Part shown: positions 1-64,000 of the stretch, in pieces
Layout of the letters: each line of letters opens with the position of its first letter
Position numbering within the stretch: the first letter of the stretch is position 1
Assembly: GCA_050942745.1 (NCBI GenBank)
Contig: JBMNNX010000001.1
Location: 22,938 to 86,937 of the forward strand
Reading direction: 5' to 3'
Origin: Myxococcales bacterium
GTDB taxonomy: Bacteria > Myxococcota > Myxococcia > Myxococcales > UBA5297
Length of the DNA stretch: 64,000 bases
The notes under the pieces: generated by a model
Seen by the model: only the letters and a program-made list of their open reading frames with translations
Told to the model about the DNA's origin: nothing
Databases searched by the model: none
Position numbers and translations under genes: made by a program

Positions 1-2
1 GC

Positions 3-422
3 ATCGCGGGCGCCGAGGTCGGCACGCTCGAGTCGGGCACGAACGCCGGCGCCATCACCCGGTACACCGGCGGCAAGGCCGGCTGGCCGTGGTGCGCGCG
101 GTTCGTCTCGTGGTGCTATCGGCAGGCTGGCATGCCGTTGCCCGGCGGCGACCAGTGGGCCGTCGCCGCCATCAAGTCCACGATCCGCCGGCTCGGGCAG
201 TGGCGCGACCCGCGCGACCTGCAGCCCGGGATGGCCTGCGTGCTCGCGACGCGCTCGCACATCGAGCTCGTCTCCAGTCCGGTGCACCAGGACGGCAAGC
301 TGACCGGCTTCATGACCATCGGCGCGGACACCCCGGCCCCTGGCGCCCGGCACCAGGGCGTCGGGCAGCGGTTCCGCGGGCTCGGCGGGCTCGAGGGCGG
401 CGGTTTTCCGGTCCGGATCTAG
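3..422 (+). CDS. CHAP-domain peptidoglycan amidase/peptidase, C-terminal part (5' end lies outside the window)
   Basis: The frame is open from the window edge to TAG at 420-422. The translation ...GKAGWPWCARFVSWCYRQAG...TRSHIELV... carries the Cys (PWC) and His (SHIE) motifs typical of CHAP/NlpC-like amidases. Confidence 0.6.
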   Translation: MAGAEVGTLESGTNAGAITRYTGGKAGWPWCARFVSWCYRQAGMPLPGGDQWAVAAIKSTIRRLGQWRDPRDLQPGMACVLATRSHIELVSSPVHQDGKLTGFMTIGADTPAPGARHQGVGQRFRGLGGLEGGGFPVRI

Positions 423-437
423 ATCGAGGGCGGCCCG

Positions 438-1421
438 CTACTGCGCGAGCGCCGCCTTCAGCCGCTTGCGCAGATCGCTCGCGACCACGACGACCTTCTG
501 CCCCCCGCGCACGCCGACGAAGGCAAGCCCCATCCGCCGCAGCCACGCGAGCGGCCCGGAGGGCGGTCGCGCGGTCCAGTAGAAACCGTCGGCCTCGTCC
601 AGGCCGGGCTTCTCGACCGCGTCCAGGTAGCGCATCGCCCCTCCGCGCTCGAGGATCTTCGCGAGCAGCTCGCGCGCTTCGTCTGGCAGCCCGGCAACGA
701 GCACCTCGAGCTGCTCCTCGTCGCCGAGGTAGTCGGCGATAGCCTTGCGGCGGGCGGCGCGCGGGGCGCCGAGGGCCGCGTCCGGCAAGTCGAGGCCGAG
801 GATGTCGAAGATGGCGCTGGCCCAGTCCGAGGGCAGGTGCGCGAGCAACGCCTCGAGAGTCGCGGGCTCGGGCAGAAGCTTCTGCTCAGCGCTCTGCCGC
901 ATGCGGACCTCGTCGGCGGTGACGGGCTTGCCCCGGAAACCGGTCAGCGAAGGCATCAGCGTCTGCTCGCCGGTCAGCACGTTGGTCTCGGCGACGAACG
1001 CGGGCAGCTCGCCGACGCGCCGGAGGATCTCCGCGTCATCGACCCTGGCGACCGTCTCGTAGTCGAACACCCCGCCGGCGAGCCGGTCGCCGAGCCTCTC
1101 GAGCAGCCGCGAGCGCAGATCGATAAGCTCGCGCCAGACCTTCTCAAGCTCCTCGGCGTGCGCGGGGACGTCCTCGGGCGAGAGGCGCTGGGCCTCGCGC
1201 AGCCCGACGTACAGGTAGACGTTCGCCGCGCAGTGCTCCCAGGCGTCGAGCTCGCTGGCGATGGCCGCGCGCGACACCTCGCCCGCCTCGATCGCCCGCT
1301 CGATGCCCAGCTCGAAACAGCAGGTCCGGTCGGCGAGGACCGCGACGCGATCGAGCAGCCACTCGAGGCGCGGCGTCCCCGGCTCCCAGGGCAGCTCGGG
1401 CCAGGGGTTCGGGTCCTTCAT
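438..1421 (-). CDS. uncharacterized cytoplasmic protein, paralog of 60838..61815
   Basis: ATG at 1419-1421, 327 aa, no signal peptide. It shares motifs with the 325-aa ORF at 60838..61815: WEP, EWLLDR, AGEV, LDAW, MR.SAEQ..LP, LPSDW, and GLDEADGFYW..RPPSGPLA.LRR.GL.FVG. Confidence 0.75.
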   Translation of the reverse strand: MKDPNPWPELPWEPGTPRLEWLLDRVAVLADRTCCFELGIERAIEAGEVSRAAIASELDAWEHCAANVYLYVGLREAQRLSPEDVPAHAEELEKVWRELIDLRSRLLERLGDRLAGGVFDYETVARVDDAEILRRVGELPAFVAETNVLTGEQTLMPSLTGFRGKPVTADEVRMRQSAEQKLLPEPATLEALLAHLPSDWASAIFDILGLDLPDAALGAPRAARRKAIADYLGDEEQLEVLVAGLPDEARELLAKILERGGAMRYLDAVEKPGLDEADGFYWTARPPSGPLAWLRRMGLAFVGVRGGQKVVVVASDLRKRLKAALAQ

Positions 1422-1441
1422 GGTGTTCGCCTTGCTGTCGC

Positions 1442-1487
1442 GACAAACAAAGAAGGAGGCCCCGCCGCGTCGCCGAAGCGGGGCCTC
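1442..1487 (-). terminator. rho-independent terminator downstream of the SPFH gene
   Basis: On the minus strand: GAGGCCCCGC-12 nt loop-GCGGGGCCTC (10-bp perfect stem, 1456-1465 / 1478-1487), followed by CTTCTTTGTTTGT. Confidence 0.65.
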
Positions 1488-1531
1488 GATTCACTTCTCG
1501 CGGCGAGCATCGCCCGCCCGCGCAAGGCGCG

Positions 1532-2704
1532 CTAGCCGGCCGCCTTGCCGCAGCTCGGGCAGAACTTGGCTCCCGGGGCGAGCTCGGTGCCGCACTCGCA
1601 CTTCTTCGGCCCCGCCACGGGCTTGCCGCAGTTGGAGCAGAACTTCGCGCCGGGCGCGAGCTCGGCGCCGCACTCGCACTTCGGGTCGACGGCGGCGAGC
1701 GGCTTGCCACAGGAGCTGCAGAACTTGCCCGGAGGGGTCTGCGAGCCGCACGAGGGGCAGCGGATCGTCTGCGGCTGCTGCACGGCCTGCTGCTGCACCA
1801 ACTGCTGCTGGGCGAACATGTTGGCCATGCCGAAGCCCATGCCCATCCCCATGCCGCCGAGCGCGCCGCTGGCGCCCTCGCCGCCCTTGGCCATGCCCTG
1901 GCCGGCCCCGCGCATCATCTCCGCCTGCGCGACCGCCATGTAGGCCGGGTTTTGGGCGAGCGCCATCCGCCGCTGGTCGTCGGCGATGGCCGTGTTGCGC
2001 CGGTTCAGCTCGGCCTTGTCCTCGTCGCTGATCGAGAGGACGAAGTTGCCGAACTGTACGACCTGGATCCCGTAGCGATCGATCTCGTCCTTGATCTGCT
2101 TGAGGACCGCCTCCTGCAACTCGAGCTTGAAGTGCGGGCTGATCATCTTGTTGAGCGACCAGCCCTGCTCGCCCAGCTCGCCGACGGCATCCGACATGTA
2201 CTTCATGAGGATGCCCTTGAACCAATCGAGGAAGGCGTTGTTGGTCTGCAGCTCCTTGCCCGAGCCGACCATCCCGAAGATGAGCTTCTCGGGGTCGGTC
2301 ACCTTCACCGAGAAGTCGCCGTAGACCATCGCGTCGCACATCATCTGCGTGACGGTGTCGGTCACCGAGCCGAGCGGGCCACCGAACTTGATCGAGGGCA
2401 CCTCGCGGGTCGAGACGAAGTAGAGCTCGGCGACAAAGAGGTTGCCGTCGGTCACCTTCTCGAGCAGCGCCGAGAGGAAGGGGATGTTCTTGGCGTCAAG
2501 GCTGTAGGTGCCGCCGGGGCCGAGGTGGCCAGCCACCTTCCCGTCCTTGACGAAGATCGCCATCTCGTCGGGCTGGCAGGTGAGCTGCGTCAGCATCCGG
2601 ATGTTCTTCTCCGGGTACCGATAGATGATGTCCTGGCGGGCCTCATCGGAGCGGGCGATGAAGTTGCGCTTGGCCTCGTTGGCGATGGAGCTGAAAATCC
2701 CCAT
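1532..2704 (-). CDS. SPFH/band-7 family protein with three C-terminal zinc ribbons (YdjI / 'virion core protein'-like)
   Basis: Start re-set to ATG 2702-2704 (MGIFSSIANEAKRNF...), with GGAG upstream. The SPFH-like body is followed by a Gly/Met/Gln-rich linker and three C..C-(10-12)-C..C ribbons (CPSCG..FCSSCG, CECG..FCSNCG, CECG..FCPSCG). Confidence 0.7.
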   Translation of the reverse strand: MGIFSSIANEAKRNFIARSDEARQDIIYRYPEKNIRMLTQLTCQPDEMAIFVKDGKVAGHLGPGGTYSLDAKNIPFLSALLEKVTDGNLFVAELYFVSTREVPSIKFGGPLGSVTDTVTQMMCDAMVYGDFSVKVTDPEKLIFGMVGSGKELQTNNAFLDWFKGILMKYMSDAVGELGEQGWSLNKMISPHFKLELQEAVLKQIKDEIDRYGIQVVQFGNFVLSISDEDKAELNRRNTAIADDQRRMALAQNPAYMAVAQAEMMRGAGQGMAKGGEGASGALGGMGMGMGFGMANMFAQQQLVQQQAVQQPQTIRCPSCGSQTPPGKFCSSCGKPLAAVDPKCECGAELAPGAKFCSNCGKPVAGPKKCECGTELAPGAKFCPSCGKAAG

Positions 2705-2746
2705 GTCGTCTCCTTCCTTCGGTGGCGCCCAAAAAAATGCGCGCGA

Positions 2747-2776
2747 ATCGTAACCTGCTCGCGCCGATAGCTGCAA
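2747..2776 (-). promoter_or_regulatory. candidate sigma70-type promoter for the SPFH gene
   Basis: Minus strand TTGCAG (2771-2776), 18-nt spacer, TACGAT (2747-2752), about 45 nt upstream of the ATG. The -35 sits inside an 8-bp inverted repeat, GCCGATAG..CTATCGGC (2764-2771 / 2804-2811). Confidence 0.3.
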
Positions 2777-3045
2777 TTGGCGCGCCCCCTTGGCGGGCGT
2801 AACTATCGGCCCTCGATTTCCGGCAGAACGAGCCTGCTCGCGGCGCGCTCCAGCGGTGGTTTTCGCCGACAACAGGCGTGCCTTCCCAACCGCGCTTCGC
2901 GCCGCTCCACTCCCGGCCGATTCGACCGGGCCCAAGACCCAACTTGCGTCGGTCGCAAGTTATGCCGGAGTGCGACCGAGCCTGCCCCGCGACCTCGCTC
3001 GCGCCGGCCGCAAGCTGCGCGCCGGGCCCTCCGCCCGTTGCTGAG

Positions 3046-3831
3046 TCAGGACCAGCGAGTGAGCAGCCGGTCACGATCGAAGAAGCGCACCGCGACCCGC
3101 AGCATCACGACGTCGGCGGCCAGAGCGGCGAGCGCGGTCAGCGCGTAGGCGAGCGGGCCAAAGGCGAGCAGTCCGACGAACTGCAGGACCACGACGCCGA
3201 CGAAGGGCATGACCACCAGCCCCGCGAGCGACTGCGCGAGCCGCACGTCGCTCACCCGCGCGCTGATCAGCACCGAGATGCAGTTGCCGAGGAACGACAG
3301 CAGCGGCGCGAGCACGAAGACGGCGAAGAGGAAGGTGGCGTCCGGCAGCACGAGCCGGCCGAGCAGCGGCCAGCAGATGAGATCGGCACCGACGGCGAAC
3401 ACCACGAAGGCGACGAGCGTGATTCCCGTCGCCGGCACGACCGTCGCGAGGCTCTTCCCGAGCACCAGCTCGCGCGCGGTGATCGGCGTGGCGAGCAGCG
3501 GCTCGAGCGTGCGGCGCTCCTTCTCTCCGGCGACCGACTGCGAGGCGATGAGCACCGGCAGGAAGACCGGCATCGCCAAGAAGAGCCCAATGGCGTTGCG
3601 CAGCGTCACCTGGACGATGGCCTCGGAGATCGGCGTGTCGCCGAGGTCTCCGACGTACCAGCGCGCTATCGCCGCCACGCTCGGATCGTTCGCACCGCGC
3701 ACGTAGGTCGCGAGAACGAAGAGCGAGACGACGACCATCGTGATCGGCAGCCCGCTCAGCGAGGCGATCAGCGAGCGGTTGGAGAGGATTTCGGAGAGCT
3801 CCTTGCGGAGGACAATCGCGGCGCGGCCCAT
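3046..3831 (-). CDS. ABC-2 type transporter permease
   Basis: 261 aa with about 6 hydrophobic spans. It has the N-terminal ...LRKELSEILSNR... and GEKERRTLEPLL motif typical of ABC-2/NatB-like permeases. ATG at 3829-3831. Confidence 0.7.
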   Translation of the reverse strand: MGRAAIVLRKELSEILSNRSLIASLSGLPITMVVVSLFVLATYVRGANDPSVAAIARWYVGDLGDTPISEAIVQVTLRNAIGLFLAMPVFLPVLIASQSVAGEKERRTLEPLLATPITARELVLGKSLATVVPATGITLVAFVVFAVGADLICWPLLGRLVLPDATFLFAVFVLAPLLSFLGNCISVLISARVSDVRLAQSLAGLVVMPFVGVVVLQFVGLLAFGPLAYALTALAALAADVVMLRVAVRFFDRDRLLTRWS

Positions 3832-4049
3832 AGGCTCACGGTTCTTTCATTCGGCGGATGGGGCCGTCAACGGCAGGCATGATGCGCCGGCTTCGGAGGC
3901 TGGACGGCGGAGCGGGACGAGGATGGACGGCGGAGCTCCAGCTCCGCCACGCCGTACCGATTGGCTGGGCGGCCAGGGCGGCGCGAAAGCCCCAGCGGCC
4001 GAGCACAATCACCACCTCAACTCTCGACCCTCGACCCTCGGGCTGTCGG
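3808..4049. repeat. direct repeat copy A (about 242 bp): permease first 8 codons plus its upstream region
   Basis: Aligns by eye at roughly 85% identity with 4951..5193. It begins gaggacaatcgcggcgcggcc and ends with the ctcgaccctcgaccctcg heptads. Confidence 0.85.
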
Positions 4050-4405
4050 TCGACGCATCGCCCCCGGTAAGCCAAGTGCCCGGCGCGCCTGAAGAAGGCC
4101 TGTGCCAGGCAGCGCGATGCGAACGGCGCGCATCACCGCACTCGGGGAGGCGACGACGATCACGAAGGCCCCGGTGTCCGAACAGTAGTAGGCAGTATTC
4201 GCAGAGCCATGTCGGCAATCGGCGACCACCGTACCCGCCCTTGCCGCGTGGGCTTTTCGACTTGCGCGGTTCGTGAGGCGTGAGGCTCCGAGTAGGCTGC
4301 TCGGGGCTCGAAGACGGAACCCCGCCCCGACGAATCGAGGCCGGGCACTCCAAAGTCGCCTCTTCCAGCGGCCAGTCGCCTGCTGGGATTTTGAAGAAGC
4401 CTCTG

Positions 4406-4814
4406 GCATCCGCCAATCGTCTTCTGGGAGACAGAGAACGGCTTTGGCGCGCGCCAATCGTGTTCTGGGCGACAGAGAACGGCTTTGGCGCCAGCTAATC
4501 GTGTTCTGGGCGACAGAGAACGGCTTTGGCGCCCGCCAATCGCGTTCTGGGAGTCAGAGAAGGCCTCGGGCGCTGGGAAATCGCGTTCTGGGAGCCAGAG
4601 AACGGCTTTGGCGCCCGCCAATCGCGTTCTGGGAGCCAGAGGAGGCCTCGGGCGCCCGCCAATCGCGTTCTTGGCGCCGGAGAAGGCCTTTGGCGCCCGC
4701 CAATCGCGTTCTTGGAGCCGGATAAGGCCTCTGGCGCCCGCCAATCGTCTTCTGGGAGTCAGAGAACAGCTTTGGCGCGCGCCAATCGCGTTCTGGGAGC
4801 CGGAGAAGGCCGTG
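4406..4814. repeat. tandem array, 10 units of about 41 bp, each an imperfect hairpin
   Basis: Consensus GGCGCCCGCCAATCGCGTTCTGGGAGCCAGAGAAGGCCTTT. Ten consecutive units were read directly. 41 is not a multiple of 3, so all three frames give the same pseudo-peptide. There are no spacers. Confidence 0.9.
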
Positions 4815-4950
4815 GCTCCGACTCAGCCTCTCGGCAACCGCGTTCCCGCGAGCGCGAGCACCCTGTCGAATTGAGCCCGGGTCACCGGCGCCACCGAAAG
4901 CCGCGTGCGCGTCACCAGCGCGAAGTCCTTCAGCGCCCCGTCCACTTCAC

Positions 4951-5193
4951 GAGGACAATCGCGGCGCGGCCGACAGGCCCACGGTCCTTTCGTTCGGCGG
5001 ATGGGGTCGTCAACGGCGGGCACGATTCGCCGGCTTCGGAGGCTGGACAGCGGAACGGGACGAGGCGAGACGCCGGAGCCAGCTCCGCCCCACCGTGCCG
5101 ATAGCTGGGCGGCCAGGGCGGCGCGAAGCCCCAGCGGCCGAGCACAATCACGACTTCAACTCTCGACCCTCGACCCTCGACTCTCGACTGTCG
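4951..5193. repeat. direct repeat copy B (about 243 bp) with a relic permease start (ATG replaced by GTC)
   Basis: The minus strand reads V-G-R-A-A-I-V-L, against M-G-R-A-A-I-V-L for the real permease, then diverges and hits a stop after 14 codons. Confidence 0.85.
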
Positions 5194-5254
5194 CCGGCAA
5201 TGTCAGCCCCCCTTGCTAGCCTCCTCGCACCACACTTCGAGGAGGCCCCCGACC

Positions 5255-5500
5255 ATGACGATCCGCAGCCCGAGCAACGCGCAGGTGATCCGCCACGAGA
5301 CCTTCGACGCGACCGAGCTCCGCGCCTTGCGCGCACACCGCAAGGGCAAGATGCGCCTGCTGCTCGAGGTGAACGCCTCGCGCCTTTCGAGCCTGCTCGC
5401 GGCCGACGACGACCGGCAGCTCTACCGCTGCACCGAGTTCGACAGCGAGGCCGAGCTGCTCTCGGCCTTCGAGCGCGCCGCGCTCGCGCTCGCGCGCTAG
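5255..5500 (+). CDS. small hypothetical protein (81 aa)
   Basis: ATG at 5255 is preceded by GGAGG at 5241-5245. Third positions are G/C-rich. I recognise no motif. Confidence 0.45.
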   Translation: MTIRSPSNAQVIRHETFDATELRALRAHRKGKMRLLLEVNASRLSSLLAADDDRQLYRCTEFDSEAELLSAFERAALALAR

Positions 5501-5684
5501 TCGCGGCAAGACCGGCGCGGGGAACGGGCTCGAACGACTCGGCCCGGGGGCGAAGCTCCCGCCCGGAATTCGGGCTCCAGCTTCACGCCGCCTGGCGAAG
5601 GCTGGGGCTCCGGCCTGCCTCGGCCCTTCGCCCCGCGCGCAAGAATCGCCGCGTAAGGCTTCGCCTCGCTGCCGCCTTCCCGTC

Positions 5685-6014
5685 TCAGCGCATCTTGCAG
5701 CGCTCGATACAGGCGACCAGCTCGCGCAGGTGCGGCTCCTCTATCCGGTAGAGCGCGTGCCCGCCCCTTCGCGTGGCAGCGACCAGGCGGCGCATCCGCA
5801 GTATTCGCAACTGCTGCGAAACGATGGCCTGCTTTGCCTCGAGCAGCTCAGCGAGCCGTTTGACGTGGAGCGGCTCCTCGCACAGCAGGGCGATGATCTG
5901 CAGCCGCAGCGGATGGGCGACAGCCTTGAGGATCTCGGCCGCTTGCTCAGCCTTCTCCGGCTCGATGGGCTTCAAGGAGGGCGCGTGCTTTCGACGGGCT
6001 AGGGTCCCGGGCAT
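5685..6014 (-). CDS. ArsR/SmtB-family transcriptional regulator
   Basis: Winged-helix signature ...LKAVAHPLRLQIIALLCEEPLHVKRLAELLEAKQAIVSQQLRILRMRRLV.... The start was chosen at ATG 6012-6014 (GGAG 7 nt upstream) rather than 6050, which lacks an RBS. Confidence 0.8.
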   Translation of the reverse strand: MPGTLARRKHAPSLKPIEPEKAEQAAEILKAVAHPLRLQIIALLCEEPLHVKRLAELLEAKQAIVSQQLRILRMRRLVAATRRGGHALYRIEEPHLRELVACIERCKMR

Positions 6015-6053
6015 GAGATCGCTCCAGTGGACAGACGCACGACCGTTCATCTA

Positions 6054-6992
6054 TCAGATTTCACTGGTCGACTGGCCAGCGCCGCCGCCGACGAGCTCGA
6101 GGTAGGCGCGCTCGAGCTCACGCGCCGCGGGCCTGACCGCCTGGATCCTCCCGCCGAGCGCGACGATCCGGCCGACGAGCTCGGGGACGCCGTCGGAAGC
6201 GGCGATGCGCACGCGCAGCGTCCCCGCCTCGGCCTCCACCGCCTCGATCCCCGGCGCGCCTCGCAGCCTCTCGGCGAGCCCAGCGGCCTCTTCGGCCAGC
6301 TCGATGGCGACATGGCTTGTGCCCGAGAGCAGGCTCGAGATCTCGCCCATGGCGAGGATGCGCCCCTTGACGATCGCCACCCGGTCGCACAGCCGCTCGG
6401 CCTCGTCGAGGTTGTGGGTGCACAGGACGATGGTGCGCCCCTCGCCGGCGAGCCGCTCGACCAGCGCGCGCACGGTGGCGCTCGCCTCCGGGTCGAGCCC
6501 GCTCGTCGGCTCGTCGAGGAAGACGACCTTCGGCTCGTGGATGAGCGTCCGGGCGATGGCGAGCTTCTGGCGCATGCCCTTCGAGAAGCCGCCGACCCGC
6601 TCGTGCTCGCGCCCGCTCAGCCCGAAGGTTTCGAGCACCTTCCCGATGCGCTCGCGCGCCGTCGCTTCCTCGACCCCGTAGAGGCGCGCGAAGTAGAGCA
6701 GGTTCTCGAGCGCGCTGAGCCGGTCGTACAGCCCAGGCTGCTCGGTGAGCAGGCCGACCGAGGCGCGCACGCCGAGGTCGTCGGCGCCCAGCCGCAGCCC
6801 GCAGATCTCGGCCTCGCCCTCGCTCGGCGCGAGCAGGGCGCACAGCATGCGCACCGTGGTCGTCTTGCCGGCGCCGTTGGGCCCGAGCAGACCGAAGACC
6901 TCGCCCTTGCCGACCGAGAAGCTGAGCCCCTCGACTGCCGTGCGCTCGCCGAAGCGGCGCCCGAGGTTGCGGGCAACGATCGCCTCGCTCAT
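6054..6992 (-). CDS. ABC transporter ATP-binding protein (ABC-2 exporter type)
   Basis: Walker A GPNGAGKTT, signature FSKGMRQKL, Walker B VVFLDEPTSGLD, and H-loop CTHNL. Confidence 0.9.
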   Translation of the reverse strand: MSEAIVARNLGRRFGERTAVEGLSFSVGKGEVFGLLGPNGAGKTTTVRMLCALLAPSEGEAEICGLRLGADDLGVRASVGLLTEQPGLYDRLSALENLLYFARLYGVEEATARERIGKVLETFGLSGREHERVGGFSKGMRQKLAIARTLIHEPKVVFLDEPTSGLDPEASATVRALVERLAGEGRTIVLCTHNLDEAERLCDRVAIVKGRILAMGEISSLLSGTSHVAIELAEEAAGLAERLRGAPGIEAVEAEAGTLRVRIAASDGVPELVGRIVALGGRIQAVRPAARELERAYLELVGGGAGQSTSEI

Positions 6993-7043
6993 CGCGGGCT
7001 CGAGCGGCGCCGGGGAGTCTCCCTGGGCTCGGCGCGCATCCTC

Positions 7044-8918
7044 TCAGTTCACCGAGACCAGGTAGAACTTGTTGCAGCTACGGTCCGCGATCTCCACGGT
7101 GCGCCCCTTGGCCTCGATGATGTTCTTCATGCCGTTGAAGCGGCTCTGCTCGACGACGAGCCACAGCGGCCCTTTGTGCGCGAGGAGCTCGTGGAACTTT
7201 GTGGCGTCCTTGATCTGGCGGATGTGGTTCGACGAGTAGAAGGTCTCGCCGCGCCAGTTCATGTAGTAGGCGCCGATAGGCTCGTCGGGCGAGCCGCGCT
7301 GCTCGTAGTAGGCCCAGAAGATGTCGCGCTGCGACCAGTGGAAGCTCAGGTCCTTCCAGTGGACCCAGGAGACGTAGACCGCGAAGCTGGCGGCGATGAC
7401 CGCGAAGGTGCCGGCGAGCATCTTCTTGGCCCGCCACACGTAGGCGAGCACGAGCCACAGCCCGCCGCCCACGAAGATCACCGAGAAGACCTGCTTCGGG
7501 TTCACCTCCACCGAGGGGTACGGCCGCTCGTAGTTGTAGACGAACAGGTTGACGAGGTGCTTCGGGGCGAGCCAGAGGTTCTGGGCTATCGCGGCGAAGA
7601 AGGCGATGCCGAGCAGCACCGGCACCGCGTTCCCCTCTATCCCCTCGCGCCACAGCTTGTCGGCGTAGAGCGCGGCGAGGATCGCGAGCGGCGGCACCAC
7701 CGGGAAACAGTAGTGGTGGAACTTGGTCGCGCTCATCGCGAAGGTGAAGAACGAGGCCGCCGCCCAGATCGTGACGAAGAGCGCGCCGCGGCTCTTGGTG
7801 TCCTGGTCGCGCGGGCGCAGCTTGCCGATGAGCGCGAGCGCCCCCGGCACCAGCGCGGCCCAGGGGAACATCGCGAAGCCGAGCTGCTCGATGAAGTAGG
7901 CGAAGGTGCCGCCGGGCGTGGTGGTGTGGACCCCGGCGCCCAGGCGCTTGAAGTGATCGTGGACGAAAAAGCGGTAGTAGAAGGTCTTCGACTCGTCGTC
8001 CTTGCCGTCGAACAGGATGAGGGTCAGGTACCAGGGCACCGCGATGATCACGAGCAAGGCGATGCCGTGGAGCGCCCGCGAGCGCCGCAGCACCTTCCAG
8101 TCCCAGGTGACCAGCAGGTAGACGAGCATGATGAGCCCGGGCAGCGCGAACCCGAGCAGCCCCTTGGCCAGGGTCGCCAGGCCGAAGAAGGCGTAGGCGA
8201 GGCACCACCAGAAGGTCGCCTTCGGCGAGCGCGCGGTGCCGTTCGGGTTGAGCTCGCCGCGCGTCTTCGGGTCGAGCTCGGCGATCATGAAGCAGGCGAG
8301 GCCGCTGGCCATCAGGGTCACGAACGGCGTGTCGGTCACCGTCTGGCGCGCGAGCAGGAAGTAGAGCGGGCTGGTCGCGGTGGCAAAGCCGGCGATGAGC
8401 CCGGCGCGCCGGCTGAAGACTCGCCCGACGGCCAGGGTGATCAGCCCGACCGCGAGGATGGAGAGCGCGGCGAACGGCAGCCTCATTCCCCACTCGGTGT
8501 AGATGCCCAGGGCCGCGTTGCCGTTGAGCGCCCCGGACGCCCACAGCCCGAAGGCCTGCAGCCACATCGTCAGCGCGGGCTTGGAGAAGAAGTAGGCGTT
8601 CTCCCAGTACGGGAAGAGGTAGTCGCGCTTGGCGACCATCGTGCGCGCGACCTCGCCGTAGTGGACCTCCCAGGGGTCCCACAGCCCGACCGCGCCCAGC
8701 CACGGGATGAAGACGAGCGCGGCGAACAGGGTCGTCGAGAGCACGTCGCGCGCCTCGGCCGGGAGCGCGAGCCAGCGCTTGACCAGGCCGAGCCCCATCA
8801 CCCGCTTGCCGAGGATCGACTCGACGATGCCCGGGCCCTCGTCGTGCTCCTTAGCGCCGGGCGGCACCTCCTGCAGCTCCCTGCGCGCGCCCAGGTCCTT
8901 GTCCTTTGGCTTGGCCAT
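7044..8918 (-). CDS. GT39-family (ArnT/PMT-like) membrane glycosyltransferase
   Basis: 624 aa and polytopic. N-terminal loop motif LWDPWEVHYGEVARTMV...YFFSKPAL, typical of the dolichyl/undecaprenyl-phosphate sugar transferase family. ATG 8916-8918 with GGAG upstream. Confidence 0.7.
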   Translation of the reverse strand: MAKPKDKDLGARRELQEVPPGAKEHDEGPGIVESILGKRVMGLGLVKRWLALPAEARDVLSTTLFAALVFIPWLGAVGLWDPWEVHYGEVARTMVAKRDYLFPYWENAYFFSKPALTMWLQAFGLWASGALNGNAALGIYTEWGMRLPFAALSILAVGLITLAVGRVFSRRAGLIAGFATATSPLYFLLARQTVTDTPFVTLMASGLACFMIAELDPKTRGELNPNGTARSPKATFWWCLAYAFFGLATLAKGLLGFALPGLIMLVYLLVTWDWKVLRRSRALHGIALLVIIAVPWYLTLILFDGKDDESKTFYYRFFVHDHFKRLGAGVHTTTPGGTFAYFIEQLGFAMFPWAALVPGALALIGKLRPRDQDTKSRGALFVTIWAAASFFTFAMSATKFHHYCFPVVPPLAILAALYADKLWREGIEGNAVPVLLGIAFFAAIAQNLWLAPKHLVNLFVYNYERPYPSVEVNPKQVFSVIFVGGGLWLVLAYVWRAKKMLAGTFAVIAASFAVYVSWVHWKDLSFHWSQRDIFWAYYEQRGSPDEPIGAYYMNWRGETFYSSNHIRQIKDATKFHELLAHKGPLWLVVEQSRFNGMKNIIEAKGRTVEIADRSCNKFYLVSVN

Positions 8919-8960
8919 GCGTGCTCCGTCTTCCGCCGACCGGTGGCGAAAAGCCGGGCC

Positions 8961-8969
8961 GTTATATCA
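8961..8969 (-). promoter_or_regulatory. candidate extended -10 promoter element for the GT39 operon
   Basis: The minus strand reads TGATATAAC (TGnTATAAT-like), an isolated AT-rich patch about 43 nt upstream of the GT39 ATG. Confidence 0.3.
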
Positions 8970-9244
8970 GGGGATTCGCTGGGTTGGCTCGCCTTCTGTC
9001 GCGTGCTGCACTCTGGCTTGCGCCCCCCTGCCCGCTCGCCCGGCACTCTCGGCAACTCCCGGCCCGCGCCCCCGGCTCGGGCGCTCGTGGGCGCAGGGCG
9101 GCCCCGCGGAGCGCGCGAGGCGAGGGAGCGCTCGAAAGAGCGCACGGGGAGGGTTCCAGCAGGGTCCGGTTTCGAGGTAGAAGGGGTGCTGCAACAAGGG
9201 TAGGCGAGCGTGCGACAATGTCGTAAGCCCCCGAGGAGGCAACC

Positions 9245-11329
9245 ATGCACTTGCGAACCACCATCGTCGCGGCAGTCCTGCTCGCGTCCGCCCAGGCCGT
9301 CGCGGTCCCCTGCCCGGACGAGCTGCCCGTGCTGTTCGTCGTCCAGGACAAGTCGAACTCAATGTGGGCGGTGCCCTCGGCCTCCTGCAGCACCTGCCCG
9401 CGCAAGTGGGAGTCGTCCAAGGTGGCGGTCACCAGCCTGGCCACCTCGTTCTCCAACCGCTTCCGCTTCGGCCTGCAGATGTACCCGCGGGAGGCGACGA
9501 GCTTCAACTGCAACACCGGCACGGTGCGCAGCGCGGTGCCCGCCACCGCCGCGCAGATCGAAGACGCCTACGAGACTTACTACCCGGGCGGCGGCACCCC
9601 AACCGCGGCGAGCCTGCTGGCCGCGCGCAGCTATCTCGACAGCCTGAACCTGGGCGCCGGTGAGCCGGCGTACGTGCTGCTCATCACCGACGGGCTGCCC
9701 AACTGCAGCGACCAGCTCAACCCGCAGACCTGCGGGCAGATGACCACCGGGTGCGCGAGCACCGCGGAGGGCTGCGCGTCGAAGGACTGCCTCGACGACC
9801 AGGCGAGCGAGCAGGCGGCCGCGGCGCTCTGGGCGGCCGGCTACAAGGTCTACGTCGTCGGCTTCGGCTCCGAGGTCTCGGCCGACAACGACAAGCGCGT
9901 CCTCGACGCCATCGCCCAGGCCGGCGGCACCGGCCAGGCGCTGGTCGCCACCGATCAGAACGGGCTCATCGCCGCCCTCGAGCAGGTCGCCTTCAACGCC
10001 AGCACCTGCTGCGAGGACGTCTGCGCCGCGGGCAGCTCGCAGTGCGTGAGCGCCACCTCGGTCAAGCGCTGCCAGCTCGACGCGTCCATCGGCTGCACCA
10101 CCTGGACGGTGAGCGCCTGCCCGAACCAGAGCGCCTGCGTCAACGGCGCCTGTCAGACCTGCACCGACGCCTGCACCGCGGGCTCGAGCCGCTGCAGCGG
10201 CGACACCGCCGAGCGCTGCGAGGTCGGCGCCAACGGCTGCACCTCCTGGGTCGCGGCCGACGAGTGCACCTGGGGCGAGGTCTGCAGCAACGGCGCCTGC
10301 GTGTCCTGCGAGAGCTGCACCATCGGCGACAGCCGCTGCGTCGGCGCCTCCTCGGTCGAGCGCTGCGTCCGCGACCTGTGGACCGGCTGCACCGACTGGG
10401 AGCGCTCGAGCTGCCTGAACGGCTCGGTCTGCGCCAACGGCACCTGCGAGAGCTGCGCGACCGAGTGCACCGCGGGCTCGAAGCGCTGCGTGGGCGACGT
10501 CCCCGAGGCCTGCGTGGCCGACAGCCAGGGCTGCACCTCATGGCAGGCCGGCGCCCGCTGCACTGACTTCTGCAGCGGCGGCGCCTGCGAAACCTGCGGG
10601 ACCGACTGCGCCATCAGCGAAGTGCGCTGCAATGGCGCGACGGTCGAGCGCTGCGTGATCGACGCCAACGACTGCCCGGTCTGGGAGCTCAGCGACCGCT
10701 GCGAGGCGGGCGAGCTGTGCGTCAACGGCCGCTGCGAGCCCTGCCCGGTGCAGTGCGCCGCGGGCGAGCGGCGCTGCGACGGCACGAGTGTCGAGACCTG
10801 CTTGGCGCAGGCCGACGGCTGCAACGCCTGGGCGGCGAGCGCCTGCGCGGCCGGTCAGATCTGCCTCGACGGCGCCTGCACCGAGCCGTGCAGCGACGCC
10901 TGCGCCGAGGGCGAGGTGAGGTGCGACCTGCAGGGCGTCCCGCAGACCTGCGAGCGCGCCCCGAACGGCTGCACGGTCTGGATGTCCGGCGCCGAGTGCG
11001 CTGACGACACCGTCTGCTACCAGGGCCTGTGCCGCACGCGCTGCTCGGGCGGCGAGATCGAGACCTGCCGGAAGGGCTTCATCTGCACCGGCCTGCCGGA
11101 GGGCCGGCTCTGCCTGCCGCGCGAGGACGAGCCGAACGAGCCGCCGACGCCGCAGGATCCGAGCGACGACCCGAGCGACGACCCGGGCGCGGGCGGCGCC
11201 GATCCCATCGACGGCGAGCCGGCGGTCACCACCGTGGACACCGGCTGCGGCTGCGGCGCCGCCGGCGGCACCGCGCTCGCGCTGCTGGTCGCTCCGCTCG
11301 CGCTCGCGGCCCTGCGCCGTCGCCGCTAG
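9245..11329 (+). CDS. secreted vWA-domain protein with seven ~48-aa Cys-rich repeats and a MYXO-CTERM-type tail
   Basis: Signal peptide MHLRTTIVAAVLLASAQAVA. MIDAS motif DKSNS. Seven repeats of C..G..RC.....ERC......C..W....C.....C..G.C. C-terminus ...DTGCGCGAAGGTALALLVAPLALAALRRRR. Confidence 0.8.
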   Translation: MHLRTTIVAAVLLASAQAVAVPCPDELPVLFVVQDKSNSMWAVPSASCSTCPRKWESSKVAVTSLATSFSNRFRFGLQMYPREATSFNCNTGTVRSAVPATAAQIEDAYETYYPGGGTPTAASLLAARSYLDSLNLGAGEPAYVLLITDGLPNCSDQLNPQTCGQMTTGCASTAEGCASKDCLDDQASEQAAAALWAAGYKVYVVGFGSEVSADNDKRVLDAIAQAGGTGQALVATDQNGLIAALEQVAFNASTCCEDVCAAGSSQCVSATSVKRCQLDASIGCTTWTVSACPNQSACVNGACQTCTDACTAGSSRCSGDTAERCEVGANGCTSWVAADECTWGEVCSNGACVSCESCTIGDSRCVGASSVERCVRDLWTGCTDWERSSCLNGSVCANGTCESCATECTAGSKRCVGDVPEACVADSQGCTSWQAGARCTDFCSGGACETCGTDCAISEVRCNGATVERCVIDANDCPVWELSDRCEAGELCVNGRCEPCPVQCAAGERRCDGTSVETCLAQADGCNAWAASACAAGQICLDGACTEPCSDACAEGEVRCDLQGVPQTCERAPNGCTVWMSGAECADDTVCYQGLCRTRCSGGEIETCRKGFICTGLPEGRLCLPREDEPNEPPTPQDPSDDPSDDPGAGGADPIDGEPAVTTVDTGCGCGAAGGTALALLVAPLALAALRRRR

Positions 11330-11412
11330 GGTGTAAAGGGCGGCCCGCCCGCTCGATTGGCCCCCGGGAAACAGGGTAAGTTCCCCGGGGGCAAGCACCC
11401 CCGAGGATCAGC

Positions 11413-12645
11413 ATGAACATCGAGGCGAGCTGTCTTCCCCACCCCGAGCGCGAAAGCGCGTACCTGCTCTTCCTGGAGCTGAGCGCCGCGGACGAAGGCG
11501 CCTCCGCGCGCCAGCCGGTCCACCTCGCCCTGGCGATCGACGCCTCGAGCTCTATGGGCGGGCCGCGGCTCGCGCGCGCGGTCGAGGCCGCCCGCGCGGT
11601 CGTCGACAGGCTCGACTCGGAAGACACCTTCTGTCTGCTCGCCTTCGACCGCTCGGTGCGCGTGCTCTTCGGTCCGGGGAAGGCCAACGGCGAGGGCCGC
11701 GCGGCCATCTTCAAGGCGCTCGCCGAGCTCAAGCCCGGCGTCGGCACCAACCTGCACGCGGCCATAGAGCAGGCCCACCAGCTCATGCGCCGGGTCTTCG
11801 TGCGCGGCACCCGGCCGCACGTCATCGTCCTGACCGACGGCTATCCGTCGGTGGGCGCGATGGACCCGCAGGAGTTCCTCAAGCTGACCCGCGCGGCGGC
11901 CTCCGAGGGCATCGTCACCTCGGCGATGGGGGTCGGGCTCGACTACGACGAGTCCGCCGTCGGCGCCATCGCCACTGGCGGCGGCGGGCGCTACTCGTTC
12001 GTCGACAAGGCCTCGGACATCCCCGGCGCGCTCGCCCAGCACCTGTCGGACCTCTTCGCGATCGCGGTGGAGAACGTGACGGTGCGCGTCTCGCCGGCGG
12101 GCGCGGTGCGCGAGGCGCGGCTGCTGCACCGCTACCCGACCAAGGTGAGCCCCGAGGGCTTCGTCGTCGAGACCGGGCCCATCGGCCGCGGCAACCCGCG
12201 CCGGCTGCTGTTCGAGCTGAAGACGAGCGCGCGGCCCGAGCCGGTGGCGGCCACCATCGCCCTCACCGTCCACGGCTCGGGCAAAGCGCCCGACCGCATC
12301 CTGTCGGTGCCGGTCGATCCGGATGCACCCTCGGCCCGCGAGGCCGAGCGCGAGCTGTGGCGCCTGAAGCTGTCGGACCACGAGACCGCGTTCTGGGACG
12401 CGGTCCACGAGAACGACAAGCCCGCGGCCGCCCAGGCGCTGACGGCGGCCGAGATCGCGCTCGAGAAGCTGCTCGACTGCGGCGCGACGCCCGCCGAGGT
12501 CGAGCCGGATCGCCTCCGGCTGCGCGACGATCAGGCCGTGCTCGAAGGCCGGCTCTCGCACGAGGCCCGGGAGGCGGCGCGCAAGCGCTCGCACCACACC
12601 GCCATCTCGCGCGTGACCAGCCTGACCGGAAAGACGGACGAGTAG
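11413..12645 (+). CDS. vWA-domain protein, no signal peptide
   Basis: MIDAS motif DASSS (LALAIDASSSMGG), then GTNLHAAI and VIVLTDGYP. C-terminal helical region. RBS GAGGA upstream of the ATG. Confidence 0.7.
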   Translation: MNIEASCLPHPERESAYLLFLELSAADEGASARQPVHLALAIDASSSMGGPRLARAVEAARAVVDRLDSEDTFCLLAFDRSVRVLFGPGKANGEGRAAIFKALAELKPGVGTNLHAAIEQAHQLMRRVFVRGTRPHVIVLTDGYPSVGAMDPQEFLKLTRAAASEGIVTSAMGVGLDYDESAVGAIATGGGGRYSFVDKASDIPGALAQHLSDLFAIAVENVTVRVSPAGAVREARLLHRYPTKVSPEGFVVETGPIGRGNPRRLLFELKTSARPEPVAATIALTVHGSGKAPDRILSVPVDPDAPSAREAERELWRLKLSDHETAFWDAVHENDKPAAAQALTAAEIALEKLLDCGATPAEVEPDRLRLRDDQAVLEGRLSHEAREAARKRSHHTAISRVTSLTGKTDE

Positions 12646-12716
12646 CGGCGCTTCACCCGCTCGCAGCGCTCCCCGATCCGCCCCGGTCCGCGGGTCTCGA
12701 GAGCCTCGGAGGTCGA

Positions 12717-13481
12717 ATGAACAAGGCCATCGTCGCGCTTGCGCTGTGTCTCCCGCTCTTCGCGTGGGCGGCCGACGTGCTGTCCGAACACCAGATCGAG
12801 CGACGCCATATCGAGGAGAGCCTCTTCAGCTTCGTCGTCCACCGGACGACCTGGATCCCGAGCGTGCCCGACTCGCTCAAGGCGCTGCCCGCCTCCAAGC
12901 GCCCCGAGGTGGTGCGGGCCCTCGGCCAGTTGGCCAAGGCCTACTTCAGCTCCGAGGCCTTCCAGAAGCGCTATGCCGAGGCCCGCCAGGCCGCGCAGCC
13001 GCAGAAGCCCGCGCCGCCCAAGCCCGGCAAGGTCCTCGCGGCCGAGGTGAAGGCCGAGCTCGAGCGCAACCTCGCCGGCACCGAAGACCAGATCAAGCTC
13101 CTGCCGCCCGATCAGCAGGCCACGGTGCGCCAGGCGCTCGCCGAGATGAGAGCCGTGGTGCCGACCGACCCGGTGCTCCTCGAGCAAGCGGAGCAGGCGC
13201 GCTACCAAGACGAGCTGCGCCGGTACGAAGAAGCGCGCGCGCGGCAGCCGCCCGAGGACCCGCGCAAGGCCGTGAAAGCGGGGCTCGAGCGCTTCCTCGA
13301 GCTGTGCGACGGGGTGGACTTCAAGGCCAAGCTCGTCGGCGAGGAGGGGAGCCCGCGGCGCTTCGAGCGCGGGGACTACGAGTCAAAACCCAACGAGTGG
13401 AAGGCGTGCTTCCGCGCCGGCAAGGAGGCGACCGAGGCGGCGCGCGCCTTCGCCCGCGAATGGCTCAAGACGCTCGAGTAG
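12717..13481 (+). CDS. secreted helical hypothetical protein
   Basis: Start re-set to ATG 12717 (GGAGG at 12708-12712). Signal peptide MNKAIVALALCLPLFAWA. Lys/Glu/Gln-rich helical sequence. Confidence 0.6.
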   Translation: MNKAIVALALCLPLFAWAADVLSEHQIERRHIEESLFSFVVHRTTWIPSVPDSLKALPASKRPEVVRALGQLAKAYFSSEAFQKRYAEARQAAQPQKPAPPKPGKVLAAEVKAELERNLAGTEDQIKLLPPDQQATVRQALAEMRAVVPTDPVLLEQAEQARYQDELRRYEEARARQPPEDPRKAVKAGLERFLELCDGVDFKAKLVGEEGSPRRFERGDYESKPNEWKACFRAGKEATEAARAFAREWLKTLE

Positions 13482-13613
13482 GCAGCCCGAGGCGGCACCC
13501 TCGCCAACGCCGTGCGAGCGAGCACTGAACCGGGCGCCGCCTCTCCGGTCCGAGTCAGTCCTCCTTCACTCCACCGCGCGCTCCGACGCGGCTCGGGAAC
13601 CCGGCGCCCCTGG

Positions 13614-14222
13614 TCAGGCGTGCGGCCGGTGCGGCGAGATGCTCGGCGGCACCCAAGGCTGCTCGGGCGGCGTCGGCAGCTCCTCGAGCAGGTCGGCGAA
13701 GCCGTCGGCGAAGTGCTGCACCGCCAGCCAGTCGGTGAAGACGTAGTCGCGGCTCGTATCCGTGGCGCCCAGCGAGCGGAAGACGAGCCGCATCAGCAGC
13801 TTGGTCAGCGGGTTGTAGGACGTGTAGCTGACCGCGCCGCCAATGTAGCCGACGCTCGGCGGCCTCCACCCCGTGTCGATGACGAACCGCTCGACGTCCT
13901 CGCGCGCGATCCGCAGCTCCCGGGGCTTCCTCGAGGCGGCCGCGAGGCTTACTGCGAAGAAGGCAGCCGGCATCCTCTCGAGCTGCGCCTTGTTGGCCGC
14001 GACGAAGCGCCGCAGCGGGCGCTGGAACCTGCGCGCGTAGACCGAGCCGCCGACGAGCACGGCGTCGTAGCGCGAAAGTGAGAAGTCGCGCTCCAACTTG
14101 CCTATCTGCCGCAGGTCGACCGGGTAGCCGCGCAGGCGAAGCTGGCCCGCAAGCCGCTCGGCGACCTTGCCGGTGTGCCCGTGCGAGGTCGCGTAGAGAA
14201 TCAGGATCCGCCTCTGAGCCAT
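13614..14222 (-). CDS. hemG: flavodoxin-like protein, HemG-type protoporphyrinogen oxidase family
   Basis: Start re-set to ATG 14220-14222 (GGAGG upstream). ILILYATSHGHTGKVAE... and the C-terminal ...TDTSRDYVFTDWLAVQHFA... parallel E. coli HemG (TDTRKEVVYTDWEQVANFA, from memory). Confidence 0.6.
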   Translation of the reverse strand: MAQRRILILYATSHGHTGKVAERLAGQLRLRGYPVDLRQIGKLERDFSLSRYDAVLVGGSVYARRFQRPLRRFVAANKAQLERMPAAFFAVSLAAASRKPRELRIAREDVERFVIDTGWRPPSVGYIGGAVSYTSYNPLTKLLMRLVFRSLGATDTSRDYVFTDWLAVQHFADGFADLLEELPTPPEQPWVPPSISPHRPHA

Positions 14223-14462
14223 GGCTCGCTCCTCCGGCGCCGCCCTCTGGAGCCTGCGAGCGGGCGAAGACGCTCCCGCGCGGCGCCTCTCTGAAGGTGG
14301 GGTCGCGCCCGTCCCGGAACAGAGCGCCGAGCGGCGATGTCTCCGCACTGCGACGGGATGAGGCATCCCTCGGCCGCTCGAGCGCGCCGCGAGCGGCGGC
14401 CCGGCGCGCCGGCGGGTGTGCTATCCTCCGCCCTCACTCCCGGAGAGGTCACGGTCACAAGG

Positions 14463-15926
14463 ATGAAACACGCACTTCTCGGACTCGCCTTCGCCGCGGC
14501 CGCGGCATGCGCAGCTCCCCAGCGCCCTGTCCCCGCCGCTGAGCAGGCGGCTCCTAAGCAACCGAGCAGCCCGCCGCGCGAGAAGATCGATGGGGTCGCG
14601 CAGCCTCTGGCTGCCGCGCCCCGGCAACCGAGCAGCCGACTTCGCGAGAAGATCGATGCGCTCGCGAAGCCTCTGATCAAGGACCTCTGGCTGAAGGGGC
14701 TCGCGATAGCGGTCGCCGGGCCGGACGGCGCCGAGATCTTCACCTACGGGACGAGCGGCGCCGGAGGTGCGGCCGTCACGCCGGACACGCTCTTCGAGAT
14801 CGGCTCGATCACCAAGGTATTCGCCTCCATCCTCCTCGCGGACATGGTCATCCGCGGCGAGGCGCAGCTCGACGAGCCGGTCTCGGCGCTCTTGGGCGGC
14901 GCGCGCGTGCCGAGCCTGGACGGGGTCGAGATAAGCCTGGAGCACCTTTCGACGCACTCCTCGGGCCTGCCGCAGATGCCGTCGAACCTCGAGCCTGCCG
15001 ATCTCGCAAACCCGTTCGCCGACTACACCGTTGAGAAGATGCTCGCCTTCCTCGCGGACTACACGCTGCCGCGGGCGCCCGGCGCTGCAAGCGAGTACAG
15101 CAACTTCGCCGTCGGGCTGCTCGGGCACGCGCTGGCCCAGCGCGCCGGCAAGCCCTTCGAGCAGCTCGTGCGCGAGCGCATCTGCGAGCCGCTCGGGATG
15201 AAGGACACAGCCATCGCGCTGACCGAAGAGCAGCGCGCCCGCTTCGCGCGCGGCCACGACATGGACGGCCGGCCAGTCCACCACTGGGATCTCTCCTCGC
15301 TCGCCGCCGCAGGTGGGCTGCGCTCGACGGCAAACGACATGCTGCGCTTCCTGCGCGCGAACCTCGGAGAGATCGACTCGCCCATTGCCCCCGCCCTCGA
15401 GCTGACGCGCAAGGCGCGGCGCGAGCTGGGCCAGGGGCGCGACATGGGGCTCGGCTGGATAATCGGCAAGAAGGACGGCCTCGTCTGGCACAACGGCCAG
15501 ACCGGAGGCTTCCACAGCTTCATCGGCTTCTATCCGGAGCAGAAGCTCGGGGCCGTCATGCTCGCCAACAACGGGACGGGCTTCGTCGACGCCCTCGGCC
15601 ACGCAGTGCTGCGAGTGATGCAAGGCAAGCCCTACCTCTTCGAGATGAAGGGCATCGCCGAGCTGCCGCAGGAGACGCTCGCGCGCTATGTCGGCAGCTA
15701 CCTGGTCGCCGAGGGACTCACGCTCGCCGTCGCGCTGGAAGGCGAGCGCCTCTTCGCCACCGTCACCGGACAGGCGCCGCTCGGCATCTACCCGGAGACC
15801 GCGACCGAGTTCTATTACCGGGCCGTGCGCGCGAAGCTCGTCTTCCAGGTCGACGCCGAGGGCAAGGTGACCGGCGTGGTCCTGAAACAGAACGGCACCG
15901 ACACCTTCGCGCGGCGGCTTCCGTAA
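14463..15926 (+). CDS. serine hydrolase of the beta-lactamase/class-C esterase family, exported
   Basis: Start re-set to ATG 14463 (MKHALLGLAFAAAAACAAP). SxxK motif SITK and YxN motif YSN. An N-terminal duplicated PSS..REKID segment. Confidence 0.75.
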   Translation: MKHALLGLAFAAAAACAAPQRPVPAAEQAAPKQPSSPPREKIDGVAQPLAAAPRQPSSRLREKIDALAKPLIKDLWLKGLAIAVAGPDGAEIFTYGTSGAGGAAVTPDTLFEIGSITKVFASILLADMVIRGEAQLDEPVSALLGGARVPSLDGVEISLEHLSTHSSGLPQMPSNLEPADLANPFADYTVEKMLAFLADYTLPRAPGAASEYSNFAVGLLGHALAQRAGKPFEQLVRERICEPLGMKDTAIALTEEQRARFARGHDMDGRPVHHWDLSSLAAAGGLRSTANDMLRFLRANLGEIDSPIAPALELTRKARRELGQGRDMGLGWIIGKKDGLVWHNGQTGGFHSFIGFYPEQKLGAVMLANNGTGFVDALGHAVLRVMQGKPYLFEMKGIAELPQETLARYVGSYLVAEGLTLAVALEGERLFATVTGQAPLGIYPETATEFYYRAVRAKLVFQVDAEGKVTGVVLKQNGTDTFARRLP

Positions 15927-15967
15927 GCGCTCGCAGCGCCGCAACCGAGCTATGCCCCGTTTTGCCT

Positions 15968-16274
15968 GAGCGGAGTCGAAGGGCTCGTCGATTCCGCGCG
16001 GCGCACCCGTTCGCCCTGAGCGTAGCTCCCGACGCGCAAGCGGCGGGAGCGGAGTCGAAGGGCTCCTCGATTCCGCGCGGCGCACCCGTTCACCCTGAGC
16101 GTAGCTCCCGACGCGCAAGCGGCGGCAGCGGAGTCGAAGGGCTCGTCGATTCCGCGCGGCGCACCCGTTCACCCTGAGCGTAGCTCCCGACGCGCAAGCG
16201 TCGGGAGCGGAGTCGAAGGGCTCCTCGAACTCACGCAGGGCCCTCGAATCCGCCTCCCGCGTTCCGCGGGAGGC
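15968..16274 (+). repeat. composite intergenic repeat: 3 full 79-bp units, a truncated unit, and a terminal 10-bp GC hairpin
   Basis: Units start at 15968, 16047, 16126 and 16205 (exact 79-bp period). Each holds the stem GCTCCCG..CGGGAGC. The terminal hairpin is GCCTCCCGCG-TTC-CGCGGGAGGC at 16252-16274, abutting the GT4 stop codon. Confidence 0.9.
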
Positions 16275-17410
16275 TACGCTCGGGCTGACCGGAGGGGGTA
16301 CGCCCTGAGTTGTGCCAGGCGCTCGTAAAGCCCCACGATCTCCCGAGCGCGCACCGGCAGATCGAAGGCCGACGCCCTCTCACGCGCGCCGGCCGCGGCC
16401 TCGGCGCGCCGTCGCTCGTCGCACATCGAGGCGAGCGCGTCAGCCAGCGCTCGCCCATCGAGCGGGACGACCCGGCCGTCAACGCCATCGCGCACGATTT
16501 CGCTCATCGCGCCGTGGTCGCCGACGATCGCCGGCTTGCCGCAGGCCATCGCCTCGAGCACCGCGCGGCAGGTGCCGTCGTTGCCTTCGGCGAGCCAGAC
16601 CTTCACGTCGAGCGCCCGGTAGACCTCGACGAGCGCGTCTCCGGTCCGATAGCCGGCGAAGAGCACGCGCCCGGTGAGCCCGAGCGAGGCGACCAGCTCG
16701 CGGAGGTCCGGCTCGTGCTCGCCGCGGCCAACAATCGCCAGCTTCGCCCGCGGCTGCGCGGGCGCAATCTGCGCGAACGCGCGCACCAGCAGCTCGTGTC
16801 TCCGCTCGACCTTGATGCGCGAGACGATGCCGAAGAGCACATCGTCCTCGCCCACCCCGAGCTCGCAGCGAAGCTCCGCGCCGTCGCCCGGCGTGAAGCG
16901 CCGCAGGTCCACGCGGCCTGGGAGCACGACGATCCGCTCGGCGGGGACGCCGTGACCGACGCGCAGGCGCTCGGCGTACTGCCGGCACGAGACGACGACC
17001 GCGTCGCAGGCGCGGAAGGCGATGCCGCGGGCGAAGCCCGGGCGCAGCGAAGGCGCGATCTCGGCGGTGCGCACCAGCAGCGGCGGCCGCGACATCCCCT
17101 TCATCGCCAGCAGGGCCACGGTGTGGTCGTGCGAGAAGCGGCAGTGGACGACGTCCGCGCCGCGCATCCGGCGACGCAGGCGCGAGAGGTCGCGCGCCAG
17201 GTCCATCGGCGACGACTTGCGGCAGAGCACAAGCTCGTCCATCACCTCGAACCCCGCCCGCCGGATTGCCTCGACGTAGTTGCCCGGGCGCTTCGTGTCG
17301 CAGCCGAAGAGCACCTCGTGGCCCGCGTCGCGCAGCGCCTCGGCGTCACTCACGCACAGCTCCGCCGGGCCGGTCACGCTCGAGGTCGAGAGCAGCGAGA
17401 GGATCCTCAT
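16274..17410 (-). CDS. GT4-family glycosyltransferase (LPS core-type)
   Basis: 378 aa, MRILSLLSTSS...GPAE.... C-terminal EGNDGTCRAVLEAMACGKPAI, the E-x7-E region typical of GT4/GT-B enzymes. ATGA overlap with the upstream GT2 gene. Confidence 0.75.
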   Translation of the reverse strand: MRILSLLSTSSVTGPAELCVSDAEALRDAGHEVLFGCDTKRPGNYVEAIRRAGFEVMDELVLCRKSSPMDLARDLSRLRRRMRGADVVHCRFSHDHTVALLAMKGMSRPPLLVRTAEIAPSLRPGFARGIAFRACDAVVVSCRQYAERLRVGHGVPAERIVVLPGRVDLRRFTPGDGAELRCELGVGEDDVLFGIVSRIKVERRHELLVRAFAQIAPAQPRAKLAIVGRGEHEPDLRELVASLGLTGRVLFAGYRTGDALVEVYRALDVKVWLAEGNDGTCRAVLEAMACGKPAIVGDHGAMSEIVRDGVDGRVVPLDGRALADALASMCDERRRAEAAAGARERASAFDLPVRAREIVGLYERLAQLRAYPLRSARA

Positions 17411-18210
17411 GCCGCGCCCGCGCTCCCTGCTCGACCGTTCGGCGCCTCGTCGTCAGGCCGCGGCAGCGCCGCCGCCCGGTCGAGGTCGTCGAGCTTGGCG
17501 TACTTGGCCAGGTCGTAGAGCGAGAAGAGCCAGGCGTGCATCAAGCCCGCGTAGCCGTCGAGGAAGCCGAGCCGAAGCACATAGCGCCGAAAGAAGCCCC
17601 ACGGCCCACGCAGCAGATCGAGCGGCCCGAAGCGCCGCCCGGCCCGATAGCGCTGGAGCGCGGCCTGGCTCGAGTAGCGGTTCACCTTCTCGAGGCACTC
17701 TTCGAGCGAGGCGTAGGTGTGGTGGAGGATCGGCGGGTCGAGCCGCGAGACCTTCCCGGCGACGACGACGCCCTCGTGGACTTCGCAGTCCGGATAGCTC
17801 GCCTTCGCCCTTCGAAACAGGCGCAGGTGCCGCTCGCCGCTGAAGGCGCCAAAGCGCACGCGCCGCCCAAAGATCCAGGTGCGGAAGGCGACCTGGTAGC
17901 CGCCGACGTCCTCGCGGGCGATCGCCCTCGGCAGCGCCTCGCGCAGCTCGGGCGAGACGCGCTCGTCGGCGTCGAGATTGAGCACCCAGTCGCCGCTCGC
18001 CCGCTCCATCGCGTAGCGCTTCTGCGCGGCGTAGCCGGGCCAGGGGTTCTCGAAGACCTTGGCACCGGCGGCCCGCGCGATCTCCTGCGTGCGGTCGCTG
18101 CTCTGCGCGTCAACGACGATCACCTCGTCGGCGAAAGCGACCGACGCCAGGCACTCGGGCAGGTCCCGCTCCTCGTCCTTGGTGATGATCGTGACCGAGA
18201 GGCGCGGCAC
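17407..18210 (-). CDS. GT2-family glycosyltransferase
   Basis: LSVTIITKDEERDLPECL...VIVVDAQSSDRT...NLDADER (DxD). The start codon is GTG (18208-18210). Confidence 0.75.
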   Translation of the reverse strand: MPRLSVTIITKDEERDLPECLASVAFADEVIVVDAQSSDRTQEIARAAGAKVFENPWPGYAAQKRYAMERASGDWVLNLDADERVSPELREALPRAIAREDVGGYQVAFRTWIFGRRVRFGAFSGERHLRLFRRAKASYPDCEVHEGVVVAGKVSRLDPPILHHTYASLEECLEKVNRYSSQAALQRYRAGRRFGPLDLLRGPWGFFRRYVLRLGFLDGYAGLMHAWLFSLYDLAKYAKLDDLDRAAALPRPDDEAPNGRAGSAGAA

Positions 18211-18216
18211 CTTCGG

Positions 18217-18693
18217 CTAGCCTCCGTGGAGCCGGCGGATGATGTCGGTCGAGGAGTGGTCCTTCGGATCGCCGGCGACGGCGACGCGGCCGCCGTAGGC
18301 GAGCACCTCGTCGCGCTCGGGGACAGAGGCCTCGGTGTAGTCGGTGCCCTTGACGTGCACGTCGGGCTTGAGCGCGCGCAGCACCGCGCGCACGTCGGTG
18401 TCGTCGAAGAGGACCACGTAGTCGGTGCAGGCGAGCGCGGCGACCATCTCGACGCGCTCGGCCTCGGGGATCACCGGGCGGCCCGGGCCCTTGTAGGCGC
18501 GGGTCGAGGCGTCGCTGTTGACCGCGACGACGAGCACGTCGGCGAGCTCCTTGGCGGCTTGCAGATAGCGCACGTGGCCGACGTGCAGCAGGTCGAAGAC
18601 GCCGTTGGCCAATGCCACGGTACGCCCCTGGGCGCGGGCGGCCTGGACCTTCTCGACGAGGGCAGCGAGGGGCTCGATCTTGGTGATGCTCAT
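18217..18693 (-). CDS. hldC: D-glycero-beta-D-manno-heptose-1-phosphate adenylyltransferase (RfaE domain II type)
   Basis: Cytidylyltransferase fold, ...ANGVFDLLHVGHVRYLQAAKELAD.LVVAVNSD.S. ATGA overlap with the upstream kinase gene. Confidence 0.75.
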   Translation of the reverse strand: MSITKIEPLAALVEKVQAARAQGRTVALANGVFDLLHVGHVRYLQAAKELADVLVVAVNSDASTRAYKGPGRPVIPEAERVEMVAALACTDYVVLFDDTDVRAVLRALKPDVHVKGTDYTEASVPERDEVLAYGGRVAVAGDPKDHSSTDIIRRLHGG

Positions 18694-19703
18694 GCCTGGG
18701 GCTCCTCGAGCTCACGGCGCAGCTCGGCGAAGCTGACGGTCACGGTGCCCATCTTCTGCACCTTGAGGGCGCCGGCGATGTTGGCGAGCCGGGCCGCCTC
18801 CTCGAAGCTGGCGCCGGCGGCGAGCGCAAGCGTCAGGGTCGCGCCCACGGTGTCGCCCGCGCCGGTGACGTCGACCGCCGGGCGGCTGCCGTGCGGCGGG
18901 ATGACCGTGATCGCCTCGCCCTGGGCGAGCACCATGCCGTTGCGGCCACGGGTCACCACCATCGCCTTCGAGGGCACGCGCTTGCGGGTGCGGCGGATAG
19001 TCCTCAGCAGCTCGGCGTCGTTCTCCGGACGAGCGCCGGCGAGCGCCTCGAACTCCGGCTCATTGGGCTTGAGCAGCGTCGCGCCGGCGAAGGCGCGCAG
19101 GTTGTAGCGCGAGTCAACGCACACCGGCGCCTTCGAGCGAGCGGCCGCGAGCGAGGCGGCGATGACCTTCTCGCCGAGCACCCCGCCGCCGTAGTCGGAG
19201 ACGAGGATGGCGTCGGCCTCGCCCGCCAGCTCTCCGAGCAGCCCGGCGAGCTGCGCCTGGACGTCCTCGCTCAGCGGCCCCGGGGCGCCGCGGTCGAGCC
19301 GCAGCATCTGCTGGCGCCGGGTGTTGAGGCCGCCGGCGAGGATGCGGGTCTTCGTCTCGGTGACCAGTCCGCGCGCCTTGGGCGAGACGAGCCGGATGCC
19401 GCGCTTGCGGCAGTGGGCCCGGATTTGCGCGCCCATCTCGTCGCGGCCGACCACGCCGAGCGCGGTCACGCTCGCGCCCAGGTCGCGCAGGTTCGCCCCC
19501 GCGTTGCCCGCGCCGCCGAGCTGCACCTCCGACCTTTCGTAGCGCACGATGAGCACCGGCGCCTCGCGCGAGATGCGATCGGTCTCTCCGTAGATGTAGT
19601 GGTCCGCGACGATGTCGCCGACGACCAGGACCCGGCGGCCCGAAAAGGCCTCCAGGAGCGGCAGGAGCGACCGGGGATGCTCGAGCTGACAGGGTGCACG
19701 CAC
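18690..19703 (-). CDS. hldA: PfkB-family sugar kinase, D-beta-D-heptose-7-phosphate kinase (RfaE domain I type)
   Basis: ...RVLVVGDIVADHYIYGE...GGAGNAGANL... and C-terminal DVTGAGDTV. GTG start at 19701-19703. Confidence 0.7.
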   Translation of the reverse strand: MRAPCQLEHPRSLLPLLEAFSGRRVLVVGDIVADHYIYGETDRISREAPVLIVRYERSEVQLGGAGNAGANLRDLGASVTALGVVGRDEMGAQIRAHCRKRGIRLVSPKARGLVTETKTRILAGGLNTRRQQMLRLDRGAPGPLSEDVQAQLAGLLGELAGEADAILVSDYGGGVLGEKVIAASLAAARSKAPVCVDSRYNLRAFAGATLLKPNEPEFEALAGARPENDAELLRTIRRTRKRVPSKAMVVTRGRNGMVLAQGEAITVIPPHGSRPAVDVTGAGDTVGATLTLALAAGASFEEAARLANIAGALKVQKMGTVTVSFAELRRELEEPQA

Positions 19704-19858
19704 GGGGCAGCGATTATCGGGAGATGAACAATGGAGTCAATCGAGCGCCGGGCGACGAGCGCGCGACCCCGGAGAATCGCCGCCGGCGCTCGCCCTCGGC
19801 CCTGGAGATGACTCGGCAGCGGCGGATGGCAACGCGAGCCGGCCGGCTCGACGCCGTT

Positions 19859-20395
19859 TCACCCGAGGAATCGGGCGATGGCTGCGACGAGCTCCTCGTC
19901 GCGCTTCAGCTTCAGGTTCTCGCTGAGCATCAGCGAGTACTCGTTGAGCATCGCCGCGACCATGCGCTGCGCCAGCGCCGGGCTGGTGATCGCGAACTCG
20001 CCCTGGACGCGCCCCTTCTCGAGCAGGTCCTCGAGCAGCGAGCCGTAGGCCTCGGCGCAGGCGCTCGCCGCCACGACGTGCTCACCGCGCAGATCGTCGC
20101 CCATTCTGACGACGCGCCCGCGAGCCTGGACGAGGATCATCCGCAGCAGCTTGAGCACCTTGTCGCGGCACGAGCCTTCGCCGGCGACCGAGGCGGCGAG
20201 CTGCGCCCGGCTCTTCTCGCCGATGCGCTCGAAGACGTACGCGTACACGTCCTGCTTGGTCTCGAAGTGCTGGTAGAGCGTCTTCTTCGAGATGCCGAGC
20301 TTGGAGGCGATCTCGTCGACGGTCATCCTCTCGAAGCCGTGTCGAGCGAGGTGCGCCTCGACGACGTCGGCGATCTCGTCCTTGGTGACGGCCAT
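19859..20395 (-). CDS. TetR-family transcriptional regulator
   Basis: Start re-set to ATG 20393-20395 (GGAG upstream). HTH motif TVDEIASKLGISKKTLYQHFETKQDVY. Confidence 0.8.
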   Translation of the reverse strand: MAVTKDEIADVVEAHLARHGFERMTVDEIASKLGISKKTLYQHFETKQDVYAYVFERIGEKSRAQLAASVAGEGSCRDKVLKLLRMILVQARGRVVRMGDDLRGEHVVAASACAEAYGSLLEDLLEKGRVQGEFAITSPALAQRMVAAMLNEYSLMLSENLKLKRDEELVAAIARFLG

Positions 20396-20764
20396 CGCGC
20401 TCTCCTGCGGAACTGCGAAACCTCTCCAGTCCACTGCCGCGGCCGGCATGTCAAGCGCGCGGCTGCGGACCTCGGCGACGTGTGGCGTTCGATTCGGGCC
20501 TCGCGCGCCGCGCTTCTGACTCGGCCACGCGGACGGAGCTCGTCCAGTGAGACGAGCCGTTTCAGCACCCTACCTGGCCCAGAACCGTTCCCGACAGCGA
20601 CGACCTCCTGGGACACGCGGCCTCTGGAACCGAGACAGTGAGCGCCCCAAAGCGGCCGGCGGGCGCTCGGCCGGCCGCACGCGCCTGCGGCCGGGCTCCA
20701 GCCTGCGGCACGATCGCGAGGCGAACCTGCTACGTTATCCGGCGAACGCACCGTCGGAGGAACG

Positions 20765-21598
20765 ATGTCCCGCTCGAGAATCTGGTCCGCGATCTTCATC
20801 CTCGGCGTCTTCGTCACCGCCTGCGCCGGTAACGAACACAACCTCGCGCCGGATGCGGGCGTCCTCGACGCGGCCATAGCGACCGACTCTGGCCTGCCCG
20901 AAGACGCGGGCGAGGTGGCGCCCGACGCGGGCGAAGAGCCCGATGCCGGCGAAATCCCAGACGCCAGCGTCGAGGTGCCCCTGCCCGGCTTCGGCGCCAT
21001 CTCGGGCGCCTGCGGCGTGCTCGACGACGAGCTCACCTCGCCCGATCCGTTCGTCATCCACAACAGCATCGACTTCGGGGACGACCCCTACGACGACGAG
21101 GACTTCGAGCTCCTCACCGACGGCGGCCAGGAGATCATCAACGACGGAAATGCGGGCGGCAGCTCGCTGCTCTCCGAGGTCTTTGCTTACGAGGTGCTGG
21201 AGCGCTGCGAGCTCGCCAGCCTCCTCGCGACCGAGATGGAGGTGAGCTACCTCGACCCCGACAGCAAGATCACCGACCTGCTGGTCGAGATCGACGGGAT
21301 GAAGATCGGCGTCAGCGTCACCCGCGCGGTCGGCTATCCCCGCGAGGCGCCCTACCCGCTGGCGACGGCGAAGTCGCTGCTCCAAAAGAAGCTCGAAGGC
21401 ATCCTCGACAGCTCGGAAAACGTCGCGCCGGAGCACAAGTGGGTAAAGCAGATCCTCCACGTGCTCGCCTACAGCGCCGACCACGCCACCGTGATGGAAC
21501 AGGCCTGGAACGAGACGGCGGACACGCTCAAGGCCGACACTATTCTCCTCATCACGGTCACCGACGGCGACGACGAGTTCATGTACAGCAACAACTAG
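20765..21598 (+). CDS. hypothetical lipoprotein with an acidic DAG-rich N-terminal region
   Basis: Signal plus lipobox ...ILGVFVTAC. Repeated PDAG/EDAG segments. I recognise no family. Confidence 0.6.
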   Translation: MSRSRIWSAIFILGVFVTACAGNEHNLAPDAGVLDAAIATDSGLPEDAGEVAPDAGEEPDAGEIPDASVEVPLPGFGAISGACGVLDDELTSPDPFVIHNSIDFGDDPYDDEDFELLTDGGQEIINDGNAGGSSLLSEVFAYEVLERCELASLLATEMEVSYLDPDSKITDLLVEIDGMKIGVSVTRAVGYPREAPYPLATAKSLLQKKLEGILDSSENVAPEHKWVKQILHVLAYSADHATVMEQAWNETADTLKADTILLITVTDGDDEFMYSNN

Positions 21599-21611
21599 AT
21601 TCGCGCGGGGT

Positions 21612-21630
21612 GGCCGGCGGGACGCCGGCC
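21612..21630. terminator. GC hairpin between convergent genes (candidate bidirectional terminator)
   Basis: GGCCGGCG-GGA-CGCCGGCC (8-bp perfect stem). It lies between the lipoprotein stop (21598) and the lpxL-like stop (21689). No U-tract. Confidence 0.35.
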
Positions 21631-21688
21631 GCTCCCTCCTCCCTCGCGCCGGCCGCTCCCTCCTCGGAGGTCGCTGCGCCCGCGGGCC

Positions 21689-22558
21689 TCAGCCCGCCGC
21701 AGCGGCCGCAGCCTCCTCGGGAGGCCGCGTCTTCCAGCGCCGATGCAGCCAGAACCACTGCTCGGGGTGCTCGCGGATGCGCGCCTCGAGCCGGTCGTTG
21801 AGCATCGCCGTGAACGCGACGATGTCCTGCTGGCGGTCGTCGCTTCGTCCCTCGAAGTGAAAGGGGCCGTCGATGACGACGCGATAGGTGCCGTCGTCCT
21901 TGCGCGGCATCAGCGCGAGGAAGACCGGCGCACCGGTCTTCTCGGCGACCACCGCGGGGGCCGGCGTGGTCGCGGCAATTCGGCCGAAGAACGGGACGAA
22001 GACCGCTCGCTTGAGCAGCATGTTCTGGTCGATGAGCAACGCAAGCGCCTCGCCCGACTCGACCGACTTGAAGAGGTTGTCCCAGCCGCGGTGGATCTCG
22101 CGGATGCCGGCGAGCGCTCGGGTGCGCACCCAGCGGGCGTTGGCCGCGCCCTTCAAGACGCGCGTGAGGATCGCGAGCGGCACACCTCGGCGAGCGGCGT
22201 AGACCCCGAAGAGCTCGAAATTTCCGAAGTGCGCGGTGGCGACGATGAAGCCCTTCTTCTCGCGCAGGTACGGCTCGACCTTTGCCCAGTCGCCCGGGTC
22301 GACGAGCGCCCTCAGCTCCTCGTCCTTCAGCGCCGGGCTGCGCAGGAAGTCGGCCGCGCACGTGCCGAGGTGCAGGTAGTTGCGCCTGGCGAGCTCACGG
22401 CGCTTCGCCTCGGGCATATCGGGGAAGGCTATCGCCAGGCTCTGCCGGGCGACCGCTCGCCGTACGCCCAGCGCCCACGCCAGCCAGGCGAGCGCGCGCA
22501 TCAGCGCCTCGGCAAGACGCTTGGGGAGCCGGTGCAAGACGAAGAGGAGCAAGCCCAT
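21689..22558 (-). CDS. lpxL: lipid A biosynthesis (Kdo)2-lipid IVA acyltransferase family (LpxL/HtrB-like)
   Basis: Start re-set to ATG 22556-22558 (MGLLLFVLHRLP...), 289 aa. Active-site region ATAHFGNFEL (HFGNWE-like). ATGA overlap with the lpxK stop. Confidence 0.65.
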   Translation of the reverse strand: MGLLLFVLHRLPKRLAEALMRALAWLAWALGVRRAVARQSLAIAFPDMPEAKRRELARRNYLHLGTCAADFLRSPALKDEELRALVDPGDWAKVEPYLREKKGFIVATAHFGNFELFGVYAARRGVPLAILTRVLKGAANARWVRTRALAGIREIHRGWDNLFKSVESGEALALLIDQNMLLKRAVFVPFFGRIAATTPAPAVVAEKTGAPVFLALMPRKDDGTYRVVIDGPFHFEGRSDDRQQDIVAFTAMLNDRLEARIREHPEQWFWLHRRWKTRPPEEAAAAAAG

Positions 22559-23637
22559 CAGAGCGCCTCGGCGAGTCGGTCCTCGCCGGCGAGGATGTCG
22601 AGCTCGACCCGAACGGCGAGGAAGGGAAGGCCGGCCGTCTTCGGCGCGGCCAAGCGCACCGCGTCCTTCTCGGTCACCACGACCGCCTCCGCGCCGGCCT
22701 TGCGCGCGGCGGCGGCCGCCGCTTCGAGCCGGCGGTCGCCGAAGAAGGCGTGGTCCGGGAGCAGCGTCGCTCCCGCGATCTCGGCGCCGAGCCCCTCGAC
22801 GGTCCGCGCGAACGACTCGGGCCGCGCGATGGCCGCGAGCAGGTAGACCCGCCGCCCGCGGAGCGCGTCGGGGCCGAGCGAGACCGAGCCTCCGTCGTAC
22901 TCGAGCCGCCGCACGTCGGCGACGCGGTAGGCCGAGCGCACGGGATCGGCGCCGGTAAGCCGGCGCACCTCCGCGGCGAGCCGCTCGATGGAGTCGGGCG
23001 ACGCCTGGTCGACCTTGCTCAACCAGATGAGACCCGCGTGCGCGAGCGCCTGCTTCGGCTCGCGCAGCGGCCCGCGCGGCATCAGGTGCCCGTTGCCGAA
23101 GGGGTTGGAGCCGTCGATCACGACGATGTCGAGGTCGCGCGCGAGCCGCAGGTGCTGGAAGCCGTCGTCGAGCACCAGCGTCCGGGCGCCCAACCACGCG
23201 ACGGCGAGTTGCGCGAGGCTCGCGCGATCGGCCCCAACGAGCACCAGCGCGCCCGGGCAGGAGCGGGCGATGAGGACCGGCTCGTCCCCGGCCGCCCGCG
23301 CATCGAGGAGGATGCGCTCGCCGTCGCTGACCACGACGGCCTTGCCCTCGCCTTTTCGGCCGTAGCCCCGCGAGAGAACGGCGACCCGCTCGCCGCGGGC
23401 GGTAAGCCGGCGCACCACCTCGATGGTCACCGGCGTCTTGCCCGCCCCACCGACGGTGAGGTTGCCGACGGAGACCACCCGCGCGCCGACCTTCAGGGCC
23501 TTGCGCCGCCACGCGGCGCGCCGCCGCACGACCACGCGGCCGAAGACGAGCGACAGCAGCCACAGCGGCGACAGCAGCAGCCTGGCGAGCAAGCTCTCGT
23601 CTTGGCGAAACCACAGTGCTCGAGCGATCAAGGACAT
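22558..23637 (-). CDS. lpxK: tetraacyldisaccharide 4'-kinase
   Basis: Start re-set to ATG 23635-23637. P-loop VSVGNLTVGGAGKTP, then LSRGYGR, LDDGFQH and GNG.LMPRGPLREP. Confidence 0.85.
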   Translation of the reverse strand: MSLIARALWFRQDESLLARLLLSPLWLLSLVFGRVVVRRRAAWRRKALKVGARVVSVGNLTVGGAGKTPVTIEVVRRLTARGERVAVLSRGYGRKGEGKAVVVSDGERILLDARAAGDEPVLIARSCPGALVLVGADRASLAQLAVAWLGARTLVLDDGFQHLRLARDLDIVVIDGSNPFGNGHLMPRGPLREPKQALAHAGLIWLSKVDQASPDSIERLAAEVRRLTGADPVRSAYRVADVRRLEYDGGSVSLGPDALRGRRVYLLAAIARPESFARTVEGLGAEIAGATLLPDHAFFGDRRLEAAAAAARKAGAEAVVVTEKDAVRLAAPKTAGLPFLAVRVELDILAGEDRLAEAL

Positions 23638-23921
23638 CGTCGGGTCCGGCCGGCGCCCGCGGATGGGCGCCCGAGGCGCGGACCTTGATACAGCCTCGCG
23701 CAAGACAGTGCCAAGCAGCGAATAGCCAGCGCGCGCTCGGCCGAGTCGTGGTTTGGGGGAGTCGAGGGCGAGGCTCACCGCCGGGATGGGAACCCGCGAC
23801 CCCAAATGGCAATGGGCTCACGTCGCGAAATCGACCCGCGGCACCGCCGACAGCCCGCTGCCCGGATCGGCAATGGACCGACACCGTCGGCGACCTTCCC
23901 ACCGCAGGGCAATGGCGCGGA

Positions 23922-24701
23922 TCAACTCGGCTTCTGCAGCTTCTCGATGAGGCGCTCCTCGGCCTTCGTGAGGCTTCGTCCCACCGAGCTCTCGAGCTCT
24001 TCGCGCGTCAGGGCGCCGACGCCGTCGCGGTGGATCGCCATCAGCACGTTCGCCCGCTGCGCCGACTGCAACGCATCGTGGCAGTCGCGAAAGAGCACGA
24101 GCGGGACGTCGTCGCCGAGCGCGGCGACCCGCTCGAGGTGGCGGCGCAACAGCTCGAGCGGCGGCGTCTCCGGCGGCAGTCGCTCGGTCGCGATCTGCTC
24201 GGGTAGCGAGAGGTGGTCGATGCCCGCCGAGTCGACGGTCACGAGCATCGCGCCGTCGCTCAGCTCGCCGCACAGCTCGACGACTCGCAGCCGGCGCGGG
24301 ACGACACCCATGATCTGCATCAGCCGCGCGAAGCCCTTCGGCCGCACCTGAGCCGCCGAGGCGCGCACGCGGCCGTCGGCGGCGACGAAGCCGCGCGAGA
24401 CGCTCTCGAGGTTGGGGAGGGCGCGCGCCACGGTCAGGTCCACGACGTCGCCGACGTGCGTGAAACCCGCGGAGGCGAGCTCGTGGCTGACCGCCTCGTA
24501 CCAGCCTCGGTCGAGCCGCGGGTACTCCTCGAGCTTCACGTCGCGGTACTCGTGCGCGCCCACGAAGACCTGCCCCATCCGCTTCTTCAAGCTGTCGGCC
24601 TGCCTCGTGAGGCGCTCCTCGCGGGAACTGCGGAGCATGCCCGGAAACAGGGCAAGGAGCACGAGCACGAAGATCGCCGCCAGCAACAGCCACCCGACCA
24701 T
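23922..24701 (-). CDS. membrane-anchored hypothetical protein
   Basis: ATG 24699-24701 with GAGG upstream. A single N-terminal TM helix, WLLLAAIFVLVLLALF. I recognise no motif. Confidence 0.55.
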   Translation of the reverse strand: MVGWLLLAAIFVLVLLALFPGMLRSSREERLTRQADSLKKRMGQVFVGAHEYRDVKLEEYPRLDRGWYEAVSHELASAGFTHVGDVVDLTVARALPNLESVSRGFVAADGRVRASAAQVRPKGFARLMQIMGVVPRRLRVVELCGELSDGAMLVTVDSAGIDHLSLPEQIATERLPPETPPLELLRRHLERVAALGDDVPLVLFRDCHDALQSAQRANVLMAIHRDGVGALTREELESSVGRSLTKAEERLIEKLQKPS

Positions 24702-25100
24702 GGAAAAAACCTCGCAGGAAGGCGGTCTACGCAGGTTCGGTCCGTTCCCGTGACCATCCTCTCCTCGCCTGCACTGCCCTCGACGGGCACTACTCTACTC
24801 TCGGAGCTTTTCGCGGCGGCCTCGCGCCGCGGCCGCCGGCAGCCCTTCCGCTTGGCGATCACTCCGGAAAGCGGGAGAATGCCCACCGCTGTACGCTGGG
24901 TGCCGGCTATCAGAAACGCCCCAGCTAGCGAAGGATCGAGAGGACACCAGGACAGTCACGACGCCGAGCCAGTGAGGCGCCCCTCGCGAGCGGCAGGAGG
25001 CTTCGCGGGCGGGTGTCGCGGGAGCTCGGCGGCTTCGCGACCGCAGGCGCAGATCACCGCTGCCTGCGCCCTCGCACCCTCGGAAGGAAAGCGGCCAACG

Positions 25101-28595
<3,495 letters not shown>

Positions 28596-28625
28596 GGACT
28601 CGTTTCGTCGGAGGACGCCGTACCC

Positions 28626-29717
28626 ATGAAGAGGACGACCGCATCCGTCCTGGCCGCCGCAGCGGCCTTACTCGCAATCGCGCCGGCCGCGGCCGCGCAG
28701 AGTTCCGCGGGCGACAAGGCCCCGAGCGCCCAGGCAGCGCAGGCCAAGGCGGACAGCGCGCCCGGCGCCACTCAGGCGCCCGCCGCTCAGGCACCGGCCG
28801 AGCGCCCCTGGGCCCGCGGCGTCTCGCCCGAGGACCAGAAGAAGGCGCTCGCCCTGTTCAAGGAGGGCAACGCGCTGCTCAAGGAGTCGGTCTTCGTCCA
28901 GGCGGCTGCCCGATACCGTGAAGCGCTCGGGCACTGGGACCACCCGGCCATCCACTACAACCTCGTGCTCGCGCTGCTCAACCTCGACCAGCCGCTCGAG
29001 GTGCACCACCACCTTCAGAAGGCGATGGAGTACGGGCCCGAGCCGCTCGATCTCGAGAAGTTCGAGCAGGCCAAGGCCTACAAGCTGCTCGTCGAGAAGC
29101 AGCTCGCCCGCGTCAAGATCCGCTGCTCGGTCGAAGGCGCCCAGATCACGATGGACGGGCGGCCGCTGTTCGTCGCCCCGGGCGAGTACGAGGGCTTCGT
29201 GCGCCCCGGGCCACACTCCATCGTGGCGACGAAGGAAGGCTACCTGACCAACGAGACCAGCCGCGCGCTGCCGGCCGGCGAGACGACGACGCTCGACATC
29301 GAGCTGCTCACCGCGGCCGATCTGACCGAGTACCGACGCCGCTGGGACGCCTGGAAGCCCTGGTCGGTCGTCGCCGCCGGCGTGGTCGTCGCCGCGGTCG
29401 GCGGGGGTCTGCACTACACCGGCATCGACAAGATCCGCCAGTTCGACCAGGGGATTCAGGCCTGCGGCGGCTGCGTGCCCTCGGCGGACCTCGAGAGCAC
29501 CCGGACCACCGGCACGCGCATGCAGGGCATCGGCATCGGGGGCTACGCGGTCGGCGGCGCGGCCCTGGCCACCGGAGCGGTGCTCGTCTACATGAACCGC
29601 CTGCAACCCTACCAGGTCGCGCCGGGCGCCGAGGCCAAGCCCGCCGAGCCGGCGGTGAGCATCGCCCCGCTGCTCGGCGGCGAGACCAACGGCATGTCAG
29701 CCACCTTCCGTTTCTAG
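28626..29717 (+). CDS. exported TPR-like / PEGA-domain protein with C-terminal TM segments
   Basis: Signal peptide [28 protein letters not shown]-like block [19 protein letters not shown]...[14 protein letters not shown] segments [17 protein letters not shown] and [30 protein letters not shown] 30 nt after the kinase stop. Confidence 0.7.
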
Positions 29718-29727
29718 AGGTCGAGCG

Positions 29728-36870
<7,143 letters not shown>

Positions 36871-36944
36871 GCCAACGAGCCGTGCGCTCGAGCCCGCTCC
36901 TCGCATCGAGGGGCGGGCTCTTTTCGTCGGCGCGGTTCACGGCG

Positions 36945-37349
36945 AGCCCCGCGAGCATCGACGGCCCCTCGACCCTGGGGGCGAGGCCAATAGCGTTCGG
37001 CCTGAGTGTGGCTGCCGTTGACGTCGGCAGCGGAGTCGATGGTCCCCTCGACCTGGGACGAGGCAAACACCGTTCGGCCAGAGCGAAGCTGCCGACGTGT
37101 GCGTCAGCAGCGCAGTCGAACGGCCGCTCGTTCTTGGGCGAGGCCGATACCGTTCGGCCCCGAGCGCAGCTGCCGACGCGCAAGCAGCGGGAGCGAAGTC
37201 GAAGGGCCCCTCGTTCTTGGGCGAGGCCAGTACCGTTCGGCCTGAGCGTAGCTCCCGTCGCGCAAGCGGCGGGAACGAAGTCGAAGAGCCACTTCGAACC
37301 CAGAGCGGCCCCTCGAATTCGCCTCCCGCGTTCCGCGGGAGGCTACGCT
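36945..37349 (+). repeat. second composite intergenic repeat: about 4.5 diverged 79-83-bp units plus the same terminal GC hairpin as 16252-16274
   Basis: gtcga(a/t)gg landmarks at 36955, 37034, 37114, 37197 and 37279. It ends ...cctcgaattcGCCTCCCGCGttcCGCGGGAGGCtacgctc (hairpin 37320-37342), near-identical to the end of the 16-kb array. Confidence 0.8.
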
Positions 37350-37351
37350 CC

Positions 37352-37375
37352 TAACTAACAGCTCCCCCTGTTAGT
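37352..37375. other. AT-rich perfect hairpin built from the AACTAAC heptad
   Basis: AACTAACAG-CTCCCC-CTGTTAGTT (9-bp perfect stem), immediately after the composite repeat. No U-tract on either strand. Confidence 0.6.
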
Positions 37376-37466
37376 TCAAGGCCACAGCCGGCCAACGGGC
37401 CGGTCTCTCGCTCGGGGTGACCGGAGAGGAGGCTCTTGCTCCTCGGCGCAGTCGCTCAAGTCCGCT

Positions 37467-38504
37467 TCAGGCTCCGCGCGAAGAACCGCTCGTTGCCTGC
37501 GCTTCGAGAAGCTCGAGCGCCTCCGCGACCACCTGCTGCGAGTCGAGCCTCTGCAGACAGTCGTGATGGCCGAGCGGACAGCGCTTGGTGCCGTGGTTCG
37601 AGCACGGGCTGCAGCCGAGGTCGAGCCGCACGACGCGCGAACGCTCGGAAAGAGGCCCCCAGCGCCTCGGACTCGTGGGGCCGAAGACGGCGACGACCGG
37701 GACGCCGAGCGCCGAGGCGATATGCGCCGGCCCGGAGTCGCCGGTGACGACGAGCGCGCAACGGGCTATCGCCGCGGCCAGGCCGCCGACCGACAGCGCC
37801 GAAGTGTCGCTGGAGACCGTACCCGCCGGGAGCTGGGCGCGGACCGCCGCGAACACCGACTGCTCCGCGGCGCCGCCGATGAGCAGCGGCTGGACGCCCC
37901 GCTCGACGAGCCGCGAGGCGACCTGCGCGAACCTCTCGGCGGGCCAACGCTTCGTCTCCCAGCGCGCGCCCGGCGCGATACCGACGAGCCGACCCGCTGG
38001 CAGCGAGGCGGCCTCCGCCACCATTTCGCTCGTCAGGTGAAGCTCCAGCTCGCGCCCCGCGGGCTCGACGCCCAGCGGCCGCAGCGCCTCGAGGAAGAGG
38101 TCGACCGCGTGCGCGGAGACGAGCGGCGGGTCGCGGCCGAGTAGCGCGAGCAGCGCCTTGCCGAGGCTGCGCTTGCGTATCGCGACGGCGCGCCGTCCGC
38201 TCGAGCGCAGGTACCAGGTCTTCGGCTTGCCCTGCAGGTCCACGACGAGGTCGTAGTCGCGCTCGCAAAGCTCGGTGCGCAACCGCCGCAGGCCCGAGGC
38301 ACCGGCGTGCCTGCCGCGCTTCTCGTAGGCGATCGCGCGCACGTGCGGATTGGCGGCGACGAGCGGCAGGTAGGGCTGCTCGACGAGCCAGTCGATCTCA
38401 GCTTCGGGGAAGCGCCGCTTCAGCGCCCGCGCCGCCGGCGTGGCGAGCAGCACGTCGCCGAGCGCGGTCAGCCGGACGAAGAGGATGCGGCGCGGAGGGC
38501 TCAC
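37467..38504 (-). CDS. GT9-family glycosyltransferase (LPS heptosyltransferase-like)
   Basis: Start set at GTG 38502-38504 (GTGA overlap with the waaA stop). ...RILFVRLTALGDVLLATPAARALKRRFP...IDWLV... and C-terminal TGDSGPAHIASALGVPVVAVFGPTSP. Confidence 0.75.
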   Translation of the reverse strand: MSPPRRILFVRLTALGDVLLATPAARALKRRFPEAEIDWLVEQPYLPLVAANPHVRAIAYEKRGRHAGASGLRRLRTELCERDYDLVVDLQGKPKTWYLRSSGRRAVAIRKRSLGKALLALLGRDPPLVSAHAVDLFLEALRPLGVEPAGRELELHLTSEMVAEAASLPAGRLVGIAPGARWETKRWPAERFAQVASRLVERGVQPLLIGGAAEQSVFAAVRAQLPAGTVSSDTSALSVGGLAAAIARCALVVTGDSGPAHIASALGVPVVAVFGPTSPRRWGPLSERSRVVRLDLGCSPCSNHGTKRCPLGHHDCLQRLDSQQVVAEALELLEAQATSGSSRGA

Positions 38505-39838
38505 GGCTGGCCGCTCACTTTGAGGCGCGCGGCGTCGGCTTCTGCCCCCGCCCTGCCGTTCTCGCCGTTGCGGCGCTCGAGCAGCCGGGCCATCAGCGCC
38601 ACGTTGCGCGCGCTCGCGCCGCGGATCTGCGAGACCGCGGTGCGGGCAAGCTCGCCGAGCTCCTTCATCTTCTCCGGCCGCGCGAACAGCTCGCTCGCCA
38701 CGCGGTAAAGGTGATCGGCGTCCTTGACCTGGATGCCGCCGCGGCCGACGAGCACCTGCACGCTGTCGTGGAAGTTGTCCATGTTCGGCCCGAAGAGGAC
38801 CGGCCGGCCCTGCGCGGCGGGCTCGAGGATGTTCTGGCCTCCGCGGCTGGTGAACGATCCGCCGACGAAGACCAGGGTCCCGAGCCGGTAGGCGAGCGAC
38901 AACTCGCCGATGGTGTCGAGCACCGCGACCCGCGGCGGCTCGGCGGGCGGGTCCTTGTCGGTGCGCATGCGCACGCTCAAGCCGGCCGCCTCGGCCATCG
39001 CCTTCACCTTCGCAGCCCGCTCGATGTAGCGCGGGGCGAGCACGAGCCGCAGCTCGGGCTGGTCCTTGAGCAGGCGCTTGAAGACCTCGATGAGCACCGG
39101 CTCCTCGCCCTCGTGCGTCGAGCCGCCGATGAAGATGGGCGCGCCCTGGGGAAAACCGAAGGCCCTGAGCAGCGCCTCGTCGTTGGCGCTCGCCGAGCCG
39201 CCGGACAGCAGCGCGTCGAACTTGGTGTTGCCGGTCACCCAGACCCGGTCCATGCGCGCCCCGAGCCGCAGCACGCGCTCGGCCTCCTGGTCCTCGCGCA
39301 TCAGGAAGAGATCGATGCTCTGCAGCGGGTCGCCGGCAAGCGAGAAGAGCGCCCGGTACGAGCCCAGGTGCGCGGGTGCGAAGCGCCCGTTGGTCAGCGC
39401 GATCTTCGCCCCGTGCTTGCGGGCGGCGCGGATGAGGTTGGGCCAAATCTCGGTGTACTCGAGGACGAGCAGGTCCGGGTCTATCGCCTTGACCGCGCGG
39501 CGCGTGGCGCCCGGCAGGTCCCAGGGCACGAAGGTGACCGCGTCGACGTCCTTGATGCGCTCCTTGGCCATCAGGTAGCCGGAGTTGGTCAGCGTCGAGA
39601 GGATGATGGTGCAGCCGGGGAAACGCTCCCGGAAGTGGCGCACCATGGGCGAGACCGAGAGCAGATCACCGGCCGAGGCGCCGTGCAGCCAGATTCGCGG
39701 ACGGCCGCCGGGGAAGGCGCCGCGCGGGTGGAGGGCGAACCGCGCGCGCATGCCCGAGCGCGTCTTCGAGTGCAGCGCGATGATCGGGAAGATGAGGACG
39801 AAGAGAAGACTGAACGCGATGGTGTAGAGAAGCGGCAT
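38501..39838 (-). CDS. waaA: 3-deoxy-D-manno-octulosonic acid (Kdo) transferase
   Basis: Start re-set to ATG 39836-39838 (445 aa). N-terminal TM helix, then IWLHGASAGD...TNSG...EIWPNLI...GGSF...GGQNILEPAA.G.PV..GP.M.NF. Confidence 0.8.
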   Translation of the reverse strand: MPLLYTIAFSLLFVLIFPIIALHSKTRSGMRARFALHPRGAFPGGRPRIWLHGASAGDLLSVSPMVRHFRERFPGCTIILSTLTNSGYLMAKERIKDVDAVTFVPWDLPGATRRAVKAIDPDLLVLEYTEIWPNLIRAARKHGAKIALTNGRFAPAHLGSYRALFSLAGDPLQSIDLFLMREDQEAERVLRLGARMDRVWVTGNTKFDALLSGGSASANDEALLRAFGFPQGAPIFIGGSTHEGEEPVLIEVFKRLLKDQPELRLVLAPRYIERAAKVKAMAEAAGLSVRMRTDKDPPAEPPRVAVLDTIGELSLAYRLGTLVFVGGSFTSRGGQNILEPAAQGRPVLFGPNMDNFHDSVQVLVGRGGIQVKDADHLYRVASELFARPEKMKELGELARTAVSQIRGASARNVALMARLLERRNGENGRAGAEADAARLKVSGQP

Positions 39839-39974
39839 CTTCCCTTGCTCGAGTCTGGCTGGTTGCGCCCCCCTTTTAGTCGAGTCGTGAACCATCCGCC
39901 AGCGGCGGCGGTGGCGAGACCCGGGAAGTCGATGCTTCGGCGACCGAACGGCGTGCCGGGACGATCATGTTCGC

Positions 39975-40190
39975 CCGTGCGGCGGCCCGCGCACCCCTTC
40001 CGAAGCCTCCGGCTCCCGCGCGCGGCTCGCCGAGCGCCCTTTCCGAGCGTCCGGATCGCCCCTGCGGCGGCCCGAACGCCCCTTCCACAGCGTCCGGAAC
40101 CCTTGCGCGGCTTGCCGAGCGCGCGATTTCCAGACACCGAATCACCCGCGCGGCGATTGAACGGTTCATCCAACCCGGGCCGCGTGCGGC
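39975..40190. repeat. about five diverged tandem units of about 42-43 bp
   Basis: gcggcggcccgcgcaccccttccgaagcctccgg / gcgcggctcgccgagcgccctttccgagcgtccgg / gcggcggcccgaacgccccttccacagcgtccgg / gcgcggcttgccgagcgcgcgatttccagacaccg, and so on. Located in the waaA-M23 intergenic region. Confidence 0.6.
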
Positions 40191-40347
40191 CCCGCCGCCA
40201 TGTACGGGGCCGCCGTTCATGGTCACAGCCGGTCAAAGGGCCGCCATCACACTCGGGTTGACCGGAGCTCGCCCGAGCCGCTCGGGCAAGAGCGGAAAGA
40301 GCTCAGGCGCATCGAGGCCAGCCGGACGCGTGGGACAGCGGCGTCGC

Positions 40348-40977
40348 CTACCGCTGCGCCTGGAGCTGGGCAGACTTCGGGCTTCGGGTCTGCGAGACGA
40401 CGACGGTCTTCGCCTTCGGATCGCCGTGGACCCGGAAGGTCGCCGGCACCGACTGGTTCGCCCAATGCCTCCCGCTCTTCTGGAGCTGGAAGTGCAGGTG
40501 TGAGCCGCAGGAGAAGCCGGTCGAGCCGACCGTGCCGAGGAGCTGTCCGGCCTTCACCCTCTGGCCGGGCCGCACGAAGACCTTGGAGAAGTGCAGGTAC
40601 TGCGTCTCGTAGCCGCTCTCATGCGAGAGGATGACGTAGTTGGCCCACGGGCCGGCCTCGCGGAAGCAGCCGCCCTGCGTCGAGTCGCCGCGCGCCAGGC
40701 GCACGACGCCGTCGTGGGCGGCGACGACCGGGGCACCTTCGGGGGCTCGGAAGTCCCAGCCCCAGTGGTCGCGCCCGACGTGGCTGAAGGTGCCGTGGGC
40801 CTGCGAGACTTCGACCTCTATCCCGTAGGGAAACGGCAGCTCCAGCTCGACGCCGGTCGGCTGCATCTCCTCCGCGGGGACGGGCGGCTCGCCCCACTGC
40901 GCCATTGCGGGCGCTGCTGCTCCGAGCGCCAGTGCCACGACGCCCAGCCTTAGTGTGTGAAGTACGTGCGGTTTCAT
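40348..40977 (-). CDS. M23-family (LytM-type) metallopeptidase, exported
   Basis: Start re-set to ATG 40975-40977. Signal peptide MKPHVLHTLRLGVVALALGAAAPAMA. H..GWDF, ...HDG.V... and GSTGFSCGSHLHFQL motifs. Confidence 0.8.
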   Translation of the reverse strand: MKPHVLHTLRLGVVALALGAAAPAMAQWGEPPVPAEEMQPTGVELELPFPYGIEVEVSQAHGTFSHVGRDHWGWDFRAPEGAPVVAAHDGVVRLARGDSTQGGCFREAGPWANYVILSHESGYETQYLHFSKVFVRPGQRVKAGQLLGTVGSTGFSCGSHLHFQLQKSGRHWANQSVPATFRVHGDPKAKTVVVSQTRSPKSAQLQAQR

Positions 40978-41106
40978 ATCGAGGGCTCCCAACAGGCGCC
41001 CCCGTGAAGCGATTCCGCGTAAGCCTGCGAAATCACTTCATGAACGGGGACCGGGCCCTCGAACCGGTGCGATGAGCGAAAGGGGCTTGGACGGCCGCCG
41101 AGGCGC

Positions 41107-41913
41107 TCAGCCGGCGACGTGCTCGCCGCCGTCGACGCCCAGCACGTTGCCGGTCAACCAGGCCGTCGAGCCGTTGGCGATGGTGGCGACGAGCTTGGCG
41201 ACGTCCTCGGGCGTGGTCAGGCGCCGGAAGGGATTGCGGCGGAGGGCCTGCTCGATGAGCGCCTCGCAGCCGGGGATCTTCCGCAGGGCCGGGGTGTCGG
41301 TGACGCCGGCGCGGACGGCGTTGACGCAGATGCCGGCCGGCGCGAGCTCGACGGCGAGCTGCCGGCAGTACGCCTCGAGCGCGGCCTTGGCGGCCGAGAC
41401 GGCGCCGTAGCCAGGCCAGGCGATGCTCGAGCCCTCCGAGGTCATCGCGAAGATGTGGCCGCCCGGGGGCATCAGCTTCGCGCGGACAATCTCCTGGGCC
41501 CAGTAGACGAGCGAGTTGGCCATCACGTCGAGGGTCATCTCGAGCTGCGACTGGGTGATGCAGTCGCCGCCCTCCGGCGGGCAGAGCGGCTTGAGAGTGC
41601 CAAAGGCCAGGGAGTGGAAGAGCACCTTCAGGCCGGACGGCTGGCCCTCGGCGCGCAGCTTCTGGGCGAGGTGCTGAATCACCTCGTGGCGCTTGTTGGC
41701 GTCCGCGGCATTGACGTTGAAGAAATCGGCCTGCCGGCCGAGAGCCCGCACGTCGGCCTGGACCTTTTCGGCCAGCGGCATCGTGGTCTTCCGGTCGAGG
41801 TGGACGCCGACGATGTCGTAGCCGCTTCGGGCGAGCTCCAACGCGGTCGCGGCGCCAAAACCGCTCGACGCCCCAAGGATCAGGGCCCACCCGCTGCGTG
41901 ACGATTCGCTCAT
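41107..41913 (-). CDS. SDR-family oxidoreductase with an enoyl-ACP-reductase-like Y-x6-K active site
   Basis: Nucleotide-binding motif LILGASSGFG. YGAVSAAK (Y-x6-K spacing as in FabI/FabL-type reductases). ATG with GGAGG upstream. Confidence 0.65.
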   Translation of the reverse strand: MSESSRSGWALILGASSGFGAATALELARSGYDIVGVHLDRKTTMPLAEKVQADVRALGRQADFFNVNAADANKRHEVIQHLAQKLRAEGQPSGLKVLFHSLAFGTLKPLCPPEGGDCITQSQLEMTLDVMANSLVYWAQEIVRAKLMPPGGHIFAMTSEGSSIAWPGYGAVSAAKAALEAYCRQLAVELAPAGICVNAVRAGVTDTPALRKIPGCEALIEQALRRNPFRRLTTPEDVAKLVATIANGSTAWLTGNVLGVDGGEHVAG

Positions 41914-42192
41914 CTGCTCGCCTCCGGTCGAAGCCCGGTTCGGGCGGCCTCACTGCCTTTCAGTGGCGCGAGGCCGGCACTTTCCCTGCGGCCGGGCGGC
42001 TCGGGCGGCGGATCCTAGTGAGCACGGCCCACCCTGTAAAGGGGCACTCGAGCACTGCGAGCAAAGACGACAGACGCCAAGCTGCCTCTCCACAAGGGCC
42101 TGTGCGCTGGTATATCCTCTTCGTGTTTGCGCGGTTTGAATCGTTCGTGGCCTCCTGCGGCAGGAGGCGTCTCGCTGCGACAAGGAGCTGAA

Positions 42193-42852
42193 ATGAAGTC
42201 GACCGTTCGCACCGTGGCAGGGATGGCCTGCGCAGTGCTCATCCTTGGCTGCCCGAAAGCGGAGACACCGCCTCCGCCCCCGGCGCCGGTCGCGACCCCT
42301 ACCGAACCGCCGGCTCCCGAGGAGCCGCAGCGCAAAGAGCCGCAGCGCCTGAAGTGGCGGCCGGGGCTGGTGCCGACGAGCGAGGAGGCCGACTTCGCCC
42401 TGAGCCTGGGCAAGATGCTGTTCGAACAGGCGAATTTCGAAGAGGCCGAGGAGCAGCTCCGAATCGCCTCGGCCGGCGGCAAGAGCGAAGCCGACGGGCT
42501 GCTGCTGCGCGCCCGGGCCGAGATCGAAGCGAAGAAGAAGCTGGCCGCAGCCCGGCAAGCGCTCCAGGAGAAGGACTACGCCAAGGCCCGCCAGGAGTTC
42601 GACTCCATTCCCGCCGGGAGCGTGTTGAGCGCGGTCGCCCAGCAGATCGCCGAGGAGATCGAAGAAGCGCACGCGCGCAGGGAGCAGGAGTTCGAGGAGA
42701 AGGCGATCGCGGCGGTCAACGCCGAGCTACAGCCGAAAGCGCCGAGAGTCCCGAAGGCCAAGTCCGACGGGGGCATCGAAATAATCGCGGGCGATCCGAC
42801 TCACCAGGAGTCAGACGAAGAGGAGGAGCCGACGCCCGACGAGCCGGAGTAG
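42193..42852 (+). CDS. lipoprotein with a helical/TPR-like region and an acidic tail
   Basis: Start re-set to ATG 42193 (AAGGAG at 42182-42187). Lipobox AVLILGC. Confidence 0.6.
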   Translation: MKSTVRTVAGMACAVLILGCPKAETPPPPPAPVATPTEPPAPEEPQRKEPQRLKWRPGLVPTSEEADFALSLGKMLFEQANFEEAEEQLRIASAGGKSEADGLLLRARAEIEAKKKLAAARQALQEKDYAKARQEFDSIPAGSVLSAVAQQIAEEIEEAHARREQEFEEKAIAAVNAELQPKAPRVPKAKSDGGIEIIAGDPTHQESDEEEEPTPDEPE

Positions 42853-43104
42853 CCCGTCCGGCAAGGCCCCGCCTCGACCCGACGAGCGGGTGCCCATCAG
42901 CTCGATGACTTCGGGGCCGCTGGTCGACTCCTGCACCCGAGCCGGCCGGGGCTCGGGTTCCTGCCCTCGAAGCCAGCTGCCCGACGAAGGCCCGGACCTT
43001 GTCGAGGTGCACGGGGTGGCCGGGCCGTGCCGATGTCCAAACGGGCAGGCGCGCCTTCGACGGCCTCTTGTGCTCGGCAAACCGCGAGCGTTACTAATCG
43101 CGTC

Positions 43105-44142
43105 ATGGAGGAGTTGGCGCCTCGGCAGCGGGAAATTCTCAGGGCGATCGTCCTCGAGCACATCGACACGGGCGAGCCAGTCGGCAGCTCGTCCATCGCG
43201 CGGCGCGACGTGGCGGTCTCCTCGGCGACCGTGCGCGCGGTGATGGCCGATCTCGAAGAGCTCGGGCTGCTCGAGAAGCCGCACACCTCGGCCGGGCGCG
43301 TCCCGACTGAGCGGGGCTACCGCTACTACGTCGACGCGCTCGTGAAGGTGCGCCAGCCCTCGCGCCCGGAGCGCGACCTCATCGAGCAGCGGCTTCCCCA
43401 AGCGGGCGCGGTCGACGACATGCTGCGCGAGAGCTCGCGGCTGCTCTCCTCGCTGTCGCGCTACGCGGCGGTCGTCACCTCGCCGCAGGCCACGCGCGCG
43501 GCGTGGGAGCGCATCGAGTTCGTTCGCCTGAACGAGAACCGCGTGCTCGCCGTGCTCATCAATCCGGCGTTAATCGTGCGCAACCGCCTGCTGACGCTCG
43601 ACTTCCCCGTGTCGGCCGGCGAGCTGGCCGACGCCGCGGCCTGGATCAACGAGCTGCTGCGCGAGGGGCCTGCCGAGACCCTGCGTGAGCGCATCCTCGC
43701 GCAGATGAGCCGCGACCGCTCCGAGTACGACGCGCTGGTCGCCAAGGCGGCCACTCTCGGCTGCCGCATCTGCGACGACGCGCCCGACAAGGAGATCCTC
43801 ATCGACGGAAAGCAGTCTTTCTTCGAGGCCCCGGAGTTCTCCGACACGCGGCGGCTGCGCGAGCTGTTCGTCGCCCTCGAGGAGAAGTCGAAGCTGCTCG
43901 CGGTGCTCGACCGGACTCTGGGCGCCAACGAGGTGAAGATCTTTATCGGCACCGACACCGAGTTCTCCGCTTCGACGGGCGCCGCGGTCGTCGCCGCCCG
44001 GTACGCCACCGGGACCGGCGTGGTCGGCTCCATCGGCGTCATCGGTCCGACGCGCATGGACTACGCGCGGGCCATCGCGCTCGTCGACTACACAGCCCGC
44101 GCCGTCTCGCGATTGCTGCAGGAAGACAGCGCCCGGCCGTAG
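43105..44142 (+). CDS. hrcA: heat-inducible transcription repressor HrcA
   Basis: Start re-set to ATG 43105. LAPRQREILRAIVLEHIDTGEPVGSSSIAR....SSATVRAVMADLEELGLLEKPHTSAGRVPTERGYRYYVD. Confidence 0.9.
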   Translation: MEELAPRQREILRAIVLEHIDTGEPVGSSSIARRDVAVSSATVRAVMADLEELGLLEKPHTSAGRVPTERGYRYYVDALVKVRQPSRPERDLIEQRLPQAGAVDDMLRESSRLLSSLSRYAAVVTSPQATRAAWERIEFVRLNENRVLAVLINPALIVRNRLLTLDFPVSAGELADAAAWINELLREGPAETLRERILAQMSRDRSEYDALVAKAATLGCRICDDAPDKEILIDGKQSFFEAPEFSDTRRLRELFVALEEKSKLLAVLDRTLGANEVKIFIGTDTEFSASTGAAVVAARYATGTGVVGSIGVIGPTRMDYARAIALVDYTARAVSRLLQEDSARP

Positions 44143-44274
44143 GCCGAAAGGCGCTCGCGCTGCGTCGCTCCTGGCCCGGCCGCCGAGGGCTGCGGCCCGA
44201 ACGCTCAGCTTCGCTACCCTTCCCGGCGGTCTCTTGTAGTATTTTGTCCGCTTCACTGCTTGAAGGAGCGCGCT

Positions 44275-45276
44275 TTGTCCGACCGGAAAGAAAACCCGCT
44301 GGCCACCAACATCGCGGACGACGTGATCGCGAGGGCGCTCGAGAGCGTTGAGCGACACGCCAAGCCGGCCAATGAGGCCGAGCCGGCGGCCCAGGAGCCC
44401 GCCGAGCTGCCGCCGCGGGCCGAGGAGGCGCCGGCGGCCGCCGCGGAGCCGGCCGACTCGCAGGCCGAGGTGAAGAAGCTCCTCGACGAGATCCGCGGGC
44501 TGAAGAGCGATCTGCTCGAAGCCCGGCAGGCGCTGCGCCAACGCGAGGCCGAGCTCGAGGCGAGCCAGGCGATGGGCCGCAAGACGATGGATCAGCTTCG
44601 CGAGCAGCACGAGCGCCTGCTGCGCGCCGCCGCCGACCTCGAGAACTTCAAGAAGCGCGCGGCCCGCGAGCGCGAGGAGGCGAACAAGTTCGGTCAGGAG
44701 AAGCTGCTGCGCGAGCTGCTGCCTATCGGCGACAACCTGGACCGCGCGCTCGAGCACGCCAGGTCGCCCTCGGACTTCGAGGGCCTCAAGACGGGCATCC
44801 AGATGACCCGCAGGCTCTTCGACAACACGCTCGCCAAGTTTGGCGCCAAGGGCTTCTCGGCCGTCGGCAAGCCGTTCGATCCCAATCTGCACGAGGCGAT
44901 GCAGGTGGTCGAATCCGACGAGGCGCCGAGCACGGTGCTCCAGGAGATGGTGTGCGGCTACATGCTGCACGATCGGTTGATGAGGCCGGCGATGGTGATC
45001 GTCGCGAAGGCCAAGCCCGCCGCTGCGCCGCAGCCTGCCGCAGCCGAGCAGCCTGCCGCAGCCGAGCAGCCTGCCGCAGCCGAGCAGCCTGCCGCAGCCG
45101 AGCAGCCTGCCGCAGCCGAGCAGCCTGCCGAGCAAGCGTCGGCCGAGAGGCCGCGCGAGCAGGAGTCCGAGGCCGGGGCTGCCGAATCGGCAGCAGCGGC
45201 CGAGCAGACGAGCGCACCTGAGCCCGCCGAGACCGCGGATGCGGCGCGCGGAGGGAAGAGCGCGATCGAGGAGTAG
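44275..45276 (+). CDS. grpE: nucleotide exchange factor GrpE with a long low-complexity C-terminal tail
   Basis: DLENFKKRAAREREEANKFGQEKLLRELLPIGDNLDRAL. The likely start is TTG 44275, 6 nt after AAGGAG (44263-44268). TTG 44260 is the alternative. Confidence 0.85.
   Translation: MSDRKENPLATNIADDVIARALESVERHAKPANEAEPAAQEPAELPPRAEEAPAAAAEPADSQAEVKKLLDEIRGLKSDLLEARQALRQREAELEASQAMGRKTMDQLREQHERLLRAAADLENFKKRAAREREEANKFGQEKLLRELLPIGDNLDRALEHARSPSDFEGLKTGIQMTRRLFDNTLAKFGAKGFSAVGKPFDPNLHEAMQVVESDEAPSTVLQEMVCGYMLHDRLMRPAMVIVAKAKPAAAPQPAAAEQPAAAEQPAAAEQPAAAEQPAAAEQPAEQASAERPREQESEAGAAESAAAAEQTSAPEPAETADAARGGKSAIEE
45031..45132 (+). repeat. five perfect 18-bp tandem repeats plus a partial sixth, inside grpE (encodes QPAAAE x5)
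   Basis: cagcctgccgcagccgag repeated exactly at 45031, 45049, 45067, 45085 and 45103. The partial copy starts at 45121. Confidence 0.95.
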
Positions 45277-45370
45277 GTCCTTGCTGATAAGCTACCGTCC
45301 GAGTCAGGGCGAGGGGGCAACCCTATGCGCAGACCGTCTTGCCCCAGGACACCTCACGTAGGGTACGCAC

Positions 45371-47212
<1,842 letters not shown>

Positions 47213-47237
47213 CCCCCGGTCCCAACTCGAATTTCTC

Positions 47238-47284
47238 GCCCTCTGCGGCCGCCACCCGGCCTGCCCGCAGAGGGCCGTTTTCTT
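47238..47284 (+). terminator. rho-independent terminator after dnaK
   Basis: GCCCTCTGCGG (47238-47248) - 16 nt - CCGCAGAGGGC (47265-47275), followed by CGTTTTCTT. Confidence 0.75.
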
Positions 47285-47296
47285 CCCCCGGCCAGA

Positions 47297-47324
47297 TTGC
47301 CAAGTGAATTCCGTGCGTTATATT
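47297..47324 (+). promoter_or_regulatory. candidate sigma70-type promoter for dnaJ
   Basis: TTGCCA (47297-47302), 16 nt, TATATT (47319-47324). It is an isolated AT-rich hexamer in GC-rich DNA, about 85 nt upstream of the dnaJ ATG. Confidence 0.5.
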
Positions 47325-47409
47325 CGCGCGGCCACTTACGGAGGGGGGCATTCACGAAGCAGAGCGCGCTCGCGAGCGTGCTGGACGATCGGCAGCCCTA
47401 CGGACGACC

Positions 47410-48540
47410 ATGAACGCAGCATCCAAGCGCGACTATTACGAGGTTCTCGGCGTCGAGCGAAACGCCAGCCCGCAGGACATCAAGAGCGCCTACCGCAAGG
47501 CGGCTTTGAAGTACCACCCGGACAAGAACCCGGGCGACAAGGAGGCTGAGGAGAAGTTCAAGGAGGCCTCGGAGGCCTACGCGGTCCTCTCCGACGCCCC
47601 AAAGCGGGCCCGCTACGACCAGTTCGGCCACGCCGGCATGGGCGCCAACCCCTTCGAGGGCTTCGGGGGCTTTGGCTACCACGGCTCGATCAACGACATC
47701 TTCTCGGACATCTTCTCGGAGATCTTCGGCACCCCGCGCGCTTCGCGCGGCCGCAGCCCCGGAGTGAGCCGCGGCGCCGACCTTCGCTACAACCTCGAGG
47801 TGAGCTTCGAGCAGGCGGTCTTCGGCTCCGAGGTGACCATCAAGGTGCCGCGCCCGAACCGCTGCGACGAGTGCAGCGGCTCTGGCGCTCGCCCGGGCAC
47901 CGGGTTCAAGACCTGTCCGACCTGCGGCGGCACCGGCGAGGTGCGCTTCTCCCAGGGCTTCTTCTCCATCTCGCGCACCTGCACCCATTGCGGAGGCGCC
48001 GGCCGCCTCCTGGCCGACCCCTGCCCCAAGTGCCGGGGCTCGGGCAAGGTCGCCTCGGAAGCGACCCTGACCGTCAAGGTGCCCCCGGGCGTTGACACCG
48101 GAACGCGCCTGAGGCTGTCCGGCGAGGGCGAGCCGGGCGAGGGCGGCGGGCCTTCGGGCGATCTCTACGTCGTCGTCCATGTCCGCGAGCACCCGCTGTT
48201 CCAGCGCGAAGACAACGAGATCTTCTGCGAGGTGCCCATCAGCTTCGTCGACGCGGCGCTCGGCGCCACCATCGACGTGCCCACGATCGAGGGCAGCACC
48301 AAGCTCAAAGTCCCCGCCGGCACGCAGAGCGGGAAGCTCTTCCGCCTCAAGGGCAAGGGCGTGCCCTCCCTCTCGGGCTACGGCCGCGGTGACCAGCACG
48401 TTCGCGTGGTCATCGAGACGCCGACCAACCTCTCCAAGGAGCAGAAGCGCCTGCTCGAGCAGTTCGCCGCCGCCTCCAGCCCCGACAGCCACCCTCAGAG
48501 CAAGAGCTTCTGGGAGAAGGTCAAGGAGTTGGTGCATTAG
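47410..48540 (+). CDS. dnaJ: co-chaperone DnaJ
   Basis: J-domain DYYEVLGV...[13 protein letters not shown]. Gly/Phe region. Four CxxCxGxG motifs ([32 protein letters not shown]). Confidence 0.95.
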
Positions 48541-48545
48541 CGACG

Positions 48546-48578
48546 GTCGAGAGTCGAGGGTCGAGGGTCGAGAGTTGG
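48546..48578 (+). repeat. GTCGAGR heptad micro-array immediately after the dnaJ stop
   Basis: gtcgaga gtcgagg gtcgagg gtcgaga gttgg. The same element occurs at 51048-51080 (+), 4018-4045 (-) and 5157-5193 (-). Confidence 0.85.
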
Positions 48579-49032
48579 CTGGCGGGCTCTGCCCGGAGTC
48601 GTGACCAGACGCGGGTGGTCTGGGCGCGACTTCTCGTCCGGAGGGATCACCCGCTCGGCTTTCCGAGCGCTCGCTCTGGCAACGTCGAGATTCCCACCTC
48701 CCGGGCCAATCGGGGCTCACCTGCAGACACCGCGAGGTAGCCCGAATGGGGCTCGACCACGCTTCGCCGGCCTCCCGCGCCTTGCGGACCTGGCGCCCTG
48801 CGGTGGCGTGTCAGGCTGCCCGTAACCGGGGCCGCCGAATGGGTAAGACGCTGAGTTTCGGCCACTCGGGCGCAGCCCGAGCGAGCTTGCGACGCGACGT
48901 TCCCCCCTTTGCAATCGGGCGCTTTTGCAATAAAGGCATCAGGTGCCTCTCAAAGCGCTCCGGTCCGCGCGGCCGGGTGGATGACCTTTGCGGCCAGCAC
49001 TCTGGCGCCGCGACACCCCCCAAAGGTGAACC

Positions 49033-51048
49033 TTGCTTCGCCAAGCTCCAGCCACCGTTCTTGCCATGTGCGTGGGACTTGCCCTCCTGGGCTGCCCAAT
49101 GCGTGTCGGCTCCAACGAGCTCGACGCGACCTCGCGCGAGAAGGTCGATCAGGCCAGGCTCCAGGTCGAGTCAGGGCGGCCCGACGAGGCCGTGCGCCTG
49201 CTCAACGACGTCCCCGAAGCCAACAACGAAGTCGCCCAGATCCTCTTCCAAGCGGCCGAGGCCCACTACCGCGCCCGCGAGCTCGGGCCCGCGCGCCAGA
49301 GCTACCGCGATCTGCTCGCGCGCTTCCCGCTCTTCCCCGAAAACGACACCGCCCGCTACCACCTCGCGCTCGTCCAACTGGAGCTCAACGAGCATCGCGA
49401 CGCGCTGCAGGCACTTTCGGCGCTCTATCCGCGGCTCGACGAGGATCGCAAGCTCGAGGCGGCCAGCCACCTCGCTCGCGCCGCCGAGAGCTCTCGCCAG
49501 TGGGGCGAGGCGGTGCGCTGGCACGGCGAGCGCGCGACGCGGGCCCGAGACGAGGCGACCCGGCAGGCCGCGGTGCAGCGGGTCTTCGAGATCCTCGAGT
49601 CGCGCGTCTCCTTCCTGGAGGTCGCCCGGCTTGCTCAGCAGATTGAGCCGAGCTCGCCGATCTGGGCTCTCGTGCAGTTCAAGCTCGCGAAGATCTTCGC
49701 GCACCTGCGCGACCGCACCCGCCTGCGCGAGACGCTCGAGACGCTGCTCGCCCACACCCCCGGCTCGCCCTGGGCGTCCGAGGCGCAGTCGATGCTTGCC
49801 CGGCTGGACAGGCGCCAGGAGGTCAAGCCCGACACGGTCGGCCTGCTGCTGCCGATGAGCGGTAAGTTCAAGCCGATAGGCGAGTCGGTGCTCGCCGGCG
49901 TCCAGCTCGCGCTCAAGGGCAGCAAAATCCGCGTCGTCACTCGCGACACCGCCGGCGAGCCGGCCCAGGCGCGCCGCGCGGTCGCCGAGTTGGCCGAGGA
50001 CGAGCAGGTCATCGCGATCATCGGCCCGGTGCTCACCTCGGTCAGCGAGGACGCCGCCGCCGAGGCCGAGTTGCAGGAGACGCCCATCTTCACGCTCACC
50101 CGCGCAGAGGGCATCACCGACATCGGCCCGTACGTCTTCCGCAACATGCTCACCAACAGCGCCCAGGCCGCGGCGCTGGTCGACTACGCGATGCGGGTGA
50201 AGGGCTTCAAGCGCTTCGCGCTGCTCTACCCGAACATCCCCTACGGCAACGAGCTCGCGAACTACTTCTGGGACGAGGTCGAGGCGCGCGGCGGCGAGAT
50301 CCGCGGCGCCGAGAGCTACGACGCAGACCAGACGACCTTCGGCCCGGTGGTCAAGAAGCTGGTCGGCCGCTACTACCTCGACCAACGCGAGGAGTTCGTC
50401 CAAAAGCGGCGCGAGATCACCGAGAAGGTCAAGGACCCGTACCGCCAGCGCAAGATGATCGAGGACGCGTACTCGAAGCTGCCGCCGATCATCGACTTCG
50501 ACGCCATCTTCATCCCCGACTACTACAAGAACGTTGGCCTGGTCGCGCCCGCGCTCGCGGTCGAGGACGTGATCACCAACGCCTGCGACAAGCGCGACCT
50601 CGAGCGCATCGCCAAGACGACCGGGCGCACGCCGAACCAGATCAAGACCGTGCAGCTCCTCGGCGCCAACGGCTGGAACTTCGAAGAGCTCGTCGAGCGC
50701 GGCGGCAAGTTCGTGCAGTGCTCGGTCTTCGTCGACGGCTTCTTCGAGAAGTCGGACCGCAAGGAGACCCGGGCCTTCGTCGAGGAGTTTCGCAAGGCGA
50801 CCGGGCGCGCGCCCTCGCTGCTCGAGGCGACCGGCTACGACACCGCGCTCATCACGCGCCACATCATCGAGACACAGAGTCCGACCACGCGCGGCACCTT
50901 CCGCGAGGCGCTCACCCGCGTCAAGGACTTCCCCGGCGTCACCGGCCGCACGTCCATCAACGAGAAGCGCGAGGCCGAGAAGCCTCTGTTCATGCTCTCG
51001 ATCGATCGCGACGGGATCGCCGAGATCGACAGCGAGATTAAGAGCTAG
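49033..51048 (+). CDS. lipoprotein: N-terminal TPR-like region plus a type-1 periplasmic-binding-fold domain (LivK/LpoA-like)
   Basis: TTG start at 49033 (AAGGTG upstream) gives MLRQAPATVLAMCVGLALLGC (lipobox). ...VGLLLPMSGKF..IGESVLAGVQLAL....VVTRDTAG.P....AV.EL..DE.V.AIIGP.... Confidence 0.65.
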   Translation: MLRQAPATVLAMCVGLALLGCPMRVGSNELDATSREKVDQARLQVESGRPDEAVRLLNDVPEANNEVAQILFQAAEAHYRARELGPARQSYRDLLARFPLFPENDTARYHLALVQLELNEHRDALQALSALYPRLDEDRKLEAASHLARAAESSRQWGEAVRWHGERATRARDEATRQAAVQRVFEILESRVSFLEVARLAQQIEPSSPIWALVQFKLAKIFAHLRDRTRLRETLETLLAHTPGSPWASEAQSMLARLDRRQEVKPDTVGLLLPMSGKFKPIGESVLAGVQLALKGSKIRVVTRDTAGEPAQARRAVAELAEDEQVIAIIGPVLTSVSEDAAAEAELQETPIFTLTRAEGITDIGPYVFRNMLTNSAQAAALVDYAMRVKGFKRFALLYPNIPYGNELANYFWDEVEARGGEIRGAESYDADQTTFGPVVKKLVGRYYLDQREEFVQKRREITEKVKDPYRQRKMIEDAYSKLPPIIDFDAIFIPDYYKNVGLVAPALAVEDVITNACDKRDLERIAKTTGRTPNQIKTVQLLGANGWNFEELVERGGKFVQCSVFVDGFFEKSDRKETRAFVEEFRKATGRAPSLLEATGYDTALITRHIIETQSPTTRGTFREALTRVKDFPGVTGRTSINEKREAEKPLFMLSIDRDGIAEIDSEIKS

Positions 51049-51080
51049 TCAAGAGTCGAGGGTCGAGAGTCGAGAGTTTG
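51048..51080 (+). repeat. GTCGAGR heptad micro-array overlapping and following the stop of the LpoA-like gene
   Basis: gtcaaga gtcgagg gtcgaga gtcgaga gtttg. Confidence 0.8.
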
Positions 51081-51169
51081 TGGTCCCGGGCTACGCCGAA
51101 GGGCCGCCCGCCTTGCGACGCGGCTACGGCCGGTACGCTGCCGGCGGCCGCAGGTTCTCGAGGTTCCTG

Positions 51170-52774
51170 ATGCCCGCTCAGCGTCTGCATGCTCTCGTCG
51201 CTCCGGCGGCAGGCCTATCGATCCTTGTTGCGCTGGGCGCCTGCGCGACGGCGCCCGGCACCGCGGGTCGCGCGTTGGCGACCGGGGCCGAAGGGTTCGT
51301 CGCTGCGCCCGTCATCTCTCTCTCCGAACGCGAGGTGCTCGACCGCAGCGACTTCTGCTATGCCGCCGCCGCGACCGCCATGCCCGCGGGGTTCGCCTAC
51401 ACGCACCTCGGCGCAAAGCAGTTCCGCCTGGGCCTCTGGGAGCTGGAGCCTGCGCCGCGCCTCACGGCCGACGTCGATCTCGGAGACAGCGAGCACGACG
51501 TCGAAGGGCTCGCGTTCTCGCCGGACGGCTCGCTGGTCGCCACCGCGGCCCGCGACGGCTCGGTGCGCATCCACAAGCGCGCGACGGGCAAGCTTCTCGC
51601 GCTCGCCAAGGCCGACGAGCCGCTGAGCGCGCTCGCCTGGTCGCCCGACGGCAGATTCCTCGTCACCGGCGGCGCCCTGGGCATGCTCACCGTCTTCGAG
51701 GCGCCGTCGCTGCGCTTTGGCACCGAGCTGCGGGCGCACCGCGACGAGGTGCGAGCGCTCGGCTTCGACCGCTCGGGCCTGCTCTACTCGGGAGGCTGGG
51801 ACAAGGCTATCGCGCGCCACCGCATCGCGACCCGCTCAACGACTGTGTCCGAAGCCCGAGTACGCTTCGACCAAGCCGGCAGGTTCCGCGTCGTCACGGT
51901 CTCGGTAAACGGCAGCCGCGCGCTTAGGCTGGCGCTCGACGCTCGCGCCGCGCACAGCAGCTTGACGGTCGCCGCAGCGCGCGCCGCGGGCATCGACCCG
52001 GCTGCGCTCGAATCGACGATCACGGCGCGGACGCCTTCGGGACCGGCGCTCGTTCGAGTCGCGCGCGGCCAGGCCCTCGAGATTGAGGCACTGCGGGTGC
52101 GCGCCGTCGATCTCGCCCTCTGCGATGCGTGCGTGCCCGAGGCGCTCGACGGGGTCATCGGCCAGGATCTGATTGAGCGCTTCGACGTGCGCCTGGACGA
52201 GACGATGGGCGAAGCGCTCTTCACCGCGCGCTCTCCTGCCGACGCCACGACCGCCGAGCTGCCCGCGCTCGAGGAGCTGTCGCGCTGGGAGTATCCGGGC
52301 TTCGTCAACGACCTCTCGGTCGACTGGCAGGGAGCGCTGCTCGGCGTCGCGTTCGGTGAGCGCAAGGCGGAGCGCACGCTCGAGGTCTACCGGCGGGAGA
52401 AGGCGGGCGTGGTCGAGCCCCTGAGCCAGGGCAACTTCGCGGCCATTGTTGACGGCTCGACCGGCGCGGTGGAGCGGCGCTTCGTCGTGCACCACGGCAC
52501 GGTCTCGACAGCCGGCATCAGCCCCGACGGCAGGACGCTCGCGACGGGCGGCTGGGACAAGATGCTCTACGTCTTCTCGGCCGACGCGAGCGAGCCTCTG
52601 TTCAGGGCCGAGTTCGGTTGGTCGGTGCGGCGCGCGCGCTTCAGCCCGGATGGCCGCCACCTCGCGGTCGCCGCGTGGACGCCACAGAAGCCCTCGCCGG
52701 ACGCGAAGTCCGACCCGGCCGCGGTGGTCTACGACGTTCGGTACGCCGCTCCCGCACTCCCAACTCAGAACTAA
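51170..52774 (+). CDS. lipoprotein with WD40 repeats interrupted by a retropepsin-like (gag-aspartyl-protease-like) domain
   Basis: Start re-set to ATG 51170. Lipobox LVALGAC. WD40-type FSPDGSLVATAARDGSVRIH, WSPDGRFLVTGG, GGWDK and ISPDGRTLATGGWDKMLYVF. The central segment FRVVTVSVNGSRALRLALDARAAHSSL...LDGVIGQDLIERFDVRLD matches the retropepsin-like layout. Confidence 0.7.
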   Translation: MPAQRLHALVAPAAGLSILVALGACATAPGTAGRALATGAEGFVAAPVISLSEREVLDRSDFCYAAAATAMPAGFAYTHLGAKQFRLGLWELEPAPRLTADVDLGDSEHDVEGLAFSPDGSLVATAARDGSVRIHKRATGKLLALAKADEPLSALAWSPDGRFLVTGGALGMLTVFEAPSLRFGTELRAHRDEVRALGFDRSGLLYSGGWDKAIARHRIATRSTTVSEARVRFDQAGRFRVVTVSVNGSRALRLALDARAAHSSLTVAAARAAGIDPAALESTITARTPSGPALVRVARGQALEIEALRVRAVDLALCDACVPEALDGVIGQDLIERFDVRLDETMGEALFTARSPADATTAELPALEELSRWEYPGFVNDLSVDWQGALLGVAFGERKAERTLEVYRREKAGVVEPLSQGNFAAIVDGSTGAVERRFVVHHGTVSTAGISPDGRTLATGGWDKMLYVFSADASEPLFRAEFGWSVRRARFSPDGRHLAVAAWTPQKPSPDAKSDPAAVVYDVRYAAPALPTQN

Positions 52775-52796
52775 TAACTCACGACTCCCCTACAAC

Positions 52797-53537
52797 TCAC
52801 CTCAGGACCCGAGTCTCCACCCGCGCCCCAGGCGGCGGCTCGAGCTCGAACACTTCGGGCGCCAAAGGTCCGTTGACGACGACGTTGCGAAGCTCGGTCC
52901 TCGCCGCCGGCGCGCCCGCGGCCGTCTCCACAACGAGGATCGGGAAGCAAAGCCCGAGAGCCTCCTCGCAGTGCGTCCGCCCCACCTGGACCGAGCCGCC
53001 CTCGCGAACCGTCTTGCCGACGAAGTCGAAGCCCGGCAGCGCGAAGAGGTAGGTGACCTCGATCGCCTCGGACCCCTCGCCGGTGACCGCGCTCACCTGG
53101 ACTTTGCCCTCTGCCGTCACGCCTGCGCCCAGCTTTCCGCCGAGTAGCGGCGTGCGCCAGCCCTCGGGCACGAACGGCGAGAGGTACTGGTGCAGGAAGA
53201 GCGCGGCGGCCTCGGGCGAGGCCTTCTCGAGATCGATCCTCTGGAGCAGCTTGCTGCCCGAGTCCCACTGGGTGAACTGCCGCCCGTCGAAGATGAACGT
53301 CAGGCCGGACGAGGTGAGCTCGGCGCGCATCTTCTTCGGGGCCCGGAAGGCGAAGGCGAACTCGGCGCGCTCTTCGCCCTGAACCGTGGTGCCTTCGTAC
53401 TGGAAGGAGACGACCTTCTTCTCGCGCGCGGCGAGCCCGGCCTTGAGCCGCGACAGCAGCTCTTCGGGTTCGTTCGGCTCGCGCTTCTTGCACCCGACGA
53501 ATGCAAGGAACAGGACAAGCGGCAGGATCGGACGCAT
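52797..53537 (-). CDS. LolA-like / outer-membrane lipoprotein-sorting-like lipoprotein
   Basis: MRPILPLVLFLAFVGC lipobox. The beta-rich body resembles the LolA/LolB-like fold family, but this is a weak call from sequence pattern only. Confidence 0.45.
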   Translation of the reverse strand: MRPILPLVLFLAFVGCKKREPNEPEELLSRLKAGLAAREKKVVSFQYEGTTVQGEERAEFAFAFRAPKKMRAELTSSGLTFIFDGRQFTQWDSGSKLLQRIDLEKASPEAAALFLHQYLSPFVPEGWRTPLLGGKLGAGVTAEGKVQVSAVTGEGSEAIEVTYLFALPGFDFVGKTVREGGSVQVGRTHCEEALGLCFPILVVETAAGAPAARTELRNVVVNGPLAPEVFELEPPPGARVETRVLR

Positions 53538-53793
53538 GGGCGCACTCTAGCCGATTCATCGCGAGCGACGCCTGCTGGCCGGAGAGGCACGCGCGAACAC
53601 GCGAGGCGCCTGCCGGGCGTACGGTGGACCAGGACGTCCGATGCCGCCCGCGGGCGACTGTCGCGCGCGGCCGTGAGCTTTCGCCACACGCCGCCTCCGG
53701 GGGAACGAAGCCCCGGGCGCTTGATGAGCAAGCGAGCGATGCCCAACCCAACTGCAGCCGAGCATTTCGGCAGGGCGTGAAGGGAGGCGTGGG

Positions 53794-54222
53794 ATGAGAG
53801 CGGCCGTCGTGCTGTGCGTGTTGCTTTTTGTCGGGTGCGGACCGTTGCCGGAGGAGATGCCCCTCATCGGACTGGACGTGGCCGACGCGCCATCCGCCTT
53901 GAGCGATTCGGGCGACGACACACTGTTCTACCTGCGCTACTGCAACCAGCAGGAGGACGGCCCACGGTTCCGGGTCAACCGGCTCATGGTGGGCATCGAA
54001 GCGCGCAACACGCAGTACGCGACCGTCTACAGCCTGCGCTACGAGCTGAGCACCGACGTAGACGGCGACGGGCAGTTCGGCCCGGGCGATGTCATCACCG
54101 TGAGCGAGGCGGGACGCAATAGCTTCGATCAGCGCACCTCCGGCATCTTCAAGGTGTCGCTGTTCGACACCGCCAGCACGTGTAGCTGTCCGCTCGGCAT
54201 GGCCCAGTGGGACGCGCTCTGA
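53794..54222 (+). CDS. small hypothetical lipoprotein
   Basis: ATG 53794 with AGGGAGG upstream. MRAAVVLCVLLFVGC lipobox. A DVDGDGQFGPGD Ca-binding-like loop. Confidence 0.6.
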   Translation: MRAAVVLCVLLFVGCGPLPEEMPLIGLDVADAPSALSDSGDDTLFYLRYCNQQEDGPRFRVNRLMVGIEARNTQYATVYSLRYELSTDVDGDGQFGPGDVITVSEAGRNSFDQRTSGIFKVSLFDTASTCSCPLGMAQWDAL

Positions 54223-54446
54223 GCTACCTCTCTTGAGGTCGCTGTGCGCAACACGAATCCAGAGCGCCGGCCCTCGTGCCGGCCTCCGGAGAGCCTCGAA
54301 GTCGCCGCGACTCTGCTTGATCCCCTGACGGGCGCATTGCCATGCGCCCGGACCAGCCCGCGAGCGATCGCTAGGGTTCCGGGCGGAGCCCGGGCTATGA
54401 GCGGGCCGAGCGCGCAGGCGCCGGCTGTCATCATCGAGCCGCTGCC

Positions 54447-55856
54447 CTATTCACCTGTGCAGCGGGAATCCTCAGCGAGGCAGCGGTCGATGGTGAGTAT
54501 GACGTTTTCGGGTTGCTTCGCGCCGCGCCAGGTGTCGACGACGACGAAGTAGTCGCCCGCCGGCACTCGCCTCTCGATGAGCGTCGAGTGGGCAGCCAGG
54601 CAGGACGCGGCCTCGAGGTTTCCCGCGAAGAGCGCGACGCTCACGTCCCGCGAACCGTCGCAGCGCACCTCCGGACCGATGCCGGCCTCACACTCGCCGC
54701 TCGGCGGCACGGCGATGATGCGCAGCGGCGCCGGCGAGTCGAGGTGCAGCGCCAGGATCCACTCGGCCCCGTCAGCGCCGCCTTGGCCGCCGCAGGTGCG
54801 GTAGTCGTTCATCGGGCTCGAGGTGTTCGGGCCCTCGCCGCCGAGCGCCGCGGCGAACGGCAGCGAGGCGATAACCAGCGGAGAGCTCGCCGTCCCCGCG
54901 CCCTCGACCTCGGGTGCCTCCGGCGCGCTCACCTCGCCTTCGAACAGAGCCAGGCGCACCGCGTGGAGCACCTCGAGCGTGCGCAGGTTGCGCACGTTGA
55001 AGCCGAAGCGGAGCCCTTCCGGCGTGAGGATGCAGGCCGAGCGGGCGTCGTAGCTCGGGTGGATACCGTCGGGGCTGATGCTCGAAGGCCCGATCTCGGC
55101 CATGTCCGAGTAGCAGTCGATCGTCGGCACGCGGTTGGCGACCGCGACCCCGCGCACGATGGCGTTGAAGGCTGGGGTGAACGTGCGCCGGGCCTCCTCG
55201 GCATAGATCGGCGGGATGTAGCTCAGCAGCGGGATGACCCCGCGCGCGGTGAGCGCATCCACGATGGCGGTGAGGTTGGCGGCGTAGGCGCGCAGGCCGC
55301 GAGGTCCGACCCAGTGCTCGTGGCTGGTCCCGGCGAGGTCGTTGGTGCCGATCATGACCACGGCGAAGCGAGGGTTGATGGCGTCGATCTCGCGCAGCAG
55401 GGGCGCCGCGCGCCCGTCGCCTGGCCTCTCGAGCGGCCAGGCGGACCAGACACCCGGGCTCGCCGCCTCGCTCGAACGGTTCCACGAGGATTCGCCGCCC
55501 GTCGGGAAAGGCACATCGAAGAAGGCGATGGTCTCGGCGAGCGCGCCGCGCCCGCCGAGATCGACCGGTTGGCCCGAAGCAGTAGCGAAGCAGCAGAGCG
55601 AGTTGCAGTTGGCCGTGATCGAGTCGCCGACCTTCATGAACGCCGCGTCGTTTCGGCCCTGCCCGCTCTCGGCGATGGAGCGGAGCCTGCCGGTGACCGA
55701 GGGTGTCACTTGGACACTTTCGCCGAAGTGGCGTCCCGGCGAAGCGAGAGGCACGCCCCCGTCCCCGTCGCCGCGGTTGCGGCTGCACGAGAGCGAGGCG
55801 AGCGCCAGCAGCACGGCGAATCGCAGCCACGCCTTGCACAGCGAAGACACGCGCAT
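54447..55856 (-). CDS. SGNH/GDSL-family hydrolase lipoprotein with an extra C-terminal domain
   Basis: Start re-set to ATG 55854-55856 (MRVSSLCKAWLRFAVLLALASLSC). Block I FMKVGDSIT. MIGTNDL (block III-like). DGIHPS (block V, D..H). Confidence 0.7.
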   Translation of the reverse strand: MRVSSLCKAWLRFAVLLALASLSCSRNRGDGDGGVPLASPGRHFGESVQVTPSVTGRLRSIAESGQGRNDAAFMKVGDSITANCNSLCCFATASGQPVDLGGRGALAETIAFFDVPFPTGGESSWNRSSEAASPGVWSAWPLERPGDGRAAPLLREIDAINPRFAVVMIGTNDLAGTSHEHWVGPRGLRAYAANLTAIVDALTARGVIPLLSYIPPIYAEEARRTFTPAFNAIVRGVAVANRVPTIDCYSDMAEIGPSSISPDGIHPSYDARSACILTPEGLRFGFNVRNLRTLEVLHAVRLALFEGEVSAPEAPEVEGAGTASSPLVIASLPFAAALGGEGPNTSSPMNDYRTCGGQGGADGAEWILALHLDSPAPLRIIAVPPSGECEAGIGPEVRCDGSRDVSVALFAGNLEAASCLAAHSTLIERRVPAGDYFVVVDTWRGAKQPENVILTIDRCLAEDSRCTGE

Positions 55857-55985
55857 GCGAGATCTTTCGACGCGCCATCCGGCAGCCGCAACGCCCGGGC
55901 CTCGTCCGCGCGCTCTGGCCCCCCCGGGGCGCCGACGCTCACCCGCTCGCCGAGAAGGCACGATGGGCGCCCGCGGGCACTCGGA

Positions 55986-56170
55986 GGGCCGGCTTCGCGC
56001 CGGCATCCGGGCGCGCCAGCACGAAGGCTGGCGCTCCTCATCTTCGCTCCCGGGCTTCGTTCCGGCTGCCGGGCGCGCCAGCACGAAGGCTGGCGCTCCT
56101 CATCTTCGCTCCCGGGCTTCGTTCCGGCTGCCGGGCGCGCCAGCACGAAGGCTGGCGCTCCTCATCTTCC
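55986..56170. repeat. 62-bp tandem repeat, about 3 copies, each with an 8-bp perfect stem
   Basis: The unit gggcgcgccagcacgaaggctggcgctcctcatcttcgctcccgggcttcgttccggctgcc starts at 56009, 56071 and 56133. The stem is GCGCCAGC-ACGAAG-GCTGGCGC. It lies between the ftsK stop and the SGNH gene start. Confidence 0.9.
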
Positions 56171-56197
56171 CCAACTCAAAACTAACAACTAACAACT

Positions 56198-59100
56198 CTA
56201 CAGATTGACCTCTCGATGCATCTCGCCGATCGGCCGAATCAGCACTTCGCGCGGCTTCGAGCCGTTCGCCGGCCCGACGATGCCCTCGCGCTCCATGCGC
56301 TCGATGATGCGCGCGGCGCGGTTGTAGCCGAGCCGCAGCTTGCGCTGGAGCATTGAGACCGAGACGGTGCGCATCTCGCTGACGATGGCGAGGCACTGGT
56401 CGTACATCTCGTCGGAGTGCTCCCCGCCGCCGGCGCCGCCCTCCTCCGACTCCTCGTCGCGCGGCTTGAGGATCGACTCGTCGTAGACCGGCTTGCCCTG
56501 CGCCTTGAGGTGCGAGACGACCTTGGTGATTTCCTGGTCGGAGACGAAGGCGCCGTGGACGCGCTCGAGGTGGGCCGAGGTCGGCGGCAGGATGAGCATG
56601 TCGCCCATGCCGAGCAGCGCCTCGGCGCCCACGCAGCCGAGGATGGTCATCGAGTCGGGCTTGCTGCGGAGCTGGAAGCTGACGCGCGAGGGGAAGTTGG
56701 CCTTGATGACGCCGGTGATGACGTCGGTCGAAGGCCGCTGCGTCGCGATCATCAGGTGGATGCCAGCCGCGCGCGCCATCTGCGCCAGGCGCGCCACGTA
56801 GGTCTCGACCTCGCGCGAGGCGACCATCATCAGGTCGGCCACCTCGTCGATGATGATCACGATGTACGGCAGCTTCTTCGGGCGGTCGGCCTGCGGCTGC
56901 TCCTCGGGAGGCGGCGCGGCTTCGCAGCTCTGCTGCGGCTCGCCGCTCGCCGCCGAGCGCTCGGCGGCGGCCGGCTCGCCCTCGGCCTGCGCGCAGACGA
57001 GCGGGCTCTCGGGCGCGTTGTCGGTGGGGGCGGGCACGCCGAGGGTCGGGCCGTCGCTCGAAGCCCGCGCGATGGCCTCCTCTTCCGATTCGCCCTCGGC
57101 GACGTCGATGATCCGCAGCTTGGCGGGGGCGGGCGGCTTGTCGGCCTTGGGCGCCGCGGGCGCGGGCGCCTCTGCCTGCATCCGCTCGACCCACTTGTTG
57201 TAGCCGCCGATGTTGCGCACGCCCGCATCGGCCAGGAGCTGGTAGCGCCGCTCCATCTCCTCGACCGCCCACCGCAGCGCCAGCGCGGCCTTGCGCGCGT
57301 CGGTGACCACCGGCAGCAGCAGGTGGGGAATCCCCTCGTAGATCGACAGCTCGGTCACCTTGGGGTCGACCATGATGAAGCGCACCTCTTCCGGCGTGGC
57401 CTTGAAGAGGATGCTCATGATCATCGCGTTGACGCTGACCGACTTGCCCGAGCCGGTGGTGCCGGCGATAAGCAGGTGGGGCATCTTCGCCAGGTCGGTC
57501 ACGTACGGCATGCCCTCGATGTTCTTGCCGATGGCCATCGCCAGCTTCGAGGGCGACTTGAGGAAGACCTCCTGCTCGACTATCTCGCGCAGGTAGACCG
57601 TCTCGCGCTGCTTGTTGGGCACCTCGATGCCCACGACGCCCTTGCCCGGAATCGGGGCGACGATGCGCACCTTGAGGGCCTCCATCGCCATCGCGAGGTC
57701 GTCGGCGAGCGAGGCGATCTTCGAGATCTTGATCCCGGGCGCCGGCTCGAACTCGTACATCGTGACCACGGGCCCGGGCCGGATCTCCTTGACCGTGCCG
57801 GCGATGCCGAACGAGGCGAGCTTCTCGCGCAGCCTGTCGGCGGTGGAGAAGAACGCTTCCTTGTCGATGACCTGGCGCTGGCTCTCGTGGTCCTCGAGCA
57901 GGTCGAGGGGCGGAAGGCTGAAGCTCGAAGCGCCCTCGAAGGCGAACGGATCCTTCTTCTCGTCCTTGGCCGGCCGGGCGCGCGCGGGCGCCTTGGGCTC
58001 CACGATGAGCGGCAGCACCGGGCCGACCGCGACCGCAGGCTCGGCCAGCGCGTCGTTCGGCACCGGCGGCGGCGGCACGGATACGCGCGCCGGCTGCGGG
58101 GGCACGCTCACGCGCGGCGCGGGCGGGACGCTGGTGCGCTGCGGCAGCGTCAGGACTGGCTTCTCCGCCGCGGGCTCCTTGACCGGCTGCGGCGCCGCTG
58201 GCGGCTCGGGGCTCGCCTCGACGGGCGGCGGCGGCGCCGAGAGCGCCCAAGCAGGATCGCCCAGAGGAGCTGCTCGGACGCGGCGGGCTGCCCGCGCCGC
58301 GGCCTCGGCCTCGAGCCGTTCGATCTTCGCCTGGGCTTCGCGCGAGATGCGCGCGGCCTCCTCGGCGATGGCGTCGGCCTCGCTCGCGATGAGCTCCTCC
58401 TCGCTCGGCTCGCGCTCTCCTTCCTCGCCGGCGTCGGGATTCCCCTCGGGCTCCTCTTCCCCACGCGCGAGCGCGTACATCCGCTCGCCCTCGAGCTCCT
58501 CGGCGTCGGCGAGCGCCTGGGCGAAGGCGGCCTCCTCTTCGGCCTTCTCCTGCAGCCGTTGGGCGCGGCGCAGCTTGTAGCTCGCTATCTGCTTGCGCCC
58601 CTCGGCGAGCCCCCGGCGCCAGGCGGCGATCGCGCCGTCGCGCGTCAAACGCCCGAACGCGACGCACAGGCGCGCGAAGGCCGAGTCCGTGGCGAGCACC
58701 AGGCCGGCGGCGGCGATGGCGAAGGTGACGAGCACCGAGCCGAAGGTCGAAAACAGCGCCCGCAGGCTCTCGCCGAGCGCCGCGCCGACGGCGCCGCCCG
58801 GCGGGTAGGACAAGACGCTCGTCGAACCGACGAGCAGGTGCGCGAGGACGGCGCCGGCGAGCGCCAAGATGAGGACGCCGGCGATCTGGCGGCCCCTGCG
58901 CTTGGTGCGCCCGCGGACGAAGAGCGCGACCGAGGTGTAGGCCATCGCGATGGGCACCAGGTAGGCGCACACGCCCAAGGCGCCGAAGAGCTTGAAGCTC
59001 AGCGAGTGGCCCACCGGGCCGACGAGGTTCGCCACGCGGGTCGCGGTGGCGTCCTCGCGGTGGAAGCTGAGCAACGCGGCGAGCGCGCCGACGGCGGCGA

Positions 59101-59263
59101 TGAAGAGGGCGAGCGCGACGATGTCGAGGGCGTAGTTGCTGCCCGAGGCCGGCGCCGCCGACGGGGCGCGGGCCGGCGCGGGAGCCCTGCCGGCGCGCGC
59201 GACTTCCTGACGGGCCAGCACCCGCTTGACCGGGCGGGCCGACTGCGTCTTCCGCTTCGCCAT
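56198..59263 (-). CDS. ftsK: DNA translocase FtsK
   Basis: Start re-set to ATG 59261-59263 (GGTGGAGAG upstream). Four N-terminal TM helices and a Pro/Ala-rich linker. PHLLIAGTTGSGKSV (Walker A), IVIIIDEVADLMM (Walker B), and a C-terminal gamma/winged-helix domain ...SVSMLQRKLRLGYNRAARIIERME. Confidence 0.92.
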   Translation of the reverse strand: MAKRKTQSARPVKRVLARQEVARAGRAPAPARAPSAAPASGSNYALDIVALALFIAAVGALAALLSFHREDATATRVANLVGPVGHSLSFKLFGALGVCAYLVPIAMAYTSVALFVRGRTKRRGRQIAGVLILALAGAVLAHLLVGSTSVLSYPPGGAVGAALGESLRALFSTFGSVLVTFAIAAAGLVLATDSAFARLCVAFGRLTRDGAIAAWRRGLAEGRKQIASYKLRRAQRLQEKAEEEAAFAQALADAEELEGERMYALARGEEEPEGNPDAGEEGEREPSEEELIASEADAIAEEAARISREAQAKIERLEAEAAARAARRVRAAPLGDPAWALSAPPPPVEASPEPPAAPQPVKEPAAEKPVLTLPQRTSVPPAPRVSVPPQPARVSVPPPPVPNDALAEPAVAVGPVLPLIVEPKAPARARPAKDEKKDPFAFEGASSFSLPPLDLLEDHESQRQVIDKEAFFSTADRLREKLASFGIAGTVKEIRPGPVVTMYEFEPAPGIKISKIASLADDLAMAMEALKVRIVAPIPGKGVVGIEVPNKQRETVYLREIVEQEVFLKSPSKLAMAIGKNIEGMPYVTDLAKMPHLLIAGTTGSGKSVSVNAMIMSILFKATPEEVRFIMVDPKVTELSIYEGIPHLLLPVVTDARKAALALRWAVEEMERRYQLLADAGVRNIGGYNKWVERMQAEAPAPAAPKADKPPAPAKLRIIDVAEGESEEEAIARASSDGPTLGVPAPTDNAPESPLVCAQAEGEPAAAERSAASGEPQQSCEAAPPPEEQPQADRPKKLPYIVIIIDEVADLMMVASREVETYVARLAQMARAAGIHLMIATQRPSTDVITGVIKANFPSRVSFQLRSKPDSMTILGCVGAEALLGMGDMLILPPTSAHLERVHGAFVSDQEITKVVSHLKAQGKPVYDESILKPRDEESEEGGAGGGEHSDEMYDQCLAIVSEMRTVSVSMLQRKLRLGYNRAARIIERMEREGIVGPANGSKPREVLIRPIGEMHREVNL

Positions 59264-59535
59264 GGCGCTCTCTCCACCCTTTCGACAACCGCCAGGCAGC
59301 GCGGGCTCTCGCCCCGAGGCGACAGGCGGGCCAGCCTGCCGCCGGCTGCTACAGGTTGACACAGGGAACCGCCGGCAAGTGTAGGGTGTAGGACCAAGCG
59401 GTCAATTTTCCGGCCGGGCTGCGGGCGGGCTCTCCGAGGGAAGCCCGATCGATCGTCGCCCGAGCGTCAGGGCTCTGCCGTCGACACCGGCAAGGCTGCT
59501 ACACTCGCGGGGCCTTGGTCCCCCGGAGGAGACAC

Positions 59536-60816
59536 ATGCGCACCCGGATCCTCTCCCTCGCTCTTATCGGGCTCATCGCCTGTGGCAAGGAGCCCGAGCC
59601 GCCGGTCGAGCAGCCGGACGCTGGCGAGCAGCCGCCTCCCGTCTGCCCAGACCGCAAGGGCATCATCTGTCCGTGGGCTGGAACCGGCGCGCAGGGCTTC
59701 GACAGTGACCTCAAGCCGATCCTCGAGTCGCAGCTCGACCAGCCGACCGATCTCGTCTTCACCGGGGACAACGTCGCCTACGTCGTCGACCGGGGAAACC
59801 ACCTGGTTCGCAAGGTGACCCCGGAAGGCACGTTCGTGTCCGTGATGGGCGCGGCCAGGCGGGCAGGCGACGGCGCTCACAACGAGGCGGATTCCTTCGC
59901 TCCGGGCGTGCCTGGAATCACCGTTGCGATCAACGAGCCGACCAACGCCGTCGTCATGCCCAACGGCTCGGTCGTCGTCGCGTGTTGGCGAAACCACAAG
60001 CTGCGCACGCTCACCCCGGCGACGGGCAAGGTCTACATCTCTGCTGGCTCGTTCCAGTGCGCGAGCTCGCCGGCCTGCAGCGACACGACCCCGCCCCGCA
60101 ACGGCGATGGCAAGTCGCCGCTCGATGCGCTCTTCGACTTCCCCAGCAAGCTCGCGGTCAACTCGCTCGGAGAGCTCTTCATCGTCGACCAGCGCGTGCA
60201 GCGCATCCGCCGCATCGACGCGCGAGGCTCCGAGATCGTGACCATGGCAGGCAGCGGCAAGACCGGTTATCTGGGCGACGACGGCCAGCCGACCAAGGCC
60301 TACTTCCACTTCGACAACTCCCAGACCCCGAAGCCGAGCGGCGGGCTGGCGTTCGACGACGCCGGCAACCTCTATGTCGCCGACTCGCTCAGCCACCGGA
60401 TCCGCAAGATCGAGTTCGTCGAGACGACGGGCCCGACCGGCGAGAAGCGCCTGGTCGCGACCAGGATCTCGCTGTTCGCGGGCCGGCCCGAGCTCGACGA
60501 CCTGGCGCCCGGCTACGAAGGCGACGGCGGGCCGGCCATCGGGGCGCGCTTGAACAACCCGACCGATCTCGAGATGGGCCCGGACAACAAGCTCTACTTC
60601 GCCGACACCGGCAACCACGTCATCCGCGCCATCGACCTTTCGCAGAAGACCATCGAGACGGTCGTCGGCACCGGCACCATGGGCGATTCGGGAGACTCCG
60701 GCGCAGCTTCGAGCGCCGAGCTGTCGCACCCGATGGGCATCGCCTTCGACAGCAAGGGCGTGCTCTATATCGCCGACACGGGCAACCACCGGATTCGCCG
60801 CGTGCCGCTGCCCTGA
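59536..60816 (+). CDS. NHL-repeat beta-propeller lipoprotein
   Basis: Start re-set to ATG 59536 (GGAGGAG at 59525-59531). Lipobox LIGLIAC. Repeated (V/A)D.GNH.(V/I)R(K/R)(V/I) motifs: VDRGNHLVRKV, ADSLSHRIRKI, ADTGNHVIRAI, ADTGNHRIRRV. Confidence 0.75.
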   Translation: MRTRILSLALIGLIACGKEPEPPVEQPDAGEQPPPVCPDRKGIICPWAGTGAQGFDSDLKPILESQLDQPTDLVFTGDNVAYVVDRGNHLVRKVTPEGTFVSVMGAARRAGDGAHNEADSFAPGVPGITVAINEPTNAVVMPNGSVVVACWRNHKLRTLTPATGKVYISAGSFQCASSPACSDTTPPRNGDGKSPLDALFDFPSKLAVNSLGELFIVDQRVQRIRRIDARGSEIVTMAGSGKTGYLGDDGQPTKAYFHFDNSQTPKPSGGLAFDDAGNLYVADSLSHRIRKIEFVETTGPTGEKRLVATRISLFAGRPELDDLAPGYEGDGGPAIGARLNNPTDLEMGPDNKLYFADTGNHVIRAIDLSQKTIETVVGTGTMGDSGDSGAASSAELSHPMGIAFDSKGVLYIADTGNHRIRRVPLP

Positions 60817-60837
60817 GGCAGGCGCGGCAGGACGAGC

Positions 60838-61815
60838 ATGAGCACACTTCACGACTGGCCCTCGCTGGCATGGGAGCCGCCCTCCGAACGCGCTGCCGAG
60901 TGGCTCCTCGACCGCACCATCGAGGTCGCCGCGCGAGCGCGGGCCTTCGAGGTCGGGCTCGAGCAGGCCGGCGAGGCCGGAGAGGTCGACCTCGCGCTCG
61001 TCGGCAGTGATCTGGACGCGTGGGACAAGTGGGCCGCTCGGGTGTTCGCGTACACGGCGATCGGCGAAGGGCTCGCGCTCCCTGCCGACACCGGCGCCTT
61101 CGCGCGGCGGCTCGAGGAGACCTACGGCCACTTGACCTGTGTCCGCGCTCGGCTGCTCGCCAGGCTGGGAGCCGAAGGGGCGGCGCGGGTGATCGAGCGC
61201 GAGGCGGCCGCGGAGATCGACCGCGCCCGCCTGCGCCAGCGAACGGATAAGGCGCCCGCCCTCGAGCTCATCGCGGGCGAGCAGGACCTCCAAGAGGTCG
61301 ACGCCCCGGTCGAAAGCCCGGTGAGGGCCGACGAGCTGCAGATGCGCAGCCAAGCCGAGCAGAGGCCTCTGCCCGACGGCGCGCGCCTGGGGGATCTTCT
61401 CGCGGCGCTCCCGTCCGACTGGCTGCGGGCGGTCTTCGAAAACCTCGAGCTGGCGCTCCCCGACGGCGCGCCGGCGCCAGCTTCGCGCTCCTCGGCTCGC
61501 CGGCAGGCTGTCGCCGAGCACCTCTTCGACGAACAGAACCTGAGCCTCATCGCCGAGAGCCTTGATCCCATCGAACGGGGGCTCGTGTCCGAGCTTCTCG
61601 CCGCGGACGGAAGCCTGCCCTACAAGCAGATCACCGAGACGTACGGGCTCGACGAAGCCGACGGGTTCTACTGGAGCGAGCGCCCTCCTTCCGGGCCGCT
61701 CGCGAGACTGCGCCGGCTGGGCCTCGTCTTCGTCGGCACGAGGAATGGCCAACTCACCGTGACCGTCGCCTGCGAGCTCCGGGTGGGCCTCCGAGAACTG
61801 CTCGCGGCGGAGTGA
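60838..61815 (+). CDS. uncharacterized cytoplasmic protein, paralog of 438..1421
   Basis: ATG 60838, 21 nt after the NHL gene stop. 325 aa and colinear with the 327-aa protein at 438..1421 (shared motifs listed there). Confidence 0.75.
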   Translation: MSTLHDWPSLAWEPPSERAAEWLLDRTIEVAARARAFEVGLEQAGEAGEVDLALVGSDLDAWDKWAARVFAYTAIGEGLALPADTGAFARRLEETYGHLTCVRARLLARLGAEGAARVIEREAAAEIDRARLRQRTDKAPALELIAGEQDLQEVDAPVESPVRADELQMRSQAEQRPLPDGARLGDLLAALPSDWLRAVFENLELALPDGAPAPASRSSARRQAVAEHLFDEQNLSLIAESLDPIERGLVSELLAADGSLPYKQITETYGLDEADGFYWSERPPSGPLARLRRLGLVFVGTRNGQLTVTVACELRVGLRELLAAE

Positions 61816-61909
61816 GCTCGCCGCGGGCGGACCGAAGCCGAGCCCTGTCGAAAAAGCGCCGCCCGCGCGGCTGCGCGGACGGCACCAAGGTCGCGTTCCT
61901 TTCGGCGGA

Positions 61910-62830
61910 TCAACGCACGTAGGTGAAGTGCCAGTACTCGCCAGACACGTTGTTGACGAAGCCGAACTTCGACGCGTTGGCGGCCAGCCAACGGTAGGCG
62001 CGCGTGTTGTAGCCGCCGACCCCTCCGATATCGACCGCGAGCCCCATCTGATGGTTGGAGTACCCGGGCTTCGCCGCGCGGGGCGAGCCGTAGCGCTGGT
62101 AGAGCGCCTGCTGCTGGGCGTAGGTTCGATAGCCGCTGGTGGTCGTCAGCCTGATGCCCGCCCGGCGCGCCGCGGCGAGCATGTCCTTGTAGGCCTGGGC
62201 GCAGCGAACGTTCAGGTATTGCCCCCCGCCGACCGGCGCGATGCGGATGCTGACGCGCTTGCCTCGGCTGTAGCCGGTAGCGGCGATCCCGCTTGAGCTG
62301 CTCGCGGAGGACGAGGAAGCGCTACTGACACCCGATGCGCCGAGCGCCGCCCAGGTCTTGGGCCCCACCACGCCGTCGACGGCCAGGCCGCGCGCGCGCT
62401 GGAAAGCCTTGACGGCCGCCAGGGTCTTGGGACCGAAGCTCCCGTCGACAGCGATGGAGTAGCCCTTGTTGCGCAGCAGCGTCTGCAGCGTCTTCACCGC
62501 CGAGCCCCGCGCCCCCGAGCGCAAGGTCGGCATGTTCTTGGCCGACGACGCGGACGAGGAGGAGGACGAAGCGCCCGAGCGCAGGGCGGCCCAGGTCTTG
62601 GGCCCCACCACGCCGTCGACGCTCAGCCCCGAAGCGCGCTGAAAGGCCTTGACGGCCTCCAGGGTTTTCGGACCGAAGCTCCCATCGACCGCGATGGAGT
62701 AGCCCTTGCTGCGCAGCAAGGTCTGCAGTGTCTTGACCGAAGTGCCGCGCGCCCCCAGGCGAAGGACGGGCGATCCGGATGATGACGACGAAACGCGCTG
62801 CGAGCTGCTCGATACGCCGGAAACGGGCAT
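61910..62830 (-). CDS. M15-family (VanY-like) peptidoglycan peptidase with two PG_binding_1-type domains, no signal peptide
   Basis: Start re-set to ATG 62828-62830 (AAGAGGGG upstream). Two copies of G.RG..VK.LQ.LL..KGY...VDG.FGP.T..AVKAFQ...GL.VDG.VG..TW.AL, separated by Ser-rich linkers. C-terminal YRTYAQQ...GYSNHQMGLAVDI...EYWHFTY (H..D..H zinc motif). Confidence 0.8.
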   Translation of the reverse strand: MPVSGVSSSSQRVSSSSSGSPVLRLGARGTSVKTLQTLLRSKGYSIAVDGSFGPKTLEAVKAFQRASGLSVDGVVGPKTWAALRSGASSSSSSASSAKNMPTLRSGARGSAVKTLQTLLRNKGYSIAVDGSFGPKTLAAVKAFQRARGLAVDGVVGPKTWAALGASGVSSASSSSASSSSGIAATGYSRGKRVSIRIAPVGGGQYLNVRCAQAYKDMLAAARRAGIRLTTTSGYRTYAQQQALYQRYGSPRAAKPGYSNHQMGLAVDIGGVGGYNTRAYRWLAANASKFGFVNNVSGEYWHFTYVR

Positions 62831-62952
62831 GTCGTACCCCTCTTGGTGTGCCCTTGGAGTATCGCCCGATCGGCGCAAAAGTTGCGCCGCCGGGCCCGAG
62901 CTCCCGCAGAGCCCGGGCACCTACATGTCCCACCCTGCGCCCGGCAGATGTG

Positions 62953-64000
62953 CTATGGGGACGCGAGCACGGCCGCACGAACCAGCAAGACGTCGTCGTG
63001 CACGCTACAGGTGCCGCCCTGTCCGTGCGTGACGCCATAGGCCAGGCGAGGCCGGCCGGCCGGGTCGAGCGAGAGCGCGACGTCCGCGCCAACGACGTTC
63101 CAGACGGAGATCGAGCACCCAGGCTTGAGGGGAACGGGGAGGCTTTCCTCGAGATCGCTGGTGCTCTCGACGAGCGTGCTGCGCCATCGGGCGCTGGATG
63201 ATTCGCACGACTGGTCGCAGCTCGCGAGCCCTAGGCCGTGGACAGACTGAGAGAAGTTGTCGATGCCTCCAGCGATCCGCGGTCGGTTGTTCGCATCGAA
63301 AGCGAGCGCAATCCCTTCCTCGGCAAACCGGTTGACAACGGGGACCCGCGCCGAGCTCCAGGCCGACGAGACCGTGCAGCCCGAATTGCACCACGCGTAG
63401 AAGGTCTTCTCGCTCTGCGCGGCTTCGCCGAGATCGCCCTCGTAGATCGCCATGCGCGGCCGACCGCTGCGGTCTGACCGCAGGTCGAACCGGCCGCCCC
63501 AGCCGAGCACGAAGAGCGCCCTGGCGCTCCAACTCGAGGCATTCAGACAGTTGCCATCGCACTCAGAATAGTAGATGTTGCCATCTCTATTAAAGGCGAC
63601 GCGCGGCTTGCCCGGGCCGGCGAAGTCCACCGCGATATCGTAACCCCGCACGTTCGACAGGTCGGCCTGCCGCCAGCTCGCCGCAACGGTGCAGTTCTGA
63701 GAGCAGGAAGCGAAGCGAGTCGAGCTCGGTCCTCGATGGACGATGACAAGGCTGCCATTCGGGTCGATGCCGAAGTAGCGGTCCCCCCACGGCCCGCCCT
63801 CGTTGGTCTGGAATACTTCGCCCGCCGTCCAGTTCCCCCGCCGAGAGCAGCCCGCCTCGCAACGCGCGAGCCAGTACGCGCCATTCGATCCGGTCCAGTG
63901 GTCGGAACCGAACCACGCGACGCGCGGCCTGCCCGCGGCGTCGAGCGCCAGGCTCGGGTAGGCTCCGTTGAGCCCCGCGACGCCGATGTCCGTTACGGTC
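62953..64000 (-). CDS. repeat protein (six or more ~45-aa units, propeller-like), 5' end outside the window
   Basis: I translated 63652-63999 by hand and the frame stays open to the window edge. Units have the form (L/F)..D..GRPR(V/I/L/M)A(W/F/Y)....(Y/F)..C...C.....W, for example LALDAAGRPRVAW..YWLARCEAGCS..NW and DFAGPGKPRVAF..IYYSECDGNCLNASSW. Confidence 0.65.
   Translation of the reverse strand, partial: TVTDIGVAGLNGAYPSLALDAAGRPRVAWFGSDHWTGSNGAYWLARCEAGCSRRGNWTAGEVFQTNEGGPWGDRYFGIDPNGSLVIVHRGPSSTRFASCSQNCTVAASWRQADLSNVRGYDIAVDFAGPGKPRVAFNRDGNIYYSECDGNCLNASSWSARALFVLGWGGRFDLRSDRSGRPRMAIYEGDLGEAAQSEKTFYAWCNSGCTVSSAWSSARVPVVNRFAEEGIALAFDANNRPRIAGGIDNFSQSVHGLGLASCDQSCESSSARWRSTLVESTSDLEESLPVPLKPGCSISVWNVVGADVALSLDPAGRPRLAYGVTHGQGGTCSVHDDVLLVRAAVLASP

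Follow-up and report, generated by a model that had tools for sequence, protein, structure and literature searches.

Two acidic paralogs encoded beside signal-less cell wall hydrolases in a Myxococcales genome: possible cytoplasmic binding partners

Cell wall hydrolases made without an export signal must stay harmless and then be delivered by some other route. The means by which myxobacteria deliver lytic enzymes in predation and development are a standing question, on which the locus analyzed here may bear. The window (i.e., the whole 64-kb stretch of Myxococcales DNA that was analyzed) encodes two related acidic proteins, here called A and B, each next to the gene of such a hydrolase. We asked what these proteins might do for the enzymes beside them.

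Paralogs A and B and the hydrolases beside them

A first reading of the window, made from the sequence alone (the sequence-only reading), had proposed that A and B are colinear paralogs, each convergently paired with a peptidoglycan hydrolase. The positions and lengths that it gave for the two open reading frames (ORFs) were exact (Table 1), and BLASTP aligned the proteins end to end (150/332 identical residues, 45%; E, 2e-80). Most of the shared motifs that it listed were present in both proteins (i.e., WEP, EWLLDR, AGEV, LDAW, LPSDW, and GLDEADGFYW..RPPSGPLA.LRR.GL.FVG), whereas MR.SAEQ was inexact, A having MRQSAEQ and B having MRSQAEQ at that position. The convergent arrangement was confirmed at both loci: a plus-strand ORF encoding a CHAP-like enzyme ends at 422, 15 bp from A (423..437), and a minus-strand ORF encoding a VanY enzyme ends at 61910, 94 bp from B (61816..61909).

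Table 1. Features of the two loci within the 64-kb window
Feature	Position	Strand	Basis or remark
CHAP/NlpC-P60-like hydrolase, 139 codons seen	1..422	+	5'-truncated by window edge; convergent with A
Paralog A, 327 aa	438..1421	-	ORF call; acidic cytoplasmic protein
SPFH/Band_7_1 protein with three zinc ribbons	1532..2935	-	Pfam; upstream of A, 110-bp gap
NHL-repeat lipoprotein	59515..60816	+	Pfam; upstream of B
Paralog B, 325 aa	60838..61815	+	ORF call; architecture as in A
Terminator-like hairpin	61858..61871	-	Convergent gap, downstream of VanY gene
Endolysin-like VanY hydrolase, 306 aa	61910..62830	-	Pfam; convergent with B
Promoter-like motif CAACTT-N14-CGATACT	62858..62884	-	28 to 54 nt upstream of VanY start codon
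Imperfect inverted repeat GGGACATGTAGGTGCCC, candidate operator	62915..62931	-	Upstream of promoter-like motif

Both paralogs were acidic by computation (A, pI 4.86 and net charge -15; B, pI 4.68 and net charge -20). As the sequence-only reading had stated, neither carries a signal peptide: an N-terminal hydrophobic stretch was absent (over the N-terminal 35 residues, 10-residue hydropathy means peaked at 1.45 in A and at 0.77 in B), and no membrane segment was evident (highest 19-residue Kyte-Doolittle mean, 1.2). It had also recognized no named family, and indeed neither protein had a match in Pfam, NCBIfam, PHROGs, or PADLOC. Pfam and NCBIfam searches at E values of up to 0.1 to 1 gave no match, helix-turn-helix and winged-helix models included, and sequence searches of the PDB with a single sequence, a domain profile, and a family profile returned only chance-level matches. 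The full-length family is rare (approximately 20 clusters, every one from metagenomes or Myxococcota metagenome-assembled genomes), and scans of GTDB genomes and JGI metagenomes, which included a strict exact-pattern step, recovered the same few lineages only. One member (P0007) is an ortholog of B in conserved synteny. The only matches in a plasmid scan were to the unrelated PRiA4_ORF3 part of another protein (P0072).

The neighbor of B consists of a Ser-rich N-terminus, two PG_binding_1 domains (PF01471; 147.9 bits for the two copies, above the Pfam cutoff), and a VanY domain of the LAS zinc peptidase type (PF02557; 74.2 bits versus a gathering cutoff of 25). Its sequence matches in the PDB included VanY-type and LdcB catalytic domains (E, 1.8e-12 to 7e-8) and endolysin peptidoglycan-binding domains, and it also matched PHROG endolysin families. 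The translation contains SNHQMGLAVD and EYWHF (i.e., the H-x6-D and C-terminal His motifs), whose residues we take to be zinc ligands as in LAS enzymes. The gene most likely starts at the ATG at 62830 (MPVSGV...) rather than at the GTG at 62920, because the M[PA]VSxV N-terminus is conserved in homologs. The protein has a pI of 11.05 and a net charge of +31, and a hydrophobic N-terminus is absent.

The neighbor of A had been called a CHAP amidase. It has candidate Cys and His motifs and weak matches, but its scores fall below the curated cutoffs, and we therefore refer to this papain-type enzyme as CHAP-like only. A full-length ortholog in locus L008 scored 21.8 bits against CHAP (PF05257; E, 2.7e-4; cutoff, 26), and the truncated copy in the window scored 20.1 bits against TIGR02594 (cutoff, 70.55). 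The truncated copy matched PHROG endolysin families (E, 7.5e-6), and our search found no solved CHAP structure that matched the enzyme. The ORF translation shows GWPWCARFVSWCY and SHIELV, with a candidate catalytic Cys in GWPWCARFV and a candidate His in SHIELV. The L008 ortholog is 178 aa long (pI 10.99; net charge, +14). Overall, the hydrolases have a pI of approximately 11 and neither a signal peptide nor a hydrophobic N-terminus. Their N-termini begin with M-P/A-V-S-x-V followed by a Ser/Thr run, and acidic residues are absent from roughly the first 20 positions.

These endolysin matches raise the possibility that each pair is the remnant of a phage lysis cassette, i.e., a domesticated endolysin together with a phage-derived accessory protein. 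The hydrolases resemble phiKZ gp144-type endolysins (PDB 3bkh and 7rum) and other enzymes of phages infecting Gram-negative bacteria in their modular order (PG_binding_1 at the N-terminus, the catalytic domain at the C-terminus) and in lacking a signal peptide. Unlike the gp144-type enzymes, they are chromosomal, lack a holin or phage context, and are paired with a nonphage family. Lysis cassettes are carried by prophages or viral genomes together with a holin, whereas the window is core chromosome (LpxK, KdtA, hrcA-grpE-dnaK-dnaJ, and FtsK) and contains no holin, spanin, or other phage gene. The partner had no PHROG match, no relative among 2.9 million viral contigs, and no fold match among viral proteins. 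Because of this core chromosomal context and the lack of viral relatives of the partner, we consider a phage origin of the pair highly improbable.

Recurrence and origin of the pairing

A hydrolase gene adjoined the partner gene in six nonredundant arrangements (i.e., those of A and B in the window and those of loci L001, L024, L025, and L027). The pair was convergent in the window and its sister species, tandem in L001 and L024, and divergent in L025 and L027, and the remaining flanking genes varied among the six paired loci. The other members with an adjacent hydrolase were diverged (37 to 45% identity). Hydrolase genes filled 6 of 18 flanking slots versus 1 of 86 other genes (P, ~8e-5 by a rough Fisher test). 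Within the window, two of the three peptidoglycan hydrolase-like genes (CHAP-like, VanY, and M23) occupied the four slots that flank the paralogs (hypergeometric P, ~0.013). A contig labeled Verrucomicrobiota (L018) was rejected as an independent locus, being a chimera whose first 250 nt equal L001. Several members stand against a role of the family as cognate binding partners of hydrolases: L028, for which both flanks were seen, had a hydrolase on neither side, and L012, L026, and L029 had none on the visible side. The sequence-only reading had argued for a functional module rather than chance synteny, and the recurrence of the adjacency in diverged members despite changed orientation supports that argument. 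The outcome that this reading had named as its own refutation, a lack of enrichment beside hydrolases in other genomes, was therefore not what we observed. Because the pairing recurs in other metagenomes in every orientation, the partner and the hydrolase probably form a real functional unit.

A different explanation is that there is no direct link, the adjacency being synteny inherited within a narrow lineage while the family works with another protein, such as the SPFH/zinc-ribbon protein (clade A) or the NHL-repeat lipoprotein (B). The restriction of the family to a few related metagenomic lineages, whose contexts are not fully independent, would fit, as would the members without a visible hydrolase neighbor. 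The SPFH/zinc-ribbon gene recurs upstream on the same strand in clade A loci (L008/L015/L019, L012, L014, and L028), i.e., in four lineages and thus more often than the CHAP gene, and B begins 21 bp after the NHL gene, with which it is possibly cotranscribed. The NHL neighbor, however, is conserved in the sister species only. Moreover, the adjacency to hydrolases has persisted through three changes in how the two genes are oriented and through changes in the other flanks, for which inheritance alone is insufficient, and the clade-specific pairing with two hydrolase types has survived an old duplication (45% identity). We regard the absence of a direct link as unlikely.

In a tree of the family, clade A was associated with CHAP-type enzymes (two subclades) and clade B with VanY-type enzymes (three subclades). 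The proposal that the hydrolase families differ between the two loci held for the catalytic domains but not for the rest of the genes, since the N-terminus, PG_binding_1, and a promoter-like motif are shared between the L027 gene and the VanY genes. The CHAP-type enzyme of L027 has a VanY-like Ser/Thr-rich N-terminus and one PG_binding_1 copy (80.1 bits) that is approximately 60% identical to theirs. The motif upstream of the VanY gene (Table 1) had a single match in the window (0.01 expected); the VanY genes of L002-type loci and of L024 are preceded by the same motif at a corresponding position, and L027 likewise has CAACTT-N13-CGAGAAT upstream of its PG_binding_1-CHAP gene. Because of the shared N-terminus, PG_binding_1 domain, and promoter-like motif, together with the clade-specific pairing, a two-gene module seems to have been duplicated as a unit, after which the catalytic domain was swapped. 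Both loci would then derive from this one duplicated module, with VanY at one and a CHAP-like domain at the other, and the CHAP enzyme of the window's lineage would have lost its PG_binding_1 domain.

A winged-helix-like domain and possible control of the hydrolase genes

AlphaFold2 modeling divides the paralogs into a bundle of helices at the N-terminus, a disordered linker, and a C-terminal domain of approximately 160 residues that resembles a winged helix (about 165 to 327 in A), in which helices accompany the winged helix (pLDDT, 94.8). The best fold matches of this domain were MarR/ArsR-type regulators and the winged helices of TFIIH p52/Tfb2 (Foldseek probability, up to 0.99 for MarR-like 3lfk and 0.95 for p52, the latter with a TM score of 0.45 over ~129 columns), all of which were insignificant (E, 0.13 to 1; TM score, at most 0.55). 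Unlike these proteins, it has a neutral to acidic charge and no sequence-family match, and its second helix is separated from the third by a conserved insert of 17 residues (G.DE.DGF.W...PP.SGP).

The same domain occurs in approximately 500 other protein clusters, and in the distant members that we scanned, it matched no Pfam, NCBIfam, PHROGs, or PADLOC entry. It was fused to TPR repeats in approximately 40% of 87 superfamily members scanned and to HEAT repeats or a SEC-C motif in some. These fusions are to protein interaction modules and count in favor of a binding-partner role, as does the low net charge of the winged-helix part (-5 to +5 over the last 85 residues). The conserved Arg/Lys residues of the third helix (LRR) and the wing would also suit DNA binding. 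A QLSLF-like motif at the N-terminus of the closest outgroup proteins gives a hint of DNA-related ancestry and weighs against the binding-partner reading.

The main rival to that reading is that the family comprises winged-helix regulators, or promoter-specific accessory factors, that control the adjacent hydrolase gene. Its binding site would be the inverted repeat upstream of the promoter-like motif, and pairs in divergent, convergent, and tandem orientation would be the usual layout of a regulator and its target. Repeats related to that of the window were present in L024 (CCTACATGTAGG) and L001 (GCCTACATCGTAGGC), and 23/24 or 32/33 nt separate the repeats from the downstream -35-like box of the motif, spacings that differ by approximately one helical turn. 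The conserved promoter-like motif that belongs to the hydrolase genes themselves favors regulation. Because of this motif and, in three lineages, the small inverted repeat, the pair is not an operon, which counts against a cognate binding partner. No sigma-70-type promoter was found near A or B, and no Rfam family or tRNA was found in the window.

The confident winged-helix model and the conserved basic residues of its third helix and wing also speak for a regulator. Against it, the fold matches were insignificant, sequence searches detected no helix-turn-helix family, and the winged-helix part is neutral to acidic within a protein with a pI of 4.5 to 5. A 325-aa, two-domain, highly acidic protein would be an atypical simple repressor. 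Across the ~500 diverse proteins, there is almost no variation in the third helix or in the DGFxW...PPxSxPL block that flanks it, which is unlike a sequence-specific recognition helix. A common operator was sought upstream of all the hydrolase genes, and the repeat was missing from the two divergent loci (L025 and L027) and from the window-type CHAP gene (L008). On balance, we find a regulatory role doubtful.

A possible cognate cytoplasmic binding partner

The best explanation, in our view, is that A and B act in the cytoplasm, each as the cognate binding partner (i.e., chaperone, inhibitor, or escort) of the adjacent hydrolase, and we assign this reading a probability of approximately 40%. 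The very basic hydrolase would be made without a Sec signal and bound in the cytoplasm by the acidic partner, with the variable helical bundle at the partner's N-terminus as the most plausible contact site. The bound partner would keep the enzyme inactive and stable or would escort it to a non-Sec exit, and the conserved winged-helix-like domain would supply a function common to the whole superfamily. We infer both the physical binding and the direction of its effect (inhibition, stabilization, or export). The mechanism, which the sequence-only reading had raised in the form of a chaperone, inhibitor, or export adaptor, is consistent with the missing signal peptides and with the opposite charges of the two proteins (partner pI, 4.5 to 5), which count in its favor. 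On the other side, acidic pIs are frequent in cytoplasmic proteins and basic pIs in wall hydrolases. A chaperone or adaptor gene followed by its effector gene is the usual order, and both tandem loci (L001 and L024) have the partner gene first and the hydrolase gene second, which also counts for a cognate partner. The window contains no secretion system genes, which counts against one.

Secretion chaperones and adaptors encoded with their effectors, such as type III class I chaperones (e.g., SycE-YopE) and type VI adaptors, offer one parallel. Like them, the family consists of acidic cytoplasmic proteins encoded beside a signal-less enzyme, with the partner upstream in the tandem loci, and each paralog goes with a cognate enzyme of a different type. 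The features shared with type III class I chaperones are the acidic pI and the adjacency. Size and fold differ (325 aa with a helical bundle and a winged helix versus a CesT-like alpha/beta dimer of ~130 to 170 aa), a sequence or fold relationship to secretion chaperones is absent, and so are secretion system genes in the window.

Dedicated neighbor genes of wall hydrolases are also known from immunity to peptidoglycan hydrolase effectors (e.g., Tae/Tai and Tse1/Tsi1) and from self-protection by the Bdellovibrio ankyrin protein Bd3460. The loci described here are similar in that different hydrolase types have different partners. Immunity proteins of the Tai/Tsi1 type have signal peptides, act in the periplasm, and are encoded codirectionally with the toxin gene, unlike A and B, which lack a signal peptide or membrane segment and belong to pairs found in any orientation. 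The earlier view that a periplasmic immunity role does not fit these proteins thus agrees with our results.

A cytoplasmic helper of signal-less export has been described in mycobacteria, where the signal-less adhesin HBHA depends on the SEC-C/TPR protein Rv0613c/MSMEG_1285 for its exposure at the surface (PMC6032435). The paralogs would resemble this protein in role, and SEC-C and TPR modules are fused to the C-terminal domain elsewhere in the superfamily; unlike Rv0613c/MSMEG_1285, the window proteins carry neither. Our literature searches turned up no pertinent account of a partner for hydrolases that lack a signal peptide.

Whatever its function, the locus provides a two-gene module in two diverged copies, each of which would be a natural control for the specificity of the other. 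It also reveals a confidently modeled domain that is without an entry in the four family databases, within a full-length family that is rare and known solely from metagenomes. A more speculative reading, to which we give a low probability, is that the signal-less hydrolases are lytic effectors of non-Sec, contact-dependent predation and that the acidic partners serve them as dedicated chaperones or as adaptors for sorting. With their Ser/Thr run and lack of early acidic residues, the N-termini of the hydrolases resemble type III secretion signals. Myxococcus xanthus requires a needleless type III-like apparatus for prey lysis, and the effectors of this apparatus have not been identified (PMC12075869). 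If the predation reading were true, the hydrolases would be concrete candidates for such effectors, and their partners would constitute a new family of chaperones whose basis is a winged-helix-like domain without annotation.

Paralogs A and B and their hydrolase neighbors

Paralogs A and B, members of one partner family, were colinear over their whole length (150/332 identities, 45%; E = 2e-80), and this end-to-end alignment identifies them as true paralogs, as proposed in the sequence-only reading. The motifs quoted in that reading were found in both proteins, the biggest block (GLDEADGFYW..RPPSGPLA.LRR.GL.FVG) being close to the C-terminus. Its statements that the two lack a signal peptide and belong to no named family also held: sequence hydropathy revealed no hydrophobic N-terminus or membrane segment in either protein, and no match was obtained in Pfam, NCBIfam, PHROGs, PADLOC, or PDB sequences (single-sequence or profile query).

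Features of the paralog loci, the window, and related loci
Feature	Locus	Position	Strand	Detail
Paralog A ORF	window	438..1421	-	327 aa
Paralog B ORF	window	60838..61815	+	325 aa
CHAP-like gene	window	stop at 422, 5' end beyond window start	+	15 bp from end of A
VanY gene	window	stop at 61910	-	94 bp from end of B
SPFH/Band_7_1 gene	window	1532-2935	-	Gly/Met/Gln-rich linker, three zinc ribbons
Kinase-nSTAND1 frame	window	24207-28592	+	~1460 codons (stop to stop)
PEGA-domain protein	window	28596-29714	+
DUF4215 protein	window	29659-36867	+	2403 aa, with InlB-B-like repeats
Peptidase_M23 gene	window	40348..41037	-	adjoins no family member
456-aa protein gene	window	62953-63999	-	upstream of VanY
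456-aa protein gene	L002 (sister species)	12241-13611		upstream of VanY
Promoter-like motif	window	62858..62884	-
Inverted repeat	window	62915..62931	-	GGGACATGTAGGTGCCC
Inverted repeat	L024			CCTACATGTAGG
Inverted repeat	L001 (Myxococcaceae MAG)	1359-1369		GCCTACATCGTAGGC

Each paralog had been described as convergent with a peptidoglycan hydrolase, and the distances between the convergent stops were as reported. The assignment was secure for the neighbor of B, a bona fide PG_binding_1 and VanY protein (two PG_binding_1 domains and one VanY domain, all far over the Pfam cutoffs). The neighbor of A is best called only CHAP-like: its partial ORF showed GWPWCARFVSWCY and SHIELV in translation, a weak TIGR02594 match, and PHROG endolysin matches, and its full-length ortholog (178 aa) scored slightly under the CHAP cutoff. 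With only 15 bp (423-437) between the stop codons of A and the CHAP-like gene, overlap of the convergent transcripts is unavoidable; the corresponding gap in the sister species is 169 bp, and the overlap is thus not conserved.

The hydrolases are strongly basic (pI ~11; net charge, +31 for VanY and +14 for the full-length ortholog of the CHAP-like protein) and the partners acidic (pI 4.5 to 5.0; net charge, -15 and -20 for A and B), and like the partners, the hydrolases have no hydrophobic segment. The claim that the hydrolase families differ was correct for the catalytic domains (CHAP-like versus VanY), but the CHAP-type protein of locus L027 shares its N-terminus, PG_binding_1 domain, and upstream motif with the VanY enzymes. 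All of these proteins start with M-P/A/T-V/I and an acid-free Ser/Thr-rich stretch followed by PG_binding_1, and the L027 PG-binding domain has ~60% identity to its counterpart in the window VanY protein. VanY-type and CHAP-type hydrolases are one modular family. We infer from these sequences that a two-gene ancestral module was duplicated along with its regulatory region, after which one copy would have swapped its catalytic domain, with the window lineage later losing PG_binding_1.

The architecture (i.e., an N-terminal PG-binding domain and a C-terminal catalytic domain without a signal peptide) is that of a modular endolysin. That the loci are phage remnants is nevertheless very improbable, given the absence of phage context and of viral relatives of the partner. 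The window is ordinary core chromosome (ABC-2 transporter genes, LpxK, KdtA, hrcA-grpE-dnaK-dnaJ, LppC, and FtsK) with no tRNA or Rfam match. It also contains a frame that joins a Ser/Thr kinase to an nSTAND1 NTPase, followed by the PEGA-domain and DUF4215 genes.

Conservation of the adjacency and of upstream elements

A neighbor-joining tree of the family split cleanly into clades A and B, named after the paralogs, with CHAP-type partners in clade A only and VanY-type partners in clade B only. Within clade B, the window and sister species have an NHL gene, then B, convergent with VanY; L001 and L024 have a PG_binding_1 and VanY gene downstream of B on the same strand; and in L025, a gene with two PG_binding_1 domains and VanY is divergent from the family gene. 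The visible side of L026 carries a PETase-like hydrolase, not a wall hydrolase. In clade A, the family gene follows SPFH and converges on the CHAP-like gene in the window and in three sources closely related to it, and in L027 a PG_binding_1 and CHAP-like fusion gene is divergent from the family gene. No hydrolase was observed on the one visible side of L012 and L029 or on either side of L028 (all clade A).

Enrichment beside wall hydrolases in other genomes, which the sequence-only reading had suggested checking, was borne out by a rough count: hydrolases occupied 6 of 18 flanking slots versus 1 of ~86 other genes (Fisher p ~8e-5), although the count overstates independence because the lineages are related. 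The Peptidase_M23 gene, the sole other wall hydrolase seen, served as the in-window control. When the VanY and CHAP-like sequences served as tblastn queries against all DNA collected, they matched no genes other than those adjoining family members. A contig binned as Verrucomicrobiota (L018) was almost identical to L001 over its first 250 nt, which correspond to the end of the family gene and the VanY upstream region, and then diverged; it probably arose as a chimera during assembly or binning and was left out of the independent-locus count. In the L001 VanY gene, a run of N (1590-1690) between duplicated sequence marks a scaffolding gap, and the precomputed gene call consequently starts too late and has no Pfam match recorded.

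The SPFH/Band_7_1 gene lies upstream of clade A members on the same strand in four lineages (window/L008, L012, L014, and L028) and is at least as consistent a neighbor as the CHAP-like gene; a hairpin and then a T-rich run lie between it and A. In clade B, the 456-aa protein (no Pfam or PHROG match) is encoded directly upstream of VanY on the same strand and is conserved in the sister species.

Synteny inherited without a functional link, with the SPFH/zinc-ribbon gene perhaps the true partner of clade A, is unlikely; the adjacency was kept across three relative orientations while other neighbors changed, a pattern that inheritance by itself does not readily explain.

A promoter-like motif, CAACTT-N13/14-CGA[GT]A[AC]T, occurs 28 to 55 nt before the hydrolase start codon, with one match in the 64-kb window (0.01 expected). 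It also precedes VanY in L002-type loci and L024 (region 1437-1498) and the CHAP-type gene in L027 (520-546), and is thus common to both hydrolase types from different metagenomes. The motif is not sigma-70-like; its CAACTT box resembles ECF-type -35 boxes. Three VanY lineages carry a short inverted repeat 23/24 or 32/33 nt farther upstream, the two spacings differing by about one helical turn; it was not found in two divergent loci (L025 and L027).

The partner family and its C-terminal domain

Eight relatives emerged when 5.8 billion proteins were searched with a word index, and every one came from a Myxococcales MAG or a metagenome. An exhaustive profile search, with hits counted as 50%-identity representatives, returned 17 proteins at E <= 1e-30 (mostly full-length members) and 498 at E <= 1e-3, most of which share the C-terminal ~160 residues alone. 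No full-length member was from a cultured organism or named. Among 87 proteins scanned, the C-terminal domain was fused to TPR repeats (~40%), PRiA4_ORF3 (9), or the SEC-C motif (9). The domain is thus mobile and unannotated, and the window family is a narrow branch of this superfamily that adds an N-terminal helical bundle. One clade B sub-clade (P0008, P0010, and P0018) has an additional ~50-residue insertion inside the disordered linker, the whole of which is strongly acidic there (net charge, -15 to -27).

Eleven of the closest outgroup proteins (among P0023-P0052) carry a QLSLF/QLDLF/DLPLF motif within their first 30 residues, followed in several by PWR..D.W; the pattern had no matches in residues 46-90 and is absent from the window family. 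It resembles the beta-clamp-binding motif.

The AF2 model of A (mean pLDDT, 77) comprised long helices (19-124), a disordered linker (139-168), and the C-terminal domain. Modeled alone from 48 diverse sequences (pLDDT, 94.8; pTM, 0.90), this domain formed a helical subdomain and then a winged-helix-like unit, with the invariant G.DE.DGF.W...PP.SGP segment inserted between the second and third helices. Foldseek produced no significant match in the PDB (best, MarR/ArsR and TFIIH p52 winged helices; E = 0.13 to 1) and no fold match among viral protein models.

The main rival explanation, that the family regulates transcription of the hydrolase gene, draws on this winged-helix-like fold, basic residues conserved in both the third helix and the wing, adjacency in any orientation (as regulator-target pairs typically show), and the inverted repeat upstream of hydrolase genes. 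We consider it rather doubtful, since the partner is acidic to neutral, the "recognition" region is near-invariant over ~500 diverse proteins, and the repeat is missing in several loci.

Possible roles of the pairing

We favor, at a probability of roughly 0.4, the reading that the paralogs are cognate binding partners (chaperone, inhibitor, or escort) of the adjacent hydrolases. The partner is acidic, adjoins one enzyme type per clade, and in tandem loci has its gene upstream of that for the enzyme, and its modules are fused elsewhere to TPR, HEAT, and SEC-C, features that fit such a role best. VanY-type activity in the cytoplasm could clip the D-Ala-D-Ala terminus of wall precursors; a signal-less hydrolase made in the cytoplasm would have to be kept harmless or passed to a non-Sec route. 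The arrangement is like that of a chaperone-effector or inhibitor-enzyme pair, yet the paralogs fall outside the named families: they differ in size and fold from CesT-like type III chaperones, lack the signal peptide of periplasmic immunity proteins, and have no sequence-level match to winged-helix regulator families.

The hydrolase N-termini presumably resemble type III secretion signals. That the hydrolases serve a non-Sec predation route as its lytic effectors, with the partners as their chaperones, seems quite unlikely, as no secretion genes lie nearby and cultured myxobacteria yielded no member of the family. Prey lysis by M. xanthus requires a needleless type III-like system, the effectors of which are unidentified (PMC12075869).

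Neither the partner family nor its C-terminal domain has annotation in the databases searched, and a literature search returned no description of such hydrolase-partner pairing. The pairing offers a solid lead on a candidate mechanism, one that is testable and of moderate interest.

What the first reader, a model, noticed from the sequence alone, without database searches (positions are those of the whole stretch)
3808..5193. 243-bp direct repeats, one holding a dead copy of the permease start, bracket a ~900-bp noncoding insert
Copy A (3808-4049) is the live 5' end of the ABC-2 permease (MGRAAIVL...) plus its upstream leader. Copy B (4951-5193) is roughly 85% identical by eye. In copy B the ATG is replaced by GTC, and homology stops exactly 8 codons into the gene.

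Between the copies lie about 350 bp of unique noncoding DNA and the 41-bp array. The simplest reading is that copy B marks the ancestral position of the permease start, and that a 1.14-kb unit (insert plus duplicated leader) was interposed.

243 bp is far too long for a transposon target-site duplication. No transposase or integrase is present, so the mechanism is unclear.
Basis: partly seen in the sequence, partly recalled or inferred. Interest (0 to 1): 0.6.

Follow-up and report, generated by a model that had tools for sequence, protein, structure and literature searches.

The report
Duplicated leader flanking captured gene fragment
About 0.9 kb from another locus (the tail of an EVE-domain gene plus the 41-bp repeat array that follows it) sits at the start of a transporter gene with 243 bp of the target repeated on both sides; it is a real but fairly ordinary rearrangement scar, not a mobile element.

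Summary
Copy A (3808-4049) and copy B (4951-5193) are 89% identical direct repeats. Each holds about 218 bp of upstream DNA plus the first 8 permease codons. In copy B the ATG is GTC.

The main interpretation holds. In three related Myxococcota genomes a conserved 79-81 aa gene lies divergently about 100 bp from the permease. In the window that gene, and a motif conserved beside it, adjoin copy B only.

Positions 4823-4950 are the last 41 codons plus stop of an EVE-domain gene. The array and 294 bp beyond it are collinear with an EVE locus in another organism (85% identity over 870 bp). An intact EVE gene elsewhere is followed directly by the same array. The same metagenome-assembled genome (MAG) carries at least two more EVE-tail ORFs on other contigs.

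The outer edge of both copies is a short dispersed heptamer element. There is no transposase, integrase, terminal inverted repeat, structured RNA or coding signal.

Best reading: a scar of illegitimate or ectopic recombination. I favour a duplication joined at the heptamer element, followed by a later deletion. This is a new instance of a known kind of event. Interest is low to moderate.

The parts
3046..3831 (-). Live ABC-2 family permease gene (261 aa, ATG at 3831-3829)
   Evidence: Pfam ABC2_membrane_2/3. N-terminus conserved in homologues. Strong GC3 signal.
3808..4049 (-). Copy A: the first 8 permease codons (3808-3831) plus 218 bp upstream. Includes a TTGACG-N17-AAAGAA box just before the ATG.
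4018..4049 (-). Heptamer element in copy A (CGACAG, 3 x TCGAGRG-like units, TTG). It forms the distal edge of the repeat.
4050..4076 (.). 27-nt orphan sequence at junction J1, between EVE-locus DNA and copy A. No source found.
   Evidence: Only 44% identical to L096 over 4041-4076, which is no homology. No other match.
4077..4370 (-). Unique noncoding DNA that natively lies downstream of the array at an EVE locus
   Evidence: 84.6% identical and collinear with L096 2690-2964. No Pfam hit and no GC3 signal.
4371..4811 (-). 41-bp tandem array, about 10.7 units, each an imperfect palindrome
   Evidence: Collinear unit by unit with the 11-unit array of L096 (85.1%). The same array follows the stop codon of the intact EVE gene in L097-L100.
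4823..4950 (-). EVE-domain gene remnant: 41 codons plus TGA stop (4823-4825). It is joined directly to permease codon 8 (junction J2 at 4950/4951), with a 1-nt deletion next to the junction.
   Evidence: Pfam EVE, E = 0.0015, profile positions 117-144 of 145. phmmer hits at E = 3.6e-12 to 1.3e-11 end at the C-termini of P0121-P0123. 38 of 39 residues identical to the C-terminus of the intact 141-aa P0135. DNA alignment.
4951..5193 (-). Copy B: dead permease 5' end (GTC instead of ATG; + strand GAC at 4972-4974) plus 219 bp upstream
   Evidence: Confirmed in the independent contig L007.
5157..5193 (-). Heptamer element in copy B (CGACAG, 4 x TCGAGRG, TTG)
   Evidence: It shares 31-mers with 48541-48577.
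5194..5254 (.). Unduplicated ancestral part of the divergent spacer. Holds the conserved motif CTAGCAAGGGGGGCTGACAT (5200-5219, minus strand) and a hairpin (5219-5246) containing the AGGAGG ribosome-binding site.
   Evidence: The motif occurs once per relative's spacer and nowhere else in the DNA held.
5255..5500 (+). Conserved 81-aa gene of unknown function (ACOX6T_00130), the ancestral divergent neighbour of the permease
   Evidence: GC3 of 0.95-0.97. Orthologues 53-56% identical in L009, L013 and L018, 95-105 bp from the permease. Locus tag.

Best explanation
This is a passive scar of chromosomal rearrangement. It is not a mobile element and not a functional device.

Ancestral state (shown by synteny): small gene, then a short divergent spacer, then the permease.

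Present state (shown): small gene - motif - [heptamer element, upstream DNA, permease codons 1-8] (copy B) | EVE codons ~100-141 and stop - 41-bp array - 294 bp - 27-nt orphan | [heptamer element, upstream DNA, permease codons 1-8 and onward] (copy A). The 0.9 kb in the middle is a copy of part of an EVE-gene locus.

Most likely path (inferred):
1. An ectopic exchange between two copies of the dispersed heptamer element made a duplication. One copy lay in the permease upstream region and the other downstream of an EVE locus. The join point of that duplication is J1.
2. A later illegitimate deletion, with no microhomology, ran from permease codon 9 to about EVE codon 99. It removed almost all the redundant material and created J2.

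Consequences (inferred):
- Each divergent gene kept one copy of the shared upstream region, so the rearrangement was tolerated.
- Copy A supplies the live promoter-like box and start codon.
- Copy B may still fire a transcript into the remnant and the array, but ATG to GTC prevents translation.

I put about 0.8 on 'rearrangement scar built from EVE-locus DNA' and about 0.4 on this specific two-step path.
For: Ancestral order and motif.

Origin of the insert:
- 84.9% identity over 870 columns with L096.
- 81% identity over 307 columns with L097-L100, where an intact EVE gene precedes the array.
- EVE-tail ORFs on two other contigs. P0121 carries the window's locus-tag prefix ACOX6T, and P0252's accession falls in the same MGI586 series.

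Not a discrete element:
- L096 and L097 homology continues at least 60 bp past the window's junction into EVE.
- No terminal inverted repeats, transposase or integrase.

The heptamer element lies exactly at the distal edge of both copies and recurs at 48541, 51047 and in L001. This fits J1 having formed within that element.

J2 looks younger than the duplication:
- A and B differ by 11% plus 4 indels.
- The remnant has only 2 private substitutions in 122 nt, both at third codon positions, and its frame is intact.
- About 6.7 private changes would be expected if the truncation were as old as the A/B split; Poisson P(<=2) = 0.04.

Noncoding and unstructured.
Against: - The two-step path predicts a second EVE-array-unique-orphan-heptamer copy downstream of the live permease. 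None is present in the 7.9 kb visible in L001.
- The EVE-tail ORFs found lie on contigs of 20.8 and 31.9 kb, not on the 93-kb contig that carries the window's genes.
- The age argument rests on small counts and on equal neutral rates.
- The heptamer coincidence could instead reflect a fragile site.
- The DNA of the paralogous EVE loci could not be retrieved.
- J1 is seen in only one assembly.
Confidence: 0.4

Rival explanations
1. One-step duplicative capture. Two ends staggered by 243 bp (sister chromatids, or a collapsed fork) were joined, with a 0.9-kb piece of an EVE locus copied or ligated between them. The route would be NHEJ-type joining or microhomology-mediated template switching. The 27-nt orphan would be junction filler.
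For: - Only two novel junctions are needed.
- J2 has no microhomology, and J1 carries 27 nt with no identifiable source. Both are typical of end-joining or template-switch junctions.
- No second copy of the insert exists in the window or in L001.
Against: - It does not explain why the repeat edge coincides with a dispersed heptamer element. I estimate the chance for a random break in a ~280-bp spacer at about 0.03.
- It does not explain why the EVE remnant looks 3-4 times younger than the A/B divergence.
Confidence: 0.3
2. Remnant of an integrated circular DNA or genomic island. Either a single (Campbell-type) crossover occurred through a 243-bp homologous segment, or site-specific integration used long att repeats that rebuild the permease 5' end. 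Most of the element was later lost.
For: - The geometry fits exactly: direct repeats of a gene end flank foreign DNA, with one displaced dead gene start.
- The 11% divergence between the repeats would be expected if one copy arrived with the incoming DNA. That would also resolve the age mismatch.
- The EVE-tail module is multi-copy in the MAG.
Against: - No integrase, replication or transfer gene lies in the insert or within about 8-10 kb.
- The module has no matches in the phage, plasmid or viral collections.
- The incoming circle would already have needed the illegitimate permease-codon-8/EVE join.
- The module's ends differ between copies.
Confidence: 0.1
3. Copies A and B are two members of a dispersed intergenic repeat family (a mobile promoter or MITE-like unit), and the 900 bp between them is incidental.
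For: - The terminal heptamer element really is dispersed.
- Three Logan assemblies break at 3949 inside copy A for no reason visible in the window. A further partial copy elsewhere could explain that.
Against: - There are only two copies in 64 kb.
- A 20-mer shared by both copies gave only chance hits in the genome and metagenome collections.
- The unit contains 8 conserved permease codons.
- Its proximal 45 bp is homologous to the permease upstream region of L009.
- Relatives show the short ancestral spacer.
Confidence: 0.04
4. Assembly artefact: a chimeric join inside the 41-bp array or the heptamer repeats of the MAG contig.
For: - Short-read assemblies break at 3949 and 5165.
- J1 is seen only in the window.
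- The MAG holds several EVE-tail copies that could confuse an assembler.
Against: - J2 and copy B are reproduced in an independent JGI assembly.
- Copy A-specific variants are attached to the permease in Logan contigs.
- The array is collinear unit by unit with L096.
- The contig restores the conserved small-gene/permease neighbourhood. A random chimera would not.
Confidence: 0.04

Closest known systems
Tandem (segmental) duplication with a novel join point, later remodelled by deletion. Described for bacterial gene amplification, for example in the Salmonella lac system by Roth, Andersson and colleagues (my own knowledge, not read here).
   Same: - Head-to-tail direct repeats with a constant offset.
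- One junction lies at a short dispersed repeat.
- A second, illegitimate junction lies inside a gene.
- Most of the duplicated material has been removed.
   Different: - Only 243 bp of duplicated DNA survives.
- The copies are 11% diverged, so the structure is old and stable rather than a transient amplification.
- The predicted second copy of the EVE segment has not been seen.
Campbell-type single-crossover integration, and genomic islands whose att repeats rebuild the target gene's end
   Same: Direct repeats of a gene end flank foreign DNA. One gene start is displaced and dead, and the other is intact.
   Different: - No integrase, replicon or cargo genes.
- The insert is a chromosomal gene tail plus its downstream DNA.
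- The module's ends are not fixed between copies.
Transposon or insertion-sequence target-site duplication
   Same: Direct repeats of target sequence border an insertion.
   Different: - 243 bp rather than 2-14 bp.
- The repeats are imperfect.
- No transposase and no terminal inverted repeats.
Templated insertions at break-repair junctions (NHEJ capture, microhomology-mediated break-induced replication / fork stalling and template switching; my own knowledge)
   Same: A segment copied from elsewhere lies between duplicated flanks. The junctions have zero or short microhomology, and there is orphan filler sequence.
   Different: These are mostly documented in eukaryotes. No direct evidence for this route exists here, and it does not account for the heptamer-element boundary.
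Stand-alone EVE (PUA-like) domain proteins, PF01878 (PMC7641849 appeared in search; I did not read it)
   Same: The remnant matches the last ~28 positions of the Pfam profile. It is 38/39 identical to the C-terminus of an intact 141-aa EVE protein.
   Different: Only about 29% of the gene is present, so it cannot encode a folded EVE domain. It is a pseudogene fragment.

Membership tests
Transposable element (IS/Tn/MITE) with target-site duplication | Transposase gene, or terminal inverted repeats at the ends of the insert | tested here: not met
   No Pfam family for any ORF across 3740-5104 except the EVE tail. No inverted repeat pairs 4050 with 4950. No coding signal.
Transposable element (IS/Tn/MITE) with target-site duplication | Short target duplication of fixed length (2-14 bp) | tested here: not met
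   The repeats are 242/243 bp and 89% identical.
Transposable element (IS/Tn/MITE) with target-site duplication | Discrete ends shared by all copies | tested here: not met
   L096/L097 homology runs at least 60 bp beyond the window's J2 into the EVE gene. L096 and the window diverge 27 nt before J1.
Integrative element / genomic island | Integrase (tyrosine or serine recombinase) gene next to an att site | tested here: not met
   None among the called genes with Pfam hits within about 8-10 kb on either side, and none in the insert.
Integrative element / genomic island | Direct att repeats that duplicate the end of the target gene | tested here: inconclusive
   The geometry is compatible. However, 243 bp at 89% identity with no identifiable core is not diagnostic.
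Dispersed intergenic repeat family (for the 243-bp unit) | Several copies at unrelated loci | tested here: inconclusive
   Only two copies in 64 kb. A shared 20-mer gave only chance hits in the genome and metagenome collections. The rest of the source MAG is not available, and the contig break at 3949 is unexplained.
Dispersed intergenic repeat family (for the 243-bp unit) | The unit is independent of neighbouring gene sequence | tested here: not met
   It contains 8 conserved permease codons, and a proximal region homologous to the permease upstream region of L009.
Tandem / segmental duplication | Head-to-tail copies at a constant offset, with a novel join point | tested here: met
   Offset of 1143 to 1139 bp across the repeat. 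Junctions J1 and J2 are defined to the base by comparison with L096 and L097.
Tandem / segmental duplication | The second copy covers the whole unit | tested here: not met
   Only 243 of 1143 bp are present twice. A secondary deletion, or a different origin, is needed.
EVE domain gene (PF01878) | Full-length EVE domain (~145 profile positions) | tested here: not met
   Only profile positions 117-144 are matched, at 19 bits against a 23-bit cutoff. The upstream sequence is copy B.
EVE domain gene (PF01878) | Specific homology to intact family members | tested here: met
   38/39 identical to the C-terminus of the 141-aa P0135, which has a Pfam EVE hit. phmmer E-values reach 3.6e-12.

The most novel reading that the evidence does not exclude
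The EVE-tail/41-bp-array module would be a multi-copy unit that spreads within this myxobacterial lineage by a copy-and-paste route. That route would use the dispersed heptamer element as a recombination or priming site and leave long (hundreds of bp) target duplications. It would be a non-autonomous element of a kind not yet described. The evidence so far: at least three EVE-tail copies in the MAG (the window remnant plus ORFs on two other contigs), and the whole module conserved at 85% in another organism in a different genomic context.
Probability: 0.08. Interest if true: 0.6.

Novelty: new member of a known kind. Interest (0 to 1): 0.3.

Why it matters
On its own this is a well-resolved example of how a short divergent promoter region in a GC-rich myxobacterial genome grew from about 100 bp to 1.4 kb by rearrangement.

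- Both flanking genes kept a copy of the shared upstream DNA. That explains why such a disruptive event was tolerated.
- It identifies an unannotated EVE pseudogene fragment and a dead gene start. From the consecutive protein accessions I infer that the depositors' annotation has no protein-coding gene in this gap.
- It flags a short heptamer element, usually sitting just after stop codons, as a possible recombination hot spot.
- If the EVE-tail/array module proves to be actively copied, the locus would be the first characterised insertion of that module.

Tried and rejected
- **Rfam:** nothing on 2500-7000, even at E <= 1.
- **Folding:** both upstream regions fold no better than shuffles, with z = +0.4 and +1.0. 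This is not a structured leader.
- **Coding test:** indels break every frame between the copies. There is no GC3 periodicity in 3832-5220 except a faint signal in the EVE frame.
- **Consensus scan:** no promoter or terminator found.
- **Word-indexed protein search with the 41-aa fragment:** no candidates. The full HMMER scan was needed.
- **Collection scans:** a leader 20-mer gave nothing in genome contigs and two chance hits in metagenome contigs. The source MAG is not in those collections. The array core gave nothing in viral contigs. The insert gave no match in plasmids or phages.
- **Contig look-ups:** P0121, P0123 and P0252, which include the paralogous copies from the same MAG, returned nothing.
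- **Extending the A/B homology** beyond the heptamer element into the conserved motif: local alignment score equals the shuffle mean. Rejected.
- **Source of the 27-nt orphan:** none found.
- **RNAalifold on 17 array units:** no consensus hairpin.
- **Array as a general feature of myxobacterial EVE genes:** no. The Archangium violaceum EVE gene has none.
Full report
**Observation**

The window is 70% G+C and comes from a Myxococcales metagenome-assembled genome (MAG) with locus-tag prefix ACOX6T. Reading the minus strand from right to left, the genes are:
- a PMT_2 glycosyltransferase (8918-7044);
- an ABC ATPase (6992-6054);
- an ArsR regulator (6050-5685);
- 1.42 kb without coding signal;
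- an ABC-2 permease (3831-3046);
- an SPFH/zinc-ribbon protein.

An 81-aa gene (5255-5500) lies on the plus strand.

Copy A (3808-4049) and copy B (4951-5193) match at 89.3% identity over 233 columns (E = 1.6e-83), with four small indels. There is no third copy in the 64 kb.

Homology starts exactly after permease codon 8. The peptide MGRAAIVL is conserved at the N-terminus of homologues, so copy B truly holds a dead gene start: GTC GGC CGC ... CTC, then out-of-frame sequence and a stop.

The repeat is not coding, because indels break all frames and there is no GC3 periodicity. It matches no Rfam family and folds no better than shuffled sequence.

**Which side is ancestral**

The permease's closest long-contig relatives are L009/L010 (70% identity), L013/L017 (61-62%) and L018 (63%). 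All have an orthologue of the 81-aa gene (53-56% identity) as the divergent neighbour, with only 95-105 bp between the two start codons.

That short spacer contains two recognisable parts:
- The motif CTAGCA-N3-GGG-N2-3-GACAT lies beside the small gene. It occurs once per relative, once in the window (5200-5219, beside copy B), and nowhere else in all the DNA held.
- In L009, a TTGACG-N17-A-rich box lies just before the permease ATG. Both window copies have it.

The ancestral order is therefore small gene - motif - proximal box - permease, and the material between copy B and the live gene is derived.

The window lineage had also gained about 170-190 bp inside the spacer before the duplication. 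This extra DNA starts with the heptamer element and is present in both copies.

Another branch, L011/L012/L016, has a different upstream gene.

**What the insert is**

Pfam gave a weak EVE-domain hit for 4823-4948 on the minus strand: E = 0.0015, covering profile positions 117-144 of 145.

A full HMMER scan then found proteins whose extreme C-termini match at 85-90% identity, with E = 3.6e-12 to 1.3e-11. The remnant is 38/39 identical to the C-terminus of an intact 141-aa EVE protein, P0135.

At the DNA level:
- Window 4076-4942 is 84.9% identical and collinear with contig L096, from another metagenome.
- Window 4651-4950 is 81% identical to L097-L100, where the intact EVE gene's stop codon is followed directly by the same 41-bp array.

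By segment, identity to L096 is:

| Segment | Identity to L096 |
|---|---|
| EVE remnant | 94% |
| 41-bp array | 85% |
| Unique 294 bp | 85% |
| Last ~36 nt before copy A (4041-4076) | 44% (no homology) |

So the insert is EVE codons ~100-141 with the stop, then the array, then 294 bp, then a 27-nt orphan.

The flanks in L096 are unrelated to the window. L096's own EVE homology to L097 extends 60 bp further 5' than the window's. The module therefore has no fixed ends and does not behave as a discrete transposable unit.

Two more ORFs with near-identical EVE tails lie on other contigs, of 20.8 and 31.9 kb. P0121 (ACOX6T_13390) carries the MAG's locus-tag prefix. P0252 (MGI5861880.1) has an accession in the same series and most likely belongs to the same MAG. 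Their DNA could not be retrieved.

**Junctions**

J2 (4950/4951) joins ...ATT GTC CTC of the permease to GTGAAG... of EVE, with no microhomology.

J1 lies at the outer edge of a ~40-nt element, CGACRG(TCGAGRG)3-4TTG. This element:
- ends both copies;
- recurs right after the stop codons of a DnaJ gene (48541) and a periplasmic-binding-protein gene (51047);
- recurs in L001, outside the window;
- is absent from about 95 loci of other Myxococcota.

**Timing**

Copies A and B differ by 11% plus four indels. The EVE remnant has only two private substitutions in 122 nt relative to L096 and L097. Both are at third codon positions, and one is absent from the independent contig L007. Its frame is intact and its peptide equals the family consensus.

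By contrast, L096's copy has five private changes, all at first or second codon positions, so it is a decaying pseudogene. The intact L097 gene has six, five of them at third positions.

If the truncation were as old as the A/B split, about 6.7 private changes would be expected; P(<=2) = 0.04. This suggests either that J2 is younger than the duplication, or that the two copies were already diverged when they were joined.

**Mechanism**

Shown:
- the present structure;
- the foreign origin of the 0.9 kb;
- the ancestral gene order;
- the absence of mobility genes within about 8-10 kb;
- the absence of any phage, plasmid or viral match.

Inferred and preferred (about 0.4): an ectopic exchange between two heptamer elements created a duplication whose join is J1. 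A later illegitimate deletion, from permease codon 9 to about EVE codon 99, created J2 and removed the redundant genes.

Rivals:
- one-step capture between ends staggered by 243 bp (0.3);
- remnant of an integrated circle or island (0.1);
- a dispersed 243-bp family (0.04);
- misassembly (0.04).

The main weakness of the preferred path is that its predicted second EVE-array copy downstream of the permease is not within the 7.9 kb I can see.

Functionally, each divergent gene retains one copy of the shared upstream DNA. Copy B may still promote a noncoding transcript into the array. This is untested.

**Assembly**

- J2, copy B and the small gene are reproduced in a JGI contig.
- Copy A variants are linked to the permease in Logan contigs.
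- The array is collinear with L096.
- The contig restores the conserved gene neighbourhood.
- Logan contigs break at 5165, which is explained by 31-mers shared with the heptamer element at 48541. They also break at 3949, which is unexplained.

**Verdict**

This is a real feature. It is a new instance of a known kind of event, a duplication/insertion scar. Interest is 0.3.

Noticed in passing
window 4018-4049(-), 5157-5193(-), 48541-48577(+), 51047-51078(+); L001 7846-7880: A dispersed ~40-nt element, CGACRG(TCGAGRG)3-4TTG. In the sense orientation it starts within a few nt of the stop codons of a DnaJ gene and a Peripla_BP_6/LppC-like gene. It also forms the distal edge of both 243-bp copies. 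It is absent from about 95 loci of other Myxococcota. Function unknown.
   Followed up: partly
window 4371-4811; L096 2242-2689; L097 1130-1291: The 41-bp array (imperfect palindrome CGCCAA..GTTCT..AGAAC..TTGGCG) is conserved unit by unit between organisms (85%). It always follows an EVE gene's stop codon. Copy number is stable (about 10.7 versus 11). RNAalifold finds no consensus hairpin, and the Archangium violaceum EVE gene (L101) lacks the array.
   Followed up: partly
window 5200-5219 and 5219-5246; L009 9929-9948; L013 9933-9952; L018 7936-7955: The motif CTAGCA-N3-GGG-N2-3-GACAT is conserved 35-38 nt upstream of the 79-81 aa gene of unknown function in four lineages. In the window, that gene's AGGAGG ribosome-binding site is sequestered in a 9-bp hairpin.
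   Followed up: partly
window 3949 (ends of L001-L003): Three independent short-read assemblies of the same organism all end at 3949 inside copy A, next to a 20-nt near-palindrome (3929-3948). No 31-mer there is repeated in the window. This could mean an extra copy elsewhere or a population polymorphism.
   Followed up: partly
window 37343-37426; L096 3102-3182: An 85-bp stretch is 90% identical between the window, next to the 80-83-bp tandem array at 36958-37290, and the unrelated contig L096. This is another dispersed repeat shared between organisms.
   Followed up: no
window 15968-16228, 36958-37290, 55991-56169, 45030-45130, 25185-25311, 39987-40122: The window is unusually rich in tandem arrays with periods of 18-83 bp. 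The 79-bp and 83-bp units share the sub-motifs CGACGCGCAAGCGGCGG and AGTCGAAGGGC.
   Followed up: no
L014 8190-8213; L015 2126-2149; window 5132-5154: Two unrelated low-GC metagenome contigs share an exact 24-mer, TCAGCGGCCGAGCACAATCACGAC, with each other. 23 nt of it match copy B exactly. This is probably chance, but it is 3-4 nt longer than the searched pattern in both contigs.
   Followed up: partly
L096 261-4188: The related contig carries almost 4 kb with no believable gene (its 318-aa call looks like a noncoding artefact). The stretch contains the decayed EVE tail, the array and other repeats.
   Followed up: partly

Follow-up and report, generated by a model that had tools for sequence, protein, structure and literature searches.

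The array of ten 41-bp tandem units described here is best explained as a lineage-specific minisatellite of the VNTR type, carried on a relocated fragment whose arrival duplicated about 240 bp of a divergent promoter region; we put the probability of this reading at roughly 0.6. In the window (the whole 64-kb stretch of a Myxococcales MAG that was analysed, GC 70%), the array most likely has no sequence-specific function at its present locus and is, at most, inert spacer DNA between the duplicated promoter copies. The original prediction had offered three roles for it, a multi-hairpin RNA, an expanded REP/MITE-type element and an array of protein-binding sites, and none of them gained support. 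The main value of the analysis is a clean negative: a striking array of 'ten hairpins' turns out, on the preferred reading, to be an ordinary VNTR. All the sequences considered are metagenome assemblies, and both the copy number in the window and the linkage between array and locus come from one MAG contig.

The array itself is real. TRF reports a period of 41 at 4410-4807 with 9.7 copies, 84% matches and 0% indels, and ten units without spacers can be laid out over 4406-4815 (forward strand) in the register originally proposed, each sharing 35-37 of 41 positions with the consensus GCGCCCGCCAATCGCGTTCTGGGAGCCAGAGAACGGCTTTG. The GC content of the array is 64.5%, and an 82-bp higher-order period scores slightly above the 41-bp one. 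For the conserved 18-nt core, AATCGnnTTCTnGGnGnC, 0.13 occurrences would be expected in the window; there are 10, all of them within the array. Scoring the consensus in 41-bp steps extended the array at both edges: two decayed units precede it on the same strand (4324-4405), of which unit -1 (4365-4405) reaches a score of 11, where the background does not exceed 8, and unit -2 (4324-4364) is marginal with a score of 7, and a decayed distal unit, +10, follows at 4816-4856 (+; 11 against 8). Units -1 and -2 are also present in the related loci L001, L008 and L009, and their position is conserved in all homologues. A CRISPR array was ruled out, as the units abut without unique spacers. A proposed similarity to the intergenic repeat at 39975-40190 comes down to a single 9-11-mer (E >= 0.04) and is a chance resemblance.

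The suggestion that the array is noncoding is borne out. Long ORFs cross it in several frames and on both strands, but codon-position GC bias is absent from about 3832 to 5212 (GC 0.60-0.76 in all three phases), in contrast to the strongly GC3-biased flanking genes, which makes these ORFs spurious. Moreover, their frame is not kept among homologues, the longest of them being shifted by a 2-bp indel in L001, so that these ORFs were rejected as genes and the region is taken as noncoding. Searches for RNA genes and signals were equally empty: the whole window gave no Rfam match at gathering thresholds, the interval 3700-5400 gave only noise at E <= 10 (microRNA, E > 2), and a tRNA/tmRNA scan found none. 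In the same interval, neither a sigma-70-type promoter consensus, from which myxococcal promoters may deviate, nor an intrinsic terminator consensus was found.

The array occupies a 1.42-kb noncoding gap between two divergent genes. On the left, an ABC-2 family permease is encoded on the minus strand (3046-3831; Pfam ABC2_membrane_2, E 6.6e-11; GC3 0.93), with a product 100% identical to the NCBI 'Myxococcales bacterium' MAG protein MGI5860442.1; on the right lies a conserved 81-aa gene (5255-5500, +; GC3 0.96), called at this length in independent assemblies. A 95-aa ORF version of the small gene was discarded; it is not on record as an exact protein, and the 81-aa version is the real gene. 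Further to the right follow an ArsR-family regulator (5685-6050, minus; Pfam HTH_5, E 2.6e-9), an ABC ATPase (6054-6992, minus) and a PMT_2 glycosyltransferase gene (Pfam), and public contigs that overlap the window contribute further genes (SPFH, CHAP, ThiF, VWA, flavodoxin and beta-lactamase).

Within the gap, an insert of about 910 bp (about 4041-4950), lying in the upstream region of the permease gene, is bracketed by two direct copies of a repeat R of about 240 bp. Copy A (3808-4049) comprises the permease promoter region and the first 8 codons, including the intact ATG (3829-3831, minus). In copy B (4951-5196), codons 2-8 of the permease survive (4951-4971) but the start codon has been lost (CAT to GAC at 4972-4974), which makes it a dead duplicate. 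The two copies are 89% identical (copy A against 4951-5179/5196) with no long exact run in common, and this 11% divergence indicates that the insertion is not recent. The gap is specific to this lineage, as judged from L016 (GCA_037442205.1), where the homologous divergent pair is just 105 bp apart; its permease is 70% identical to that of the window, and a 79-aa gene in the same divergent position shows 56% identity to the 81-aa gene.

The content of the insert points to a relocated array. From left to right, it consists of a proximal part (4050-4140) with no similarity to any fetched locus, the 3'-end relic of a gene that we call X (4141-4188, +; the last ~14 codons, EATTITKAPVSEQ, and the stop codon), a conserved spacer or 'leader' from the gene X stop to the array (4189-4323, +), the array with its decayed edges, and a distal part (4857-4950) with no similarity to other loci. 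A tblastn search with gene X of L001 found only 4141-4182 in the window. As the relic retains only 14 codons and a stop, the window copy is a truncated and relocated fragment. The first description of the array had missed this context, the truncated, relocated flank of another gene bracketed by direct repeats of about 240 bp.

Mechanistically, in a small clade of uncultured Myxococcales, the array would have arisen by tandem duplication in the noncoding flank some 215 bp downstream of gene X. The insert of about 910 bp, which contains the fragment with the end of X, the spacer and the array, would then have entered the promoter region between the permease and the small gene, duplicating about 240 bp of its target, either through a single crossover of a circular fragment within R (Campbell-type) or through some other duplicative recombination. 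Read in this way, the locus illustrates how a duplicative insertion can preserve both promoters of a divergent gene pair.

An alternative is that the insert is an assembly artefact, on a chimeric or mis-expanded MAG contig; the copy number of tandem repeats is hard to assemble. Independent short-read Logan contigs from several runs, matching the window at 99.98-100%, stop at 3949 and 5165, and none spans the array; the contigs of the homologous loci L019 and L020 likewise end after 1.3 units of their own array. The two Logan end points fall inside the two R copies. A chimera is nonetheless unlikely, because the R copies are only 89% identical, leaving no long exact run to cause a false join, and because the spacer of the window is a distinct sequence, 84-86% identical to that of L019 from the same sample series. 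In addition, the DNA upstream of the X relic contains nothing X-like from which a chimera could have been seeded, and homologous arrays are found in other assemblies. Altogether, we regard an artefact as highly improbable.

Homologous arrays were found only in a few related uncultured Myxococcales. A first scan, with an exact degenerate pattern of the unit against one genome per species (185,579 species), returned three single matches, about the chance expectation, of which a single one is a real homologue, namely L001, the MAG of an uncultured member of the Myxococcales recovered from a fermentation metagenome. A second scan, with a two-unit pattern against a metagenome collection, recovered the contig of L001 again (as L004), along with L009, from a strain almost identical to it, and L008, from a related strain; the other four matches are unrelated. 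These last (L005, L006, L007 and L010) were considered as a wider 41-bp family and set aside, with E values of 0.09-1 against the unit profile and a different dyad architecture; they are chance products of the search design. A scan of viral contigs for the unit found none, and blastn of 3800-5250 against a plasmid database gave no match.

Similarity between the window and L001, L008 and L019 begins at about 4141-4147 and ends at the last unit, and the flanking genes are unrelated. The upstream side can be read in L001 and in L019/L020, and there gene X precedes the array by about 215 bp on the same strand; L008 and L009 both break off within the spacer. L019 and L020 come from run SRR28624430 and its sister runs, a series that also yields contigs identical to the window, and a 1106-bp alignment of L019 with L001, which takes in X, the spacer and the first part of the array, shows 87% identity.

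Gene X encodes 250 aa and has no Pfam, PHROG or NCBIfam match; its family is small (8 matches) and confined to Myxococcales MAGs. Its AlphaFold model, a confident one (pLDDT 89), is an all-helical bundle or coiled coil, for which no PDB match better than E 0.15 was obtained. We considered X as a protein binding to the array and rejected it: nothing in the predicted helical bundle suggests DNA binding, and it has neither a significant PDB match nor a family. A more distant relative, P0123 (L021, MGI5861574.1), is 59% identical to gene X and has no tandem repeat downstream, which argues that the array is recent and confined to one sub-clade. Judging by accession proximity, L021 is probably part of the MAG that also holds the window.

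Copy number varies between lineages. The window has 10 units, L001 has 5, L009 has 4 and L008 has 6-7. L009 differs from L001 by two mismatches over about 1.27 kb and by one exact 41-bp deletion within the array, and this one-unit difference is the signature of slippage or unequal crossover. Some units remain positionally orthologous: the first unit is of the 'TCTT' type in all lineages, and a 'TGGGAAA' unit is unit 4 in the window, L001 and L008. Whole 41-bp units would thus be gained and lost through replication slippage or unequal recombination, and the dyad-symmetric unit may favour such gain and loss.

The rate of change appears approximately neutral. Between L001 and L019, the protein of gene X is 83% identical and its four-fold degenerate sites 86.5%, the latter an approximate neutral yardstick since such sites are under constraint of their own in a genome with 93% GC3. 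For the spacer, the same comparison gives 83.9%, and the spacer of the window shows 83-84% identity with L001, L008 and L019 alike. A spacer diverging at about the synonymous rate of gene X argues against strong constraint. Within the units, 16 columns are invariant among 21 units, against 12.9 expected from the minimum number of events (P = 0.07, with units that are not independent). The invariant columns cluster: 12 fall among the 18 columns of the core and only 4 among the remaining 23. This could reflect constraint on a binding site, but it is suggestive and not significant overall.

Dyad symmetry is present in the consensus: in 21 units taken from three genomes, standard pairs make up 80% of the cells in the proposed stems, compared to 34-54% once the 3' partner is slid by 1-3 columns. 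The further claim that each unit folds into a hairpin of about 37 nt did not hold. As RNA, three of ten single units on the plus strand and three of ten on the minus strand reach z <= -2 (near -2.2), with the rest between -1.7 and +0.6 and most near 0; as DNA, two of ten reach z = -2.1. Overall, only 2-4 of the ten units beat their shuffled controls, and for most of them the folding is thus no better than in shuffles, the outcome that the original prediction itself had named as speaking against it.

Nor do the stems covary. Compensatory covariation over the 21 units from 3 genomes amounts to 0.156, against 0.158 in shuffles, with 454 of 500 shuffles pairing at least as well as the real units, and an alternative helix led to the same outcome, none. 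Variants that break the stem have been retained in the three genomes, among them the 'TGGGAAA' unit, a C opposite A11 (the C39 variants, 14 of 21 units) and a G/G at the 12-30 pair (14 of 21 units). Weak folding, absent covariation and retained stem-breakers together indicate that the dyad is a feature of the founding sequence, and no structure is maintained by selection.

These results bear directly on the proposal that the array is transcribed as a multi-hairpin RNA, acting as a 3'-UTR stabiliser of the REP/BIME style or as a terminator of gene X, or as a sponge of repeated loops. Such a role could draw on the pairing of the consensus dyad, on the whole array folding slightly better than shuffles (z -2.3 on the plus strand, -2.0 on the minus strand), on its position downstream of gene X on the same strand in L001 and L019, and on nine U-G wobbles at one stem position that would be tolerated only in plus-strand RNA. 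However, 6-8 of the ten units fold no better than shuffles, covariation does not exceed that of shuffles, stem-breaking units are kept, no Rfam family, consensus promoter or terminator was found, and gene X has been lost from the window copy. We therefore consider a hairpin RNA unlikely. A CsrA sponge with GGA in its loops was examined as a specific version and dismissed, GGA being absent from two units and its count not clearly above composition. By inspection, a sigma-54 promoter at the TGGCGC junction was also discarded for its unfit spacing and -12 element.

Binding of a dimeric protein is another possible role, with the array as a centromere, a set of iterons or a decoy. The operator would be the AATCGnnTTCTnGG core or the TTGGCGCGCGCCAA junction palindrome, repeated with a period of about four helical turns. 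Direct tandem repeats with dyad symmetry in each, together with invariant positions clustered in the 18-bp core in three genomes, agree with this idea, as does the resemblance to sopC, the centromere of plasmid F, where SopB binds a 16-bp inverted repeat in each of 12 direct repeats of 43 bp (PMC3177203). The array nearly equals sopC in unit length, in copy number and in the dyad symmetry of its units, and a protein gene stands immediately upstream of sopC as well. There are also differences: the array is chromosomal and without ParA/ParB genes, gene X shows no DNA-binding fold, the dyad of the array is poorly kept in many units, and its divergence looks neutral.

The genomic context also weighs against binding. 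No parA, parB or rep gene was found among the roughly 10 flanking genes per side that were scanned or had precomputed Pfam hits. The ArsR gene is indeed close to the array, 870 bp away as originally pointed out, but the link drawn from this proximity fails: ArsR is absent from all three homologous loci (L001, L008 and L019), which contradicts an iteron or centromere array tied to this regulator and leaves its proximity as a coincidence. The sole conserved neighbour, gene X, lacks a DNA-binding fold or family and is missing from the window copy. Solitary core sites are lacking elsewhere in the window, the degenerate core gaining no extra site there even when one mismatch is allowed, divergence is approximately neutral and copy number varies freely. 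A binding array is accordingly an improbable explanation.

The palindromic unit also invites comparison with REPs, which in enterobacteria and pseudomonads are scattered in hundreds of copies and associated with RAYT transposases. REP/BIME elements are likewise imperfect palindromes of about 35-40 bp, sometimes in tandem clusters and often in 3' intergenic positions. To read the array as an expanded cluster of a mobile REP/MITE-type repeat, one could add that the module stands in non-syntenic contexts and that the window contains a separate REP-like family with two tandem clusters. However, the 41-bp unit is not dispersed. It is found at one locus per genome examined, both in the window and in the representative MAG that carries the homologue, and an nhmmer profile built from 21 units detected no solitary copy in the window or in 23 fetched loci. 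The unit always comes with the same unique spacer, never as a free element. Neither boundary or terminal inverted repeats nor short target duplications were found at the array, the flanking repeat being instead a direct duplication of about 240 bp, and no RAYT or transposase gene was found among the flanking genes scanned or with precomputed Pfam hits. The REP/MITE reading is therefore contradicted, and we rate it as very unlikely.

One further possibility goes beyond the roles first proposed. The neighbourhoods of the X-spacer-array block differ, with an RHS/YD toxin upstream in L001 and a MazE antitoxin and a peptide ABC transporter in L019, and three lineages show differing distal junctions within about 70 bp of the last unit; at this junction, L008 carries a 5.5-kb low-GC insertion relative to L001. 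Differing neighbourhoods and three such junctions are hints of something more than passive DNA. Gene X, the 215-bp spacer and the array might therefore form a functional mobile accessory cassette, in which the array, as a cis-acting site, could be a putative protein-binding platform (possibly X-recruited) or a hotspot for recombination or insertion. If true, this would explain why the order of the block is kept across neighbourhoods as different as those of the RHS toxin and the MazE/ABC transporter, why three junctions, including the insertion of L008, fall near the last unit, how a fragment came to be moved into the window locus, and why the 18-bp core is invariant across 21 units. We regard such a cassette as unlikely; the array would gain in importance if its core turned out to bind a protein, or to be a hotspot of recombination, in connection with the gene X family.

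The minisatellite reading, which we prefer, has its closest known parallel in the MIRU loci of Mycobacterium tuberculosis, minisatellites with strain-variable copy number (PMC3635867). As in MIRU/VNTR loci, head-to-tail repeats of a few tens of bp lie in intergenic DNA of a GC-rich genome, close strains differ by steps of whole units, edge units are decayed, and there is no demonstrated function. They differ in that MIRUs are dispersed at many loci, whereas the 41-bp unit is found at a single one per genome and travels with a unique spacer of about 215 bp and a specific upstream gene. By analogy, the array may offer a strain-typing marker for this uncultured Myxococcales clade. Finally, TRF detected at least four further intergenic tandem arrays in the window, indicating that such arrays are common in this genome.

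The region carrying the 41-bp array (ten tandem units at 4406-4815) is flanked by a direct repeat of about 240 bp, whose two copies, A at 3808-4049 and B at 4951-5196, are 89% identical. Copy B contains a dead remnant of the start of the permease gene, in which codons 2-8 are kept and the ATG is gone. In a relative, the intergenic gap between the same two genes measures only 105 bp, and for this reason the entire segment from 4041 to 4950 is an insertion that was accompanied by a long duplication of its target. Two groups of independent assemblies matching the window (L011-L013 and L014-L015), drawn from several sequencing runs, end at the same two sites, 3949 and 5165, both of which lie within the repeat copies. 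The copies have no exact run of 31 nt in common. One possibility for these shared breakpoints is the co-existence of insert-bearing and insert-free strains.

Both repeat copies end in short heptad arrays, (CGACYCT)n, which account for two of the four such sites in the window (4015-4040, 5151-5193 and, on the minus strand, 48541-48577 and 51047-51079), each adjoining gene boundaries. Scanning the window with a two-heptad pattern returned 13 matches vs 0.34 expected.

The permease (3046-3831) is the likely partner of an ABC ATPase encoded on the same strand at 6054-6992. Between the two genes lie the insert, the ArsR gene and an 81-aa gene on the opposite strand. In L016, a relative with the orthologous permease/small-gene pair, neither an ATPase nor an ArsR gene adjoins the permease.

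Comparison of two related uncultured Myxococcales loci with homologous arrays, L008 and L001, revealed a 5.5-kb insertion of lower GC content (56-66%) in L008 (8137-13585), starting right at the distal edge of its 41-bp array. This insertion codes for a large ATPase-like ORF and for proteins of 575 aa and 220 aa, neither of which has an NCBIfam match. An AbrB/MazE-like gene lies near the insertion, and the S41 peptidase gene of L001 is replaced in L008. Here, a variable region and the distal edge of the array coincide.

Minisatellites between genes are frequent in the source genome, at about one per 10-13 kb. Two intergenic arrays located between convergent genes, at 15968-16228 (79 bp x 3.3, 96% matches) and 36958-37290 (80-83 bp x 3.9), have in common the core CCGACGCGCAAGCGGCGG, in which a GCAA loop caps a GC stem; this core occurs 5 times vs 0.16 expected. 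These arrays form a REP-like dispersed family and differ in this from the 41-bp unit. Further intergenic arrays are found at 39987-40122 (42-43 bp x 3) and 55991-56169 (62 bp x 2.9, 96% matches).

Two metagenome arrays, L007 7576-7870 and L005 1260-1430, also have a period of 41 bp and both contain AATCGGATTCT. The L007 units hold a 15-bp perfect palindrome, CAGAATCnGATTCTG, within a 35-bp dyad. L005 (43% GC) shows palindromes of the form TTGGCGCCAA, and behind them comes another array, built of a different repeat. Against the nhmmer profile of the 41-bp unit, these arrays gave E >= 0.67 or no hit, and they were rejected as unrelated.

Repeats also occur inside predicted coding sequence. A very long ORF of 2380 aa (29728-36870) is made of nested 93/102/186/291/378-bp repeats in which Cys, Asp and Gly codons abound (TRF rows 29929-32777 and 34957-35723), and its product is probably a surface protein with cysteine-rich repeats. 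Within the predicted gene at 44260-45276, a perfect 18-bp x 5.6 repeat (45030-45130, 100% matches) would encode an in-frame hexapeptide repeat.

Follow-up and report, generated by a model that had tools for sequence, protein, structure and literature searches.

To act on the cell wall, a hydrolase has to get through the inner membrane, and nearly all such enzymes, those of phages aside, rely on a signal peptide for this. The MAG of a Myxococcales bacterium (GCA_050942745.1) carries a gene for a peptidoglycan peptidase with two wall-binding domains and no recognizable export signal, next to a gene of no known family. How such an enzyme would get to its substrate, and what the neighbouring gene may have to do with it, are the questions raised by this locus. 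The genes reside in a window of 64,000 nt (contig JBMNNX010000001.1, positions 22,938–86,937), which is the whole stretch of DNA analysed. The coordinates and gene content given for the locus in a preliminary description were borne out by ORF reading, and are listed with the other features in Table 1.

Table 1. Features of the peptidase locus and of the second hydrolase-partner pair, in window coordinates
Feature	Position	Strand	Basis
3' part of gene for leaderless 159-aa CHAP-like hydrolase, pI 10.6	3..422	+	translation
Paralog of 325-aa partner (P0125, 327 aa, 45% identity)	438..1421	-	tblastn, 100% match at 1421-441; same 93-kb contig
NHL-repeat lipoprotein gene	59515..60816	+	Pfam NHL/TEN_NHL; lipobox LIAC read from translation
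325-aa acidic partner gene, pI 4.68	60838..61815	+	ORF; no Pfam/NCBIfam/PHROG family; neighbour kept beside peptidase homologs
Terminator-like GC hairpin followed by T run, just past peptidase stop codon	61858..61871	-	sequence
Leaderless M15B (VanY/LdcB-like) peptidoglycan peptidase gene, 306 aa, pI 11.05	61910..62830	-	ORF and translation, Pfam
LAS-fold zinc peptidase domain (VanY, PF02557), residues ~185-306	61913..62278	-	Pfam, PDB, Foldseek, motifs
PG_binding_1 domain 2, residues ~102-165	62336..62527	-	Pfam best stretch; model
PG_binding_1 domain 1, residues ~21-84	62579..62770	-	Pfam; PDB sequence match; model
Ser-rich, non-hydrophobic 20-aa N-terminus MPVSGVSSSSQRVSSSSSGS, predicted disordered	62771..62830	-	pLDDT, composition
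Shine-Dalgarno-like AAGAGGGG, 6 nt before peptidase ATG	62837..62844	-	sequence reading
Promoter-like element GCAACT-N15-CGATA, 30-55 nt upstream of peptidase ATG	62860..62885	-	motif count, conservation
Cys-pair repeat lipoprotein gene, runs off window; directly upstream of peptidase	62953..64000	-	same strand as peptidase

The product had been described as an M15 (VanY-like) peptidase with two PG-binding domains, and Pfam, motifs and fold agree on this point. The ORF begins MPVSGVSSSSQRVSSSSSGSP, and a database entry 100% identical to it (P0001) is annotated 'MAG: peptidoglycan-binding protein [Myxococcales bacterium]'. PG_binding_1 (PF01471) was identified above threshold in two stretches of the protein (147.9 bits, E 9e-44). 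Both domains fold as three-helix bundles in the predicted model, with pLDDT >90, and match endolysins of Gram-negative phages by sequence and by fold; domain 1 is matched to endolysin 7rum at E 7e-14 in the PDB sequence search. The C-terminal part matches VanY with 74.2 bits, against a cut-off of 25 (E 1.1e-20). The zinc and catalytic motifs are intact, and read SNHQMGLAVD (SxHxxGxAxD) and EYWH (ExxH); residues H260, D267, E298 and H301 are invariant across 35 homologs. Sequence searches of the PDB with the catalytic domain retrieved VanY (E 1.8e-12 to 4.1e-12) and LdcB (E ~1e-8), and Foldseek found VanYB (5hnm; E 5.6e-9, 33% identity) and BaLdcB (4mph; rmsd 2.2 Å over 119 columns), with VanXYc and VanXYg also among the structural matches. 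The catalytic domain is closest to carboxypeptidases which trim stem peptides, VanY and LdcB, and not to proven lytic endopeptidases.

Residues 1–17 of the peptidase have pLDDT <50 in the predicted model, and on reading of the sequence the N-terminus contains no Cys, lipobox, RR/Tat motif or hydrophobic segment. Leader absence was judged by Kyte-Doolittle hydropathy and motif reading: the top 12-residue window within the first 40 residues scores 0.41, compared with >2 for the signal peptides found in the hit list. A hidden signal peptide is excluded, because an in-frame TAG (62923-62921) immediately precedes an alternative GTG at 62920, upstream of the ATG, and limits any N-terminal extension to 30 aa (MPGLCGSS...), which are not signal-like. 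The lack of signal peptide and lipobox reported in the preliminary description is thus confirmed, as the check for upstream in-frame starts found only these 30 residues.

Every member of the peptidase family is devoid of a Sec, Tat or lipoprotein signal, and a hydrophobic N-terminus is missing in 76 of 76 intact members from Myxococcota. Proteins from Streptomyces and Clostridia in the same hit list, which have only the PG-binding domains in common with the family, feature classical signal peptides. The first 20 residues are free of D/E in 74 of the 76 members, and position 3 or 4 is occupied by an aliphatic residue or Pro in 73. The S+T fraction of the N-termini is 0.30, versus 0.12 in the window proteome; inter-domain linkers are as Ser-rich as the N-terminus. 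The motif M-[PT]-V-S-x-V is kept in the closest clade, the first six to eight residues being conserved. Some members carry up to three tandem PG_binding_1 domains, and the same leader and PG-binding module is found also fused to CHAP (P0090, P0098, P0314). Named homologs, among the matches listed, all belong to the Cystobacterineae (Myxococcus, Corallococcus, Pyxidicoccus, Archangium, Melittangium, Vitiosangium, Hyalangium). The Myxococcus xanthus DK1622 ortholog is ABF87670.1; literature and supplement searches returned nothing relevant on this protein or on any other family member.

The peptidase had been likened to an endolysin. The likeness holds for the architecture, with PG-binding domains at the N-terminal side, the catalytic domain at the C-terminal side, and PHROG endolysin matches for both this enzyme and the CHAP hydrolase at the other end of the window; it does not extend to the context. 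Genes in the window are of the housekeeping type (FtsK, the DnaK operon and LPS genes flank the locus), and GC content is uniform at ~70%. No full-length relative of the peptidase was found in IMG/VR viral contigs, which match only residues ~1–210. A phage origin was rejected, as viral contigs match the PG-binding domains only. Inspection of at least 7 contexts of peptidase homologs revealed no phage genes and no adjoining holin or spanin, and neither in the window nor in loci L001–L012 is the peptidase flanked by a gene for a small membrane protein. Phage, T6SS, T3SS or Tad loci near the peptidase, for which the preliminary description had proposed a search, are missing from the 64-kb window, as no T6SS (hcp, vgrG, PAAR), T3SS (sct), Tad or holin genes were found in it.

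The peptidase gene appears to form a transcription unit of its own, with a conserved ECF-sigma-like promoter in front and a terminator behind. The sequence GCAACT-N15-CGATA is found once in the 64-kb window, versus 0.04 matches expected, and also upstream of close relatives and of a 54%-identical homolog in L011/L012; in L008 it is present with one mismatch. The element resembles an ECF-sigma promoter (AAC ... CG-TA), and may be assigned to this type on the basis of its sequence. It was looked for upstream of the CHAP gene, and not found. The gene for the 325-aa protein, called partner hereafter, and that for the peptidase are convergent (tail-to-tail) and separated by 94 nt. The hypothesis that the two form a single transcription unit was rejected, given the convergence of the genes and the terminator-like hairpin of the peptidase. 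The partner gene follows the NHL lipoprotein gene on the same strand after 21 nt; this pairing is lineage-specific, being kept in close relatives only.

On the opposite side, the Cys-pair repeat gene had been placed directly upstream of the peptidase on the minus strand, and was confirmed from 62953 to the window end. Its full-length relative in locus L005 is a 456-aa lipoprotein, with a signal peptide and a LVATAC lipobox. The protein has no Pfam or NCBIfam match, and is absent beside more distant peptidase homologs (L007, L008, L011); on alignment, neighbours in L007 and L008 turned out to be unrelated to it. Partner homologs in these two loci first surfaced in the alignments made for this lipoprotein.

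The partner has no signal peptide, and falls in no family of Pfam, NCBIfam or PHROG. Its AF2 model (pLDDT 78.5) features an N-terminal helical bundle, a disordered linker, and a C-terminal helical plus winged-helix domain. Foldseek retrieved winged helices of the ArsR, MarR and TFIIH-p52 types, with probability of 0.9–0.99 and E values of 0.2–1. The C-terminal domain corresponds to a widespread module, which occurs in fusions with TPR, HEAT, SEC-C or PRiA4_ORF3; it recurs in hundreds of unannotated proteins. The partner is acidic throughout, winged-helix part included; its C-terminal domain has a pI of 5.0, that of the paralog a pI of 9.5. The partner thus resembles a winged-helix protein of the cytoplasm, and not a periplasmic immunity protein.

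Homologs of the partner, with 34–43% identity, adjoin peptidase homologs in L005/6/18, L007 and L008, the genes being convergent, tandem or divergent. At three loci partner homologs do not reside beside a hydrolase, and are found instead with CN_hydrolase and M20 peptidase genes (L015), with an M20 peptidase gene (L020) and in a SNF2-SWIM operon (L017). Scans for the partner yielded 3 loci in the genome collection and 4 in metagenomes; the family is rare, and context statistics are thin. No partner adjoins the peptidase homologs of Myxococcus and Archangium. Genes of unknown function flanking those of Myxococcus hansupus and Archangium gephyra were considered as candidate partners, and rejected as they exhibit no similarity to the 325-aa protein; the partner is therefore not family-wide.

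A second pair is located at the left end of the window, where the CHAP gene and a paralog of the partner lie tail-to-tail, 15 nt apart. The complete CHAP gene is found in L013 (3528-4007), and the pair is conserved also in L019. The CHAP match is at E 3e-5; a PDB sequence search with the protein gave nothing meaningful. Homologs are leaderless LysM-CHAP or PGB-CHAP proteins, and the LysM-CHAP relatives in Myxococcota lack a leader too. Both hydrolases of the window are very basic (pI ~11) and the partner is acidic (pI 4.7), so that the charges are complementary. Because adjacency is observed in three orientations, and a paralog lies beside a leaderless CHAP hydrolase, the association of partner and peptidase looks real; judging from gene neighbourhoods, it is probably genuine in spite of the convergent genes. 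The hydrolase-partner module proposed in the preliminary description stands as to recurrent adjacency and the paralogous CHAP pair; it does not stand as a single transcription unit with the peptidase, and the partner is not always next to a hydrolase.

A basic peptidase is thus genomically linked to an acidic, signal-less winged-helix protein, a paralog of which forms a pair with a second basic and leaderless hydrolase, of the CHAP fold. The best explanation as a whole, which has about an even chance of being correct, is that of a resident leaderless wall peptidase with an acidic cytoplasmic partner and a Sec-independent route to peptidoglycan. The enzyme is predicted to be a catalytically active zinc peptidase with the LAS fold, of the VanY/LdcB type (M15B), which would be held by its two peptidoglycan-binding domains; its domain order is the one of modular endolysins of Gram-negative phages, yet the gene is resident on the chromosome and belongs to a family spread across Myxococcota. 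The partner may act inside the cell on the hydrolase or on the hydrolase gene, either as a chaperone or inhibitor holding the enzyme or, alternatively, as a regulator. The peptidase would then get to the peptidoglycan, of its own or of another cell, by a Sec-independent route, and at the wall might trim or cleave stem peptides. Several data count against this explanation, as genes for secretion machinery, a holin or periplasmic immunity are missing from the vicinity, chaperone or immunity pairs are not usually convergent, the nearest relatives by structure are non-lytic carboxypeptidases, three partner homologs lie away from hydrolases, and the peptidases of Myxococcus and Archangium are partnerless. 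The partner may be a mere regulator, because its C-terminal domain is a winged helix.

Among the alternatives, a domesticated lysin for regulated self-lysis or release is unlikely, but fares best. The enzyme would stay in the cytoplasm until the membrane is damaged or a holin-like protein encoded elsewhere acts, as in explosive cell lysis, pyocin lysis cassettes and holin/endolysin-assisted secretion, and the partner would be a transcriptional regulator. Endolysin-type architecture, PHROG matches of both hydrolases, lack of an export signal and of an immunity gene, the fold of the partner, and a peptidase gene delimited by its own tightly defined promoter and terminator are all in keeping with such a role. 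No holin or spanin lies beside the peptidase gene in the 7 or more contexts inspected, however, and the catalytic domain is nearest to the non-lytic VanY and LdcB. Moreover, an acidic protein, winged helix included, is an atypical DNA binder, and a regulator is not usually convergent with its target.

It is rather improbable that the peptidase is a substrate of a type III-like system, or of another export route relying on N-terminal signals, and is deployed against prey or competing cells. In this case the unstructured N-terminus, rich in Ser/Thr and free of acidic residues, would direct secretion, and the acidic partner would serve as chaperone. Effectors of Pseudomonas syringae carry type III signals that are rich in Ser, show an aliphatic residue or Pro at position 3 or 4, and are free of acidic residues up to position 12. 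The N-terminus of the peptidase fits these rules and its first residues are conserved, but the fit is purely compositional and, linkers being equally Ser-rich, the signal may be linker-like sequence. A basic enzyme flanked by an acidic protein suits a substrate and its chaperone; the 325-aa winged-helix partner is unlike class I chaperones of ~130 aa, and is missing beside the Myxococcus homologs. No T3SS gene is found within the window, and close relatives of the MAG come from fermentation-type metagenomes. The named homologs listed are all in Cystobacterineae, in which Kil and T3SS* co-occur (PMC12428579). The needleless T3SS* of Myxococcus is needed for prey lysis and drives local degradation of prey peptidoglycan, and its effectors are unidentified (PMC12075869, PMC12428579). 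T3SS* has neither needle nor secretin, so that some additional step would be required to bring the enzyme to prey.

The peptidase might also be truly cytoplasmic, an enzyme editing precursors or recycling muropeptides in the manner of VanXY or LdcA-type proteins, induced through an ECF sigma factor that responds to envelope stress; soluble muropeptides would then be the ligands of its PG-binding domains, and the partner, as regulator or inhibitor, would protect the precursor pool. We regard this as distinctly improbable. In its favour, the enzyme is leaderless like VanXY, its structural matches include VanXYc and VanXYg, carboxypeptidases are the closest relatives, the promoter is ECF-like, and immunity and export genes are absent. 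Two, and up to three, PG_binding_1 domains, a pI of 11 and the LysM or PGB modules of the sister CHAP family point rather to the polymeric wall, while the cytoplasmic VanXY and LdcA have, to our knowledge, no wall-binding modules. The domain shuffling and variable context of the family, in addition, are typical of accessory wall hydrolases. Finally, a decaying endolysin of a prophage remnant with an unrelated 325-aa gene as chance neighbour is very improbable, since domain-level likeness to phage endolysins is outweighed by the housekeeping flanks and uniform GC content, an intact active site in a family kept across many genera, viral matches confined to the PG-binding region, and an adjacency which recurs in three orientations and in a paralogous pair with another hydrolase.

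Returning to the resident peptidase with a Sec-independent route, a leaderless phylum-wide family and a sister CHAP family imply either an unrecognised myxobacterial route of export or release, or an unexpected cytoplasmic role. A bolder version, which is a long shot, holds that Myxococcota own a repertoire of signal-less endolysin-like hydrolases (PGB-VanY, PGB-CHAP, LysM-CHAP) which leave the cell by a route independent of Sec and guided by N-terminal signals, T3SS* for example, the acidic winged-helix family being the dedicated cytoplasmic chaperone or anti-lysin in this lineage. If true, the leaderless hydrolases would be the first concrete candidates for the effectors through which T3SS* brings about degradation of peptidoglycan and lysis of prey in Myxococcus. 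ABF87670.1 of M. xanthus is a testable candidate, because the effectors which degrade prey peptidoglycan downstream of Kil/T3SS* are unidentified (PMC12075869, PMC12428579). The acidic partner of 325 aa represents a protein family that lacks annotation; should it prove to be a chaperone, inhibitor or regulator of lysins, a function would be assigned to its C-terminal domain.

In its plan the peptidase is similar to phiKZ gp144/KZ144 (3bkh), LysT84 (7rum) and the AP3 endolysin (5nm7), which have no signal peptide, an N-terminal PG_binding_1 domain, a C-terminal catalytic domain and a high pI. Unlike these endolysins, it resides in a chromosomal housekeeping context, has no holin or spanin, and carries a duplicated PG-binding domain; its catalytic domain is of the VanY type, whereas endolysins of the KZ144 type are transglycosylases or muramidases. 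The best matches of the catalytic domain are the M15B enzymes (PF02557) VanY, LdcB/DacB and VanXY, with which it has the motifs SxHxxGxAxD and ExxH in common. VanY and LdcB are membrane-anchored or Sec-exported, VanXY is cytoplasmic, and we know of no PG_binding_1 domain in any of the three. The zinc D-Ala-D-Ala carboxypeptidase of Streptomyces albus G (1lbu, M15A) is built on the same plan, an N-terminal PG_binding_1 domain followed by a C-terminal LAS zinc peptidase, but with a single binding domain, and is assigned to another subfamily of M15; the enzyme is secreted with a classical signal peptide.

Amidase effectors of the T6SS (Tae/Tse1-type) are small, basic, leaderless CHAP/NlpC-type hydrolases encoded beside a specific partner gene, an arrangement similar to the CHAP module at 3-1421. 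Their Tai immunity proteins reside in the periplasm and carry signal peptides; in contrast, the partner has none, and the window contains no hcp, vgrG or PAAR gene. ChiX of Serratia marcescens (ChiX/ChiW, 'type 10' secretion) is a leaderless LAS-fold L-Ala-D-Glu endopeptidase which crosses the inner membrane without Sec, in a holin-dependent manner. Its structure (5opz) is a weak match to the peptidase (E 4e-3, 21% identity); ChiX lacks both PG-binding domains and an acidic winged-helix partner, and the peptidase contexts examined lack an adjoining holin. The leaderless subtilisin-like protease PopC of M. xanthus is secreted, and is kept in the cytoplasm until release by PopD, encoded in the same popC-popD operon. 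PopC is not a wall hydrolase, and no sequence relation to the 325-aa protein is implied; by analogy, PopC-PopD may serve as a precedent, within the same phylum, for the arrangement in which a hydrolase is held by its partner.

The 306-aa peptidase features two PG_binding_1 (peptidoglycan-binding, PGB) domains and one VanY domain according to Pfam (VanY at 74.2 bits, the cut-off being 25), and has only sub-threshold NCBIfam matches, to VanY, LdcB and VanXY. The motifs of the LAS fold, SNHQMGLAVD and EYWH, are intact, and the H, D, E and H in them do not vary across 35 homologs. In the AlphaFold model (pLDDT 86), disordered Ser-rich linkers connect a pair of three-helix bundles and a compact catalytic domain; residues 1-17 are disordered too. 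In sequence and fold, VanYB (33% identity; Foldseek E 6e-9) and LdcB of Bacillus (rmsd 2.2 A) come nearest to the catalytic domain; VanXY, LysB4, ChiX of Serratia and the L-Ala-D-Glu endopeptidase of the Listeria phage Ply500 match it more remotely. The PGB domains are matched by the phage endolysins 7rum, 5nm7 and KZ144. Membership of the VanY/LdcB-type fold is clear; as to cleavage, the sequence is compatible with a stem-peptide-trimming carboxypeptidase as with a lytic endopeptidase.

Upstream of the peptidase ATG (62830), with a spacing of 6 nt, stands AAGAGGGG. The sole alternative start, a GTG at 62920, immediately follows an in-frame TAG, and the N-terminus can therefore be extended by 30 residues at most (MPGLCGSS...), which are not signal-like. 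This settles the point on which the preliminary description had staked its reading: no upstream in-frame start provides a signal peptide. The peptidase matches a protein from a 'Myxococcales bacterium' MAG at 100% identity, and has about 290 scored relatives. Leaders were surveyed in the 76 intact relatives keeping the VanY C-terminus, found in Myxococcus, Corallococcus, Pyxidicoccus, Archangium, Melittangium, Vitiosangium, Hyalangium and many MAGs. All 76 start with ~20 S/T/A-rich residues lacking a hydrophobic core (maximal 12-residue Kyte-Doolittle score <1.6); S+T content is 0.30 in the family, 0.12 in the other proteins of the window. Acidic residues are absent from the first 20 positions in 74 relatives, position 3 or 4 is aliphatic or Pro in 73, and the closest clade starts with the motif M-[PT]-V-S-x-V. 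Proteins of the same list from Streptomyces, Clostridia and other groups share only the PGB domains, and carry classical signal peptides (scores >2). The leader and PGB module are found also on CHAP catalytic domains (homologous proteins P0090, P0098, P0314). The absence of a secretion signal, first noted in the single protein, is by sequence prediction a trait of the peptidase family.

The segment around the gene has an even composition (~70% GC). The peptidase gene is convergent with that of the 325-aa partner, and the two are not co-transcribed. A terminator-like hairpin lies 3' of its stop codon, and the motif GCAACT-N15-CGATA, found once in the window (0.04 expected), lies upstream. Close relatives and a 54%-identical homolog (loci L011/L012) carry the same motif in the corresponding position; it occurs with one mismatch in L008, and in looser versions in Myxococcus and Archangium. 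We regard it as a candidate ECF-sigma promoter; its pattern AAC ... CG-TA resembles such promoters. Given hairpin and motif, the gene appears to be a transcription unit of its own. The Cys-pair protein, directly upstream of the peptidase in this genus only, is at full length a 456-aa lipoprotein (lipobox LVATAC) of about six repeats, each a C-x3-C pair followed by S/A-W, and belongs to no Pfam or NCBIfam family.

Coordinates of features in the window and in compared loci (L numbers)
Feature	Position	Strand	Remark
CHAP-like hydrolase gene	3-422		cut by window start; complete at L013:3528-4007
P0125 gene (partner paralog)	438-1421	-	
P0125-CHAP module	3-1421; L013:2529-4007; L019:4104-5740		
SPFH/Band-7 zinc-ribbon gene	1532-2959	-	upstream of P0125 gene
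Kinase-nSTAND1, PEGA, 2404-aa ORF	24207-28595; 29659-36870	+	in this order
M23 peptidase gene	40348-41037	-	further wall hydrolase
FtsK	56198-59362	-	first of five genes in order
NHL-repeat lipoprotein	59515-60816	+	
Partner (325-aa ORF)	60838-61815	+	21 nt 3' of NHL gene
Partner C-terminal domain	61327-61806		other carriers P0143-P0275
Peptidase gene	61910-62830	-	
Promoter-like motif	62885-62860; L011:7933-7958; L005:7999-8025	- (window)	
Cys-pair repeat protein	62953 to window end; L005:6563-7933	- (window)	cut by window edge; complete in L005
Peptidase homolog with LanM-like gene	L001:4408-7613		Myxococcus hansupus
PilZ-Hsp70 fusion (939 aa)	L007:8911-11730		downstream of single-PGB peptidase homolog
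SNF2-SWIM operon	L017:2-3315		

The partner has no signal peptide, and belongs to no family in Pfam, NCBIfam or PHROG. Its AlphaFold model (pLDDT 78.5) features a helical bundle (19-124), joined by a disordered, acidic linker to a C-terminal domain of helices and a winged helix; Foldseek retrieves ArsR/MarR/TFIIH-p52-like winged helices with high probability but non-significant E-values. A profile search identified only ~16 full-length representatives; ~500 further cluster representatives carry the C-terminal ~155 residues, alone or fused to TPR, HEAT, SEC-C or PRiA4_ORF3, apparently an unnamed module. It may act as a regulator, or bind protein as a chaperone or inhibitor.

Partner and peptidase genes are variously arranged. 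The partner is convergent, as in the window, in L005, L006 and L018 (about 80% identity), divergent in L008 (43%, E 7e-74), and directly upstream on the same strand in L007 (34%, E 4e-39). No partner homolog was found among the neighbours of Myxococcus and Archangium peptidase homologs compared. The gene of a second partner, P0125 (327 aa, 45% identity), stands tail-to-tail with that of a CHAP-like hydrolase, leaderless and 159 aa long, at a distance of 15 nt, and the pair, probably the 'first module' of the preliminary description, is kept in another MAG (L019). The peptidase and CHAP hydrolase are basic (pI 11.05 and 10.6), their partners acidic (4.7 and 4.6). Two paralogous partners thus each accompany a different basic, signal-less wall hydrolase; by a rough estimate, two independent adjacencies would arise by chance at ~1e-4, if ~1% of genes encode wall hydrolases. 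The proposed hydrolase-partner link is strengthened by these arrangements. It is not absolute, as partner homologs adjoin CN_hydrolase or M20 peptidase genes in L015 and L020. In L017, an SNF2-helicase/SWIM-zinc-finger operon ends with a longer (517-aa) partner homolog, extended at its N-terminus, whose gene has a 4-nt overlap with the SWIM gene; this hints at roles unrelated to wall hydrolases.

Myxococcaceae relatives of the CHAP protein are LysM-CHAP or PGB-CHAP proteins, all leaderless. The ~240-aa LysM-CHAP proteins (P0300-P0319) of Myxococcaceae and Myxococcales MAGs start directly at LysM, have no signal peptide, and are in part annotated 'SafA/ExsA spore coat assembly protein'; judged by their N-termini, they give the phylum a second family of leaderless wall hydrolases.

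Besides FtsK, the window encodes LPS genes (LpxK, KdtA, glycosyltransferases), HrcA-GrpE-DnaK-DnaJ, an M23 peptidase, transporters, and a STAND kinase, a 1462-aa Ser/Thr kinase fused to a novel STAND NTPase (nSTAND1). In M. hansupus, the peptidase homolog lies beside a LanM-like lanthipeptide synthetase (DUF4135 + LANC_like) and a 79-aa DUF6229 protein, an adjacency that may be coincidental.

The best supported reading is that of a resident, regulated, endolysin-style VanY/LdcB-type peptidase, which would need a Sec-independent way to peptidoglycan and would be functionally tied to its cytoplasmic acidic partner. The observation in the preliminary description is confirmed, its interpretation supported in part. 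Among rival readings, the peptidase may be released by lysis, the partner acting as regulator. Alternatively, it may be exported as an anti-prey effector by a system like T3SS*, the needleless type III-like system of Myxococcus. The predation idea is attractive. Lysis of prey by M. xanthus, in which peptidoglycan is degraded locally, requires T3SS*, whose effectors are yet to be identified (PMC12075869, PMC12428579). Homologs listed under a genus name belong to the suborder where T3SS* and the Kil machinery co-occur, but close relatives of the MAG come from fermentation-type metagenomes. The 64-kb window lacks phage, holin, T3SS, T6SS and Tad genes. The peptidase may also work entirely in the cytoplasm, on precursors or in recycling. 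The last rival, a phage remnant or a chance neighbour, is largely excluded. Against a phage gene speak the window content, seven other contexts in which homologs lie among unrelated genes, and viral matches restricted to domains (IMG/VR contigs to the PGB part only; GenBank phages at <60% identity, as domain-level endolysin hits). No publication on any member of the peptidase family was found. The enzyme favored here as a resident endolysin-style peptidase has the same overall plan as the Streptomyces albus G zinc DD-peptidase (1lbu).
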